Assembly (NCBI GenBank): GCA_046351535.1 | Contig: JAXLYG010000005.1 | Coordinates: 357,334-421,333, forward strand | DNA: 64,000 nt | Direction of reading: 5' to 3' | Source: Polyangiales bacterium | GTDB lineage: Bacteria > Myxococcota_A > Polyangia > Polyangiales > Ga0077539 | Part shown: positions 1 to 64,000 of the stretch, piece after piece | Position numbering within the stretch: position 1 is the first letter of the stretch | Layout: the number at the start of each line of letters is the position of its first letter | Notes under the pieces: model-generated | The model's database searches: none | What the model was told of the DNA's origin: nothing | The model's input: the letters and a program-made list of their open reading frames with translations, nothing else | Made by a program: the position numbers and the translations under genes

Positions 1-1085
<1,085 letters not shown>

Positions 1086-1089
<4 letters not shown>

Positions 1090-1415
1090 AGACGCTCGTG
1101 GGAATGTCGCTGGTGGTCGCGATGGCGCTCGGTCTCGCGGGGTGTGCCTCCACGGGCACCGCGCAGCACGCGACCGTCGCCGTCGGACGCGGTACCAACT
1201 ACGTCGCCTCGGGTCCTGTTCCCCAGGATCCGAATCCGCACGGCGTCGCGGTGGCGTCGTCTGAGAACCTCCGCTCGCTCGGCGACCCCGACCTTCACGG
1301 CGCGGGCGTCCCGACCCCCGAGCCCGCCGCGCCCGAGCACGAGATCCGCCTCGCCGGTCCGACGCCGCAGATCCCGATCCCCCGCAGCGGCGCGATGGCG
1401 ATCCCCGTCGACTGA
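1086..1415 (+). CDS. Small lipoprotein (hypothetical)
   Basis: ATG overlaps the upstream stop (ATGA). Signal peptide with lipobox LGLAGC. Pro/Gly-rich mature part with no recognisable domain. Confidence 0.45.
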
Positions 1416-1447
1416 GCCTCTCTCTTCACAGCCTCGCAGCGATCTAC

Positions 1448-1478
1448 GGCCCGTTGAGAGCGATGACTCCAACGGGCC
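1448..1478 (+). terminator. Hairpin downstream of the lipoprotein gene (9-bp stem ggcccgttg/caacgggcc, 13-nt loop). Possible terminator or regulatory stem-loop.
   Basis: Perfect inverted repeat seen directly in the sequence. No downstream T-tract, as expected at high GC. Confidence 0.25.
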
Positions 1479-1544
1479 GTTCGCATTTCCCAGTCCACGA
1501 TCCGAGGAGGCGCCGCGACGGGTGAACCGCGCGCGCGATGCACG

Positions 1545-2300
1545 ATGAGCGAAGAGACACTCAATCGACGAGCCTTCAGCGCCGGCGTCGCAGCGACCGT
1601 GGCCGCGGCCGCGCTGCTCAAGGACGAGCGCGCCGAGGCGCAGCAGCGCACGGCCGCGCCGGTCCCGATGACGCTCCTCGCGACGCCGGCCGAAAAGGCC
1701 GTGGTGCCGCTCCCCTACGCGCCCGGCGCGCTCACGGGGCTCTCGGAGCGCCTGGTGCGCTCGCACCACGAGAACAACTACGCGGGCGCCGTCCGCAAGC
1801 TCAACGAGATCCGCCGTCAGCTCGCGAGCGCCGACCCCGATCAGTCGGGCGGCTACTGGAGCCTCTACGGCTCGCTTCGCGCCGCGGAGCTCTCCGCGCG
1901 CAACAGCGCGCACCTCCACGAACTGTACTTCTCGAACCTCGCGGCGCCTCCCGCGGGCGACGCGGGCGTGACGCCGTCGGCGGGCGTGGCGGCGGTGCTC
2001 TCGGCGCGCTTCGGCTCCGTCGATCGCTTTCAGGCGCAGCTTCGGGGCGCGGCGAAGGCGTCGAACGGATGGGTGGCGCTCGTCGTCGACCCCGCGTCGC
2101 GCACGCTCGAGCTCGTGCAGACCGAGGGACACGCCTTCGGCGCGTGGGAGGCGTCGCCGCTCGTCGTGCTCGACATGTACGAGCACGCGTACGCGATCGA
2201 TTTCGGCGCCGACAAGGGCGCGTACCTCACGGCCTTCTGGCGCTGCCTCCACTGGGCCGAGGTCGAGCGACGGCTCAACCGCGCGCTCACGAGGGCGTGA
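1545..2300 (+). CDS. Fe/Mn superoxide dismutase-family protein with twin-arginine (Tat) signal peptide; partly degenerate metal site
   Basis: N-terminal RRAFSAGVAATVAAAA Tat motif. SOD signatures LPYAPGAL...HHENNY...KLNEI and C-terminal DMYEHAYAIDF...AFW (Asp/His ligands present). The second HH of HHxKHH and the H81-equivalent are not conserved. Confidence 0.6.
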   Translation: MSEETLNRRAFSAGVAATVAAAALLKDERAEAQQRTAAPVPMTLLATPAEKAVVPLPYAPGALTGLSERLVRSHHENNYAGAVRKLNEIRRQLASADPDQSGGYWSLYGSLRAAELSARNSAHLHELYFSNLAAPPAGDAGVTPSAGVAAVLSARFGSVDRFQAQLRGAAKASNGWVALVVDPASRTLELVQTEGHAFGAWEASPLVVLDMYEHAYAIDFGADKGAYLTAFWRCLHWAEVERRLNRALTRA

Positions 2301-2354
2301 GCGGAACGCGCGTCCCGGTCAGTCGCGGGAAGCGACCGTTGCCACCGCGACGCC

Positions 2355-2500
2355 TCTCGACGCCGCATCGCAGCCCATCGACGCGACGGCGAAGCCCATC
2401 GACGCCGCATCGCAGCCCATCGACGCGACGGCGAAGCCCATCGACGCCGACGCGAAGCCCATCGCCATCACCGCAGAGCCCCTCGACGCGAGCGCGGAGC
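2355..2500. repeat. Tandem array of about seven 21-bp direct repeats (cgacgcSNNNcRNagcccat)
   Basis: Direct inspection: cgacgccgcatcgcagcccat / cgacgcgacggcgaagcccat alternate, then degenerate copies. Intergenic, between the SOD-like gene and a hypothetical gene. Confidence 0.7.
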
Positions 2501-2854
2501 ACGACACCGCGCGTCGATCGCTCTCGCGGCCGCGTCGAGGGCCCTCGTTCGCGCGTCGACGGGCCTTCGTCGCGCCGCCGGTGGCCTGAAATCGCGCGCA
2601 AGTGGGCTCCGCGTCGTCGTCGATGTCCTCCGTGGTGGCGGTCGAAGCCTCCGCGCTGACGACCGAAGCACCCCGACGCGTCGATCGTCCCCGCACCGTC
2701 AAATCTGACGCCCTCGTCCGCAGAAATTGACGCCTCACGCGCGGAGCTTCGACGTTCGTTCGCTTCGCCTCTCGACGCCCGCGGCAAGCCGCAGGGACGG
2801 CGAAATCATCGTCGGCACACGCCGTGGAAAGCGTCCCCGTCCACGAGGTGATGG

Positions 2855-3703
2855 ATGGCGAAGACGAAGACGACCCCGAGGCTGAAGCGCGACACACGGA
2901 CCGTCACGGCGAACGAGCGCGCGAAGGCGACGCCGTCGGTGCTTCCCCCTTCGCCCGCGGAGGACGAGCCCACGGTGACCGTCGGCGCTGAGACGCTCGA
3001 CGCGACGCCCGTGCGGCTGATGCTCCTGCTCCGCGGGATCGGCACGCTGAAGGCGGTACGCGAGACGCTCCGCGGCTGCGGGTACACGGCGAAGGAGCAC
3101 GCCCGCGGGTGGCAGCTCCTCCACGCCTGCTCGGGCTTCGTCGAGGGAACCGAGACCGAAGACACGGCCGTGGCCGAGACCATCGCCGAGATCGACGCGT
3201 GGGACGAGCCCACCTACTCGATCGCCGATGCGTCGCTGAAGCACCGCCACCCGGCGCAGCACGCGTTCGTGTTTCAGGACCTCAAGGCGTCGCGCGGCGT
3301 GGCCGCGGTGGTGGGCGTGCACGCGTTCCTCGCGCGCCTCGACGCGCTCGAAGCGTCACCCGACCGCGCGGCGACGCGGGCCGCCGATCACGCCGCGCTC
3401 GCGACGCTCTCCGAGCGCGGCATCACCGCCGACGAGCGGGCGCGCGTGTGGAAGCTCGTCCGCAAGGCCGAGGCGCTCACCGAAGACGCGAGCTCCGACG
3501 CGAAGCAGCTCAGCGCCGCGGAGCAGACGAGCCGCCTCCGCGAAGCGCGCGCGTTCTTCGAGGAGTGGTCGCAGATCGCGCGCACGCTCATCACGCGTCG
3601 CGACCTGCTGATCCGGCTGGGTCTCGCGCAGCGCAAGGCGCCGGGCGTCAGCGACGACACGCCCGTCACGCCGACGGAGAAGCGCGAGCCGAAGCCCGCG
3701 TGA
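2855..3703 (+). CDS. Hypothetical protein (no recognisable domain), immediately upstream of the ATPase/HNH pair
   Basis: ATG start with balanced amino-acid composition. The antisense ORFs over this region are Arg-rich artefacts. 66 nt upstream of the ATPase gene. Confidence 0.5.
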   Translation: MAKTKTTPRLKRDTRTVTANERAKATPSVLPPSPAEDEPTVTVGAETLDATPVRLMLLLRGIGTLKAVRETLRGCGYTAKEHARGWQLLHACSGFVEGTETEDTAVAETIAEIDAWDEPTYSIADASLKHRHPAQHAFVFQDLKASRGVAAVVGVHAFLARLDALEASPDRAATRAADHAALATLSERGITADERARVWKLVRKAEALTEDASSDAKQLSAAEQTSRLREARAFFEEWSQIARTLITRRDLLIRLGLAQRKAPGVSDDTPVTPTEKREPKPA

Positions 3704-3769
3704 CGCGCTCGGCCCACGAGGCCGCGTTGCTCGCAGCGGAGGCGTGGCGGCTGATATGCTCCGCCCGCA

Positions 3770-5002
3770 ATGCGGCTGCACTCGCTCACACTGACGAACA
3801 TCGGCCCCTTCGACGAAGCGAGCATCGAGTTCCTCGCGGACGGTGACACCTCGGGCAACGTGACGCTGCTCACGGGCGCGAACGGCACCGGCAAGACGAT
3901 CATCCTCGACGCGATTCGAACGCTCTTCGGCTCCGAGTTCGCGACTGTGGAGCGCGACATCTGGCGCAAGGGCGCAGTCGGCGGGATTCGCGGTGACTTC
4001 TCGGAGCCCGTCGAAGGCCGCCAGTCTCGGTTCTCCATCGGCGTCGGGCCCGCCGCGCCTCCGTACTACCCCGTTGGCTTGTCGGTGGAGGTCGCGACCA
4101 ACGTCGGGCGCGGCGCACACCCTCCCCCGTGGGTCGTCGACTTCTGGCGCTCTCAACTGGCGAACGATGCGTACGCCATTACCTCACTCGCAGCGATCAA
4201 TCACCGCGCGCTGTTCAAGGGAGCGCTTCAGGGGGTATCGAGCAACGCGTCGGTGACGCAGCTCCTCTGTCACTTCGACTACCTGCGCGACAGTCGCAAC
4301 GCCCGCGAGCGCGCCACGGGGGAGGCGCTCTACGCGCTCGCGCAGAAGATCGTGCAGATGAGCCTCCTCGACGGCGAGCTCAAGGAGATCGAGCGGCTCA
4401 CCTTCACGCCCATCGTCCGTCAGGGCGGGCACGACGTTCCGCTCGCGAGCATCAGCAGCGGCAACGCCTACCTCGTGCAGCGCATGATCACGCTCCTCGG
4501 GCGCATGTACTCGCTCCACGTGCTGCGTGACGGCGACCCCGCGAAGCTCCACGAGGCTTCTGGACTGCTCCTCATCGACGAGGCCGAGAACCACCTTCAC
4601 CCCTCGTGGCAGAAGAGCCTGCTGCCCAATGTGAGAGAGGTCTTTCCCAACCTCCAGATCATCGCCGCGACGCACTCACCCTTCGTCGTGGCGTCGGTGC
4701 GCGACGCGCGCGTCTACGTCTGCCACTACGACCCGACCACGCGTCGCACGACGGTGCGCGAAGAGACCGCGATCTATCAGAACAAGCCCGTCGACGAGAT
4801 CCTCATGTCGCCCGCGTTCGATCAGACGGCGCCCTTTGGAGAACCCATCAGCACGCTCCTCGCAGATCGCCGCCTCGCGATGGCGAAGGGAGACGTTGCG
4901 ACGCGCGACGAGATCGAACGGCGGCTCGTCGATCTCAACCCCACGTACTTCGGCTACCTCGACCTCGATCGGAAGATCGAGGCGCTGCGCAAGGCGGGCT
5001 GA
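3770..5002 (+). CDS. ABC-type AAA ATPase (AAA_15/AAA_21-like), Septu PtuA-like
   Basis: Walker A GANGTGKT at N-terminus, Walker B LLLIDEAENHLHP, and ATHSP motif near C-terminus. Stop overlaps the start of the HNH gene by 1 nt. Confidence 0.8.
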   Translation: MRLHSLTLTNIGPFDEASIEFLADGDTSGNVTLLTGANGTGKTIILDAIRTLFGSEFATVERDIWRKGAVGGIRGDFSEPVEGRQSRFSIGVGPAAPPYYPVGLSVEVATNVGRGAHPPPWVVDFWRSQLANDAYAITSLAAINHRALFKGALQGVSSNASVTQLLCHFDYLRDSRNARERATGEALYALAQKIVQMSLLDGELKEIERLTFTPIVRQGGHDVPLASISSGNAYLVQRMITLLGRMYSLHVLRDGDPAKLHEASGLLLIDEAENHLHPSWQKSLLPNVREVFPNLQIIAATHSPFVVASVRDARVYVCHYDPTTRRTTVREETAIYQNKPVDEILMSPAFDQTAPFGEPISTLLADRRLAMAKGDVATRDEIERRLVDLNPTYFGYLDLDRKIEALRKAG

Positions 5003-5655
5003 TGGTTCCGCTGGTGCGTGGGCCGACGCCGCGTCCCCTCGCGGAGCACGGGGCTCGTTGGACCTTGGCCTTCGTCGCGGAGCGCGCCGCGAACCCGTCG
5101 AAGCGTCCGCTCCGGGAGCGTTATGGCCACCCCGAGGTGCGCGTCGAGCTTCGTCGCATGAGCCTGGGGAAGTGCTTCTACTGCGAGCGCAAGCACACCG
5201 ACGGCGAGCAGGAGGTCGACCACCACATCGAGGTCGCCGAGCGCCCCGACCTCGCGTTCGCGTGGGAGAATCTCTATCTGTCGTGTAGAGCGTGCAACGG
5301 GAAGGCGCCGAACACGCAGATCCCCGTCGCCTCGTGCGTCGATCCGTGTGCTCCGAGCGCCTCGCCGAACGCGCATCTGACGTTTCACGGCGAGTGCATC
5401 CAACCGCGCGCGAACTCCTCGCACGGGCGCGAGACCATCGAGAAGTACAGGCTCCATCGCGATGAGCTCGACCTCGCGCGCGCTCGCGCGCTCCGCGAGT
5501 TCGATGGGGCGTACATCGCCGTGCTGCGCAGCATGAACGCGTCGGGCCGAAAGGAGCCTTCCGTCGAGGAGCGAGAGTTTCTTCGCGACTTCGCGGACCC
5601 AGCGCGCCCGTTCTCACTGATGATGGCGACGTATCTGAAGCGCCTGGGACTGTGA
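5002..5655 (+). CDS. HNH endonuclease (retron-type/TIGR02646-like), Septu PtuB-like
   Basis: CFYCERKHTDGEQEVDHHIEVAERPDLAFAWENLYLSCRACNGKA is an HNH motif with paired Cys and His/Asn catalytic residues. ATG overlaps the ATPase stop (TGATG). Confidence 0.8.
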   Translation: MVPLVRGPTPRPLAEHGARWTLAFVAERAANPSKRPLRERYGHPEVRVELRRMSLGKCFYCERKHTDGEQEVDHHIEVAERPDLAFAWENLYLSCRACNGKAPNTQIPVASCVDPCAPSASPNAHLTFHGECIQPRANSSHGRETIEKYRLHRDELDLARARALREFDGAYIAVLRSMNASGRKEPSVEEREFLRDFADPARPFSLMMATYLKRLGL

Positions 5656-5688
5656 GCGAACGAAGCCCGCGTGACCCGTCGCCCGCGC

Positions 5689-6606
5689 TCACCCCGCGTC
5701 GGGGTCGTACCGGATGTCTCCGCTGTGTGACGGATCGTAGCCCGGCACGCCCGACAGCATCGCGCGCAGCTCCGCCGACTGCGCCACCTCGCAGAGCCGC
5801 ACCACCGCGGGCGTGCCGAGATCGGCGCTCCGCACGAGCAGCCCGTAGCGCTCGCTGGCGATCAACTGGAACGCGAGCCCGAAGCGCGCCGCCAGCGCGT
5901 GCGTCGTGAGGCCCACCTCGGCCTCCGCGCGCTGCACGGTCTCGCAGACCTCCGCGTGCGACGCGCACACGATCGCGCCCGAGAGCGCCTGCTTGTGATC
6001 GACCTTCGCGGCGCGCAGCGCTTCGATCAGGTGACCGTACACGCCCGCCGTGCTCGGCCTCGACGCGACCTGAACGCGATGCAGCCCCTTGAGCGAGGGA
6101 AAGCGCTCGCCCGGCCGCACCGCGAGACCCACCTCGCGCTCCACGAGGTGAATCCGCGCGAGCCTCGCCTCGCCCGCGCGCGACGGAGGGAGGCCGCCGT
6201 GACTGCCCGCGGCCGTCACCATCCCCTCGGCGAGCCAGCGGAGCGCGAGCGAGCGGTCGGATTGCACGAAGCCCCACAGCGTCTTTGCGCCCGCGTTGAG
6301 GCGCTCCATCAGCATGCGCACCACCACGTCTCCGTTCGCGGCGAGGAGCGGCGGCGGGCGCGCGGAGACCTCGTCTGCGACCGGACGCACGCTCGCAGAG
6401 GGCGCTTCGGGGAGCGCCTCGGCGCCGCGCGACCAGGCCAGCACCTCGTCGCGGCGAAAGCGCCACTCGCCGCCGACGCGACGTCCGGGCAGTCCGCGCT
6501 TGAGCAGGCGGTAGATGTGCTTCGGGTGCACGCGGAGAAGCTCCGCGACGTCGCGACTCGTGAGCAGCGGCGCGTCGTCGGTGTGCGTCGTCATCGCGCG
6601 GAGCAT
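5689..6606 (-). CDS. Transcriptional regulator: excisionase/MerR-type HTH plus PBP-like (molybdate-binding-like) substrate-binding domain
   Basis: LLTSRDVAELLRVHPKHIYRLLKRG HTH at N-terminus. The real start is probably the internal ATG at 6606 (MLRAMTTH); the longer ORF to 6942 is Arg-rich. Divergent from the transporter gene. Confidence 0.6.
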   Translation of the reverse strand: MLRAMTTHTDDAPLLTSRDVAELLRVHPKHIYRLLKRGLPGRRVGGEWRFRRDEVLAWSRGAEALPEAPSASVRPVADEVSARPPPLLAANGDVVVRMLMERLNAGAKTLWGFVQSDRSLALRWLAEGMVTAAGSHGGLPPSRAGEARLARIHLVEREVGLAVRPGERFPSLKGLHRVQVASRPSTAGVYGHLIEALRAAKVDHKQALSGAIVCASHAEVCETVQRAEAEVGLTTHALAARFGLAFQLIASERYGLLVRSADLGTPAVVRLCEVAQSAELRAMLSGVPGYDPSHSGDIRYDPDAG

Positions 6607-6829
6607 CGCCCCAAATCCACCCCGGCAGGAACCTCCGACGTGTGGGCCTCGAAAGGAAACCAGTTGCAACGAGATGGAACCATCGGTAGCAACGCGGGAG
6701 CTCAATGAGACCTTTCGGGCCACCAACGCCTCTCCGCGCGCGTCCGCCCGGCGCCTCGCGTGGGCCGCTGTCACCCGCCCGCGCCGCGCACCCCTCGACG
6801 CGCGTCTGCGACTCGATGCGCGAACCCCG

Positions 6830-8026
6830 GTGGCACCGTTGAACTCGTCGAACCTCTCCTCCAGGCTCCGCTTCGATCGGCACGAGCTCGCGGGCGCCTT
6901 CGGAGACATCGGGACCGACCTCCCGCTGCTCATCGCGCTCATCGCGACGTGCGGACTCGACGCGGCGAGCGTCTGCGTGATGTTCGGGCTGCTCCAGATC
7001 GCGACGGGGATCCTCTACGGGATCCCCATGCCCGTGCAGCCGCTCAAGGCAATGGCCGCGATCATGCTCGCGCAGCGCCTCTCCGCGGGGACCCTCGCGG
7101 GCGGCGGTCTCGTCATCGGCGTGTCGATGTTCCTCCTCGCGGTGACGGGGCTCCTCGACACGCTCGTTCGCGTGGTGCCCAGGGAGGTCGTCCGCGGGAT
7201 CCAGTTCGGCCTCGGCGTGACCCTCGCGACGCTCGCGCTCAAGGAGTACGCGCGCGCCGACGGCCTCCCCGGCTACGCGCTCGCGCTCGTGTCGGTGGTC
7301 GCGCTGCTCGTGTTGCGGAGGCAGCAGCGCGTGCCCGCGCCGCTCGTCGTGATGGCCCTCGGGCTCGCCTACGCCGTCACGGTGAAGCTCGGCGACGGGT
7401 CGTTCCACGGCGCCGTGGGGCTGCGGCTGCCGTCGTTCCACACGCCGACGCGCGCGGAGATCACGCAGGGGGCGCTGCTCCTCGCGCTCCCGCAGATCCC
7501 CTTGTCGCTTGGCAACTCGGTGATCGCCACGAGCCAGACGACGCGAGACCTCTTTCCCCAGCGCGCGGTGTCGGTGCGAAAGATCGGCTTCACCTACGCG
7601 GCGATGAACCTCATCGCGCCGTGGTTCGGTGGGGTTCCCGTCTGTCACGGCTGCGGCGGCCTCGTGGGCTTCTACGGCTTCGGCGCGCGCACGGGGGGAG
7701 CGCCCGTGCTCTACGGCGCGATGTACCTCGTCCTCGGTCTCTTCTTCGCGCCCGGGTTCGCGCGCGTCGTCCACGTCTTTCCGATGCCGCTGCTCGGCGT
7801 GGTGCTGCTCTTCGAAGCCGTCGCGCTCATGACGCTCGTGCGCGACGTGGCGAACGAGTCGAGCTCGCTCTGGGTCGCGCTCGCGGTCGCCGCCGTGGTG
7901 GTGGGGCTCCCCTACGGCTACCTCGTGGGCCTCGTCGCGGGCACGCTCATCGTCTGGGGCGTGCGCCGCGGATGGGTGAAGACCCCCTCGATCGCCGTCT
8001 CCGACACGACGCCGTCGACGGGGTGA
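6830..8026 (+). CDS. MOT1/SulP-like family membrane permease (putative molybdate/sulfate transporter)
   Basis: Hallmark N-terminal motif ELAGAFGDIGTDLPL (MOT1-type GDLGT). About 10 predicted TM helices. Start is uncertain: GTG 6830 or ATG 6671. Confidence 0.55.
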   Translation: MAPLNSSNLSSRLRFDRHELAGAFGDIGTDLPLLIALIATCGLDAASVCVMFGLLQIATGILYGIPMPVQPLKAMAAIMLAQRLSAGTLAGGGLVIGVSMFLLAVTGLLDTLVRVVPREVVRGIQFGLGVTLATLALKEYARADGLPGYALALVSVVALLVLRRQQRVPAPLVVMALGLAYAVTVKLGDGSFHGAVGLRLPSFHTPTRAEITQGALLLALPQIPLSLGNSVIATSQTTRDLFPQRAVSVRKIGFTYAAMNLIAPWFGGVPVCHGCGGLVGFYGFGARTGGAPVLYGAMYLVLGLFFAPGFARVVHVFPMPLLGVVLLFEAVALMTLVRDVANESSSLWVALAVAAVVVGLPYGYLVGLVAGTLIVWGVRRGWVKTPSIAVSDTTPSTG

Positions 8027-8036
8027 GGGGGCGTGC

Positions 8037-8897
8037 TCACCGACCGCTGTTGACGTAGCGCCAGCCGAAGCGCCCCTTGATGCAGAGGTGTCCGTTGGTC
8101 ACCGACGACTCGACGGGCGACGTGACCTTCACCACCTGATCGTCTTGCACGTGCAGCGTCACGGCGCAGCCGACGCCGCAGTACGGGCACACCGTCGTGG
8201 TCGCCGTCTGCCGCTCGGGCGCCCAGGTCCCCTCGGCGCGCATCCGATGCTCGTCGCGGAACATCAGCGCTCCCGTGGGACACACCCCCACGCAGTTGCC
8301 GCAGAACACGCACGCCGACGCGGGGAGGCCCACTTCGAACTCCGTCGCGATGCGCGCTTCGAAGCCGCGTCCCGCGACGGAGATCGCGAAGGTGTTCTGC
8401 GCGTCGTCGCCGCACGCCTCGACGCATTTGTAACAGAGCACGCACTTCGAATAGTCGCGGACGAAGAGGTCGTTGTCGTCCTTCACGGGCTGCGCGACGG
8501 TGGCGCCGTCGAAGCGTTCGGGGGCGGCGCCGTAGCGCGCTCCCCACGTGCGCAGCGTGTCGGAGAGGGCCGTGTCGACGGACGACGCGAGGAGCTCGAT
8601 CACGACCTTGCGCGAGACGCGCACGCGCTCGGAGTCGGTGCGGACGACCATGCCGGGCTCGGCCTTTCGCGAGCACGACGCGACGAGGGTGCGAGCGCCT
8701 TCGAGCTCGACGACGCACACGCGGCACACGTTCACGGGCGTGAGGTTGTCGGCCTGACAGAGCGTCGGCACGTCGATGCCGAGGGCCCTGCACGCGTCGA
8801 GGATGGTCGCCCCTTCGGGGACGCGCGCGACCCTGCCGTCGATGCTGAGCTCGACGACGCGATCGACGGAGTGCGTGACGATGGGGAGATGCTTCAT
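8037..8897 (-). CDS. NuoG-N-terminal/HoxU-like iron-sulfur subunit (2Fe-2S, two 4Fe-4S, MopB-type 4Fe-4S) of NAD-linked formate dehydrogenase
   Basis: 2Fe-2S ferredoxin Cys pattern, CxxCxxCxxxCP motifs, and C-terminal CPYCGVGC...GHLCIKGRFGW (the N-terminal cluster domain normally fused to FdhA). Confidence 0.8.
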   Translation of the reverse strand: MKHLPIVTHSVDRVVELSIDGRVARVPEGATILDACRALGIDVPTLCQADNLTPVNVCRVCVVELEGARTLVASCSRKAEPGMVVRTDSERVRVSRKVVIELLASSVDTALSDTLRTWGARYGAAPERFDGATVAQPVKDDNDLFVRDYSKCVLCYKCVEACGDDAQNTFAISVAGRGFEARIATEFEVGLPASACVFCGNCVGVCPTGALMFRDEHRMRAEGTWAPERQTATTTVCPYCGVGCAVTLHVQDDQVVKVTSPVESSVTNGHLCIKGRFGWRYVNSGR

Positions 8898-9300
8898 GAG
8901 AGGCCCCCTCCCCGTCCCTCCCCCGCGAAGCGGGGAGGGATGCTGAGAGGCCCCCTCCCCGTCCCTCCCCCGCGAAGCGGGAGGTGCCTGTTGGTAGCTG
9001 GCATGCCCTCACCCCGGCCCTCTCCCGCCGAGGCGGGAGAGGGAGGCTCGGCGAGAGGCAGCGGCGCACGGCGCCCAGGCACCTCGTTGCATCGAAATCA
9101 CCTCTCGCCTCAGCCCCTCGCCCGTTCGCACGTCTGCTCGCACGTCTGCCCACTCCTTCGCCCGCTCGCCCGCCCGCACCCCCGCGCCCTCGTGGCACCC
9201 GTGCGCTCCCTCTCCCGCCTCTGGCGGGGAGCAGGGCGGGGCATTCCAGCTACCAACAGGCACCCTCTCCCGCTTCGCGGGGAGGGACGAGAGGGGCTCG
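8898..9300. repeat. Cluster of REP-like palindromic elements forming a large inverted-repeat structure (MITE-like)
   Basis: Two tandem copies of gagaggccccctccccgtccctcccccgcgaagcggggaggg (8899-8984). tgcctgttggtagctggcatgccc (8985-9008) is inverted at 9238-9262. Further palindromes ctctcccgccgaggcgggagaggg and ccctctcccgcttcgcggggaggg lie on the right arm. Confidence 0.65.
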
Positions 9301-11109
9301 ACGCCCCTCCAGGCCAGAGCGCGAGCTTCACGACGGCGGACTCCACGGCGCTCGACGCGGTCTGTCCGAGGCCGCAGATCGACGCGTCGCGCATGCACGC
9401 GGAGAGCTCTCGCAGCAGCGCGAGGTCTGTGTCTCGCTGCGCGCGTCGATCGGGGCGCGCGAGGCGCTCGATGAGCTCGTGCTGGCGCACGGTGCCCACG
9501 CGACAGGGCGTGCACTGGCCGCACGACTCCTCGCGGAAGAAGCGCGCGATGCGCGCGAGCACGGGGCCGATGGAGACCGAATCGTCGAGCACGAGCACCA
9601 CGCCCGAGCCCAGCGTCGTGCCGCGCGCGCGCGCGTCTTCGAGGGTGAGCGGCATGTCGAGGTGCTCGGCCGTGACGAAGGTGCCCGCGGCGCCGCCGAG
9701 CAGGATCGCCTGCAGCGAGCGGCCCTCGCGGAGCCCGCCCGCGGCCTCGACGAGCGCGCCGAGCGTGACGCCGAAGGGCAGCTCGTACACGCCCGGCGCG
9801 CGCACGCCGAGACGCAGAAGAGCCTCGTGCCGGGCGATCCCTTCGTGCCGAGCGCGCGGTACGCGGCGGCGCCCTCGCGCACGATGACGGGCACGTTGAG
9901 CAGCGTCTCGACGTTGTGAATGAGCGTCGGCTGACCGAAGAGGCCTTCGTCGACGGGAAAGGGCGGCTTCGTCCGGGGCTCTCCGCGGTAGCCCTCGATG
10001 GAGTTGAGCAGCGCCGTCTCTTCGCCGCAGATGTACGCGCCCGCGCCGATCCTGAGGTCGATGTCGAAGCGCGCGCCGCGCCCCATCACGTCGTCGCCGA
10101 GGAGGCCCATCGACCGCGCCTGCGCGATGGCGTTCGCGAGGCGCTCGCGGGCCAGCGGGTACTCGCCGCGGAGGTAGATCCAGCCCTTCTCGGCGCCGAC
10201 GGTGACGCCCGCGAGGGTCATCGCTTCGACGAGCGCGAAGGGGTCGCCTTCGAGGAGCGCGCGGTCTTTGAACGTCCCGGGTTCAGACTCGTCGGCGTTG
10301 CAGACGACGTGCTTCACGCGGCCCGCGGCCTTCGCCACGGCCATCCACTTTCGCCCCGCGGGAAAGGCCGCGCCGCCGCGTCCCGAGAGCCCCGACTCGT
10401 CGAGCTCGCGCATCACCCACGCGGCGCCGACCTCGAATGCTCGACGGAGCGCCGCATAGCCGCCGTGCGCGCGGTACGCGTCGAGGCTCTGCGGGTCGAC
10501 CTCGCCCACGCGCGCGAGGAGCCTCACCGCGGAGCGATCGGTCTGCGGCGTCGGCGCGCGCTCGGGGATCGCGACGTGACGCGTTCGAAGCGCCGCGCGC
10601 ACCGACGCTTCGGTGGCGTGACCGAAGCTGCGTTCGAAGGGGCTCTCGCCCGCGGAGACGAGCATCGCCGCGGGCGCCTGCTCGCACATCCCGAGGCACG
10701 GCGAGCGGTGCCAGGTCGTCGCGGGGTCGTCGTGTGACGGCGCGCCGTGGTGTCCGACGGAGCGTTCGAGCGCGTGGCAGAGGTCCTCTGCGCCCGCGGC
10801 GAGGCAGGCGACGTCGTCGCAGACGTGCGCCACGACGGGGGGGCGCTCGGCGAGCGCGAAGAGCGCGTAGAAGCTCGCCACGCCGTAGGCCTCCGCGGGC
10901 GGAACGTGGAGCTTCTGGCACGCGTAGCCGAGGGCGCTCGGAGAGATCCACCCGAAGCGCCCTTGAATGGCGTGGAGCGTCGGGAGGAGGAGGTGACGGC
11001 GTGCGCGCGCGCTTCGAAGCGAGACGCGGTCATCGAGGGGGCCGAGCGAGGCGTCGATGAGGGCGCGCTCGTCGTCGGTGGCTTCGGTTGCGATGGGGCG
11101 GAGGTCCAC
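9110..11109 (-). pseudogene. NuoE-NuoF fusion (HoxF/FdsGB-like NAD(H)-binding diaphorase subunit) with an apparent frameshift near 9805-9840
   Basis: NuoE-like 2Fe-2S region, then NuoF motifs (GRGGAAFPAGRKW, CNADESEPGTFKDR, GAGAYICGEETALLNS...). Frame breaks after GTRLFCVS and resumes in ORF 9110..9805 with RAPGVYELPFGV...ESCGQCTPCRVG...ICGLGQTA. The C-terminus reads into the REP cluster. Confidence 0.7.
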
Positions 11110-11133
11110 GGGGGGCGCTTCTGCGGGTGTGAG

Positions 11134-13047
11134 TCAGACGGCGGTTGCAGACGCTTCGGAGGCGGCGCGCTCGACGCGAACGGCGGCGGCCTTGAACTCC
11201 GCGGTGCCCGAGCGGGGGTCCGTCGCGTCGATCGTGAGCGCGTTCGTGTCGACCTCGTCGGGAAAGTGAAAGGTCATGAACACGAGCCCGTCGCGCAGCC
11301 CGTGATCGACGCGGAGGGGCGCGACCACGGAGCCTCTGCGAGAGACGACGCGCACGCGCTCTCCGTCACGGAGGCCGAGGCGCTTCGCGTCGCCGGGAGA
11401 CATGTCGACGGTCTCGCCGCGACGGAGCGGAGACGAGAGCGCCGCGGTCTGCACGCCGGTGTTGTACGAGTCGAGCCGACGGCCCGTCGTGAGCGTGAGG
11501 GGGAACTCCGGCGAGAGGTGCTCCACGGGGCCCTCGTTGAGCACCACGGAGAACGGCGCCGCGGGGCCCACCCTCGGCTCGGCCCAGAGCCGCGCGTGAA
11601 GGAAGGGCGTCCCCGGGTGCGTCTCGTCGGGGCACGGCCACTGGATCCCGCCGAGCTCCTCGAGCCGCGCGTAGCTCATCCCGTGGTGCATGGGGCTCAG
11701 CGATCGCATCTCGTCCCAGAGCGCTTCGGGCGATGCCGGTCCGAGGTCGCGCCCCATCCTCCGCGCGATCTCCGCGATGATCGTGACGTCGTCCTTCGCG
11801 CTCCCCGGCGGACGCATCGCGGCCCTGACCCGTTGCACCCTGCGCTCGGAGTTGGTGACCGTCCCCTCGCTCTCGCTCCAGCTCGACGAAGCCGGGAGCA
11901 CGACGTGGGCGAGCTCCGCGGTGGCCGTTCGAAACACGTCTTGCACGACGACGAAATCGACGCCGCCGATGAGCCGCCGCGCGCGGTGCCCGTCGGCCTC
12001 GCTCTGCGCGGGGTTCTCGCCGATGATGTAGAGCGCGCGCATCTCGCCGCGCTCCATCGCGTGGAACATCTCCGTGAGGTGCCAGCCCTTCTTCGGCGGG
12101 ATGGTGCAGCCCCAGAGCGCGCCGTAGCGGCCGCGCACGGCGTCATCTTCGACGTCTTGAAAGCCAGGGAGCTTGTGCGGGAGCGCGCCCATGTCTCCGC
12201 CGCCCTGGACGTTGTTCTGTCCGCGCAGGGGGTTGAGCCCCGCGCCCCAGCGCCCGACGTTCCCCGTGGCGAGGCCGAGGTTGATGAGCGAGAGCACGTT
12301 GTCGACGGCGTTGTGGTGCTCGGTGATCCCGAGCGTCCAGCAGATCATCGCGCGGTCGGCCTTCGCGTACTCCCGCGCCATGCGCGTGATGAGCTCCCGC
12401 GGGACCCCCGTCACCTGCTCGGCGCGCTCCAGCGTCCACGGGAGCACCGAGGCCCGCCACGCTTCGAAGCCCACCGTCGCGTTACGGATGAAGCTCTCTC
12501 GCACCAGGCCCTCGGTCACGATCACGCGACCCACCGCGCACGCGAGCGCGATGTCGCTGCCCACCCGCAGCGGGAGCCACCCCTCGGCCCAGCGCGCCGA
12601 CGAGGTCTCCCGCGGATCGACGACGTAGAGCCTCGCGCCGCGGTGCACCGCCTTGAGCACGTGGTGAAAGAAGATGGGGTGCGTCTCGCGGGCGTTGGAG
12701 CCCCAGAGGATCACCACGTCGGTGTCCTCGACCTCGCGGTACGAGCTCGTGCTCCCGCCCGCTCCGAATACCGTCGCCAGACCGACGACGCTCGGGGCGT
12801 GTCAGGTTCTGTTGCAACTGTCGATGTTGTTGCTGCCCATCACCGCGCGGGTGAACTTCTGCGCGAGGTAGTTCACCTCGTTGGTCGCCTTCGAACAGCT
12901 GAACACCCCGAAGGCGTTGCCGCCGTGATTGTCGCGCGCCGCGCGAAAGCCCTCGGCGACGCGCGTGAGGGCCTCGTCCCAGGTCGCGGGTCGAAGCGCG
13001 CCGTCGGCGTCGCGAACGAGGGGCTCGGTGATGCGTGCGAGGGTCAT
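11134..13047 (-). CDS. fdhA: Formate dehydrogenase catalytic (molybdopterin) subunit, selenocysteine-containing (in-frame TGA near 12802-12804)
   Basis: Two ORFs (12802..13047 and 11134..12717) joined by TGA in the conserved motif NIDSCNRT-U-HAPSVVGLATVFG (compare E. coli FdhF CARV-U-HGPSVAGL). Molybdopterin oxidoreductase motifs follow. Strong AAGGAG RBS before the ATG at 13047. Confidence 0.85.
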
Positions 13048-13352
13048 GGAGGCTCCTTCGAGGGGCGATCCTACACCCGCGCAAAGCCCTGAAAAGAAGC
13101 GATTCCCTGACGCGGCAGGTCAACCCGTGACGCGACCCTCTCGGACCCATCGGAGGGACCCGACGCCCCCGGCGACCCGCGTGACATCCGCCAGAAGGGC
13201 TCGAACCCCACCATGAAAGGGGCGTATCGTGCGCGGGCGGCGCTTCGTGCGTGAACACGGAGCGCGCGGTGGCGGGCACATCAACGCACGGCTTTCTCTG
13301 TGAAACGGTCCCGATCTTGCGAACGATCGCGCCCCGCAAGGAGAGGTTCCCG

Positions 13353-16045
<2,693 letters not shown>

Positions 16046-16049
<4 letters not shown>

Positions 16050-16672
16050 CCGACGAGGGACCGAAGCTCAACGGTCCCGATCGCTACCGCAAGCGCTCGC
16101 CGCGCCTCGTTCTCGAGGAGCACTCGCACTGCGAGGTGCCGGCGGGCTGCGGCGGCGTGGTCCTCCGCTGGATCAACGCCGACCGCGAAATCACCGTACA
16201 GATAAGGCTCTACGCGACGGTCGAGGGCGCGACGCTCACGATCGACGGCGCCGCGCCGTCGAGCTCGCGCATGCTCCTCGCGCGGGGCGATCACGTGCTC
16301 GCCATCCACGCGCGCGGCGGCGCGGTGATGTGCAGCGTGCGCTTCGAAGAGAAGGGCTACGACCGCCGCGTGTCGCGCGCGACGGGCCTCACCTTCGCGT
16401 GCGACTCCGCCGACGATGGGACCTGGCGCGCGACCGCGGAGCCGCCCGACGGGTCACGCTGGCGCGACGATCCCTTCGACGACGCGTCGTGGGCGGTCGC
16501 GCGCGCCGTGACGATCGCCGCGCCGCCCGAGCGCGACGCCGCGGCGTGGCACCACCGCAACCTCACGAACGACGGCGTGATCGCGATCGGCATCCCCGAC
16601 CACGACGGGGCGTTCTGGCTGCGAAAGCGCTTCCGCATCCCCCTCGTGGGCGAGCCCGGAGGGGGCGCGTGA
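16046..16672 (+). CDS. Hypothetical protein (208 aa, beta-rich, 5 Cys), translationally coupled to ppdK
   Basis: GTG start overlapping the ppdK stop (GTGA). Balanced composition compared with other frames. No recognisable domain. Confidence 0.45.
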
Positions 16673-17820
16673 CCGACCTCGAAGACCTCGCGTGGGTGCT
16701 CTCCGTCGACGCGCTCGACCGCTCGTGGCGCGAGCTCATGGAGGCGGGTGTGATCTTCGAGGCCGCGGGCGAGCTGCGCCTCGCGGCGAGCGCCTACGAC
16801 CTCGCGTACGGGGCCGCGCCCGACGAGGCCATCGTGGTCGCCGCGCGGCGTCGCGTGCTCGATCAGCTCGTGGTGCGAGAGCACGGGCTGGTGTTCCGCT
16901 ACGTGCCCGCGGGCGCCTTCGTGATGGGCAACGACGAGGGCGAGCCCGACGAGCGACCGGCGCACCGCGTCACGCTCGGCGGCTTCTGGATCACCGACGT
17001 GCCCATCACGTGGGCCGCGTACTGTCGGCTCATGGGCTGGGCGTCGCCGCCTGACGGCGTACCGCCCGAGATCGCCGAGCGCGAGACCGCGACGAGGGAC
17101 GACGACGACGCCTTCGACCGCGCCGCGTTCAGCCTCTACGAGGACAACAAGATCCGCTTGCAGTACTGCGAGTCGCACACGACGGGCGCCGCCGACTGGC
17201 ACGCGCACCTCGCGATCACGCCCGAGAGCGGGCTGCGCGACCTCTTTCCCGAGCCTCCGAGAGACGACGTCGAGGCCCCCGAGAGCTGGGATGACAAGCC
17301 CATGGTCGCCGTGGGCTGGTACGACGCCGAGGCGCTCACCGAGCACCTCTCGACCTCCGACGTTCACTACTGGCTCCCCTCGGAGGCCGAGTGGGAGAAG
17401 GCCGCGCGCGGCGGACTCCGCGGCTGCCTCTACCCCTGGGGAGCGGAGCCTCCGAGCGCGGCGCGGTGTGATTTCGGCGCGCTCGAGCGCGTGTCGATCA
17501 ACGTGCCGCGCGCCTACGCGCCCAACGGCTACGGCCTCCACGCGATGGTCGGCACCGTGTGGGAGTGGACCCACGACTGGTACGACGCCGACGCCTACGA
17601 ACACGCCACGGAGAGCGACCCCGAGGGCCCGCCCGACGGCCAGCAGAAGGTGCTCCGCGGCGGCTCGTGGACCGACTGCGAAGACGTGTGCACCGTGACC
17701 TGGCGCATGGGCCTCGCGCCCTCGACCTGGCGCGACGGACGCGGCGATCACAGCAACCCCAACATCGGCTTTCGCATCGTGCGTCACGACACGCGCGCGC
17801 ACGGCGTCGAGCGTCCGTGA
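16669..17820 (+). CDS. Formylglycine-generating enzyme (FGE/SUMF1) family protein
   Basis: Motifs GGFWITDVPITWAAY, WLPSEAEWEKAARGG, GTVWEWTHDWYD, VLRGGSW, with a C-terminal Cys pair CEDVC. GTG start overlaps the upstream stop. Confidence 0.8.
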   Translation: MTDLEDLAWVLSVDALDRSWRELMEAGVIFEAAGELRLAASAYDLAYGAAPDEAIVVAARRRVLDQLVVREHGLVFRYVPAGAFVMGNDEGEPDERPAHRVTLGGFWITDVPITWAAYCRLMGWASPPDGVPPEIAERETATRDDDDAFDRAAFSLYEDNKIRLQYCESHTTGAADWHAHLAITPESGLRDLFPEPPRDDVEAPESWDDKPMVAVGWYDAEALTEHLSTSDVHYWLPSEAEWEKAARGGLRGCLYPWGAEPPSAARCDFGALERVSINVPRAYAPNGYGLHAMVGTVWEWTHDWYDADAYEHATESDPEGPPDGQQKVLRGGSWTDCEDVCTVTWRMGLAPSTWRDGRGDHSNPNIGFRIVRHDTRAHGVERP

Positions 17821-19115
17821 GCGCGCGTCCGCCGCTGGTGCTCGTCGCGCAGCACTTCGGCGCGACGGTCTTCGATCGGCGCACCTCGCGCTACGCGCCC
17901 TTCGATCACGAGGGGGCGAGGCTCCTCCGAGAGACGCTCGAAAAGCCCTTCTACGCGGTCATTTCGGCGTGCGAAGACCCCGACGATCGCGCCGCCGTGA
18001 CGGACTTCTTCGAAGACCTCGAGGCGCGCGGCTACTTCGATCTGCAAGGTCGCCTCGCGGGCGTCGCGCTCGACGTGAGAGACGTTCCGCCCGATCACCT
18101 CGTGGGGCCGCTCGCGGTGCATCAGGAGGTGGTCGCCGCGTGCAACCTCACCTGCGCGCACTGCTTCGCGGGGGAGCTCCCGCGCCGCGCGTCGCCCCTC
18201 ACGCTCTCGGAGCTCGACGCGCTCTTCGCCGACCTCGCCGCGCTCGGCAGCTTTCGCCTCGGAATCACGGGCGGCGAGCCGCTCTTACGGAAGGACTTAT
18301 TCGAAGTCCTCGACGCCGCGACGGCGCGCGGTCTGCACCCCTGCGTGACGACCAACGCGCTGCTCATCGACGACCGCATCGCGCGGGAGTTCGGCCGTCG
18401 CGAGCTCGTGTGGCTCAACGTGAGCCTCGACGGCGCCACGGCCGCGAGCAACGACCGCGTGCGCGGTCAGGGCGTCTTCGATCGCGTGCGGGAGCGCCTC
18501 GTCACGCTCGGCCGTCACGCGCGCTTCACGCTGGCCTTCACGGTGATGCGCCACAACGCCGCCGAGGTCGAAGACTGCGCGCGCCTCGCGGCCGAGGTGG
18601 GCGCGCACACGGCCGTGTTCCGTCCGCTCTACCCCGTGGGCGTCGCGCGCGAGCACCCCGAGCTCATGCCCTCATTCGAAGACTACGCCGGCGCGCTCAC
18701 GCGCCTCTCGTCGATGACCGCGCTCGACCTCGGGGAGCACGACCTCCGCGCGGTCGATCCCTTCAGCCCCACGAGTCGTGACGCGGGGCGCGCGACGGCG
18801 GTCGATGACCTCGCGTGCGGCGCCGGCGCGACGGTGTGCTCGGTGTCGGTCTCGGGCGACGTGAACCCGTGCAGCTTTCTCGGCGACGATTTCGTCGCGG
18901 GCAACGTGCGAGCGCGCCCCTTCGCGACGATCTGGCGCGCGTCCGAGACGATGCGTCGGATGCGCGTCCCCTCCGCCGGACAGCACGGCTGCAGGGCCCG
19001 CTCGCTCGCCTTCGCGGGCGACGTCGACGCGCCCGATCCGTGGGTGACCGACGGCGCCGCGCACCCCGAGGCGATGCACCCGCTCGTGGTGCTGCGCACC
19101 TCTCCCCGCCGCTGA
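17817..19115 (+). CDS. Radical SAM/SPASM-domain enzyme with N-terminal PqqD-like RRE domain (peptide/protein maturase-like)
   Basis: CNLTCAHCF (CxxxCxxC) at about residue 110. C-terminal SPASM Cys cluster CGAGATVCSVSVSGDVNPCSF. N-terminal ~100 aa resemble PqqD/RRE (RYAPFDHEGARLLRETL...DFFEDLEARGYF). GTG overlaps the FGE stop. Confidence 0.8.
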   Translation: MSARPPLVLVAQHFGATVFDRRTSRYAPFDHEGARLLRETLEKPFYAVISACEDPDDRAAVTDFFEDLEARGYFDLQGRLAGVALDVRDVPPDHLVGPLAVHQEVVAACNLTCAHCFAGELPRRASPLTLSELDALFADLAALGSFRLGITGGEPLLRKDLFEVLDAATARGLHPCVTTNALLIDDRIAREFGRRELVWLNVSLDGATAASNDRVRGQGVFDRVRERLVTLGRHARFTLAFTVMRHNAAEVEDCARLAAEVGAHTAVFRPLYPVGVAREHPELMPSFEDYAGALTRLSSMTALDLGEHDLRAVDPFSPTSRDAGRATAVDDLACGAGATVCSVSVSGDVNPCSFLGDDFVAGNVRARPFATIWRASETMRRMRVPSAGQHGCRARSLAFAGDVDAPDPWVTDGAAHPEAMHPLVVLRTSPRR

Positions 19116-19184
19116 TTCCGCGGATGCGAACGGGGGCGCGGGGGCGCGCCACGCGGAGGCCCCGCCCGCGCTCGCGGATCATAC

Positions 19185-19235
19185 TTGCATCCATCCGTAT
19201 GAACGGATATAAGACTCCCTGCATGGATGCACCGC
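19185..19235. promoter_or_regulatory. Palindromic operator-like site (atccgtatgaacggat, nested in gcatccat...atggatgc) at the start of the ArsR-family gene
   Basis: Perfect 16-bp palindrome seen directly, overlapping the ATG of the ArsR-HTH gene. Typical autoregulatory ArsR/SmtB operator arrangement. Confidence 0.4.
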
Positions 19236-20277
19236 CGACCGAGAGCGCCGCGCCGCGAGGCCGCTGGGAGCTGTACCGGCTCCTCGCGGAGCCCTCGCGC
19301 CTGCGGCTGATGGCGCTCGCGGGCGAAGACGAGCTCGCCGTCGGGGAGCTCGCGGAGCTTCTCGGCGAGGTGCAGCCCACGGTCTCGCGGCACGTCGCGG
19401 CGCTCCGTCAGGCGGGCGTCGTGGGCGTGCGTCGGCAGGGGACGTGGACGCTCGTGCGGCTCTCGGCGACGGCGCACGACGACGCCGTGGTGGCCGACGC
19501 GCTCGCGACGGGGCGTTCGCTCTGTGAGCGCGACGGGAGCCTCACGCGCGTGGCCGAGGTGATCCGCGCGCGGGAGAGCACCACGCGGGAGTTCTTCTCT
19601 CGTCCGGGGCGCAACGGGGCGCAGCCCGGTCCGCCGTCGGAGCTCGCGGCCTACCTCGCCGCGGTGGCGCCGCTGCTCCCCGATCGCGCGCTCGCGGTCG
19701 ACGCGGGGACGGGCGACGGGCGTCTGCTCGAAGTGCTCGCGCCGCTCTATGAGCGCGTGGTGGCGGTCGATCGCTCGGCGGCGCAACTCGCCATCGCGGC
19801 CGATCGCGTGGCGCAGCGCGGCTTCGAGAACGTCGACCTCATCGAGGACGAGCTCGACGGCGCGAAGGTGCAGCGCGCGGTGCGGCAGCGGTCGAAGCGC
19901 GGCGCCGACGCGGTGTTCGCGGCGAGGGTGCTCCACCACGCGCCGAGGCCCGCGGAGACGCTCAAGGCCATCGCGTCGCTGGCCCGTCCGGGCGGCGCGA
20001 TCACGGTGATCGACTACGAGCGCCACGAGGACGAGGCCCTGCGCGCGCAGCAGGCCGACCTCTGGCTCGGCTTCGAAGCGACGGAGCTCCGCAGGGCGGC
20101 GCGCGACGCGGGGCTCGAAGAGATCCACTTCACGAAGGTGCCGGCGCTGTGGTGCGGAGGCGGCGTCGACCGCCACGTCCCCTGGGCCGTGATGACCGCG
20201 AGGGCGCCCGAGGCGACCCCCGCGAGCGATGACAGCAAGGCCGCGCCGAAGGGGCGCGCACACAACGGAGCGAAGCG

Positions 20278-20281
<4 letters not shown>
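19223..20281 (+). CDS. ArsR-family HTH regulator fused to a class I SAM-dependent methyltransferase domain
   Basis: ArsR wHTH ([41 protein letters not shown]). MTase motif [16 protein letters not shown]. Stop overlaps the ahcY ATG. Confidence 0.8.
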
Positions 20282-21600
<1,319 letters not shown>

Positions 21601-21616
21601 GCGACACCGTTTCGTA

Positions 21617-21668
21617 CACCCTCCGCGCAACCCCGAGCACCGTCGGGGGCTCCGCGCGGAGGGTGATT
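21617..21668 (+). terminator. Stem-loop downstream of ahcY (12-bp stem caccctccgcgc/gcgcggagggtg with nested hairpin)
   Basis: Perfect inverted repeat 17 nt after the ahcY stop. Likely intrinsic terminator-like structure. Confidence 0.35.
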
Positions 21669-21742
21669 CGTCGCTCCGTCCACGCTGTTCGATTGCGTGG
21701 TGCTTGCAGAAGCGACACCGAAAGTCGCACAATCGCGACCCT

Positions 21743-23374
21743 ATGATGAAAGGGGACGGTACCCCCCTCCAGGAGAGCCCGCCGTCGCTCGGTGGCGTGC
21801 GGGTCGGGCTACAGCTCGGGCGCTATGAGCTGCTCCATGAGATCGCCACGGGCGGCATGGCCACGGTGTATCTCGCGAGGGCGCGCAGCGTCGCGGGCTT
21901 CGAGCGCGTCGTCGCGATCAAGGTGTGCCACCCCCACCTGCGCCACGAGGAGGAGTTCTCGTCGATGTTCCTCGACGAGGCCCGGCTGGCGGCGAGGATC
22001 CACCACCCCAACGTGGTGAGCACCCTCGACGTCGGCGAGGCCGAGCAGCTCTACCTCGTGATGGAGTACATCGAGGGAGACCGCATCTCGGGGCTCATCA
22101 AGGCCGCGGCGCGTCGGGGCGAGCGCGTGCCCGTGCCCATCACCCTGCGCATCATGATCGACGTGCTCTCGGGCCTCCACGCGGCCCACGAGCTGAAAGA
22201 TCACCAGGGCCATCCGCTCAACATCGTCCACCGCGACGTGTCTCCGCAGAACATCCTCGTCGGCGTCGACGGGGTGACGCGCATCACCGACTTCGGCATC
22301 GCGAAGGCCGAGGCCCGCCTCACCGTCACCCGCGAGGGACAGGTGAAGGGCAAGATGTCGTACATGGCGCCCGAGCAGCTCTCGTCGACGAACGTCAACC
22401 GACGCGCCGACGTGTACGCCGCGGGCGTCGTGCTCTGGGAGGCCCTCACGGGCCGTCGCCTCTTTCGCGCCGACACCGAGGCCGAGACGCTCAACCTCGT
22501 GCTCCACGGCGTCGTGCTCGCGCCCTCGACGGTGGCCCCCGAGATCGTGCCCGAGGTCGACGCGGTGCTTCGCAAGGCCCTCGAGCGCGACCCCGACAAG
22601 CGCTTTCAGTCTGCGGCGGAGTTCGCCGACGCGCTCGAGAACCTCGACGTGCTCAAGGTCGCCACGACGCGCGCCGTGGCCGCGTACATCTGCGAGCTCC
22701 TCGCCGAGCCCATCCAGAAGCGCCGCGAGCTCGTCCGCAAGTTCAGCGAGGGCGCGCCGTTGCCCCTGCCCGTCGAGCACTCCGGCGTGCGCGCGACCTC
22801 GGACATCCAGAACCCCTTCGCCCACGGCGGATCGACGCGGACCAACGTCCCGCCGCTCCCCGGCGCGCTCTCGGCGCCGATGCTCCCGACGCCCGTCGCG
22901 GGCGACGCCTCGGTGCTCGAGATCGAGCCCGAAGACCCCACGTCGTCAAGGGCCCTACGCCGCCGCGGCCGCCGTGCTCCTGCTCCTCGTCGTCGACGCC
23001 CGGGAGCGCGACGCGATGCGCAACGGCCGCGCACCTCGGTGAACGCGCCGCCGCCGGGCACCAACGCGGTGCTTCGCGCGGCCCCGCCGACGCCTGCGCC
23101 GCCGACACCCGCGCCGCCCGTGGCGCAGCCCGCGCCAGAGACGCAGCCCGCGGTCGTGGCGCAGCCCGCGCCCGAGACGCAGCCCGCGGTCGTCGCCGAG
23201 ACGCAGCCCGCGCAGACCGACGACCAGGCGCAGCCGCGCGGACATCACCCGCCGCGCGCCCCGCGCGCCCCGCGGGCCCCGCGCGTCGGCGCCGGTCACG
23301 CAGAGACGACCCCCGCGCTCCCGCCCGCGCAGCCCCAGCAGGGCGGCGGAGAGTTTCGCCCGAGCGGGATCTGA
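21743..23374 (+). CDS. Ser/Thr protein kinase with Pro/Ala-rich repetitive C-terminal tail
   Basis: Hanks kinase motifs: GGMATVY, VAIK, HRDVSPQNILVG, DFGIAK, SYMAPE. C-terminal PAPPTPAPPVAQPAPETQPAVVAQPAPETQPAVV repeats. Confidence 0.85.
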   Translation: MMKGDGTPLQESPPSLGGVRVGLQLGRYELLHEIATGGMATVYLARARSVAGFERVVAIKVCHPHLRHEEEFSSMFLDEARLAARIHHPNVVSTLDVGEAEQLYLVMEYIEGDRISGLIKAAARRGERVPVPITLRIMIDVLSGLHAAHELKDHQGHPLNIVHRDVSPQNILVGVDGVTRITDFGIAKAEARLTVTREGQVKGKMSYMAPEQLSSTNVNRRADVYAAGVVLWEALTGRRLFRADTEAETLNLVLHGVVLAPSTVAPEIVPEVDAVLRKALERDPDKRFQSAAEFADALENLDVLKVATTRAVAAYICELLAEPIQKRRELVRKFSEGAPLPLPVEHSGVRATSDIQNPFAHGGSTRTNVPPLPGALSAPMLPTPVAGDASVLEIEPEDPTSSRALRRRGRRAPAPRRRRPGARRDAQRPRTSVNAPPPGTNAVLRAAPPTPAPPTPAPPVAQPAPETQPAVVAQPAPETQPAVVAETQPAQTDDQAQPRGHHPPRAPRAPRAPRVGAGHAETTPALPPAQPQQGGGEFRPSGI

Positions 23375-23383
23375 GAACCCACG

Positions 23384-24370
23384 ATGCGAGCCACGACAGT
23401 TCTACTCACCCTCTCGCTGCTCGCGGCGCCCGCGGCGGCCTCCGCGCAGGACAACACCGCCTTCGCGCAGCAGCGCTTCTCGCAGGGCTCCGCGCTCTAC
23501 GACCAGCGCCAGTGGGAGCCCGCCCTCGCGGAGTTCCGCCAGTCGATCTCGCTCTACAACTCGCCCAACACGCGGCTCTACATCGCGCGGTGTCTGCGCG
23601 AGCTCGGCCGCTTCGACGAGTCGGTGGTGGAGTTCGAACGCACCGCCCGCGAGGCCGGTGACCGCGCCGCGTCAGACCCGCGCTACGCCACCACGCGCGA
23701 CGTCGCCAACAGCGAGCTCACCGCGGTCAGGCCGCGCGTCGGCAGGCTCACGGTCACCGTCCCCGAGCTCCCGCCGAACGCCGTGGTGCGCGTGAACGGG
23801 CGCGACATTCCCCGCGAGGGCGTCGGCGTCGCGATGCCCGTGATGCCCGGTCACATCACCGTGCACGTCGAGTCGCCCGAGTTCTTCCCCGAGGACCGCG
23901 AGTCCGACGTGGTCGCGGGCGGCGAGGCCACCGTGGGGATTCCCCTGCGCCGAAGGCCCGTGCTCGAAGGCCACACCGAGGTCGCGCGGCCCCTCCGCAC
24001 GACGCCCGTCGTGGTCGCGCCGCCGCCGAGGGGGGGCATCCCCCGCAGCTACGGCTGGATCGGCGTGGGCGTGGGCGCCGCCGGGATCGTGGGCTTCGCG
24101 GCCTTCGGGGCCCTCGCGAGCGCGCGCTTCAACGACATCTCGTCGCGCTGCGGCGGCGCCGTCGCCTGCTCGCAGGAGGACCTCTCGCTCCGCGACGGCG
24201 GCAAGACCCTCACGACGCTCGCCAACGTCTCGCTCGGCGTCGGCATCGCGGGCGCCGTGGCCGCGACGGTGCTCTTCCTCGTCGGTCGCCCCGCGCAGGA
24301 GCAGCCTCCCGCGCCGACCGTCACCGTGGGCCTCTCGGGCAACGGCGTCTCGCTCGGCGGAGTGTTCTGA
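23384..24370 (+). CDS. Secreted TPR-like/PEGA-like domain protein with C-terminal transmembrane segment
   Basis: Signal peptide LLAAPAAASAQD. TPR-like helical N-terminal region, beta-rich middle, TM helices near the C-terminus (GWIGVGVGAAGIVGFAAFGAL). Confidence 0.5.
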   Translation: MRATTVLLTLSLLAAPAAASAQDNTAFAQQRFSQGSALYDQRQWEPALAEFRQSISLYNSPNTRLYIARCLRELGRFDESVVEFERTAREAGDRAASDPRYATTRDVANSELTAVRPRVGRLTVTVPELPPNAVVRVNGRDIPREGVGVAMPVMPGHITVHVESPEFFPEDRESDVVAGGEATVGIPLRRRPVLEGHTEVARPLRTTPVVVAPPPRGGIPRSYGWIGVGVGAAGIVGFAAFGALASARFNDISSRCGGAVACSQEDLSLRDGGKTLTTLANVSLGVGIAGAVAATVLFLVGRPAQEQPPAPTVTVGLSGNGVSLGGVF

Positions 24371-26784
24371 TGCGCTCGCACAACCTTCTCTTCCTCTGCG
24401 CCGCGGCCGCGCTCCTCGGCGCCTGCTCGTTCAACTGGGACACCTTTCAGGGCCCGCACGGCAACGCGGACGTGCCCAAGTCCACCGACGTCTCCGACGC
24501 CTCGATGGACACGCCCGACACGGCCCCCGAGTGCACCCCCGCGAGCGACACGTGCCCCGTCGGGCAGTACTGCTCTCCCGGGCTCAACCAGTGCGTCTCG
24601 GGCTGTCGCAACGACACCGACTGCGCGGGCATGAGCGACGGCGGGGCGGGCTCGCTCCACTGCGCCACGGCCTCGCACATGTGCGTGCCCTGCGTCACCG
24701 ACACGCACTGCCCGCTCGGGCAGCTCTGCATGGGGAGCACCTGCGTCGAGGGCTGCAACGCCTCGCACGCGTGCCCCTCGGGTCGCGCGTGCTGCGCGGG
24801 CGGGTGCGTCGACACGCAGGCGAACGCCGCCCACTGCGGCGCCTGCGGGAGCGCGTGCAGCACGCCCAACGGGACGCCCACGTGCATCGGCGGCGCGTGC
24901 GCCATCGAGTCGTGCCGCGCGGGCTTCGGCGACTGCGACCGCAGCGCCAACAACGGCTGCGAGACCGACACCACCACGTCGCTCGCCCACTGCGGCGGCT
25001 GCGGGATGGCGTGCACGCCTCCGGCCCACGCCGCCGCGGTCTGCACGATGGGTCGATGCGGGATGGGGATGTGCGACGCGGGCTACGCCGACTGCGACGG
25101 CAACCCGATGAACGGCTGCGAGGTGAACCTCCGCACCGACACGTCGAACTGCGGCACCTGCGGGACGGTGTGCAACTTCCCCGGCGCGACGGCGGCGTGC
25201 GCGCTCGGCGCGTGCGTTCGGACGATGTGCTCCGCGGGCATGGGCGACTGCGACGGCAACCCCGCCGCCTGCGAGGTCACCTTCGCCACCGACGTGAACA
25301 ACTGCGGCCGCTGCGGGAACATGTGCGCCTTTCCCCACGCGACGGCCTCGTGCGCCGCGGGGACCTGCGCCATGACCCGCTGCGACACGGGCTTCGGCGA
25401 CTGCGACGGCAACCCCATGAACGGCTGCGAGACCGACCTCACGTCGAGCCTCGCGAACTGCGGCACCTGCGGCAACGTCTGCGTCTTCGCGGGCGGAACG
25501 GGCGTGTGCCGCGCCGGGGCCTGCGCGCTCGCCGCGTGCGACACGGGCCGCGACAACTGCGACGGCATGGCCTCCAACGGCTGCGAGGTCGACCTCCGCT
25601 CGAACCTCTCGAACTGCGGCTCGTGCGGGCGTCCCTGCGCGCCGCGGCCCAACAGCACCTCGTTCTGCTCGTCGATGGTCTGCGGCCTCACGTGCGCGTC
25701 GGGCTTCGAGAACTGCGACGCCGCCGAGGCCAACGGCTGCGAGACCGACGTGGGCACCAGCCTCTCGAACTGCGGCGGCTGCGGCCGCTCCTGCGCGCCG
25801 CCCCTCGCTACCGGCGCGTGCCGCGCGGGCGTGTGCACCGTCGCGAGCTGCAACGCCAACTTCGGCAACTGCGACGCCATCGACGGCAACGGCTGCGAGA
25901 CCGACCTCCGCACGACGCTGGCGCACTGCGGCGCGTGCGGCCGCGCGTGCAATCCGCCCAACGCGACGGGCATCTGCGCGGCGGGCACGTGCCGCGTCGA
26001 CGCGTGCACGAGCGGGCTCATCCTCAACTGCGATGGGCTCGACGCGAACGGCTGCGAGGCCGACCTCAGGGTCGACAACACGAACTGCGGCTCGTGCGGA
26101 AACCGCTGCGCCGCAGGGCGAACGTGCGTGCTCGGGCGCTGCACCACGCCGGGCTTCGCGGGCTACACCCAGACCGTGCCGCCGGCGGGCGTCGCGTGGA
26201 TCGACGCGTGCGCGCTCCCGGGGCGCGAGGTCGTGCTCACCTTCGAAGACGACAACGCGTGGGTGGGGACGCTGCCCTTCCCCGTGGAGTTCTGGGGCGC
26301 GACGAACACCGACTACGTCGTCCAGACCAACGGCTTCGTCGGCTTCGGGAACATCTTCTACAACTACCGCCCCGACGCGTTCCCCTCGACGGGCGCGCTG
26401 CGCAACTGGGGGCGCCTGCCGACCACGACGGGCTTCGCGCCCGGCGCGTACCTCTTCGGCTCCGACCTGGTGATGTCGTCGTCGGGCGTCTGCATCGCCT
26501 CCACCGGCGCCGCGCCCAACCGCACGTGGATCGCCGAGTTCGCCGCGGCGCACAGCTACACGAGCGCCATCGGCTTCACGTCGTTCACCTTCGAGATCCT
26601 CGCCTACGAGACCGTGCGCAGCGTCGACTTCCTCTACAACACGCTCACGCTCCCGGCGCCGCTCACGGCGAGCTCGCCGGACCTCGTCACCATCGGCATC
26701 CAGGATCACTTCGCCACGCCCCACGCGTCGCTCTACAGCGGCACCGTGACCTCGGGCTCGCGCATCCGCTTCCAGCCCAACTGA
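24370..26784 (+). CDS. Lipoprotein with about 12 tandem myxococcal-type cysteine-rich repeats (NCGxCGxxC...GxCxxxxCxxGxxDCDGNxxNGCE) plus a C-terminal domain
   Basis: Lipobox LLGACS. A ~40-aa Cys-rich module repeats regularly through residues ~60-560. ATG overlaps the upstream stop. Confidence 0.75.
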   Translation: MRSHNLLFLCAAAALLGACSFNWDTFQGPHGNADVPKSTDVSDASMDTPDTAPECTPASDTCPVGQYCSPGLNQCVSGCRNDTDCAGMSDGGAGSLHCATASHMCVPCVTDTHCPLGQLCMGSTCVEGCNASHACPSGRACCAGGCVDTQANAAHCGACGSACSTPNGTPTCIGGACAIESCRAGFGDCDRSANNGCETDTTTSLAHCGGCGMACTPPAHAAAVCTMGRCGMGMCDAGYADCDGNPMNGCEVNLRTDTSNCGTCGTVCNFPGATAACALGACVRTMCSAGMGDCDGNPAACEVTFATDVNNCGRCGNMCAFPHATASCAAGTCAMTRCDTGFGDCDGNPMNGCETDLTSSLANCGTCGNVCVFAGGTGVCRAGACALAACDTGRDNCDGMASNGCEVDLRSNLSNCGSCGRPCAPRPNSTSFCSSMVCGLTCASGFENCDAAEANGCETDVGTSLSNCGGCGRSCAPPLATGACRAGVCTVASCNANFGNCDAIDGNGCETDLRTTLAHCGACGRACNPPNATGICAAGTCRVDACTSGLILNCDGLDANGCEADLRVDNTNCGSCGNRCAAGRTCVLGRCTTPGFAGYTQTVPPAGVAWIDACALPGREVVLTFEDDNAWVGTLPFPVEFWGATNTDYVVQTNGFVGFGNIFYNYRPDAFPSTGALRNWGRLPTTTGFAPGAYLFGSDLVMSSSGVCIASTGAAPNRTWIAEFAAAHSYTSAIGFTSFTFEILAYETVRSVDFLYNTLTLPAPLTASSPDLVTIGIQDHFATPHASLYSGTVTSGSRIRFQPN

Positions 26785-26794
26785 TCGCGCGAAC

Positions 26795-26822
26795 GAGCGC
26801 AGCTCGACGGTCCCGCGGAGTC
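26795..26822. terminator. Hairpin (cccgcgg-agtcg-ccgcggg) between convergent genes
   Basis: Perfect 7-bp stem with 5-nt loop in the 110-bp gap between convergent CDSs. Possible bidirectional terminator. Confidence 0.3.
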
Positions 26823-26895
26823 GCCGCGGGGCCATCGAGGCGTCGTTGTGTGGGATGTGTTCGGGGGCGCGGAGAGAGGACGAGAGGCCGTCGCG

Positions 26896-28704
26896 TCAGC
26901 GCGCGCGGCCGTGGGCGACGTACATCTGCGGCGTGCCCGTACGCGTGTCGCTCCAGGTGGCCCAGAGGGCGCCCTGCGGCGAGAGCGTGAGGCCGAGGTA
27001 GTCGCCGTGCCACGTGCGGGGGTCGCGGCTCGTCGTGAACGTGAACCTGTCGTCGCTCACGGCCTCGTTGGCGCCGCAGGGCATCGACGGGTCGCCGGGG
27101 CAGCGCGCGTAGGCCACGGCCCCGTCGCCGAAGCGGTTCTCGAGCCAGATCGCGTGCACGACGTGGGTCGTCGTGTCGACCACGATCGCGGGGAACGCGT
27201 GCGTCGCGCACGAGTCGGGCTCGTCGTTGACCTTGCGGTGTGTCCACGTGGCGCCGCGGTCGGTGCTCGTCGCGAGGATGAGGTCCCACGCGGCGGTGGC
27301 GTTGCCCGAGGGGTAGAGCACGTGCACCGTGTCGCCGTCGATCGCGACGGGGGGCTGCACGTACACGGGCGAGTCCGTGGGCCGCGACACGACGCGCAGC
27401 GAGTCCTGCGTGCGGAAGCCGTCGCCCGAGCGGCGGAAATAGATGTGGTTCTCCGGCGAGCCGAAGCGCACCGCGCCGTCGGCGCCCGCCGCCATGCCCA
27501 CGGGGAGCCCCACCCACGCCGCGGCGATCTCGCCGGGCCGACCCACCGCGAACTGGATCAGGTTGGGCGTCGTGGGCGTGCCCGCGGAGTAGCGTCCGAT
27601 GGTGATGGGCGCCGACCATGTGCGGCCGCCATCGTCAGAGCGCTGCACCGTGAGGTTCACCGCGGTCATCGTCTGCACGACGTAGCCGATGTAGACCGCC
27701 TCGGTGCCCGCGGTCATGCCGGGCCCCGTGATGATCCACGGCTTGTCGCAGATGCCGCCCTGGTTGCAGAAGTTCGTCGGCTCGATGGCGCGGGGGTCGG
27801 CCCACGTGCGCCCCGAGTCGGTGCTCTCGGTGATGCGCACCGTGGAGCCCTGCACCTGGCCGAGCGTGTTGCGCCGCAGGCCGATGAAGGTCATGCGCAG
27901 GGCGCCGTTGCTCGCGGCGTAGTCGAGCACCGGGTCGCTCGCGCTGCCGAGGGGATCGGCGACGCTGCCCCACTCCCAGGTCGTGCCGCCGTTGGTGCTC
28001 ACCGACACGCCCATGAAGGCCGAGCTGCGGCCCACGGCGATGTACGAGCTCGCCACGTTGCCGTTCGTCGGGTGGATCGCGATGTTGCCCTCGGCCGCCG
28101 CGGCGAGGTCGCGACGACCCGACGAGACCGACGCGTTGGCGCCCATGAAGGTGCGGCGGGGGAGGGCCGCGAGCTGGTGCGGTCCGGCCGCGGTGGTGAA
28201 GCACGCGGAGCCGTCGGCGCGCGCGCCGATGGGGGCGTCGTTGACCGAGCAGACGCGGCGACCGGCGGTGGTGCTCGGCGCGCAGACGTAGCCCTCGGCG
28301 GTGCGACAGTCGGCGTTGGCGGCGCACGTGCGGAGGCACACGGGGAAGCCCTGGAGCGTCGAGCAGGTCGAGTCGGAGGGGCAGCGCGCGCCGCCGTTGC
28401 ACACCGCGACGCAGTACCCGCCGTTGAACCCGATGGCGTCGTTCAGGCAGATCTGCCCGGCCGCGCAGGAGCCCTGCGCGAACATCTGGTCGGTCTCGCA
28501 GGGCGTCCCGATGCCGCTCGCGGGCGGGGGCTTGTCGGGCGGAGGCGCGACGTCGACGACGGGCTCGTTGTCGACCGCGACGTCGGCGGGGGCGTTGTCG
28601 ATGGCGACGTCGCGCGGGCCCGCGTCGGTCCCTTCGACCGTAGAGCCGCAGGCCCCGAGGGCCGCGAGGAGTAGCAGGTCACGAACCGGTCGAACGTCGC
28701 GCAT
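26896..28704 (-). CDS. BNR/Asp-box repeat lipoprotein (sialidase-like beta-propeller fold) with Cys-rich N-terminal module
   Basis: Lipobox LAALGACGS. Asp-box motifs STDSGRTW, SDDGGRTW, STDRGATW. The sense-strand ORF over the same region is Arg/Gly-rich nonsense. Confidence 0.7.
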   Translation of the reverse strand: MRDVRPVRDLLLLAALGACGSTVEGTDAGPRDVAIDNAPADVAVDNEPVVDVAPPPDKPPPASGIGTPCETDQMFAQGSCAAGQICLNDAIGFNGGYCVAVCNGGARCPSDSTCSTLQGFPVCLRTCAANADCRTAEGYVCAPSTTAGRRVCSVNDAPIGARADGSACFTTAAGPHQLAALPRRTFMGANASVSSGRRDLAAAAEGNIAIHPTNGNVASSYIAVGRSSAFMGVSVSTNGGTTWEWGSVADPLGSASDPVLDYAASNGALRMTFIGLRRNTLGQVQGSTVRITESTDSGRTWADPRAIEPTNFCNQGGICDKPWIITGPGMTAGTEAVYIGYVVQTMTAVNLTVQRSDDGGRTWSAPITIGRYSAGTPTTPNLIQFAVGRPGEIAAAWVGLPVGMAAGADGAVRFGSPENHIYFRRSGDGFRTQDSLRVVSRPTDSPVYVQPPVAIDGDTVHVLYPSGNATAAWDLILATSTDRGATWTHRKVNDEPDSCATHAFPAIVVDTTTHVVHAIWLENRFGDGAVAYARCPGDPSMPCGANEAVSDDRFTFTTSRDPRTWHGDYLGLTLSPQGALWATWSDTRTGTPQMYVAHGRAR

Positions 28705-28837
28705 GAAGCCTCATGAAGAAGGGAGTGCCGGGTGTCTCTGGCGCGCGGCATCCTCTTTGGTGAGACGCGCCCTGTCAACGCGGCGAAGCGCCGACGCAGG
28801 GGTTGCGCGATGCGTCGTCCGCTACGCAGCGACGCGC

Positions 28838-29566
28838 TCAGCGGTGCTTGTCCGAGCGGGCGAGCTCGCTCAGCACGGCCACGAGCGAGGGGCGCTCGGG
28901 CTCGGGCATGAAGCGCGCGCCGAGGCCCAGGTCTCGCGTCCGCGACACGGCGCGGAGGTCCTCGAGAAAATCGTGGAGGGTCGCGCTGGCGTCGCGCCGT
29001 CGGAGGCCCTCCCTGATCGCGTAGGCCATGCCCGGGGTGTTGGGGCGGCCGAAGGCCTCGATGGCCCAGGTCATCCAACGGTCGAGCGCGTCGCGGAAGG
29101 GCTCCGCGGTGTCGCTCGCGTGGGCCACGTCTGCCGCGGCGCCCTCGATGAGGCTCTGCCGCGCGTCGAGCTCCGAGACCGCGCGGGCCACGAGCTCCCG
29201 ATACGGCGCGTAGGAGCACTGCTGGTGCTCGTGGAGCTGCCACCGGCACTGGCGTCCCGCGACGAGCTGCGCGGCCACGGCCTCGGGCCACGACGCGGGC
29301 GCCGCGGGGAGCTTCGGGTGCTCGATGGAGCGCGACGGCGGCGCGAGCCCGACGCCGTCGTTCACCGCTTCGTAGATGGCCGAGAGCGACGCGAAGAGGG
29401 CCGTGAGCTCGCGCACCTGACCGCCGCAGAAGCGCAGCCACGCCGACGTGGGCGCGTAGCGGAGCCCCGCCGAGACGGTGACCGCGCAGTGAAACACGCG
29501 CGCCCCGTGCGACTCGATCATGCGGCACACGGTCGATCGGTAGAGCTCGTCGGAGACGTCGGTCAC
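28838..29566 (-). CDS. Hypothetical protein, last gene of the CoA-ligase operon
   Basis: GTG start overlaps the creatininase-family stop (GTGA). No recognisable domain. Confidence 0.45.
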   Translation of the reverse strand: MTDVSDELYRSTVCRMIESHGARVFHCAVTVSAGLRYAPTSAWLRFCGGQVRELTALFASLSAIYEAVNDGVGLAPPSRSIEHPKLPAAPASWPEAVAAQLVAGRQCRWQLHEHQQCSYAPYRELVARAVSELDARQSLIEGAAADVAHASDTAEPFRDALDRWMTWAIEAFGRPNTPGMAYAIREGLRRRDASATLHDFLEDLRAVSRTRDLGLGARFMPEPERPSLVAVLSELARSDKHR

Positions 29567-30318
29567 GGCGCGCGCGCTCCTTCGATGGACTCGCGCACCT
29601 CGGTGACGATCATCGTGGCGAGGCGGTCGTAGAGGCCCTCGCCCTCGTCGCGCGTGGCCGCGGTGGGGGTGCCGAAGTACGCGCGGTCGGCGCCCATCTC
29701 GAGGAAGGTGTGCCGGCCCTCGCGGATCGCGACGGAGAGCGAGATGGGCACCGGGGCGAGGGTTGCGCGGATCTCTTCGCGCACGAGGTCGGGGCGCGCG
29801 GCGAGCACGAGCGAGGTCTCGTAGGAGCCCGCGTGACAGTCTCCGCGGCGGAACTCGTCGGAGAGCGTGCGCCCCCAGCGCCGCGTGAGCTGGTTCGCGA
29901 AGAGCGCGCCGGGGACCTTCGCCACGGCGCGCGCGAGGGCCTCGACGTGCGCGGGTTCGAGGTGGTTGTTCACCACGCAGACGCGTTCGAATCCAGCGGA
30001 GATCCAGGCCGTCGAGAGCTCTTCGAGGATGCGCTCGGTGGTCTCGGGCGAGAGGCTCACGGCGCCCGCGAAGCCCGCCGCGTAGCGCGTCACGCCGTAG
30101 GGGAGGGCGGGCGCGACGACGGCGTTGATGTTGGCCTCACGCAGTCTCGATGCGGCCACCTCGCACGCGCGCTCCGAGAGGATCGCGTCGGTCGCGAGGG
30201 GCAGGTGCGGCCCGTGCGGCTCGGTGCTCCCCACGGGCAGGAGCACGACGGGATGCGGCGCGCGGAGCAGCGCGGCGCACTCTTCGGTGGTGAGCTCTCC
30301 GAGTCGGAGCGAGGTCAT
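29563..30318 (-). CDS. Creatininase-family amidohydrolase
   Basis: Creatininase-family motifs VLLPVGSTEPHGPHLPLATD and NNHLEPAH. Internal ATG at 30318; upstream ORF extension is Arg-rich. Confidence 0.75.
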   Translation of the reverse strand: MTSLRLGELTTEECAALLRAPHPVVLLPVGSTEPHGPHLPLATDAILSERACEVAASRLREANINAVVAPALPYGVTRYAAGFAGAVSLSPETTERILEELSTAWISAGFERVCVVNNHLEPAHVEALARAVAKVPGALFANQLTRRWGRTLSDEFRRGDCHAGSYETSLVLAARPDLVREEIRATLAPVPISLSVAIREGRHTFLEMGADRAYFGTPTAATRDEGEGLYDRLATMIVTEVRESIEGARAP

Positions 30319-30341
30319 GGCCGCGAGCGTATCAGCAGGGC

Positions 30342-31973
30342 TCACGCCCCGCGGAGCCTCTTGCGGTCGACCTTGCCGCGGTCGTTCTTGGGGAGCTCGC
30401 TGCGGAAGGTCACGGCGCGGGGGTACTTGTGCTTCGCGAGGCGGCTCTTGGCGAAGTCCTGGATGTCTCGCGCGAGGTCGTCTCCGGCGGTGAATCCGTC
30501 GCGGACGACGACGTGCGCGAGCGTGCGCATGAGGCCCTCCTCTTCGACGCCGACGACGGCCACCTCGGCGATCGCGGGGTGCGACAGCAGGCAGTCTTCG
30601 ACCTCGAGGAGCGACACCCAGAGGCCCGAGACCTTGAGCAGGTCGTCGGCGCGTCCCGCGAACCAGAGGTACCCGTCGGCGTCGAGGCGAAAGAGGTCGC
30701 TCGTGCAGCACCAGCGGCCGTGAAAGGTCTGCCAGCTCTTCTCGCGGTCGCCGTGATACCCGAGGGCGACGCTGTCACCCGCGACCCAGAGCGTGCCCAC
30801 CTCGCCGGGCGCGACGGGCTCGGCGCCGGGCTCCGTCGCGTCGCGCGGGAGCACCTTCACGGTGTAGCCGTCGACCACGCGGCCGAGGGAGCCGGGCTTG
30901 ATGTCTCCCGGTCGGTTGGTGACGTAGATGTGAAACATCTCCGCCGAGCCGATGCCGTCGTACACGTCGACGCCGAAGCGCTCGGTCCATCGCGAGAGCA
31001 GCGTCGGGGGGAGCGCCTCGCCCGCCGAGAGGCAGAAGCGAACGCTCGACACGTCGAGGCCCGCAGCGCCGCTCGCACGCGCCGTCGCGTCGTGCTCGAG
31101 GAGCTTGCCGATCATCGTCGGGACGTTGGTGAGCACCGTCGGTCGGTAGCGCGTGATGGCCTCGGTGAGCGAGGCCACGGTGGGGCGCTCGGAGAACATC
31201 CCCACGGAGGCGCCGACCCTGAACGGGAACATGAGGTTGGTGCCCGTGGCGTAGCCGAAGAAGAGCCTCGGGACGCTCACGCAGATGTCTCCGCGGCGGT
31301 ATCCCACGGTGCCGATCGCGTAGACCTCGGTGTTGAACGCGAAGTCGCGGTGCGTGTGAATCGCCGCCTTGGAGCGCCCCGTGGAGCCCGAGGTGAAGAG
31401 CCACACGGCCGGGTCGTCGCGGCGCGTGGGGAGGGGCTTCTCGCGCTCGGGCGAGGCCGTCGCGATGACGCGCGTGAGCGACTCGACGCGGGGCGCGCCG
31501 CCCGTGGCGGGGAGCGCGACGAGGGCCTCGGGGTCTTCGCCCGTGGCGGTGTCGGCGGTGACGAGCACGGCGCGGAGCCACGGAGAGCGCTCGATGGGGT
31601 CGCGCAGCGACTCGACGACGCGGCGCACGGTGACGAGGCACGACGCGCGCGTGTATTCGAGGAGGTACTCGAGGTCGTGCGTGGGCGCGTCGGGGTTGCC
31701 CATCGCGACGACGGCGCCGGCCTTCAAGACGCCGAAGAAGGTCCACGCGAAGGGGGGCAGGTCGGGGAGCACGATGAGGACGCGCTCCTCCGCGCGCACG
31801 CCGCGGGCGACGAGGGCCGAGGCGAGGGCCGCGGTGCGGCGCGCGACGTCGTCGAAGGTGTACGTGAGCGCCCCGTAGCGCAGCGCGACCTCGCCGCCGA
31901 GGCCGTCTGCGATGCGGTCGAAGAGGAAGTAGTCCGCGAGGTTGAACACGTCGGGGAAGGTCACGCTGTGCAC
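30342..31973 (-). CDS. AMP-dependent acyl-CoA ligase (benzoate-CoA ligase family-like)
   Basis: AMP-binding motif LFTSGSTGRSKAAIHTHRD, GEVGTLWVAGDSVALGY, C-terminal GKVDRKRLR. Confidence 0.8.
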   Translation of the reverse strand: MHSVTFPDVFNLADYFLFDRIADGLGGEVALRYGALTYTFDDVARRTAALASALVARGVRAEERVLIVLPDLPPFAWTFFGVLKAGAVVAMGNPDAPTHDLEYLLEYTRASCLVTVRRVVESLRDPIERSPWLRAVLVTADTATGEDPEALVALPATGGAPRVESLTRVIATASPEREKPLPTRRDDPAVWLFTSGSTGRSKAAIHTHRDFAFNTEVYAIGTVGYRRGDICVSVPRLFFGYATGTNLMFPFRVGASVGMFSERPTVASLTEAITRYRPTVLTNVPTMIGKLLEHDATARASGAAGLDVSSVRFCLSAGEALPPTLLSRWTERFGVDVYDGIGSAEMFHIYVTNRPGDIKPGSLGRVVDGYTVKVLPRDATEPGAEPVAPGEVGTLWVAGDSVALGYHGDREKSWQTFHGRWCCTSDLFRLDADGYLWFAGRADDLLKVSGLWVSLLEVEDCLLSHPAIAEVAVVGVEEEGLMRTLAHVVVRDGFTAGDDLARDIQDFAKSRLAKHKYPRAVTFRSELPKNDRGKVDRKRLRGA

Positions 31974-32037
31974 ATCGGCCTCGGTGGTGTGGGTGGAGAG
32001 ACGCTGGACCGTGGTGGGTGCGCCCTGCGAAGCGCGC

Positions 32038-33221
32038 TCAGGTCTTCGCGGCGTGCTCCGCGAGGAGCTGCGTCGCGATGACGAGCCGCTGGATCTCGGT
32101 GGTGCCCTCGTAGATGCGCAGCGCGCGCACCTCGCGGTAGAGCCGCTCGACGGCGTTGCCGCGCACGACGCCCGTTCCCCCGTGGAGCTGGAGCGCGCGG
32201 TCGATGATGCGCTGCGCGGCCTCCGTCGCGTACATCTTGCCCATGGCGGCTTCGAGCGAGACGCGGGGCGCGCCGCCGTCCTTCGCGTGGGCGGCGCGGT
32301 AGACGAGCAGCCGCGCGGCGTCGAGCTCCGTGGCCATCTCCGCGAGGTACGCCTGCGTCGACTGGAACTCCGCGAGCGCCTTGCCGAACTGCCTCCGCGA
32401 GGTCACCCGCGAGAGGGCCTCGTCGAGCGCCCTGCGGGCCATGCCGAGGGCCGCGGCGCCGACGGTGCTGCGGAACACGTCGAGCGTCGACATCGCGATC
32501 TTGAAGCCCGCGCCGACCTCTCCGAGGAGGCGATCGCCCGCGAGGCGGCACCCTTCGAAACGGATCGTCCCGAGGGGGTGATCGGCCATCATCGGGAGCT
32601 CGCCCGCGAAGACGAAGCCGGGGTCGTCGGGGCGCACGATGAAGGCCGTGATCCCGCGGCGTCCGAGCGACGGGTCGGCGTTCGCGAAGACCACGTAGTG
32701 ACCGGCGATCCCCGCGTTGGAGATGAAGGTCTTGGCGCCGTCGAGGACCCAACCGTCGCCGTCGCGGCGGGCCGTGGTGCGCATCGAAGACACGTCGCTC
32801 CCGGCCTCCTCCTCGGTGATCGCGAAGGCCGCGAGCGAGGTGCCGTCGGCCACCGCGGGGAGGAAGGTCTTCTTCTGCGCCGCCGTGCCCGCGAGCACGA
32901 TGGGGTAGCTCCCGAGGCCCTGCATCGCGAAGGTGGTGTCCGCGAGGCCGCTCGCCCACGCGAGGGTCTCGCGCACGAGGCACACCGCGCGCACGTCGAT
33001 GCCGTCGGGCTCACGCGCGGGGAGCCCGCCCACCGACGCGGGGACGCACGCCCGCAAGAGGCCCTTCTCCGCCAGAAGCGCCGCGAGCGCGCGGGGATCG
33101 TGCGACTCGACCTCGGGCGAGAGCGCCACGGCGCGCGCCACCCCGGCGATGGTCGCGTGGGAGGCATCGAAGAAGAACCCGAGGTCGTCGGTGCTGAGCC
33201 CGCAGCGTCGGCGCGCGGTCA
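32038..33221 (-). CDS. Acyl-CoA dehydrogenase
   Basis: ACAD C-terminal signature [16 protein letters not shown]/CoA-binding middle region. GTG start overlapping the hydratase stop. Confidence 0.85.
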
Positions 33222-34022
33222 CGGGGCGCCTCGGAACTTCGGCGCGCGCTTCGCGACGATGGCGTCGTAGGCCTCGCGAAAATCGGGGTGCTGCATGCAG
33301 ATGGCCTGCGCCTGCGCCTCGGCCTCGATGGCCTCTTCGAGCGACATCGTGTGCTCGGCCTCGATCATCTGCTTGGTCATCGTGTGCGCGAAGGCGGGGC
33401 CCTCGGAGAGCTTCTTCGCGAACTCCGTCGCCGCGGAGACCACCTCGGCGCGGGGCACGACGCGGTTCGCGAGGCCGATGCGGTACGCCTCCTGCGCGTC
33501 GACGAGCTCGCCCGAGAAGAGCAGCTCCGACGCGCGGCCGAGGCCCACGACGCGGGGCAGGAGGTAGGCCGCGCCCATGTCCGCGCCGCACAGGCCCACC
33601 TTCGGGAAGATGAACCCGAAGCGCGCGTCGTCGGCGGCGATGCGCACGTCGCACGCGAGCGCGATGACGGCCCCGGCGCCCACGGCCACGCCGTTGACCG
33701 CGGCGATCACGGGCCTGCGCACGCGACGGATGTTCCGGATGAGCGCGCCGGTGATGCGGGTGAAGTCGACGAGGCCCTGCATGTCGCGCTCGAAGAGCCG
33801 CGCGATGATGTCGTGGCGGTCGCCGCCGGAGCAGAACCCGCGGCCCGCGCCCGTGATGACCAGCGCGCGCACCTCGGGGTGCTTCTCGATGGCGACGAAG
33901 AACTCGCCGAGCTCGACGTAGCTGTCGAAGGTGAGGGAGTTCAGGCGCTCGGGGCGGTCGAGGGTGATCGTGCCGACGCCTGCGACGAGTTCGAAGCGAA
34001 AGTTCTCGGGCGAGAGGGTCAC
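33219..34022 (-). CDS. Enoyl-CoA hydratase/isomerase (crotonase family)
   Basis: [31 protein letters not shown] crotonase oxyanion-hole region. GTG start overlaps the RidA stop. Confidence 0.85.
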
Positions 34023-34423
34023 CGGGGCTGCTCCGTGATGTGTGCGATGGCTTCGATCTCGACCTTCGCCTCGCGCTCGACGAGGCCCGTCACGCCCACC
34101 AGCGCCATCGCCGGAAAGTGCTTGCCGAGCCGCGCGCGCCACGCCGCGCCGACGCCGCGGAGGTTCGAACGGTAGGCGTCGAGATCCGTGACATAGACCG
34201 TCATCTTCACGACGTCGGAGGCGGCGCCGCCCGCGGCCTCGACGATCGTCACGACGTTGGCGAGCGCCTGGTCGAACTGCGCGACGAAGTCGTCGGAGAC
34301 GAAGCGCTGCGACGCGTCCCAGCCGATCTGACCGGCGACGTAGACCGTGCGGCCGCCTTCGCAGACGACGCCGTTCGCATAGCCCTTCGCGGGCGCCCAC
34401 CCCTCGGGTTGAACCGTCTTCAC
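34019..34423 (-). CDS. RidA/YjgF-family reactive intermediate deaminase
   Basis: RidA-like pattern [20 protein letters not shown]...VYVAGQIG...[13 protein letters not shown] start overlaps the SDR stop. Confidence 0.7.
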
Positions 34424-35217
34424 GCCGTCTGTCCTCCGTCGATCGCGATGCACTGACCGTGGATGCCCCGCGCCTCATGCGGCAGGAGCGACCACACCGC
34501 GTGGGCGACCTCGTCGGCGGTCATCAGCCGCCGCTGCGGCGAGAGCGCTTCGAGGGCGGCGCGGGCGTCGTCGGCGCTGCGCTTCGTCGTGGCCGAGATG
34601 CGCTCGACGGAGCGCGCGGCCATGTCGGTGTCGACGAAGCCCGGGCACACGGCGTTGATCGTGACGCCCGAGCGCGCGTACTCGACGGCGAGCGAGCGCG
34701 TGAGGCCCACGAGGGCGTGCTTGCTCGCGCAGTACGCGGCCGTGTAGGCGTAGCCGCGGAGGCCGGCGTTGGAGGCGACGTTGACCACGCGGCCCCAGCG
34801 GCGCTTCGCCATCGCGGGGATGAGCCTGCGCGAGAGGCGAAAGGGGGCCGTGACGTTGAGGGCCATGGCGCGCTCCCACGCGGCGTCGTCGGTGCGCTCG
34901 AAGGGGAGCGACTCGGCGAGGCCCGCGTTGTTGACGAGCACCTCGATGGGGCCGAGCGAGTTCTCGACGAGGGAGACGGCGGCTTCGAGGGCGCTCGCGT
35001 CGGTCACGTCGCACTGCGCGGCGAATCCATCGAGCTCCTTCGCGACGCGCGTGAGCTCGTCGAGGGAGCGACCCATGACCGCGACGCGCAGGCCCTCGCG
35101 CGCGAGGCGCCGTGCCACCGCCTCGCCGATGCCTCGCCCGCCGCCGGTGACCAGCGCGACCCTACCGTGAAGGCTCTCCACGCGGGTCGTGTACACGCAG
35201 CGCGCGCGCTCCCGCAA
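34420..35217 (-). CDS. Short-chain dehydrogenase/reductase (3-hydroxyacyl-CoA dehydrogenase-like)
   Basis: VALVTGGGRGIGEAVA Rossmann motif. NNAG. Catalytic YTAAYCASK (YxxxK). Confidence 0.8.
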   Translation of the reverse strand: MRERARCVYTTRVESLHGRVALVTGGGRGIGEAVARRLAREGLRVAVMGRSLDELTRVAKELDGFAAQCDVTDASALEAAVSLVENSLGPIEVLVNNAGLAESLPFERTDDAAWERAMALNVTAPFRLSRRLIPAMAKRRWGRVVNVASNAGLRGYAYTAAYCASKHALVGLTRSLAVEYARSGVTINAVCPGFVDTDMAARSVERISATTKRSADDARAALEALSPQRRLMTADEVAHAVWSLLPHEARGIHGQCIAIDGGQTA

Positions 35218-35308
35218 GGGGATGCCGCGCCGTCGTTCGGGGCCGCGGGCGAGAATTCGCCGTCAGGGGGCGGCGGTGATTGGTGGTAGGGTCGCGGCCG
35301 AGGCCTCG

Positions 35309-36202
35309 ATGCGATACCGGGTCACCTACGCGCGCCGCGACGATCTGCGCAAGGACCTCGAAGCGCAGCTCTCGCGCGGCGGGATCTTCGTGAACGTCCC
35401 TCCGCCCGACGACCTGTCCTACGGCGTGCGGCACCGCCTCGACCTCGTGGCCCCCGACGGGACGGTGGCCAAGAGCGACGGCGAGGTGCTCGCCGCGGTG
35501 CCGGGGGTGGGCATCGCGCTGTCGGTTCCGCCCGAGGCCGTCGCGATGCTTCGGGCCGCGCTCGATCGGCTCACCTTCGACAAGGGAGACGGCGCTCCGC
35601 CGCGTCACGAGCGTATCGATGACGCCGCGCGCCTGACGCCTCCCTCGGTGGCGCCGGTGTCTGCTTCGAAGCCCACGACCGCGACGGGATCGAGCTCGCC
35701 CGCGCAGCCCGCGACCCCGCAGCCCGCGACCCCGCAGCCTGCGACCGCGCAGCCCGCGACCGCGCAGCCCGCGACCGCGCAGCCCGCGACGCGTGTGCAG
35801 CCGACGGCCGACGCGCAGTCGTGGGACTCGCTCTCGCCCGCGGACAAGATGCGCCTCGCGCAGCACGGGGACCGCGACGAGCGCGGCGCCGCGCTGAGAG
35901 ACAAGAACCGCACGCTGCACCCGCACGTGCTGAAGAACCCTCGCATCACCATCGAGGAGGTTGTGGCAATCGCGCGCAATCCGCAGAGCGCGCCGGACCT
36001 CCTCAAGCTCGTCGCCGAGCGCTCGGAGTGGATGGGGCGCTCGCAGATCGCCGAGGCGCTGGCGAGAAACCCCAAGTCACCGAACGACGTGGGGATCCGC
36101 GCGCTCGCGGGGTGCTCCGCGGAGGCGCTGAGGCAGATGGCCAAGGGTACGGGCGCGCCACCGCATGTCATCCAGGCCGCACGCAAGCGCGTTCTCGGCT
36201 AG
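35309..36202 (+). CDS. Hypothetical protein with PilZ-like N-terminal domain, Pro-rich PATPQ repeat linker and helical C-terminal domain
   Basis: N-terminal MRYRVTYARRDDLRKDLEAQLSRGGIFVNVPPPDDLSYG resembles myxobacterial PilZ-type domains. Six 15-bp tandem repeats encode PATPQ/PATAQ. Confidence 0.45.
   Translation: MRYRVTYARRDDLRKDLEAQLSRGGIFVNVPPPDDLSYGVRHRLDLVAPDGTVAKSDGEVLAAVPGVGIALSVPPEAVAMLRAALDRLTFDKGDGAPPRHERIDDAARLTPPSVAPVSASKPTTATGSSSPAQPATPQPATPQPATAQPATAQPATAQPATRVQPTADAQSWDSLSPADKMRLAQHGDRDERGAALRDKNRTLHPHVLKNPRITIEEVVAIARNPQSAPDLLKLVAERSEWMGRSQIAEALARNPKSPNDVGIRALAGCSAEALRQMAKGTGAPPHVIQAARKRVLG
35701..35790 (+). repeat. 15-bp tandem repeat x6 (cagcccgcgaccccg variants) inside the CDS, encoding a (PATxQ)n linker
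   Basis: Direct inspection of the sequence. Confidence 0.7.
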
Positions 36203-36366
36203 ACGCGGAGCGCGTGTCGCGCTGAAAAGAAAGGTGTTTCACGCGAGCGCTCGCGCGCTCGAAACCTTGTTCTTCGACCGAAGTTCGGAGAGAGTCGTGG
36301 TCATCAAGATCCAAGGCTCGCCCACCGCGATCGTCGCGGGCTCACGCGGCGTGCCTCGCAAGGTCG

Positions 36367-37629
36367 ATGAGTCCGAAGAAGAAGAAACCATCGCGCGCGA
36401 CGCGGTCACCGTCGACACCTGCGCGTCCCGCCCCTGAGGCTCCGGTCGCCCCTCCGACCTCTCGGAGTTTCGGGTTCGTGGTGCTCTTCGCGCTCCTCGC
36501 GGCGGTCTATTTTCTGGGTCGCGCGCGGGCTCCCGAGAGCCGCCGCGCGCCGCGCCTCGACACGTCGCCCAACCGACCTTCGGTGCACATCTCCGAGGGC
36601 GCCGCGACGCCGGGCGCGCTCGTCGAGCGGGTCATCCCGCTGCCGCTCCCGGCGGGCGCGTTCACCGCCGAGGACTGCCTCCGCGACGTCGAGGCGTGGC
36701 GATTCGCGGGGCGCGACCTCGACGGCGTCGACGCCTTTCTGCGATGGGCCGGCGTGTCGTCGCAGCAGGTGGCGCGCGTGCGCGCGGTGGCCCGTTGCGA
36801 GGCCGACGGCTGCACCGTGGTGCCCGACATCGAGCTGCTCGGATCGCTGAGCCGCGAGGCGCGCGGCGCGGTCTACCGCGAGCTCGCGAAGTACTCGGAG
36901 AACCGGCTCCAGATGTTCCCCGCGTACCGGCCCGTGGAGCTCGGGGCGTGGGGGGCGATCGCGAGCGTGAGCCCGCGGGTGAGGGCGCTCCTCGACGCGG
37001 GCACCTGGATCGACGGCGACCACTACGCCTTCTCCGACCTCCCGTGGGTGTGCTCCGCGGTGTCGACCGACGCCGAGCGCGTCGAGGCGCTCACCACCCT
37101 CCGCACGCGCTACGGCATCGACGCCTCGGTGCGCGTGCCCGACGGCGACATCGAGCCGCTCGTGCGCTACTGGTCGACGGGGAGCGACCCCGACGAGATC
37201 CGCCGCACGCTCCTCGACGCGCGCCGCCGCGACGGACTCGCGCCCGTGGCGGACCTCCTGCCCGCGATGGCGCGCGCCCGCATCAACCGCTACCCCCGCG
37301 CCACGGACCCCGAGTACGACTGCTTCTGGAGCGCGATGAACTTCTTCGAGGGCCCCACGCCGTCGAGCCAGCCCGTCGTGCCGCAGAGCGTGGCGCCGCT
37401 GCTCCGAGACGCCTACGTCGAAGTCCCCGCGGAGTCCGCGCGCCTCGGCGACGTGGTGGCCTTCCGCGCGGTCGACGGGCGCGTCGCCCACGCGTGCAAC
37501 TTCATCGCGCGCGAGCTGCATTTCTCCAAGAACGGACGCACCCACCGCCGTCCCTGGTCGATCGTCACCGAGGCGGACCTCGCGCGCGAGTACCCCCACA
37601 CCACGCGCCACGTCTATCGCCTGCGCTGA
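36367..37629 (+). CDS. Membrane-anchored protein with C-terminal NlpC/P60-like (papain-fold) cysteine peptidase/amidase domain
   Basis: Single N-terminal TM (FGFVVLFALLAAVYFLG). C-terminal YDCFWSAMNFF (Cys nucleophile context like YDCSGLV) and GDVVAFRAVDGRVAHACNFIARELHFS (compare NlpC/P60 GDLVFF...HVGIYIG...IHAS). Confidence 0.5.
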   Translation: MSPKKKKPSRATRSPSTPARPAPEAPVAPPTSRSFGFVVLFALLAAVYFLGRARAPESRRAPRLDTSPNRPSVHISEGAATPGALVERVIPLPLPAGAFTAEDCLRDVEAWRFAGRDLDGVDAFLRWAGVSSQQVARVRAVARCEADGCTVVPDIELLGSLSREARGAVYRELAKYSENRLQMFPAYRPVELGAWGAIASVSPRVRALLDAGTWIDGDHYAFSDLPWVCSAVSTDAERVEALTTLRTRYGIDASVRVPDGDIEPLVRYWSTGSDPDEIRRTLLDARRRDGLAPVADLLPAMARARINRYPRATDPEYDCFWSAMNFFEGPTPSSQPVVPQSVAPLLRDAYVEVPAESARLGDVVAFRAVDGRVAHACNFIARELHFSKNGRTHRRPWSIVTEADLAREYPHTTRHVYRLR

Positions 37630-37727
37630 CCTCCGCGCCGCGCGCGTGCCGATGGGGGTTGAAAGCACGGCGGACCTCGCGGTACCCGAAGAGGTGTCTA
37701 CGCGACCACGCGCCGCACAGGGAGCCG

Positions 37728-38591
37728 ATGAGCCCGTTCAAAACGTTGAGCCAGGACTTCGAGGCGTTTCGCAAGGGACTCGAGGCGACCGAGGCCCCGC
37801 CTGAGGGGATCCTTCAGCGTCAACGCGTCCGCGAGCACCTCGCGAGCGCGTGGCAGCCCGCCCAGGAGTCGGTGATCGGCTCGTACCGCCGCGGGACGAA
37901 CCTCCGCCCCACGCGCGAGCTCGACTACCTCTTCGTGCTCGGGGCGCGGCACCAGCCGTACCTCACGGCGGACCCGGCGAAGGTGCTCGACGACGTGGCC
38001 GCGCGCGTCGGGGTCACCTGGTATCAGGCCCGGACGCGCAAGGCGCCGCACGGCCTCGCGGTGACCTTCCACGACATGACCGTGGTGCTGATCCCGGCGT
38101 TTCCGAAGCACGGCGGCGGGGTGTTCATCCCCGACACGGAGCTCCGTCGCTGGCTGCCGACGGACCCCGACGCCCACGCGCGCGTCGTGGCCGAGGCGAA
38201 CAAGCGGACCCACAACCTCGCCGCCGCGGTGGTGCGCGCGCTCAAGTGCTGGCGCCGCGCGCGGCAGGTGCCCGTGCGGTCGTTTCACCTCGAGACCATG
38301 GCCCTGCGCGCGCTCACGGCGGCGCCCGACGACCTGCTCGCGGGCTGCATCGCGGCGCTCGACGGCGTCGCCGCGGCGGTGAAGGTGCGCTGCGCGCCGC
38401 CGTGCCCCGTCGGCGACGACGTGGACATGTACCTCGCGCTCGACCCGGCCCGCCGCGCCGCCATCGCGACCGCCGCGGGCGACGCCGCCGACGCGCTGCG
38501 TGACGCCGCCGCGCACGACGCGGAGCGCTCGAACGAGGCCGCGTGCGCCGCGGCGCGTGCGGTGTTCGGAGCGCCCTTTCCCGAGGGTTGA
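37728..38591 (+). CDS. cGAS/DncV-like (SMODS-type) nucleotidyltransferase, Pol-beta superfamily
   Basis: GSYRRGTNLRPTRELDYLFVL matches the GS...[DE]h[DE] NTase core (compare CD-NTase GSYARGT...SDIDLLV). Putative third acidic strand VTFHDMTVVLIPAF resembles OAS/cGAS FDVLPAF. GGGAG RBS upstream. About 288 aa. Confidence 0.5.
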   Translation: MSPFKTLSQDFEAFRKGLEATEAPPEGILQRQRVREHLASAWQPAQESVIGSYRRGTNLRPTRELDYLFVLGARHQPYLTADPAKVLDDVAARVGVTWYQARTRKAPHGLAVTFHDMTVVLIPAFPKHGGGVFIPDTELRRWLPTDPDAHARVVAEANKRTHNLAAAVVRALKCWRRARQVPVRSFHLETMALRALTAAPDDLLAGCIAALDGVAAAVKVRCAPPCPVGDDVDMYLALDPARRAAIATAAGDAADALRDAAAHDAERSNEAACAAARAVFGAPFPEG

Positions 38592-38600
38592 GCGAAGGCG

Positions 38601-39659
38601 TTGTCAATCGCCCCGGGGGCGTCGTATAGCGCCGCCGCGATGAGCCAGACCGACACCCAGGGACCGTCCGCGGAGCTCCCTCGCGAGCTCCTCGTGCGCA
38701 TGCACGAACTGATGCTCAAGGGCCGCGTGCTCGAGGAGCGCCTCATCACGATGTGGCGCCAGGGCGACGGCTACTTCTGGATCGGCGGTCCGGGCGAGGA
38801 GGCGTTCAACGTTCCCCTCGGGTTGCAGGTCGACAAGGGCCGCGGGCTCGACCACGATTTTCTGCACCTGCACTACCGCTCGAGCGCGACGCTCCTCGCG
38901 ATGGGGGCCGACCCCGTCGACTCGCTGCGGCAGATGAAGAACACCGCGACGGACCCCTACTCGGGCGGTCGCAACTTCGTCGGGCACTACTCCTGGCGCG
39001 CGATGAACGTGGTCCCCGTGTCGTCGCCCATCGAGGTGCAGTTCTCGATGGCGCCCGGCACCGCGATGGCCCAGAAGCGCCACGGCGGCAGGGCCATCAC
39101 CATCGTGCAGGGCGGCGACGCGGGCACCGCCGAGGCCGACTTCTACGCCGGACTCCTCTGGAGCTCGCGCAAGGGCCACGAGCTCCCCGTGCTGCTCATC
39201 GTGACCAACAACCAGTGGGGCATCTCGACGGCCTACGACGGGCAGCACCCGGCCACGACGCGCATCGCCGACCTGGGCCGCGCCTTCGGGATGCCCTCCG
39301 AGGTGGTCGACGGCAACGACCCCGAGGTCGCCTGGCACGCCATCGCGAAGGCCATGGAGTACGTGCGCACCGAGCGGAAGCCCTACCTCATCGAGGCGAT
39401 GGTGTCGCGCCTTCGCGGGCACTCGTCGGCCACGGGCGCGGCCTTCATCAAGAGCGAGACCGACTGCCTGGCGCGCTTCGAAGAGCGCCTCGAGGCGCGG
39501 GGCTACCTCACGCGGGCGCACATGGACGAGATGCGCGCGCGCTTCACCGCGGAGCTGCTCGAGGCTTCGAAGCGCGTGATCGCCGAGGCCCAGCCCGACC
39601 CGTCGACCATCTGGAACAACGTGTTCGCGACGAGGAACCTCGTCGGAGAGGGCCGCTGA
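38601..39659 (+). CDS. Thiamine-diphosphate-dependent 2-oxoacid (pyruvate/acetoin) dehydrogenase E1 alpha subunit
   Basis: TPP-binding region GDAGTAEADFYAGLLWSSRKGHELPVLLIVTNNQWGIS. The ORF-track start is TTG at 38601; an ATG at 38640 (MSQTDT) is an alternative start. Confidence 0.85.
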   Translation: MSIAPGASYSAAAMSQTDTQGPSAELPRELLVRMHELMLKGRVLEERLITMWRQGDGYFWIGGPGEEAFNVPLGLQVDKGRGLDHDFLHLHYRSSATLLAMGADPVDSLRQMKNTATDPYSGGRNFVGHYSWRAMNVVPVSSPIEVQFSMAPGTAMAQKRHGGRAITIVQGGDAGTAEADFYAGLLWSSRKGHELPVLLIVTNNQWGISTAYDGQHPATTRIADLGRAFGMPSEVVDGNDPEVAWHAIAKAMEYVRTERKPYLIEAMVSRLRGHSSATGAAFIKSETDCLARFEERLEARGYLTRAHMDEMRARFTAELLEASKRVIAEAQPDPSTIWNNVFATRNLVGEGR

Positions 39660-39660
39660 C

Positions 39661-40722
39661 ATGACCACCATCGCGCAGGCGATCAGGCTCGCGCTCCACG
39701 TCGGTGAGGAGCGTCACGGCGTCACGGACATCTTCGGCGAGGACGTGGGCGCGCCCCTCGGCGGCGTCTTCACCTGCACGCAGGGCCTCCGCACGGCGTG
39801 GAACTCGCCGCTCGACGAGCGCGGGATCGTGGGCGCCGCGATCGGCCTCGCGCTCGCGGGGCAGAAGCCCGTGTGCGAGGTGCAGTTCAGCGACTACTCC
39901 TACAACACCATCGAACTCCTCAAGCTCGCGGGCGGAATGCACTGGTCGTCGAACGGCGACTGGAACTGCCCCATGGTGCTCATGACCCCCACGGGCGCGG
40001 GCATTCGCGGGAGCCTCTACCACTCGCACAGCTTCGACGCGACGGCGACGCACCTGCCGGGCTGGCGCGTGGTGATGCCGTCGAACCCGCGCGACGCGTA
40101 CGGGCTCATGCTCACGGCGATCCGCGAGCCGAACCCCGTGCTCTTTCTCGCGCCCAAGGCGCTCATGCGCTACCGCGGCGAGGAGGGCGAGGACGTTCCG
40201 GGCGTTCCTGATCAGAAGGCGCTCGACGACCTCATCAACAAGCCCGTGACCGGCGAGCAGTCGCAGTGGGCCGCGCGCTGGCCCGAGACGCCCGACCTGT
40301 TCATCCCGTTCGGCGAGGCCCGCACGGTGCGCCGCGGGCGCGACGTGACCGTGGTCACCTACGGCCGCCACGTCATCATCGCGCGCGACGCCTGCGCCGA
40401 GCTCGCGAAGGAGGGCGTCGAGGCCGAGCTCCTCGACCTGCGCTCGCTGGCTCCCTACGACTGGCCCGCGATCGTCGAGAGCGTGAAGCGCACGCACCGC
40501 GTGGTCTTCGTGAACGAGGAGCTCGACGTGACCAACTTCGGCGAGCACCTCATCCGCCGCGTGGTGACCGAGCTCTTCTACGAGCTCTACGCGCCGCCGC
40601 GTCTCGTGGCGGGCGCGATGGTCCCGGGCATCGGCCTGTCGGACAACCTCGAGCGCGCGAGCGTGCCGCAGCGCGACGACCTCGTGCGCGCGATCCGCGA
40701 GACCGCGAAGCACCAGCCGTAG
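39661..40722 (+). CDS. 2-oxoacid dehydrogenase E1 beta subunit (transketolase-like)
   Basis: Pyrimidine-binding domain motifs (DIFGEDVG...GVFTCTQGL) and C-terminal transketolase domain. Starts 2 nt after the E1 alpha stop. Confidence 0.9.
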   Translation: MTTIAQAIRLALHVGEERHGVTDIFGEDVGAPLGGVFTCTQGLRTAWNSPLDERGIVGAAIGLALAGQKPVCEVQFSDYSYNTIELLKLAGGMHWSSNGDWNCPMVLMTPTGAGIRGSLYHSHSFDATATHLPGWRVVMPSNPRDAYGLMLTAIREPNPVLFLAPKALMRYRGEEGEDVPGVPDQKALDDLINKPVTGEQSQWAARWPETPDLFIPFGEARTVRRGRDVTVVTYGRHVIIARDACAELAKEGVEAELLDLRSLAPYDWPAIVESVKRTHRVVFVNEELDVTNFGEHLIRRVVTELFYELYAPPRLVAGAMVPGIGLSDNLERASVPQRDDLVRAIRETAKHQP

Positions 40723-40727
40723 CGCGC

Positions 40728-40815
40728 TTTCATCGGGGCCGGTGAACGCCATCATCGGGCCCGGTGAACGCCATCATCGGCCCCGGTGAACGCCATCATC
40801 GGGCGTCGGTGAACC
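40728..40815. repeat. Four tandem copies of a 22-bp unit (catcatcgggcccggtgaacgc) between convergent genes
   Basis: Direct inspection: ggccggtgaacgccatcatcgggcccggtgaacgccatcatcggccccggtgaacgccatcatcgggcgtcggtgaacc. Confidence 0.7.
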
Positions 40816-40819
40816 GGCG

Positions 40820-41311
40820 CTACTGGTTGCGCACGCGATCGGCGGGGACCCACTCCTCGCGGCCGTCGAGGAAGCGCACGCACACGAGCGCGCCGTCGCG
40901 GGCGAGGGGCGTCGCGGGGTACGACGTCCCGTCGGGCGCGTAGACGCGCACGAGCGTGCTCGGCGGAGGCGCCTGGAACGCGGCCATCTGCTGCTGCTGC
41001 TGCGGACGCGGGAGCGTCGCCATGAAGCGCGCCGTGTGGTCGGTGCCGCCCGTGAGGTTCTGCAAGATCGCGATGGGCGTGAAGATCAGCCCGAAGGGAA
41101 AGCCCCACCACCCGAAGAAGAGCGACAGGAGGAGGTAAGGCGCCGCCGCGCTCATCGCGCTCTCGCCGGGCCGCACGAAGACGATCGCCGAGCGACGGAA
41201 CGTGACCACCAGCACTGAGATGCAGTAGCTGAACTCCACGACGCGGCCGCCGCGCTGGAGCTCGTAGGCGAACTCCTGCGGCGAGAGGTTCTCGGCCCCT
41301 TTGATCTCCAT
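40820..41311 (-). CDS. Hypothetical small membrane protein (two TM segments)
   Basis: ATG start. Hydrophobic stretches LLLSLFFGWWGFPFGLIFTPIAIL. No domain recognised. Confidence 0.4.
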   Translation of the reverse strand: MEIKGAENLSPQEFAYELQRGGRVVEFSYCISVLVVTFRRSAIVFVRPGESAMSAAAPYLLLSLFFGWWGFPFGLIFTPIAILQNLTGGTDHTARFMATLPRPQQQQQMAAFQAPPPSTLVRVYAPDGTSYPATPLARDGALVCVRFLDGREEWVPADRVRNQ

Positions 41312-41377
41312 GCTCAGCCGCTATCATGGCGCCCGACGCGTCGCAACGACGCCCCGACGCGAGGTCCCACAGCATCG

Positions 41378-42831
41378 ATGAGCGCGAGCACCTACGACGA
41401 CCTCCCCTACGAAGACTACTGCTTCGCGCGCACCCACCCCGAGCACCTCTTCGCCGTGTCGGCGCTCTGCGCGCGGAGCGCCCCGCACTTCACCCGCTGC
41501 CGCGTGCTCGAGCTCGGCTGCGCGCGCGGCGCGAACCTCATCCCGATGGCGCTCGACCTGCCCGCGAGCGAGTTCGTCGGCGTCGACCTCTCGGCGCGGC
41601 AGATCGACGAGGGGCGCGCGCGCGTCGACGCCCTCGGCCTCGCGAACATCAAGCTGCGCGAGGGCTCCATCGTCGACGTCGACGAGGCCGACGGGACCTT
41701 CGACTACGTCATCTGTCACGGCGTGTACTCGTGGGTGCCCGCCGACGTGCGCGATGCGATCCTGCGCGTGTGCCGAGCGCGCCTGCGACCCGACGGCGTC
41801 GCCTACGTGAGCTTCAACGCCCTGCCCGGGTGGAACGCCGCGCGGACCGTGCGGGAGTTCCTCGCGATGCACGTTCCTTCAACGGGGAGCGCGTCGCAGC
41901 GGCTCGCGCGCGCGAGGGATGCCCTCGCGGTGCTCGCCGAGGCGGTTCAAAGCGCGAGACCCCGTCGGCCCGCTGGATGCGCGCCGAGCTCACCGCCATC
42001 GCCGCGGCCGACGACAGCTACGTCTTTCACGAGTACCTCGAGGCCGTGAACGACGCGGCCTACCTCACGGACTTCGTCGCCGCCGCGCGCGCGCATCGCC
42101 TCGCGCACCTCGCCGACGCCGACCTCACCGTGGCCGCGCCGGGCCTCCGCCCCACCGAGGGGGACCCCATCGCGCTCGCGCAGGCTGTCGACTTCGCCGT
42201 CGATCGACGCTTCCGCGCGGCGCTGCTCGTTCACGAAGAGACCGCGGCCGAGCGGGCCGACCCCGCGTGCCTCGCGAGGCTCCTGCTCTCGACGCGCGCG
42301 GAGTTCGACGGCGCCGCCGTGAAGCTCGACGGGCGCGCCGTCACGCTGCAAGACCCGTGGCTCACCGCCGCGCTCGTCGCGCTCGTCGAGGCCGAGCGCC
42401 GACCGACCTCGTACTCGACGCTCGTCGCCGTCGCGGGCGCGCGCCTGGGCCTCGACGCGAAGCGCTCGCTCCACCTCGCCGCGTCGCGCTGCGGCGCCGT
42501 GCTTGAGCTCGTGTACGAGGGGCTCTTCGAGATCCACGGGGGCGAGGCCCGCTACGCCTCCGACGCGGGGATCAGACCCGTGGGCTCGCGCCTCGCGCGG
42601 TCTCAGTGCGCCGAGGGCGAGACCGTGACGACGCTGCGGCACACGCGCCTCGACGTGCCCGACTTCGAACGCGCCACGCTCGCGCTCCTCGACGGGACGC
42701 GCGACCGCGGGGCGCTCGTCGACGCGCTCTGGACGCACCCTGAAGGGCAGGGCCTGCACCGCGGCGAGCTCGCGGGGCGCGTCGAAGACGCCCTCGACTG
42801 GCTCGCGCGAAACGCGCTCCTCACGCGCTGA
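41378..42831 (+). pseudogene. Class I SAM methyltransferase with C-terminal methyltransferase-regulatory domain; apparent frameshift near 41948-41966
   Basis: MTase motif I VLELGCARGANL and DYVICHGVYSWVP in frame 2 (41378..42049). The regulatory-domain-like continuation (ARWMRAELTAIAAADDSYVFHEYLE...) is in the frame of ORF 41326..42831. A single +/-1 nt shift joins them. Confidence 0.6.
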
Positions 42832-42843
42832 TCACGGGTTCTT

Positions 42844-45357
42844 TTGTGGCAGACTCGGCGCCCTCCAATGCGCGCCTACCGCGTCTTCGCCGCCTCGCTC
42901 CTCGCCCTCGGTTGCACCTCGAACCCCTCGGCGCCGTCGCCCGACGCGTTCGATGACGACGCCGTCGAAGACGCGCCGAAGGTCGACGCGCCCGCCTCCG
43001 ACACGCCCCTCTCCGACGTGATCGATGCGCCCTCGATGGACGCGCTCGACGTGCCTCGCGTCGACGCGCCCCCGGTCGATGGTGGCGGCGACGCGCCCGC
43101 CGATGGGACCGTCGACGTGCGCACCGACGCGCCTTCGATGGACGCGCCCGACGTCGCGCCCGACGTCGCGCTCGACACGCCCGCGCTCGACGCGTCCGCG
43201 CTCGACACGCCCGCCGCCGACGCGCCCGCGGAGCTGCGGTGTCCGACGACGTTCCGGTACGTTCCGCCCGCGGGGCGCGCGGTGTCTCGCGTCGAGGTGA
43301 CGGGCGAGTGGAGCATGTGGTCGAACCCCGGCGCCGCGATGCGCGCCGACGGACGCGGCGGCTACACCGTCGACCTCTCGCTCGCGCCGGGCCTCCACGC
43401 GTACAAGCTCCTCATCGACGGCAACTGGGAGCTCGACCCCGACGCCGCGCGACGAAAGTACGTCGGCGGCCTCGAGAACTCGGGCGTGCTCGTGCGCGAC
43501 TGCCGCCCGCCGAGGCTCGCGCTCGTCTCGGGCGCCGCCTCGCGCGCCTCGATGGGCAACGGCGCGTATCGCGCGGAGGTCTCGATCACGCCGGGCGTCG
43601 ATGCGGTCGCGGTCGATCCTGCGACGGTGCGCGCGACGCTCCGTCACGATGCGAGCTCGCGCGCGCTCACGGGCGTGACCTTCGACGCCGCGACGGGGCG
43701 CGCCACGCTCGAAGCGACGGGCCTCGCCGACGGCAAGTACACCGTGACCGTCACCGCGTCGGATCGCATGGGACGCGCCGCGGAGCCGCTGCGCCTCGTG
43801 TTCTGGGTCGAGGCCGAGGCCTTCACCTGGCAGGGCGCGACGATCTACATGGCGATGATCGACCGCTTCGCCGACGGAGACCGCACGAACAACCCCGCGC
43901 GGACCTCGGGCGTCGACGCGCGGGCCGACTATCAGGGCGGAGACTTTCAGGGCCTCCGCGCGCGCATCGCCGACGGGACGCTCGATCGCCTCGGCGTGCG
44001 CGCGATCTGGGTCGCGCCGGTGAACCGCAACGCCGACGGCGCGTACCTCGCGTCTGACGGCGTGCACCGCGTGATGGGCTACCACGGGTACTGGCCCATC
44101 CGAGCGCGCGAGGTCGAGCCGCGGCTCGGCGGACCCGACGCGCTCGCGGCGATGATCACCGAGGCTCATGCGCACGGGATCCGCGTGCTGCAGGACTTCG
44201 TGGTGAACCACGTCCACCGCGACCACGAGTATTTCCGCGACCACCCCGACTGGTTCCGTACGGGCTGCGTGTGCGGCACGGGGGGCTGCGACTGGACGGC
44301 GCGGCGCCTCGACTGCCTCTTCACCGACTACCTCCCCGACGTGAACTGGTCGGTGCCCGCGGTCTCCGAGCAGCTCGCGTCGGACGCGTCGTTCTGGATC
44401 GACCGCTTCGACTTCGACGGCCTCCGCGTCGACGCCGTGAAGCACGTCGAGGACATCGCCGTGTACAACCTCCGCGCGCGGCTCCACGACGACTTCGAAG
44501 CGACCGGGGCGCGCGTCTTTCTCACGGGCGAGACCGCGATGGGCTGGAGCGACTGCGGCGTCGCCTGCAACCGCGGCGAGTACGACACCATCTCGCGCTA
44601 CATCGGCCCCCGCGCGCTCGACGGCCAGGCGGACTTCGTCCTCTATCACGCCGTGCCCTACCGGGCTTTCTCCTCGGACGCGCGCGGCATGCTCCACGTC
44701 GACTACTGGACGCAGCAGAGCCAGCTCCAATACCCCGCGGGTTCGGTGATGACGCCCTACGTGGGCAGCCACGACACCGCGCGCTTCACCACGCTCGCGA
44801 CCTACCGCGGACAGGGCCCCGGCCTCGACCCGGGCATCCCCGGACGTCAGTGGGACGGCGTCGCCGAGGCGCCCACGACGAGCGATCCCTACGCGCGTCA
44901 TCGCCTCGCGATGAGCTGGGTGCTCACGATCCCCGGCGCGCCGCTGCTCTACTACGGTGACGAGTACGGCGAGTGGGGCGGGGCCGATCCCAACAACCGG
45001 CGCATGTGGCGCGACCCCGCGGCGCTGTCGGCCAACGAGTCCGCGACGCTCACGCAGATCCGCGCGCTCGGCGCCGCGCGCAGGGAGCTCGTCGCGCTGC
45101 GCAGGGGCAACTACGTCTCCCTCGACGCCACGGAGGAGACGCTCGTGTTCGCGCGCGTCTTCGAAGGCCGCGCCGCCCTCGTGGGGCTCTCGCGCGCGTC
45201 GGCGCCGAGGACGGTGACCGTGCGACTGCCGGGAGGATTTCCCCTCGCGGACGGGGCGACGCTGCGGGACCGGCTCGGCGGCGCGAGCGTGCGCGTGATG
45301 GGCAACGCGGTCACCGTCACGCTCGGCGCGTGGGGCGCGGCGGTGCTCGCGGAGTGA
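42844..45357 (+). CDS. Secreted alpha-amylase family (GH13) lipoprotein with N-terminal E-set/CBM48-like domain
   Basis: Lipobox LLALGCTS. D/P/A-rich linker. CBM48-like VEVTGEWSMW...YKLLIDGNW. GH13 regions GIRVLQDFVVNH, GLRVDAVKHV, GETAMGW, GSHDTARF. Confidence 0.85.
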   Translation: MWQTRRPPMRAYRVFAASLLALGCTSNPSAPSPDAFDDDAVEDAPKVDAPASDTPLSDVIDAPSMDALDVPRVDAPPVDGGGDAPADGTVDVRTDAPSMDAPDVAPDVALDTPALDASALDTPAADAPAELRCPTTFRYVPPAGRAVSRVEVTGEWSMWSNPGAAMRADGRGGYTVDLSLAPGLHAYKLLIDGNWELDPDAARRKYVGGLENSGVLVRDCRPPRLALVSGAASRASMGNGAYRAEVSITPGVDAVAVDPATVRATLRHDASSRALTGVTFDAATGRATLEATGLADGKYTVTVTASDRMGRAAEPLRLVFWVEAEAFTWQGATIYMAMIDRFADGDRTNNPARTSGVDARADYQGGDFQGLRARIADGTLDRLGVRAIWVAPVNRNADGAYLASDGVHRVMGYHGYWPIRAREVEPRLGGPDALAAMITEAHAHGIRVLQDFVVNHVHRDHEYFRDHPDWFRTGCVCGTGGCDWTARRLDCLFTDYLPDVNWSVPAVSEQLASDASFWIDRFDFDGLRVDAVKHVEDIAVYNLRARLHDDFEATGARVFLTGETAMGWSDCGVACNRGEYDTISRYIGPRALDGQADFVLYHAVPYRAFSSDARGMLHVDYWTQQSQLQYPAGSVMTPYVGSHDTARFTTLATYRGQGPGLDPGIPGRQWDGVAEAPTTSDPYARHRLAMSWVLTIPGAPLLYYGDEYGEWGGADPNNRRMWRDPAALSANESATLTQIRALGAARRELVALRRGNYVSLDATEETLVFARVFEGRAALVGLSRASAPRTVTVRLPGGFPLADGATLRDRLGGASVRVMGNAVTVTLGAWGAAVLAE

Positions 45358-45363
45358 AGAGAC

Positions 45364-48300
45364 TCAGTGGTGCGCAGGCGTCGGGTGGAGCCCGTGACGG
45401 ATCTCCGCCGCGTCGACCCGGAGGCTCGACGGGAGCTCGTCGTCCTCCGTCGGCACCACGACTTCGAAGGTGATGAGCGAGCCCGAGAAGACCGCCGCGA
45501 TGTGCGTCGCGTCGACGAAGGCCACGGCGCGCACGTCGTGACGAGGCAGGGCCGTGCCCGGCGCGTTGAGGAGGTACGGCGCGCGACGCACGCGCGTGAA
45601 GAGCCACAGGTCGTCGCCGTGCGCGAAGAGGGTCATCGCGCCGTCGGGTGACACCGCGACGCCCGGAGGCGCAGCGCCGCCACGCCAGGGGAGCGCCTGC
45701 GCGCGGTGATCGGCGCGTCCGCACGAGAGGGGGAGGGTGGTCTCCCAGAGGCTCCCGCCGCGCGCGAAGACGAGGTGAACGGGCTCCGCGGGGACGCCGC
45801 CGTCGAGCAGCACGTCGCCGTGCGGATGGAGCCACAGCGGCCTCGGCGGCGACGGGTCGAGCGGCGACGTGTGCGTCTCGCATCCCGGCAACGGATCGTC
45901 GGAGCGCGGCACCACCACGGAGCACCGGTGCCCGTCGCGTTCGAAGCGCAGGCGATCGAACTGACACCCGCGCGCCATGTCGACGACGCGCACGGGGCCG
46001 AGCGCGAGGGGGTCGGTCCACGTGGGGGCGGGGCGGTCGCCGCGACCGACGACGCGCGCCGCGCCCAGCTCGACGGCGATGGCGACGCCGCGGTGATTGC
46101 CCGCCGGCGTGGTGGATTGAACGTTTACCTGGAGCGCCCCCGTGAAGCTCTGCCCGAGCGTGGTGTCGAGCGAGCCGACCTCGGTGGCGCAGCCCGAGTA
46201 CGGGTGCGCGGTGATCGCGCGCCACACGAGCGGCGTGAGCGAGGGCTCCTCGATCGCGAAGGAGGCCGCGCGCGTGGGGGCGCCGTTCGAGAAGCGCGCG
46301 CAGTGATGCACGATGGCGCCCGCGCGACGGTCGAGGCCGAGGCCCGTGAAGACGTCGAGCACGTCGACGGTGTCGGTGACGAGGGGGCCGTCGTCGGCGT
46401 CGAGGATCGTGCGCACGATGAGCCCGGGGCCGAACTCCGAGAACTCGAAGGTCGAGATGCGCGCGTGCGGCGACGAGGCCGACGAGAGCCACACGCGGCG
46501 CGTACCGAGGAGGCGTCCGTCGGTGGGCGGGGCGACGTCGACGGGGACGCCCGCGTCGCCGCGCGCGGCCTCGTTGTCACCCGAGAAGAGCGCGACGAAG
46601 CCCGCGACGAGGGAGCCGTTGGCGCCGTCTCCGACCACGTCGTCGTGGGCCGCGGTGGGGCAAGGGTGGTCCGAGGCGACGGCGCGGCAGGGCGTGTGTC
46701 CGTAGGCGTACTCGATCGCGACGATGGGGTCGGGGAGGCCGTCGTCGTCGAAATCCGGCGGGTCATCCCAGCGCCCGAGCGAGCGCGCGCCGCCGAAGGT
46801 CACGCGCGGGAGCCGACGCCACGCGCCGGGCGTCGCATGCCGTGGCGCGGGGGGAGGCGTCACCGCGTTCGCCGTCGCGGCGACAGGCGCGACAGCCGCC
46901 GCGCGACGTTGCTGCTCGGCGATGCGCTGCTGCTCCGCGAGCCGCGCCTGCTCCGCGCGCTGTGCTGCGATGCGCTGCTGCTCCGCGACACGTGCCTGCT
47001 CGGCGCGCTGCGCTGCGATGCGCTGCTGCTCCGCGACGCGTGCCTGCTCCGCGCGTTGCGCTGCGATGCGCTGCTGCTCCGCGACGCGTGCCTGTTCGGC
47101 GCGCTGCGCTGCGATGCGTGCCTGTTCCGCCAGTCGGGCCTGCGCCGCGCGCTCCGCGGCGATCCGTTGTTGCGCTGCGAGACGGGCCTGCTCCGCGCGC
47201 TCTGCGGCGATGCGTGCCTGCTCGGCGCGTTGCTGCTCGGCCGCGCGTCGTTCCTCCGCCGCGCGCTGGTCTGCGAGGCGCCGCTGCTCGGCCGCGCGCT
47301 GCTGCGCTGCGAGGCGTTGCTGTTCGAGGCGTTGCTGCTCCGCGAGTCGCTGTTCGGCGCGCTGCTGCTCTGCGCGCTGCTGCTCGGCGAGGCGTTGCTG
47401 CGCGGCGCGCTGTTGCTCCGCGAGGCGCTGCTCGGCCGCGCGCTGCTGCTCGGCGCGACGCTGCGCCGCGAGGCGCTCCTGGGCCGCCTGCGTCTGCTGT
47501 TCTGCGCGCTGCGCCTCGGCGAGTCGCTGCGCTTCGGCGAGTCGAAGACGCTCCGCGCGCTGCTGCTCGGCGAGCCGCTGGGCCGCGCGTTGTTCTTCGG
47601 CCTGTCGTTGCGCCGCGAGACGCTCGGCCGCCACCCGCTGCGCTTCGGCGAGCCTCTGTCGCTCCGCGGCGCTGCGTTGCTCCGACGCCCTGAGCGCGGC
47701 GCGCTCCTGTTCGGCACGCTGCTCTGCCGCGCGTTGCTGCTCTGCCGCGCGTTGCTGCTCGGCCTGCCTCCGTTGCGCCGCTGCGCGCTCGGCGGCGAGA
47801 CGCTCTCGCGCCGCCCGCTCGGCTGCGAGGCGCTGCTGCTCGGCCTCGCGCTGCGCCGCGACCCGTCGCTGCTCCGCGAGCCGCTCGGCCGCGAGTCTCT
47901 CCTGCTCCGCGCGCTGCGCCGCGGCAACGCGCGCCTGCTCTGCGACGCGTGCTTCTTCTGCGCGTCGTCGCGCCGTCTCACGTTGCGCCGCAGCGGCGCG
48001 CGCCTCCTCCGCGCGTTGTTGCGCGGCGAGTCGCTCCGCTTCCGCGCGTTGCGCCGCGGCGGCGCGCGCCTCTTCCGCACGTTGCCGGGCCGCGAGGCGT
48101 TCCTGCGCGGCGAGTCGCGCCTGCTCCGCGCGCTGCGCGTCGATGCGTTGCTGCGCGGCGGCCCGCTCGGCGGCGACGCGTTCGGCTTCTGTGCGTCGAA
48201 GCGCCTCAGCCGCCCGTTGCGCTTCGGCCCGTTCGGCTGCGACGCGTTCGGCCTCTGCGCGTCGAAGCGCCTCGGGCGACGGCGTCGCCGCGGCGTCGGC

Positions 48301-48681
48301 CTCGGGCGTCGCGACCACGGGTTCGGGCGCTGCGCCGTCCGCGGGCGCAGACGCGTCCGCGGGCTGCGCGAGGAGCGCCGCGAGGTCGATGGAGATCGCG
48401 ACGTTGAGCCCTCCGCCGTCGGCCGGTCGCGCAGTGTTTTCGACGGGCCGCGCGGGCGCGACGGGCTCGCCGGGCGCGGCGTCGGCGAGCTGCGCCCGCT
48501 GCGCGGCGAGCACGCGGAGGTACGCCTGCTCGGCCTCGTCGCCGTCGACGCTCGCGTCCGACGCGGTGAGCGAGATCCCGATCGCGACCGAGGGGACGCT
48601 CGGGACGTCTTCGACAGCGCGGTCTTTTCCGCACGCCATCGCGAGAGTGAAGGCTGCGAGTGTGGCGGGGAGCGGACGCAT
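45364..48681 (-). CDS. Lipoprotein with about 550-aa Ala/Gln/Arg/Glu coiled-coil region (16-aa repeats) and a ~450-aa C-terminal globular domain
   Basis: Lipobox FTLAMACGK. IAAQRAEQARVAEQQR x4 is encoded by 48-bp tandem repeats. The sense-strand ORF over the same region is nonsense. Confidence 0.6.
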   Translation of the reverse strand: MRPLPATLAAFTLAMACGKDRAVEDVPSVPSVAIGISLTASDASVDGDEAEQAYLRVLAAQRAQLADAAPGEPVAPARPVENTARPADGGGLNVAISIDLAALLAQPADASAPADGAAPEPVVATPEADAAATPSPEALRRAEAERVAAERAEAQRAAEALRRTEAERVAAERAAAQQRIDAQRAEQARLAAQERLAARQRAEEARAAAAQRAEAERLAAQQRAEEARAAAAQRETARRRAEEARVAEQARVAAAQRAEQERLAAERLAEQRRVAAQREAEQQRLAAERAARERLAAERAAAQRRQAEQQRAAEQQRAAEQRAEQERAALRASEQRSAAERQRLAEAQRVAAERLAAQRQAEEQRAAQRLAEQQRAERLRLAEAQRLAEAQRAEQQTQAAQERLAAQRRAEQQRAAEQRLAEQQRAAQQRLAEQQRAEQQRAEQRLAEQQRLEQQRLAAQQRAAEQRRLADQRAAEERRAAEQQRAEQARIAAERAEQARLAAQQRIAAERAAQARLAEQARIAAQRAEQARVAEQQRIAAQRAEQARVAEQQRIAAQRAEQARVAEQQRIAAQRAEQARLAEQQRIAEQQRRAAAVAPVAATANAVTPPPAPRHATPGAWRRLPRVTFGGARSLGRWDDPPDFDDDGLPDPIVAIEYAYGHTPCRAVASDHPCPTAAHDDVVGDGANGSLVAGFVALFSGDNEAARGDAGVPVDVAPPTDGRLLGTRRVWLSSASSPHARISTFEFSEFGPGLIVRTILDADDGPLVTDTVDVLDVFTGLGLDRRAGAIVHHCARFSNGAPTRAASFAIEEPSLTPLVWRAITAHPYSGCATEVGSLDTTLGQSFTGALQVNVQSTTPAGNHRGVAIAVELGAARVVGRGDRPAPTWTDPLALGPVRVVDMARGCQFDRLRFERDGHRCSVVVPRSDDPLPGCETHTSPLDPSPPRPLWLHPHGDVLLDGGVPAEPVHLVFARGGSLWETTLPLSCGRADHRAQALPWRGGAAPPGVAVSPDGAMTLFAHGDDLWLFTRVRRAPYLLNAPGTALPRHDVRAVAFVDATHIAAVFSGSLITFEVVVPTEDDELPSSLRVDAAEIRHGLHPTPAHH
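46950..47150 (-). repeat. 48-bp tandem repeat x~4.5 inside the coiled-coil lipoprotein CDS
   Basis: gcgatgcgctgctgctccgcgacgcgtgcctgctcggcgcgctgcgct repeated head-to-tail with a few substitutions. Confidence 0.7.
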
Positions 48682-48754
48682 CGACGGCTTCGACAGGGGA
48701 CGCCGATGGTTTCACGAAGACCCCTCGGTGACCAAATACCCTGCCGTCGCGCTC

Positions 48755-49546
48755 CTATCCCCCGGCGCTCGTGTACTTCGAGATGCTGCGCGTCCAGACG
48801 ACGCGCGAGGTCGCGACGAAGACCGTCGCGAGGCCGAGGGCGCCGAGGCCGTGCGCGAGGTCGAGGCGACCGAGCACCGCGAGCGCGGGATAGGTGGTCA
48901 TCACCGAGAGGGGGATGATCAGGGTGAAGATCCACGAGAGCGCGCCGCGCCACACCGACGAGGGCCAGCGCGCGGCGTCGAAGGTGCTCCCCAGGAGGAA
49001 CACCAGGTTGTCGACCTTCACGGTCACGAAGGCGAGCGCCACCACGATGATCCAGAGCGAGTGCAGGATCGCCACCGAGGCCACGAGCACGAGCCCCGCG
49101 GTCACGCACTCCCAGAGCGACGGCGCGCGGTCGAGCCCGTGCGCGGCGTAGGCGAGCAGCGCGGCGCCGCCCACGACGTCCGTCGCGCGCCACGGCTCGA
49201 GCTTCGTCGTGCTCACGAGGAACTCCGCGTCGGCGGGCTTGAGCAGCACGAAGTCGAGCGTTCCCTTGCGAAGGTGCGCGACGGTGTTGGTCACCGACGG
49301 CTCGATGGCGCCCTGGATCACGCCCTTGAGCGCGGTGAAGAAGCCCACCACGAGGAGCGCCTCGGCGCGCGACCACCCCCCGAGCGTGCGGTGGCGGTCG
49401 TAGAGCACCATGAGCGGCGTCACGGCGGTGGCCGTCCAGAACACGCTGATGACCGCGCCGAGCATGAAGTCGACGCGGTACTGCGCGGCCTGCGACACCG
49501 AGGTCCGCAACTGCACCGCGAGGAGCCGGAGGTAGCGCATCGGCAT
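48755..49546 (-). CDS. ABC-2 family transporter permease
   Basis: Six-TM ABC-2 permease pattern. ATG overlaps the upstream permease stop by 1 nt (ATGA). Confidence 0.75.
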   Translation of the reverse strand: MPMRYLRLLAVQLRTSVSQAAQYRVDFMLGAVISVFWTATAVTPLMVLYDRHRTLGGWSRAEALLVVGFFTALKGVIQGAIEPSVTNTVAHLRKGTLDFVLLKPADAEFLVSTTKLEPWRATDVVGGAALLAYAAHGLDRAPSLWECVTAGLVLVASVAILHSLWIIVVALAFVTVKVDNLVFLLGSTFDAARWPSSVWRGALSWIFTLIIPLSVMTTYPALAVLGRLDLAHGLGALGLATVFVATSRVVWTRSISKYTSAGG

Positions 49547-50343
49547 CACCCTCCGAAGGACTCGTAGCGCTTGAGCCCGCGTCGCCAGAGCGTCGTCGCC
49601 GACGCGCTGAACACCGTCGCCCACGCGAGCTGAAGCGCGATGCCGCGCATCGTCTCGCGACGGTCGATGAGGCCCACGATCGACTCGACGGGCAGCGCCA
49701 GCGTCGCGCGCCACGGGAGCCACTGCGCGAGGCGCCGCACCGTCTCGGGGAGCAGCTCCAGCGGGGCGAGGTAGCCCGAGAACACGTAGCCTGCGGCCAT
49801 CCAGAGCTCCCACACCGAGAGGGCCGAGTCGGCGAAGAACGAGAGCGACGCCACCGTGAGCATCGCGCTGTAGAGCACGGCCCACGAGCCCGCGAGCGCG
49901 ATCGGCACGAGGGCCCACTGCACGGGGTCGCGCGAGAGTCCCGCGGGGCCCGCGACCACGTAGAGCGTCGCCGCGATGGGCGTCGCCACCACGAGCCGCA
50001 GGGGCATCTGCGCGAGGTTCTCGGCGGCGTAGTGCGCGAAGGGGTGCAGCGGGCGCATGAGCCGCGTCTGGAGCGAGCCGTCACGGATCGCGAAGGTGAG
50101 CTCCCACACGACCCAGCTCCCCGTGAGAAAGCGCACGAGAAGAACCGTGAGGAAGTACCCCGCGAAGCCGCGACCGTCGAAGCGCCCCACGGGGCCGTCG
50201 GCGGCGACGCGCGTCCACAGCGCGATCATCACGAGCGGCATGTTCGTCGTGAGGATCCACACGAGGAACTCCCCGCGGTACGCGAGCGCCGCCGCCGCGC
50301 CCACGCGCATCACGCTCGCGACCTTGGTCAGCCACGCCCTCAC
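49546..50343 (-). CDS. ABC-2 family transporter permease
   Basis: Polytopic membrane protein paralogous to the next permease. Start overlaps the ATPase stop. Confidence 0.75.
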   Translation of the reverse strand: MRAWLTKVASVMRVGAAAALAYRGEFLVWILTTNMPLVMIALWTRVAADGPVGRFDGRGFAGYFLTVLLVRFLTGSWVVWELTFAIRDGSLQTRLMRPLHPFAHYAAENLAQMPLRLVVATPIAATLYVVAGPAGLSRDPVQWALVPIALAGSWAVLYSAMLTVASLSFFADSALSVWELWMAAGYVFSGYLAPLELLPETVRRLAQWLPWRATLALPVESIVGLIDRRETMRGIALQLAWATVFSASATTLWRRGLKRYESFGG

Positions 50344-51356
50344 GTCGCAGCGCCCTCCGCGGCCTCGCGCTCCGTGCGAGAGCGCGCGAAGAGCTCCGCG
50401 AGCACCTCGTCGAGGGGCGGCTCCTCGACGGCGAGGTCGCTCGTCTCACAGCGCGCGAGGGCCAGCGAGACCACCGCCGAGAGCGCCTCCTGCGGCACCT
50501 GGAGCACCAGCTCCGATTCCGTGACAGATGACACCTTCGCGCCTGCGCGCTCGATGGCCTCGATGGCCTCGGGGCTCGCCGCGGTCGCGAGGCGCATCAG
50601 CACGCGCCGCCCCGGTCGCACGCGCGCCACGAGGGCCTCGCGCGAGCCGTCGTACACGATGCGCCCGTGATCGATCACGAGGATGCGCGGGCAGAGCGCC
50701 GTGACGTCGTCCATCGCGTGCGACGTGAGGATCACCGTGGCCCCGTGGCGCTCGTTGTAGTCCTTCACGAAGCGACGCACGGCCGACTGCATCACCACGT
50801 CGAGGCCCACGGTGGGCTCGTCGAGAAAGAGCACCTTGGGCCGGTGGAGCAGCGCCGCCGCGAGCTCGCACTTCATCCGCTCGCCGAGCGAGAGCTGACG
50901 CACGGGCTTGTCGAGCACGTCGCCGAGGTCGAGCAGTTTCTTCAGTTCGTCGAGCGTGTCGCGGTACGCGCGCTCGGGCACCTCGTAGATGGCGCGGTTG
51001 AGCGCGAAGGTCTCGGCCGCGGGGAGGTCCCACAGGAGCTGCTGCTTCTGCCCCGCGACGAGCGTGATCGTGCGGAGAAAGGCGGGCTCCCTGCGCGCCG
51101 GGTCGTGGCCGTCGACGCGCACCACGCCCGAGGTCGGCGTGAGCAGGCCCGCCATGCACTTGAGCGTCGTGGTCTTGCCCGCGCCGTTGGGGCCGAGAAA
51201 GCCCACGCGCTCACCCGCCGCGAGGTCGAGGTCGATGCCGCCCACGGCGGTCACCGTGCGGTGCTCGCGCTTCACGAGCGCCTTGAGCGCCGCGACGAGC
51301 CCCGGCGGACGCACGGGGACCCGATACTCCTTCACGAGTCCGCGGACCGAGATCAT
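50340..51356 (-). CDS. ABC transporter ATP-binding protein
   Basis: Walker A GPNGAGKTT, signature LSLGERMK, Walker B VLFLDEPT, H-loop. Confidence 0.9.
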   Translation of the reverse strand: MISVRGLVKEYRVPVRPPGLVAALKALVKREHRTVTAVGGIDLDLAAGERVGFLGPNGAGKTTTLKCMAGLLTPTSGVVRVDGHDPARREPAFLRTITLVAGQKQQLLWDLPAAETFALNRAIYEVPERAYRDTLDELKKLLDLGDVLDKPVRQLSLGERMKCELAAALLHRPKVLFLDEPTVGLDVVMQSAVRRFVKDYNERHGATVILTSHAMDDVTALCPRILVIDHGRIVYDGSREALVARVRPGRRVLMRLATAASPEAIEAIERAGAKVSSVTESELVLQVPQEALSAVVSLALARCETSDLAVEEPPLDEVLAELFARSRTEREAAEGAAT

Positions 51357-51398
51357 AGGGGGGATGTTCGTTACCAGCGCGCGCCCGCCGCGTCGACC

Positions 51399-52286
51399 TC
51401 AGTCGCCCTCGGGCGGCGCAGGATCGAAGGTCGCGCCGAGGCCCGAGAGGTCCTTTCGCGTGCGGTCGAGCACCATGCGCCAGAACGTGAGGCTCACCTC
51501 GGGCGCGAGGCGGTCCATGAGCCACAGGGCCTTCCACCAGCGGGGGATCACGATCACGGCCTCGTCGCGCAGCACCGCGTCGAGGGCCTCGCGCGCGAAC
51601 ACGGGCGGGTCGAGGGGACGCAGCCGCTCCCACACCTTCAAGATGTCCGCGTCGCCGAGGCCGAGGTTCGCGCGGCCGTAGCGCCCCCCCGTGAGGATCG
51701 CCGTGCGCACCACGCCGGGGCACAGCGCCGAGACCTTCACCCCGTGGCGCCTCGCCTCGACGCGCAGGCTCTTCGAGAGCCCCACCACGGCGTGCTTCGA
51801 AGCCACGTAGCTCACCTCGCCGGGCGTGGGCATGAGACCCGCGACCGAGGCCGTGTTCACGATGTGCCCCGACCCCCGCGCGACCATCCATCGGTAGACG
51901 GCCTGCACGCCGTTGGTCACGCCGCGGACGTTCACGTCGACGACGTCGTCCCAGTCGGCGGGGGTGTAGCGCGCGACCTCGCCGCCGACGCCGATGCCCG
52001 CGTTGTTGAAGAGGTAGTCGATGCCGCCGGCGCGCCTGCGCACGTCTCTCGCGACCGCGGTGAAGGCCGCGCCGTCGCGCACGTCGAGCTCGACCGCGTG
52101 GGCGCGCGCGCCCTTCGCGGTGAGCTCCGCGGCGGCCTCTTCGGCGAGCGCGCGCTGACGGTCTGCGAGCACGACCTCGCCGCCGCGCGCGCAGAACTCC
52201 GACGCGAGCGCGCGGCCGATGCCCGACGCGCCGCCCGTGATGAGCGCGACCTTGCCCGTGAGTGAGGCTTGTCCCCGTGTGCGCAT
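51399..52286 (-). CDS. SDR-family oxidoreductase
   Basis: VALITGGASGIGRALA, NNAG, YVASKHAV (YxxxK). Confidence 0.85.
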   Translation of the reverse strand: MRTRGQASLTGKVALITGGASGIGRALASEFCARGGEVVLADRQRALAEEAAAELTAKGARAHAVELDVRDGAAFTAVARDVRRRAGGIDYLFNNAGIGVGGEVARYTPADWDDVVDVNVRGVTNGVQAVYRWMVARGSGHIVNTASVAGLMPTPGEVSYVASKHAVVGLSKSLRVEARRHGVKVSALCPGVVRTAILTGGRYGRANLGLGDADILKVWERLRPLDPPVFAREALDAVLRDEAVIVIPRWWKALWLMDRLAPEVSLTFWRMVLDRTRKDLSGLGATFDPAPPEGD

Positions 52287-52333
52287 CGCGCGAGCGTATC
52301 ACCGGGGCGCGCGGTGACGGTATCGTCGCGCCG

Positions 52334-52627
52334 ATGTCCGACGCCCGATGGACCGTGTACCTCCTGCGATGCGCCGACGGATCGCTCTACGCGGGGATCA
52401 CCAACGACCTCGCCGCGCGCCTCGACGCGCACAACAAGGGACGCGGCGCGAAGTACACCCGCGCGAGGCTCCCCGTGGTCGTCGCGTGGAGCCGCGGGCG
52501 GCAGCACCCCACCGACGCGCGACGGCTCGAGCGCGCGATCAAGTCGCTCACCCGCGCGGAGAAGCTCCGGCTCACCGACGGAGACGAGGCCCTCTGGCGG
52601 AGGCTCCGACGCGCGACCCTCGGGTGA
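52334..52627 (+). CDS. GIY-YIG nuclease family protein (small UPF0213-type)
   Basis: WTVYLLRCADGSLYAGITNDLAARLDAHNKG is a GIY-YIG core (Y...Y, R, E, N). About 97 aa. Confidence 0.8.
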   Translation: MSDARWTVYLLRCADGSLYAGITNDLAARLDAHNKGRGAKYTRARLPVVVAWSRGRQHPTDARRLERAIKSLTRAEKLRLTDGDEALWRRLRRATLG

Positions 52628-52757
52628 TTCCGGCGCGCCGTCGAGGGCGCCTCGGGGGCGCCACTATCGGCTTGACCGGGTGGGCCCTCCTCGCGTCCCA
52701 TTCCCATGGGGGACGAGCGGGCATGTCACGCGTCCCACGTCAGGGAGGCGACCACCC

Positions 52758-55700
52758 ATGGACCGCATCGACTCGATCGGCAGGATCCTCGAAGACCTCG
52801 CGCGCACGCTCGACTCGCCAGACCTCGACCCCGACCCGTCGCGCGCCGACTGGTCGACCGTCGAAGGCCGCGTCGCGCAGGCCCGCGGCCTCGTGAACGA
52901 CAGGCTCTTTCTCGACTACGCGACGAAGCTCGACGAAGACGAGGCCCGCGGCACGCCCTCGGGCAACGCCCGCGACGCCGCCGCGTCGACGGTGGGCGAG
53001 CTCGTCGCGCTCTGCGCGGTGTCGGGGCACGGCGACGACGCGAAGACGCTCCTCGACGTCGCGCAGCGCCTCGCCCCGAAGAGCGGCCCCGTGCGGGATG
53101 AGCTCGACGCCGCGCGCTCGCACCTCGACGGCTACGCGATGCTGGTCCGCGCGCGCTGGCTCCTGCGGGCGCAGCGAGAGTCCGAGGGCGACAAGCTGCT
53201 CCGCTCGATCGTGAAGACCGTGACGGAGCCGCGGCTCCGGGAGCGGGCGCGCGTCACGCTCGACGGGCCTCGCTCGCTCAACGGCTCGGTGCCGTCGCTC
53301 TTTCGCATCAACGGCTTCGGCGTGGGGCTCTACGGCTCGCGCGACCCGTGGCCCGACGGGTCGTACGTCACCACGCTCTGCCTCTCGGCGCTGTTCATCC
53401 CGGTGTTTCCGCTGCGGTCGTACCGGGTGAAGCCCGACGCGCGGGGCTGGGTCTTCTTCGCGCGCCACCGCCTCTCGCGCTTCGCCCGCGGCGTTCAGGC
53501 CGTGGTGCTCGGGAGCGCGCTCGCGGGCGGCGCCGCGATGGGCTACCAGTCGTGGGCAGCGTCGCCCGAGCACATCGCCTCCGTCGCGTTCGACGCCGCG
53601 GCGGCCGCGGAGCGAGACCACCACGAGGATCAGGCCCTCCGCGCGTACGAGTCGCTGCTCCAGACGAGCGCGTCGCGGCTCTCGTCGGGCGACCTCGGCC
53701 GCGCCTCGGAGGGCTTCGCGCGCCTCGCGCTCCGCGGTGTTCACGAGCCCCTCGCGATCGCGGACGTCGACCACGCGGAGCGCGTCGTGCGGCGCTTCAC
53801 GTCGCTCCCCGTCGACGCGAAGACCCCGCGCGCCGAAGGGCTCTTCACCGCCGCCGTCACGCGCTGGATGGCGCAGGTCGGCGCCGCCTCGCCCGCCGCC
53901 ACGCAGGCGACGCTGCGGCTCGCCGAGCTCGGCGCGCGCGTCGCTGCGCCAGGCTATCGCACGCCCTTCGACGAGAAGCGCGTCGAGATGGAGCGCCGCA
54001 TCGCCGCGCGCTTCGGCGCCGCGTGGCCCCTCGAGGCGCTGCCGCACCTGATCGCCGTGGGGCCCTCGGCCGTGCAGGAGACCCGATCCCTGGTCGAGTC
54101 GGTGCTCGCGTCGCCCTCGCTCGCGCTCGCAGGCTTCGACGAGCTCCGCACGTGGCAGCGCGCCGTGCGAGACGAGCGCGATCCCGCGCTCGTGGCGCTC
54201 TCTCGTGACGTGACCGACAGGCTCACGCGGGCCGGGGAGCTCGCCGCGACGCCCGCGCGCAGGCAGGCGCTCGAGACCGGGCAGCGCCCCGCGCTCGAAG
54301 CGTGGGCGCAGGCGCACCCCGACGACCAGGAGGTGGTCGCGACCCTCGCGACGCAGCGTCGACGCGAGGGCGCCAACGCCGAGGCGCTCCAGATCATCAC
54401 CGCGATCGGCGCGCCGGGGCGCATGACCCCCGGGGTGCGCCTCGCCTACGCCGATCTGCTCGCGGACACGGGCCGCATCGCCGACGCCGACGAGGTGCTC
54501 TCGCGCACGCTCGAGACGCGGCTGCCCCGCTTTCAGGCCGCGCAGCGCGCGTGGGCAGAGGCCATCGAGCGCGTCGAGCAGGGCCTCGTCAGCACGGCGC
54601 GCAGCGGGGGTCTGCCGACGGACGTGCAGGAGCGCATGCGCGACAAGGCCGAGGCCGAGCAGCGGCAGATCTTCGGCGAGTGGGTGCGCGAGATGATGCG
54701 CAACGCGCCCGAGCTCAACGAGCCGCGCAGCGCGATGGAGCGCGTCTCCGACGTGGTGCCCACGGCGCTCACGCTCGGGATGATCAAGCTCCGACGGGCC
54801 AACGAGTTCGACGGAGACGAGCGGCGCCGCGCGCTCGGAGAGGCCGAGCGGCTCTTCCTCGCGATCCGCGATCAGGCCGAGGGGACGCCCGCGTTTCGCC
54901 TCGGCCTGGGCCAGGTCTATCACCGCCTCGGGCGCGCCGCCGAGGGTGACCGCGAGCTCAACGCGCTGCTCTCGGAGGGCGACGCGCAGCAGAAGCTCGC
55001 GGTGGCGTCGGTGTACCGCGACCTCGGGGTCACCGACCGCGCGCGCACCATCGCGCAGGGGGTCTTCGACGCGAGCGACGGCGACGCGAAGGGCGCCGCG
55101 GCGATGACGATGGCGCTCCTCGCCGACACGCTCGAAGACGAGGAGATGTGGCTGCGACGGGCGCCGGCGACGCTCCCGCGCCTGCACATCCGGCTGCGTG
55201 AGGTCGAGGCGAAGAAGCTCTTTCGCGACGGTCACCTCGCCGAGGCCGACCGGGCCTTCAGCGAGGTCGCGGCGGAGTACAGCCGCGACGCCTCGCACGA
55301 CGGCGCGTCGGCCAACAACGCCGCGATCGCGGAGTTCGCGCGCTTCGGGTGCACCGGCGACGTCGGGCGCGTCGACGCGGGCGTCGGTCTGCTGGAGCAG
55401 GCGCGGCGCCACTCGCCCGAGAGCTCCATCGTGGCGAGCAACCTCGCGGACGCGCTGCTCTTCCGCGGCGGGCTCCGGGTGCTCTCGGGCTTCGCGCGGG
55501 TGAGCGTGATGCGGCCCGAGACGAACGAGCTCGACGGGATGCTCGACGCCCTCTCGCACGGCGCGCAGCGCGAGGCGGCGCTCACGGCGCTGCGCCGTGA
55601 TCCGTCGATTCAGCAGGGGCTCGAGCTGCTCCGCCAGGCGACGGTGCTCTCGCCCGAGCGCGTGGAGCTCTACGCGCAGGAGCTCGACGTGCTCAGCCGC

Positions 55701-56429
55701 GTCGACGACGCCGCGGCGATGCTTCGGCTCCAGGGGCGCCTCCAGCGCGTCGAGCGCCTCGACACGAGCGCGCTCATGTCGCGCCTCCGCCGCTGGCAGG
55801 ACGGCCTCGAAGACGCGATGGTCCGTCAGACGGCCTCCTCGGGCGTGGCGCGCGCCGCGCACGCGGTCACCGAGGTCGAGCGGACCCACGACGCGCCCTC
55901 GCTCGCCCTCACGCTCGAGAACCACGCCCGCGCGCTGCTCTACCGGGCCCGCGTCACCGGCAGCGCCGACGACGCGCGCGCCGCCGCGGACCTCCGTCGT
56001 CGCGCGGCGTCGACGTGGGACGGCGTGGCCGACCCCAGGGCGCTCGCGTCGGCGCTCCTTGAGGCGGCGGTGCTGGCGAGCGTCGGCTCCGACGAGACGC
56101 TTCGACGGGCGCGCGACGCAGACTGGCGCATGTACCCCACGGACCAGTCGCTCCTGCGGCTGCGTCAGTCGGGTGCCGACGGCGTCGCGGCGCTCGCGAG
56201 GCTGCGCGCGCGCCCCGAGGTCGGGGAGGCCCTCACGCTGCTTCGCGCGGCCTCCGCGCGGGAGCCCGGGAGCTCGGACCTCATCCTCGCGCGCGCCTTC
56301 GCCGACGAGGCGCTCCTCTCGACCGCGCAGGGCGCGGCGTCGCGTGACGTCGTGACGCTCGCGCTCGCCATCGAGGCGATCCTCCGACCGACCTCCGCGT
56401 CGAGGGAGCGCGTCTCCGCCGTGCGCTGA
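52758..56429 (+). CDS. Large (~1220 aa) alpha-helical TPR-like repeat protein with an N-proximal transmembrane/hydrophobic module
   Basis: ATG 52758 in frame with the long ORF. Hydrophobic segment TTLCLSALFIPVFPL and AVVLGSALAGGAAMG. Rest is a helical repeat architecture. The antisense 1275-aa ORF is Arg-rich nonsense. Confidence 0.55.
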   Translation: MDRIDSIGRILEDLARTLDSPDLDPDPSRADWSTVEGRVAQARGLVNDRLFLDYATKLDEDEARGTPSGNARDAAASTVGELVALCAVSGHGDDAKTLLDVAQRLAPKSGPVRDELDAARSHLDGYAMLVRARWLLRAQRESEGDKLLRSIVKTVTEPRLRERARVTLDGPRSLNGSVPSLFRINGFGVGLYGSRDPWPDGSYVTTLCLSALFIPVFPLRSYRVKPDARGWVFFARHRLSRFARGVQAVVLGSALAGGAAMGYQSWAASPEHIASVAFDAAAAAERDHHEDQALRAYESLLQTSASRLSSGDLGRASEGFARLALRGVHEPLAIADVDHAERVVRRFTSLPVDAKTPRAEGLFTAAVTRWMAQVGAASPAATQATLRLAELGARVAAPGYRTPFDEKRVEMERRIAARFGAAWPLEALPHLIAVGPSAVQETRSLVESVLASPSLALAGFDELRTWQRAVRDERDPALVALSRDVTDRLTRAGELAATPARRQALETGQRPALEAWAQAHPDDQEVVATLATQRRREGANAEALQIITAIGAPGRMTPGVRLAYADLLADTGRIADADEVLSRTLETRLPRFQAAQRAWAEAIERVEQGLVSTARSGGLPTDVQERMRDKAEAEQRQIFGEWVREMMRNAPELNEPRSAMERVSDVVPTALTLGMIKLRRANEFDGDERRRALGEAERLFLAIRDQAEGTPAFRLGLGQVYHRLGRAAEGDRELNALLSEGDAQQKLAVASVYRDLGVTDRARTIAQGVFDASDGDAKGAAAMTMALLADTLEDEEMWLRRAPATLPRLHIRLREVEAKKLFRDGHLAEADRAFSEVAAEYSRDASHDGASANNAAIAEFARFGCTGDVGRVDAGVGLLEQARRHSPESSIVASNLADALLFRGGLRVLSGFARVSVMRPETNELDGMLDALSHGAQREAALTALRRDPSIQQGLELLRQATVLSPERVELYAQELDVLSRVDDAAAMLRLQGRLQRVERLDTSALMSRLRRWQDGLEDAMVRQTASSGVARAAHAVTEVERTHDAPSLALTLENHARALLYRARVTGSADDARAAADLRRRAASTWDGVADPRALASALLEAAVLASVGSDETLRRARDADWRMYPTDQSLLRLRQSGADGVAALARLRARPEVGEALTLLRAASAREPGSSDLILARAFADEALLSTAQGAASRDVVTLALAIEAILRPTSASRERVSAVR

Positions 56430-56443
56430 GCGCGCGCGACGCC

Positions 56444-57298
56444 CTATCCGCGACGTCCGAGTCCGAAGAGGCGACCGGGGCCCGCGTCGACGTGGCACCC
56501 CATGCACGCCGCGATGCGCCCCGACGAGGTGACCTCGCCTTCGGGCGAGACCGTCCCGTAGATCCATCCACGGTCGGAGCGCGGATCGCGCGCGTCAACG
56601 CGCATCATCACGAAGAGCCCCGCGGGCTGATCGGGCTCCACGGTGGCGCCCTCGGGGGTGCGCGCGACGAGGTGCGCGGCGTGGACCTGGGTGGCGTGCG
56701 CGAGGTCGACGGGGCGGTGCGTCCACGACTCCTTCACGATCACCTGGAGCCTCGACGCGGTGCGCGCGAGGTACGCCGTTCGGTCTCGCGCATAGAGGAA
56801 ATAGACCGTCTGCGTGGGCCCGCCCGACGCGGCGGCGCTGAGCCTCGGGAGGCTCGGCCGGGGCTGTCGACAGAGCCACGGGGCCCATCGGAGCTCGTCG
56901 TCGACGCGTCCCCACGCCACGTACTCGCGCGCGATGGCCGCGAGGCGATCATGCAAGGGCCCCTCGTCGAGCGCGGCTTCCGGCGTGACGTCTTGATGAT
57001 CGGGGCCGAGCGTCCGCGGCGAGGTCTGCCCGCGCAGCCACGGGTGCGCGCGGAGCTCGGCCTCGCTCCACCCCGTGCGTACGAACGGCGCTGCGGGGAC
57101 CACGGGCGCTGCGGGGACCACGGGCGCTGCGGGGACCACGGGCGCTGCGGGGACCACGGGTTGCTGCGCGGGGGCGCCCGCGTCGAAGGTGAGCACGCGG
57201 GGCGCGGGGATGGTCTGCGTGGACGCCGTGCGGGCGTTGATGGCGAGGGCGGCGCACAGGGCCGTGAGGGCCGCGCGAGAGAGCTGCGAGCGGTGCAT
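56444..57298 (-). CDS. Secreted c-type heme protein, possibly cytochrome P460-like, with PAAPVV x4 repeat
   Basis: Signal peptide LTALCAALAINARTAS. Single CXXCH (CMGCH) near the C-terminus as in cytochrome P460 family. 18-bp tandem repeats at about 57088-57160. Confidence 0.45.
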   Translation of the reverse strand: MHRSQLSRAALTALCAALAINARTASTQTIPAPRVLTFDAGAPAQQPVVPAAPVVPAAPVVPAAPVVPAAPFVRTGWSEAELRAHPWLRGQTSPRTLGPDHQDVTPEAALDEGPLHDRLAAIAREYVAWGRVDDELRWAPWLCRQPRPSLPRLSAAASGGPTQTVYFLYARDRTAYLARTASRLQVIVKESWTHRPVDLAHATQVHAAHLVARTPEGATVEPDQPAGLFVMMRVDARDPRSDRGWIYGTVSPEGEVTSSGRIAACMGCHVDAGPGRLFGLGRRG

Positions 57299-57366
57299 CG
57301 AGACTCCGTTGTCGGGTGTGGCGCATTGCAACGGACGAGCTCGGCGGGAGTTCTTCGCGGCGTAGC

Positions 57367-57596
57367 TCTACTGTCCCGGATGAAGCCTGGGCCTTCACGC
57401 CGCGTGTTGGAAACACGCGGCAGGAAACATTTTGTGAGCATCCTGCGAAAAGTCCCGCTTCGCAGGACTCCCAATCGGAGCCTCGTGCGCGAGTCCCGCG
57501 GAGCGGGACTTCATTCAGATCGATCTCGAACTGCCTTCCCTGCCGCGTGTTTCAACACGCGGCGTGGGGGCGCAGCGCTCGTCCGGGACAGTAGAG
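57367..57596. mobile_element. MITE-like element (~230 bp) with perfect 15-bp terminal inverted repeats and internal palindromes
   Basis: TIRs ctctactgtcccgga / tccgggacagtagag. Near-identical subterminal palindromes gccgcgtgttggaaacacgcggc and gccgcgtgtttcaacacgcggc. Central hairpins cctgcgaa...ttcgcagg and gtcccgc-gga-gcgggac. Confidence 0.5.
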
Positions 57597-57657
57597 GTAG
57601 AAAGACGCGCGGGCGGCCGCGCTTCATCACGCGAGGCGCGGCGCGCGACCGCCGCGG

Positions 57658-58044
57658 TCAGGCCTGGCGAGCCTGGTCCTCGCGGCGCGCGCGGAGCGTG
57701 CCGGCGGTGAACGCGACGACGCTCGCGAGGTAGAGCATCGCGGCGATGCCGCCGAACACGGCCGTGGCGTTCATCGCGTTCGAGATCGACCGGGCGAGCA
57801 TCTCGGCCTTGCGCGACGGATCGACGTTGCCGAGCGCCCCGAAGCTCCGCACGAGGAACACCGCCGTGAGCGCGACGCCCAGGAACTCGCTCGCGACCGC
57901 GACGAGCGGGAGCATCGCGGCGCGCTGCCACCACGCGCCCCCGAGGCGGGCGGCGACGCGGCGGCCCCAGGCGTAGAGCGCGACCACCACGCCGATGTGA
58001 ACGGCGAAGCCGAGGAGCGCGGGGAGCGCAGCGAGGACCTCCAT
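57658..58044 (-). CDS. Small membrane protein (MotA/TolQ/ExbB-C-terminal-like?), hypothetical
   Basis: Internal ATG at 58044 (MEVLAALPALLGF...). Three hydrophobic helices. The upstream ORF extension is Arg-rich. Confidence 0.4.
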   Translation of the reverse strand: MEVLAALPALLGFAVHIGVVVALYAWGRRVAARLGGAWWQRAAMLPLVAVASEFLGVALTAVFLVRSFGALGNVDPSRKAEMLARSISNAMNATAVFGGIAAMLYLASVVAFTAGTLRARREDQARQA

Positions 58045-58145
58045 GCGCGCGAGGATACACACTCGCGGCCCCGCGCGGCGCCGCCGTCTGCGCGCGCGAA
58101 CGACCCGCTTCCCCCGCCACGGCGCGCGGTGAGACACTCGCGCGC

Positions 58146-59546
58146 ATGCGAAACGCCAAGATCCTCGCCACGGTGGGACCCGCCAGCCGTGAGCCCGCGA
58201 TGCTCGACGCCCTCCTGGCCGCGGGGGTCAACGGCTTCCGCGTGAACTTCTCGCACGGACTCGCCGACGAGCACCGCGCCACCGTCGCCAACATCCGCGA
58301 GGCCGCGAAGCGCGCGGGCCGTCACGTCGCCATCCTCGGCGACCTCTCGGGCCCCAAGATCCGCTGCGGCACCTTCGCCGGTGGCCCCGTCAACCTCGTC
58401 GAGGGGCAGACCTTCACCCTCACCACGCGCGCCGTGAAGGGAGACGCCTCGGAGGTCTGGTGCACCTATCCGCTCGCCAACGACCTCAGGCCCGGCGACG
58501 CGGTGCTCCTCGACGACGGGCTCCTGCGCTTCAGCGTCAAGGAGGTGCACGGCGAAGACGTGGTGTGCGTGGTCGAGGTGGGCGGGACGCTCTCCGATCG
58601 CAAGGGCATCAACGTGCCCGGCGCGCGCCTCTCGGTGCCCGCGCTCACCCCGAAGGATCACGTCGACGCGAAGCTCGCGATGGAGCTCGGGGTGGACTAC
58701 CTCGCGCTCTCGTTCGTGCGTCGCCCGAGTGACCTCGACGAGGCGCGCGCCCTCATCGGCGAGGGGATCCCCATCATCGCGAAGATCGAGAAGCCCGAGG
58801 CCGTCGAGAACCTCGTCGCCATCATCGACCGCTGCGAGGGGATCATGGTCGCGCGCGGCGACCTCGGCGTCGAGCTCGGCCCCGAGAAGGTCCCCCTCGT
58901 GCAGAAGGAGGCCATCAAGCTCGCCAACGAGCGCAGCAAGCTGGTCATCACCGCGACGCAGATGCTCGACTCGATGATCCGCTCGCCGCGCCCCACGCGC
59001 GCCGAGGCCGCCGACGTCGCCAACGCCGTGCTCGACGCCTCCGACGTGCTCATGCTCTCGGGCGAGACCGCCTCGGGCCGGTACCCCGTCGAGGCCGTGA
59101 AGATGATGGACTCCATCATCCGCGAGATCGAGTCGTCGGCCCTCTACCGCTCCGTCGTCGCCCACGCGCCGCAGTCGATGGGGTGGGACTTCGCCAGCGC
59201 CTGCGCGGCCTCGGCGGCGATCACGTCGCGCCACGCGACGCTCGCGGGCATCGTGGTGTTCTCGCACTCGGGGCGCACGGCCGACCTCGTGGCCGAGTTC
59301 CGCCCCGCGGCGCCCATCGTGGCGGTGACGCCGACGGAGGCCATCGCGCAGCGGCTCGCGCTCCAGTGGGGCGTGATCCCCGTGTGCGCGACGATGCCCG
59401 CGAACCCCAACGACGCGCTGCACGCGGCCGAGGCGATCGCCCGCGAGACGCTCAAGGCGCGCGACGGAGACACCGTGGCCATCGTCGTGGGGAGCCAGAA
59501 GCACTCGGGCAACAAGAGCTTCGTGCTCGACACCCTCGGGCGATGA
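58146..59546 (+). CDS. pyk: Pyruvate kinase
   Basis: MRNAKILATVGPAS...GVNGFRVNFSHG, catalytic Lys/Glu regions, MVARGDLGVE. Confidence 0.95.
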   Translation: MRNAKILATVGPASREPAMLDALLAAGVNGFRVNFSHGLADEHRATVANIREAAKRAGRHVAILGDLSGPKIRCGTFAGGPVNLVEGQTFTLTTRAVKGDASEVWCTYPLANDLRPGDAVLLDDGLLRFSVKEVHGEDVVCVVEVGGTLSDRKGINVPGARLSVPALTPKDHVDAKLAMELGVDYLALSFVRRPSDLDEARALIGEGIPIIAKIEKPEAVENLVAIIDRCEGIMVARGDLGVELGPEKVPLVQKEAIKLANERSKLVITATQMLDSMIRSPRPTRAEAADVANAVLDASDVLMLSGETASGRYPVEAVKMMDSIIREIESSALYRSVVAHAPQSMGWDFASACAASAAITSRHATLAGIVVFSHSGRTADLVAEFRPAAPIVAVTPTEAIAQRLALQWGVIPVCATMPANPNDALHAAEAIARETLKARDGDTVAIVVGSQKHSGNKSFVLDTLGR

Positions 59547-60748
59547 CCGCGGCGCCTCGATGCCCGCGCTGTCAGGTCGCGTTCGAGCCCTTCGCGTTCG
59601 ACGCCGCGACGACGCTCGACCTCTGCCCGCGGTGCAACGGCGCGTGGTTCGACGCGGGAGAGCTCGCGCAGGTGCTCAACACCGCGCGCGACCTGAGGGA
59701 CGTGCCCGATGAGCTCCCCGCGGCGGCGCCCGACGCGCCGCTGTGCCCGCGGTGTCCCGGCGTGTGCCTCGTGAGCGTCGCGTACGCCGAGGTTCCGGGC
59801 GCGCCGCACCTGCTCCGTTGCCCGTATTGTGAAGGCCATTTCGCGCCGCTCTCGTCGCTCGCGGCGATGCGCGCGATCAACGCCGCGGCGCCGCGCACGA
59901 AGCCTCGCACCGAGGCCGTCGTCGCCGTGAGACCGCCGCCCGCGGTGCCCGCGTCGGTCACCGAGGCCGTGGCGGTGCCCATCCCGAAGGTCGATCCCGA
60001 CGTGCACGTCGACCAGGGGATGACCCTGCGCCAGTGCCTCCTCGGCGTGCCCGTGTCGTTCGCGGTCGTCGCCGTCGTGCGCACGACGGGCATCGGGAAC
60101 CTCCTGCTCCACGGCATCCGCGTGTCGCTCCACGAGCTCGGGCACGCCTCCGCCGCGTGGGCGTGCGGAAACATGTCGGTGCCGCTCCCCATCGGCGTCA
60201 CGTACACCACGCCGGGCAGGAGCCTCTTCGTTCACTTCGTGGTGCTCGCCCTGAGCGGCGCGGGCGTGTGGGCGGGGCTGCGCGCGAAGACCCTGGCGCC
60301 CGTGCTCGCGTGCGGCGCGTACGGCGTCGCGTCGCTCGTGTGCACGTGGGGTTTGAGCGAGGCCACGCAAGACACCGTGCGGGTGTTCATGGGCTGCGGC
60401 GGCGAGCTGGTGCTCGGCGCGCTCCTGGTCGTGCTGGCGCACTGGGAGATGCCGCCGAGGCTCCAGTGGGGGCGCTTCCGCTGGGTGGTGCTCGCGCTCG
60501 GGGCGTGCTGCTTCGTGTCGGCCTCGCTCTTCTGGCGCGAGGCCGCGCGCGACTGGGACCTCATCCCCTGGGACGCCGCCCTCGCCGACACCGGCGACAT
60601 GACCAGGCTCCGCGACGACCACGGGTGGAACGAGGCGAAGATCACCGCGCGCTACACCGCCCTCTCGTGGGCCTGCCTCGCGGCGATCGTCGTCGCGCAG
60701 CTCACGGCCGCCGCGCGCCTCTGGCGGAGGCGTCGCTTCGCGTCGTGA
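59543..60748 (+). CDS. Membrane protein with two N-terminal zinc-ribbon (TFIIB-type CPxC...CPxCxGxWFD) motifs and a polytopic HExxH domain (putative intramembrane/M50-like metalloprotease)
   Basis: CPRCQVAF...LCPRCNGAWFDAGEL and CPRCPGVC...CPYCEGHF. HELGHA in a TM helix. ATG overlaps the pyk stop (ATGA). Confidence 0.6.
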   Translation: MTAAPRCPRCQVAFEPFAFDAATTLDLCPRCNGAWFDAGELAQVLNTARDLRDVPDELPAAAPDAPLCPRCPGVCLVSVAYAEVPGAPHLLRCPYCEGHFAPLSSLAAMRAINAAAPRTKPRTEAVVAVRPPPAVPASVTEAVAVPIPKVDPDVHVDQGMTLRQCLLGVPVSFAVVAVVRTTGIGNLLLHGIRVSLHELGHASAAWACGNMSVPLPIGVTYTTPGRSLFVHFVVLALSGAGVWAGLRAKTLAPVLACGAYGVASLVCTWGLSEATQDTVRVFMGCGGELVLGALLVVLAHWEMPPRLQWGRFRWVVLALGACCFVSASLFWREAARDWDLIPWDAALADTGDMTRLRDDHGWNEAKITARYTALSWACLAAIVVAQLTAAARLWRRRRFAS

Positions 60749-60783
60749 CCTTTCGCGCGTCCTCCTCCAGAATCGCCCGTCGC

Positions 60784-61716
60784 ATGGCACGCGCGCTCAC
60801 CCGACTCGGCTTCGTCGCGGCGCTCGTCTGCGCGTGCTCGCCGTACCCCACGGCGCCCGGCCTCATGGTCACGCCGCCCGATCCGACGCGCGCGGGCGTG
60901 CTCGGGTTCGACGGGCCTCGCGGCGCCGCCGCCGTCGATTTCACCGCGCAGGCGAGGGTGACCGACGCGCTGAAGGTGCAGGTGGTCTTCCCCGCGCGCG
61001 TCGACGGGAGCCTCGAGGCCGAGAGCGCGCCGTACCCCGCCGTGGTGTTCGTGCAAGACGCGGCGGTCTCGCGCGGGCGGTACCGCTGGCTCGCGGCGCA
61101 CCTCGCCACGCGGGGCTACGTGGTGATCCTGCCCGACCACCCCTTCAACCTCGCGATGCTCGACGCCGACCACGCCGTGCTCGCGCTCCGCGCCGTGCGC
61201 GACGCCGCCGCCGAGACGGGGACGCTCCGCGGCGCCATCGACCCCTCGGCCCTCGCCGCGGTGATGGGCCACGGCCTCGGCGGCGTCGTGGCCGCGCGCC
61301 AGTGGGCGCACTACACCGACTTCAGCGCGGTGGCCGTTCTCGCGGCCTATCCCGCCGACGCCGACTACGACGCCATCCGCGCGCGCCGCGGCGCGCACGC
61401 GCTGCTCATGGCGGGCACGGCCGACGTCCCCACGGCGCTCACGCGCGTTCAGGGCGCGTTCACGACGGTCTTCGAAGACCCCAAGCTCTACGCGCAGGTC
61501 GACGCGCTCAACCACTTCGCGTGGACCGACGACCCCACGAACGACGAGCTCACGAGCGACGGCCCGCGGCCCCCGACGGCCGACGCGCGGGCCGAGACGC
61601 GCCGCGACGCCCTCACGGTCCTCGACCTGTGGCTCGACAGCGTGCTGCGCCGCGACGCCGACGCCACGATGAGCCTCGCCACCGGCACGTTTCACAACGT
61701 GACGCTCCTGCGATGA
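60784..61716 (+). CDS. Alpha/beta-hydrolase-fold lipoprotein (dienelactone hydrolase/chlorophyllase-like)
   Basis: Lipobox LVCACS. VVFVQDAAVSRGRYRWLAAHLATRGYVVILPDH and nucleophile-elbow-like MGHGLGG. Confidence 0.55.
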   Translation: MARALTRLGFVAALVCACSPYPTAPGLMVTPPDPTRAGVLGFDGPRGAAAVDFTAQARVTDALKVQVVFPARVDGSLEAESAPYPAVVFVQDAAVSRGRYRWLAAHLATRGYVVILPDHPFNLAMLDADHAVLALRAVRDAAAETGTLRGAIDPSALAAVMGHGLGGVVAARQWAHYTDFSAVAVLAAYPADADYDAIRARRGAHALLMAGTADVPTALTRVQGAFTTVFEDPKLYAQVDALNHFAWTDDPTNDELTSDGPRPPTADARAETRRDALTVLDLWLDSVLRRDADATMSLATGTFHNVTLLR

Positions 61717-62297
61717 CCGCCGCGCGCCGCACGTCGACCCTCGCGCTCGCGCTCCCCGCCGCGCTCCTCTGCGCGCGCGAGTGCCGCGCCGACCCGCTCG
61801 CGCTGCGCGCCCCCGTGGCCGGTCGCGTGGTGACGGCGACCTTCGGCACCCCCGAGCTCTCCGCGGGCGCGTGGCTCTCCGACCGCTTCGGCTTCGCCGT
61901 CGAGTGGCACCTCCCCGCGAGCGCCGTGGGCGGCTCCATCGCGACGCGCCGCACGCTCGTCGGCGAGCGCATGGGCTGGGGCGTCGACCTCACGCTCGCG
62001 GGCGGCCTGACGGTGCCGCTGATCTCCCTCGCGGGCGCGGTGAGCTTCACGCCCGCGCTCGTGGGGCGCTGGCGCAACGACTACGTGCACGTCGCGGCGA
62101 GCGTCGTGTCGCCGATGGTGCTGCGCGTCGTGCCCGACCCCGCGCTGCGGCTCCCGCTGCTGCTCGAGGTGTGGCTCATCGGGCACTACCGGCGCCTCTC
62201 GCTCGGCGTTCAGGGCTCCGTGGGCAGCGTCTTCGTGACGGGACTCTCGTGGGCCTACGCGATCCAGGCCTCGGGCTTCGTGGGGTGGGACCTCTGA
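61713..62297 (+). CDS. Hypothetical secreted protein (possible small beta-barrel/outer-membrane protein)
   Basis: ATG overlaps the upstream stop. Signal peptide LALALPAALLCARECRA. Beta-rich with C-terminal aromatic (VGWDL). Confidence 0.45.
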   Translation: MTAARRTSTLALALPAALLCARECRADPLALRAPVAGRVVTATFGTPELSAGAWLSDRFGFAVEWHLPASAVGGSIATRRTLVGERMGWGVDLTLAGGLTVPLISLAGAVSFTPALVGRWRNDYVHVAASVVSPMVLRVVPDPALRLPLLLEVWLIGHYRRLSLGVQGSVGSVFVTGLSWAYAIQASGFVGWDL

Positions 62298-62734
62298 TGA
62301 CACGACGCATGCGAACCATCACCCGGCTCCTCTCGGCGCTCGCGCTGGCGGCGCTGCTCTGCGCGTCGCTCGTCGCGCCGCGCGCGTCGATCGCCTCGCC
62401 CCACGACCCGAGCGCGCTCACGCTCACCGGGCAGACGACGGGCGGCTCCTTCGGCGGCTCCTCCTGGGGGAGCGGTTCGTCGAGTTCGTCATCGAGCTCG
62501 TCGTCGAGCTCGTCGTCGAGCTCGTCGAGCTGGTCGTCGGGTGGATCGTCGTCGAGCGGCGGATCGTCGTCGAGCGGCGGGTCGGGCTCGATCTTCGACC
62601 TCCTCGTGCTGATCTTCGAACTGGGGCGGCTCCTCGTGTGGGCCTACTCGGTCAACGTGTTCTTCGGCCTCGCGGTCACCGCGGCCATCCTCGGCTTCAT
62701 CGGCTGGGTGTTGTTCTCTCCTTCCAAGAAGTAG
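62297..62734 (+). CDS. Small secreted Ser/Gly-rich protein with C-terminal TM anchor
   Basis: ATG overlaps the upstream stop. Signal peptide, SSSSSSSSSSSSSSSS/GGSSSSGGS low complexity, C-terminal hydrophobic helix. Confidence 0.45.
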   Translation: MTRRMRTITRLLSALALAALLCASLVAPRASIASPHDPSALTLTGQTTGGSFGGSSWGSGSSSSSSSSSSSSSSSSSSWSSGGSSSSGGSSSSGGSGSIFDLLVLIFELGRLLVWAYSVNVFFGLAVTAAILGFIGWVLFSPSKK

Positions 62735-62741
62735 CCACGCC

Positions 62742-63173
62742 GTGTCTTCACCCACGCCCCCATCGCCGCCGCCCGAGCACGAGTTCTCGACCTCCGACGA
62801 GGCGGTCTTCGTCGACGTCGCCCGCGGGGCACGCTTCACGGGGAGCGTCGCCGTCGCCCTCGGCGCGCTCCTCGCGCTCGGCGGCCTCGCGGGCCTCGCG
62901 CGGCCCACGGCGATGCTCTCGGCGCGCGCCTCGCTCGCGGCCTCCGTCGCGGGCGTCGTCACCGGCGTCGCCGCGGCCTGGGCGGGCTCGCAGCTCGTGT
63001 CTGCGTCGCGCGACCTCCACGCCGTCGCCGGGACGCGCGGTCGCGACGTCGCCCATCTCATGCGCGGCGTCCGCGGGCTCCGAGGCGCCTTCGCGGCGGT
63101 GGCGGTGATGCTCGTCGTCGCGGTGGTCGCGGCGGCGCTCACGGCCCTCTCGCTCCTGCCTCACGGAGGCTGA
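62742..63173 (+). CDS. Hypothetical membrane protein (paralog 1)
   Basis: N-terminal EHEFSTSDEAVF motif, three hydrophobic segments. Confidence 0.4.
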   Translation: MSSPTPPSPPPEHEFSTSDEAVFVDVARGARFTGSVAVALGALLALGGLAGLARPTAMLSARASLAASVAGVVTGVAAAWAGSQLVSASRDLHAVAGTRGRDVAHLMRGVRGLRGAFAAVAVMLVVAVVAAALTALSLLPHGG

Positions 63174-63175
63174 CC

Positions 63176-63598
63176 ATGCGCGACGACAGCACGCCTTCGG
63201 GCTACGAGTTCTCGCCCGCCGACGGCCGTGACTTCGACGCGCTCGGCGCGGCCCTCGCGCGCGGCGGCGCGCTGCTCTACGTGCTCTCGCCGCTGCTCGT
63301 GGCGCTGGCCTTCGAGGCGCTCCTCACGCTGCGCGCGCTCGGCCCCGGCGCCTCGATCCTCGGGGTGCTCGCGGGCGCCTCGCTCGGCGCGGCCTTCATC
63401 GCCGCGGTGCTCGCGCGCTGGATGCGCCGCGCTGCGAAGCACTGCGTCGCCGTCGCGACGACCTCGGGTGACGACCTCACGCACGCGCTCGACGCGATGC
63501 GCTCGGTGGGCGCGGTGATGCGCGTGCTGCGCGGCGCCGTCGTCGCGGTGGGGGCGCTCATCGCGGTGGCGCTCGTGGCGCGGCTCACGCGGATGTGA
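63176..63598 (+). CDS. Hypothetical membrane protein (paralog 2 of the preceding gene)
   Basis: N-terminal GYEFSPADGRDF motif parallel to the preceding gene, same hydropathy layout. Start 3 nt after the preceding stop. Confidence 0.4.
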   Translation: MRDDSTPSGYEFSPADGRDFDALGAALARGGALLYVLSPLLVALAFEALLTLRALGPGASILGVLAGASLGAAFIAAVLARWMRRAAKHCVAVATTSGDDLTHALDAMRSVGAVMRVLRGAVVAVGALIAVALVARLTRM

Positions 63599-63607
63599 CG
63601 CGGGGCG

Positions 63608-64000
63608 CTACTTCAGCAGCGCCGAGAACGCGCTCGCCGCGGGGGAGAGCGGGCGCCCGAGCTTGCTGATCACCGCGAGCCTGCGGTGGATGGTGAGCCC
63701 GCGCACCTCGACCACCTCGACGCCCGTGTCGCGCCCCTCGACGCCGAGCTGGCTGACGAAGGCGAGGCTCTGCGTGTGGGCCACCATCTCGAGCGTGGCC
63801 GCGATGGAGCGGAGCTCCATCTGCACGTTGACCTCGACGTCGGCCTCGCGCAGCGCCGTGTCGATGAGCTGACGGATCGCGCTGCCCGCTTCGAAGCCCA
63901 CGAAGGCGTGGCCCGCGAGGTCTTTGACGTCGACGCGGCGACGGCGGGCGAGGGGGTGGTCGGGCGCCGCCACGAGCACGATGCGGTCGCGCCGCAGGGG
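63608..64000 (-). CDS. LysR-family transcriptional regulator, C-terminal substrate-binding domain only (gene continues beyond the window)
   Basis: LysR_substrate-like sequence (LVAAPDHPLARRRRVDVKDLAGHAFVGFEAGSAIRQLID...). ORF open to the window end. Confidence 0.7.
   Translation of the reverse strand, partial: PLRRDRIVLVAAPDHPLARRRRVDVKDLAGHAFVGFEAGSAIRQLIDTALREADVEVNVQMELRSIAATLEMVAHTQSLAFVSQLGVEGRDTGVEVVEVRGLTIHRRLAVISKLGRPLSPAASAFSALLK

Follow-up and report, generated by a model that had tools for sequence, protein, structure and literature searches.

Introduction

The Correia elements of Neisseria and RUP are among the named bacterial MITEs, a class of non-autonomous DNA transposon, and we know of no terminal inverted repeats (TIRs) in elements of the IS200/IS605 family. 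MITEs have been defined as noncoding, intergenic sequences of 100-400 bp which carry TIRs, are flanked by a short target-site duplication (TSD), can fold into a hairpin and are mobilised by a transposase acting in trans, with ERIC and NEMIS as examples (PMC3116915). REPINs are described as maintaining their hairpin by compensatory changes, as being excised asymmetrically so that part of the right REP is left behind, and as being associated with a RAYT (Bertels and Rainey, PMC3116915). In one REPIN example, two conserved 16-mers start 71 bp apart (PMC3116915).

Here we analyse an intergenic element in a 64-kb stretch of DNA, referred to below as the window. The element is very probably a non-autonomous DNA transposon of the MITE type, 231 bp long and recently inserted. 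It shares with bacterial MITEs its size, TIRs, short TSD, lack of coding capacity, intergenic position and fold as a long hairpin. It differs from them in that its best conserved part is a perfect 22-bp subterminal palindrome and not the termini, and in that this palindrome is common to subfamilies that differ in their ends and in the length of the duplication.

Results

The element and its surroundings

A preliminary description of this DNA had reported a 230-bp MITE-like element at 57367-57596 with perfect 15-bp TIRs. The exact 15-mer was found, inverted at 57582-57596, and the right end of the element was as described; the left start had been placed one base too high, the element beginning at 57366 and measuring 231 bp. 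The subterminal palindromes with gga and tc loops were both found (57399-57421 and 57542-57563), as were two central hairpins with a GTCCCGC arm, the first of them with one C/A mismatch. The features of the locus are given below, where L047 is a metagenomic contig carrying the same site without the element, and L010 and L019 are loci which carry related copies.

57366-57596: the element, 231 bp, delimited by the empty-site comparison with L047
57366-57380, plus strand: left TIR, CTCTACTGTCCCGGA, an exact 15-mer; the insertion boundary lies exactly here
57381-57398: left outer arm, an imperfect complement of 57564-57581 (inverted repeat I1, 82% over 50 nt)
57399-57421: left subterminal palindrome P, GCCGCGTGTT gga AACACGCGGC; the family in Myxococcota MAGs and metagenomes is defined by this palindrome
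57422-57451: left inner arm, of which 57422-57427 pairs with 57536-57541 (I3, 94%); conserved in L010 and L019
57452-57468: central hairpin 1, GTCCCGC ttc GCAGGAC, with the one C/A mismatch
57493-57509: central hairpin 2, GTCCCGC gga GCGGGAC; stem invariant and loop variable across relatives
57542-57563: right subterminal palindrome P', GCCGCGTGTT tc AACACGCGGC, an inverted copy of P
57564-57581: right outer arm, part of I1; aligns base for base with L010
57582-57596, minus strand: right TIR, TCCGGGACAGTAGAG on the plus strand, an inverted exact copy of the left TIR
57362-57365: left TSD copy, GTAG on the plus strand (CTAC on the gene strand); a single CTAC at the L047 empty site
57597-57600: right TSD copy, GTAG on the plus strand; the second copy, at the filled site only
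57607-57622, minus strand: terminator-like hairpin of the 128-aa gene, GCGCGGccgcCCGCGC then GTCTTTCTAC; context, outside the element
57658-58044, minus strand: upstream neighbour, gene for a 128-aa membrane protein; weak MotA_ExbB-like match, below cut-off
57299-57361, minus strand: leader of the P460-like gene or a block proximal to its promoter, conserved and not interrupted by the insertion
56444-57298, minus strand: downstream neighbour, gene for a 284-aa signal-peptide protein, cytochrome P460-like, with a C-terminal CxxCH

With up to two mismatches allowed, the TIR 15-mer had two matches in the 64-kb window against 0.11 expected by chance, and with three mismatches the same two sites alone were recovered. 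For the 22-23-bp subterminal palindromes, zero chance occurrences are expected in the window; only five distinct hairpins in it have a perfect stem of 9 bp or more, and P and P' are two of these. The subterminal hairpin lies 18 nt in from each end of the element, and 57363-57599 forms a single long imperfect palindrome. Folding as RNA gave -162.9 kcal/mol (z = -14.1 against shuffles, with z near -14 on both strands), and folding as DNA gave -94.2 kcal/mol (z = -13.8 against shuffles). The GC fraction of the element is 0.58-0.64, as against 0.70-0.80 in its surroundings.

The view that there is no convincing open reading frame was borne out. The translation of the 92-aa ORF had no homologue among 5.8 billion and 1.84 billion proteins, and since the stretch is missing from the near-identical relative L047, the ORF is not a gene. 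The two neighbours share the minus strand, which places the element between tandem genes, not between convergent or divergent ones as had been proposed. The assignment of the downstream protein as P460-like rests on a score of 22.2 bits, below the 27-bit cut-off; its homologues carry PF16694, and one distant homologue is named Sandaracinaceae. Exact look-ups of proteins encoded in the window gave no recorded match. Within the P460-like gene, a perfect 18-bp tandem repeat at 57087-57160 (4.1 copies) encodes PAAPVV four times. Two units are present in the 98%-identical L047 protein, and fewer in more distant orthologues; close relatives thus differ in the length of this repeat.

Stable folding raises the question of a native RNA or regulatory function, and the preliminary description had left open whether this was a transposable element or an sRNA. 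A palindrome cluster with a regulatory role, or a gene for a structured sRNA, that belonged to the locus and was immobile would account for the very stable folding on both strands and for a position between a terminator and the leader of the next gene. However, a scan of 57000-58000 against Rfam at a permissive threshold returned nothing above noise. The best match was to an animal microRNA model, mir-9242 (30.3 bits, against a threshold of 62 bits), followed by rsmX (22.3 against 56), so the element scores below the gathering threshold for membership of an Rfam family and the proposed check for a noncoding RNA came out negative. A sigma-70 promoter scan of the element and its vicinity also found no promoter-like site.

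Elsewhere in the window, at 8900-9300, hairpin repeats form another intergenic cluster, unrelated to the element. It comprises tandem units of about 40 bp with CCCTCCCCCGCGAAGCGGGGAGGG at about 8900-8986 and an inverted copy at about 9262-9300, a 26-bp inverted repeat (8983-9008 / 9239-9264, 96%), an inner hairpin, CCCTCTCCCGCC-ga-GGCGGGAGAGGG, at 9018-9043, and a second, imperfect one near 9210-9231. The cluster folds at -175 kcal/mol (z = -7.7), and none of the other fetched loci contained its specific motifs.

Comparison of the filled and the empty site

Homologues of the 128-aa protein led to L047, a contig from a public activated-sludge metagenome. Positions 1-1348 of L047 aligned with 58942-57597 of the window at 99.1% identity, and positions 1345-2666 with 57365-56008 at 96.4% identity. 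These two BLAST pieces share exactly four bases (CTAC), and window positions 57366-57596 have no counterpart. Gene order is the same in L047, with a spacer of 124 bp as against 359 bp in the window. On the gene strand, the empty site reads TCTTT-CTAC-GCCGCG (junction sequence GCGTCTTTCTACGCCGCG) and the filled site reads TCTTT-CTAC-(CTCTACTGTCCCGGA ... TCCGGGACAGTAGAG)-CTAC-GCCGCG. The alignment break and the four-base overlap thus define a 231-bp insertion which ends at the TIRs and is accompanied by a 4-bp duplication.

As a near-identical relative has the same site without the element, the insertion occurred recently. Four more distant orthologous loci (L048 and L050-L052, at about 83% protein identity) have the same gene order and spacers of about 112 bp, and also lack the element. 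This indicates that absence is the ancestral state and that the window represents a recent gain. The element therefore has four of the characteristics by which MITEs are recognised: a length of 231 bp, within the range of about 100-400 bp; TIRs at the exact ends of the insertion, as given by the L047 alignment break; a duplicated target, CTAC being single in L047 and double in the window, with CGAA around the related copy in L010; and no coding capacity, its sole ORF being dispensable and without a homologue.

The preliminary description had named target-site duplications as a check, and had held that a single copy without flanking direct repeats would speak against mobility. There is one copy of the element in the 64-kb window; since flanking direct repeats are present (GTAG on both sides), that objection falls. 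Of its two suggestions, a transposable element is upheld by the empty site, the single 4-bp target and the relatives elsewhere, whereas an sRNA finds no counterpart in Rfam and no promoter-like site. A native, immobile structure at this locus is likewise contradicted: the element is missing both from a relative of 99% identity and from orthologous loci of 83% identity, in which the leader is conserved, and relatives of it lie at unrelated sites elsewhere. We consider such a fixed structure or sRNA gene extremely improbable.

The target CTAC is the end of the tail of the terminator-like hairpin, which is present at the L047 empty site too. The element lies about 64 nt before the start of the P460-like gene. 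The leader of this gene, a block of roughly 63 nt ahead of the start codon, is conserved in all orthologues; in L041, L045, L047, L048 and L050 the conservation extends to within a few bases of the element edge. The element has landed between a terminator and the leader of the next gene. A putative effect of the insertion on expression of the neighbouring transcripts is possible.

An earlier route through orthologues (P0002, loci L041-L044) gave synteny on one side only, to the left of the element, and hence one boundary and no empty site; in this comparison, leader homology ends within a few bases of the element edge. Gene order is shared between the window and these loci, from MAG GCA_054403255.1, over 50448-57152 and then breaks in the intergenic region which bears the element, the upstream gene in L041 being different from that in the window. 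The element thus coincides with a rearrangement (synteny) breakpoint.

Relatives of the element at other loci

We scanned one genome per species with the palindrome GCCGCGTGTT-GA-AACACGCGGC and obtained 25 loci, 15 of them in MAGs labelled Myxococcota, Myxococcales or Deltaproteobacteria. Together with base composition and the distant homologue named Sandaracinaceae, these labels suggest a Myxococcota-like host for the window element. Eleven exact palindromes on seven contigs came from MAG JBPOHC01, and seven on six contigs from MAG JAUSAZ01. Five further high-GC family members were found in a scan of JGI metagenomes. The other matches of the genome scan were isolated hairpins in unrelated bacteria, several of them followed by T-runs, which we take to be putative chance terminators. 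Family copies are strictly intergenic and usually lie a few bases from a stop codon. The palindrome occurs singly (L004, L016, L028), as an inverted pair with loop GA on the left and TC on the right, and once as a triplet (L007). Between and outside the palindromes the sequence differs among subfamilies, always with two more local hairpins and complementary arms.

The closest copy, L010:476-704, is 87% identical over 208 bp and adjoins an 886-aa ORF unrelated to the neighbours of the window element; further relatives are found in L019 (85.5%) and L001 (76%). Central hairpin 1 in relatives reads GTCCTGC/GCAGGAC, with full pairing. The right end of the L010 copy aligns base for base, and CGAA lies on both sides of it when the best inverted match is taken as its left end; as this left boundary was chosen with some freedom, the CGAA repeat is supportive only. 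Its difference from CTAC means that a staggered cut fits better than insertion at a fixed tetranucleotide. GTAG was also considered as a conserved tetranucleotide of the RAYT type and rejected, as these four bases belong to the target, being present in the empty site, and are not shared by L010.

These flanks bear on whether the element could be a palindrome-associated element of the IS200/IS605 type, which would move as single-stranded DNA, insert 3' of CTAC and, with its own right end also being CTAC, mimic a duplication. By sequence alone, junctions of the form CTAC / element ... CTAC are the same as those of such an insertion. Elements derived from IS200/IS605 also share with the window element subterminal hairpins at both ends, here 18 nt inside, and insertion beside a defined tetranucleotide, and the target here adjoins a hairpin. 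However, the window element has perfect 15-mer TIRs, unlike that family, and its tetranucleotide is not a one-sided, fixed one: it is repeated on both sides and changes from CTAC to CGAA between two copies, so that the coincidence of target and own end would be needed twice. The motif of a Y1 transposase was also not found in the window or in loci L001-L040. We therefore regard an IS200/IS605-type element as very improbable.

Only 9-10 of the 15 bases of the window TIR are conserved in L010, whereas the subterminal palindrome is 100% conserved. If recognition depended mainly on the termini, it would be unusual for them to be less conserved than the palindrome in the nearest relative. No further copy with the exact TIRs of the window element was found, the TIR core being absent from all 52 fetched loci. 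The TIR-plus-palindrome pattern was absent from viral contigs, a subfamily-specific pattern (GGGACTTC ... palindrome) had no match in metagenomes, and plasmid and phage collections had no match to the element.

Three of the loci show arrangements of their own. In L007 (3582-3864), three palindromes lie about 130 bp apart, the left half being tandemly duplicated before the inverted right palindrome; this array resembles a BIME cluster, and near-identical copies are at contig ends in L002, L018 and L023. The presence of several copies at contig ends suggests that the family repeat breaks assemblies. In L025 (about 4880-4990), the right-hand 22-bp palindrome is interrupted by a 62-bp mini-palindrome (TGATCCTTCCCGGAAT ... 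ATTCCGGGAAGGATCA) between the two copies of a 12-bp duplication, GTGTTTCAACAC, which shows that the hairpin of the family can itself be an insertion target. In L014 (1-3100), a palindrome doublet lies between a reverse transcriptase gene (YMDD, plus an HRDC-like ORF) and a gene of the formylglycine-generating-enzyme type; the layout recalls diversity-generating retroelements, the domain names here being read off translations and not from a profile search. This association is probably a coincidence, as the neighbours of other copies are unrelated.

A sister subfamily with different termini and longer flanking repeats

Sister subfamilies keep the palindrome and have termini other than those of the window element. 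The subfamily of the L033 type comprises eight copies, which are 90-94% identical to the L033 reference; one MAG contains six of the eight. At least six copies of the sister subfamily are present in MAG JAUSAZ01. Exact flanking direct repeats in this subfamily include GTACTGACCC, GCTGAGCCCC and CCAGCGAGAC. The repeats, in L015, L017, L033, L034, L006 and L004, are about 10 bp long (7-8 bp in three copies), as against 4 bp for the window element, and in most cases the TGA stop of the neighbouring gene falls within them (target roughly CTGAG). The sister subfamily thus appears to be mobile as well. With flanking repeats of this length alongside those of 4 bp, the superfamily as a whole cannot be the work of a single enzyme that cuts with a constant stagger.

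We examined the structure of the sister subfamily, modelled as four local hairpins with paired inner and outer arms, in six sequences. Of the cells in this structure, 92.9% were paired, compared with 32-44% when partners were slid, and nine pairs had changed on both sides. The covariation score was 0.130 against 0.077 in shuffles and was reached in none of 500 shuffles; with only six sequences, this result is indicative. In one variant of the right palindrome, GCCGCGTCCT-TC-AGGGCGCGGC, the hairpin is kept via two double changes. As compensatory changes keep both hairpins and arms in this subfamily, folding, as single-stranded DNA, cruciform or RNA, would matter to the element or to its host.

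Constraint of this kind is also what a REPIN-like element would show, in which two inverted REP-type palindromes form a single-stranded DNA hairpin, a single-copy RAYT recognises the 22-bp palindrome and the TIRs are secondary. The family resembles the REPIN/REP/BIME and RAYT systems in having the palindrome as an inverted doublet with a spacer, with singlets and a triplet array also occurring, in its strictly intergenic copies near the 3' ends of genes, in a palindrome that is fully conserved while the arms diverge, and in a hairpin pair kept by compensatory changes, as in REPINs (PMC3116915). It differs in the features which bear on movement. REPINs are described with asymmetric excision and a RAYT, not with TIRs and a TSD (PMC3116915), whereas the window element was inserted from TIR to TIR, with perfect TIRs outside the palindromes and a clean 4-bp TSD; it is for this reason that we file it as a MITE. 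At 231 bp, it is also longer than the published REPIN example (PMC3116915), and a search of the window and L001-L040 revealed no RAYT. A REPIN-like origin is in our estimation decidedly unlikely.

Search for a mobilising enzyme

The window, the 52 loci, plasmids, phages and viral contigs yielded neither a transposase nor a longer element bounded by the same ends. Pfam analysis of 38 window genes gave housekeeping families; the 25 listed of 64 families do not include a transposase, and a weak match may lie among the others. A relaxed inspection of ORFs beside the copies also revealed no transposase. In a search directed at RAYT and IS200 enzymes, six-frame translations of the window and of L001-L040 contained neither the HUH...Y nor the NPxRA motif. 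No parent insertion sequence was found either in this material, and the element is likened to Correia/NEMIS, ERIC and RUP by features, not by sequence.

Discussion

The window element is a new family of an already known kind of element. Our search of the literature found no description of the palindrome motif or of MITEs in myxobacteria, nor of any such elements in the phylum Myxococcota.

As no transposase or longer same-ended element was found, the enzyme that mobilised this MITE, and its chemistry, are inferred. A transposase encoded elsewhere in the genome would act in trans and bind the ends of the element, and binding would probably include the conserved 22-bp subterminal palindromes. 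The element would be cut out or copied, then joined into a target cut with a 4-base stagger, and repair of the stagger would give rise to the 4-bp duplication. Insertion into the tail of an intrinsic-terminator-like hairpin, before the leader of the next gene, would do little harm.

We also considered a broader proposal, in which the 22-bp palindrome, and not the termini, is the recognition module of a dedicated enzyme of the Myxococcota, possibly single-copy and vertically inherited, and the superfamily is a REPIN-like persistent system. We think this unlikely. If true, it would cover the singlets, doublets, arrays and nested insertions, the different termini, and the duplications of both 4 bp and about 10 bp; unlike RAYT systems, such a system would integrate with target duplications beside hairpins or stop codons.

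The practical consequence of the element is small: its repeats break assemblies and coincide with one synteny breakpoint. The filled and empty alleles provide a ready strain marker for the population. As a recent insertion of very probably MITE type, the element is a clean and datable example of a recently active miniature transposon in an uncultured, high-GC, Myxococcota-like bacterium of activated sludge. The family to which it belongs mixes features of MITEs and of REPINs, and is thus a useful case for what such elements are selected for.
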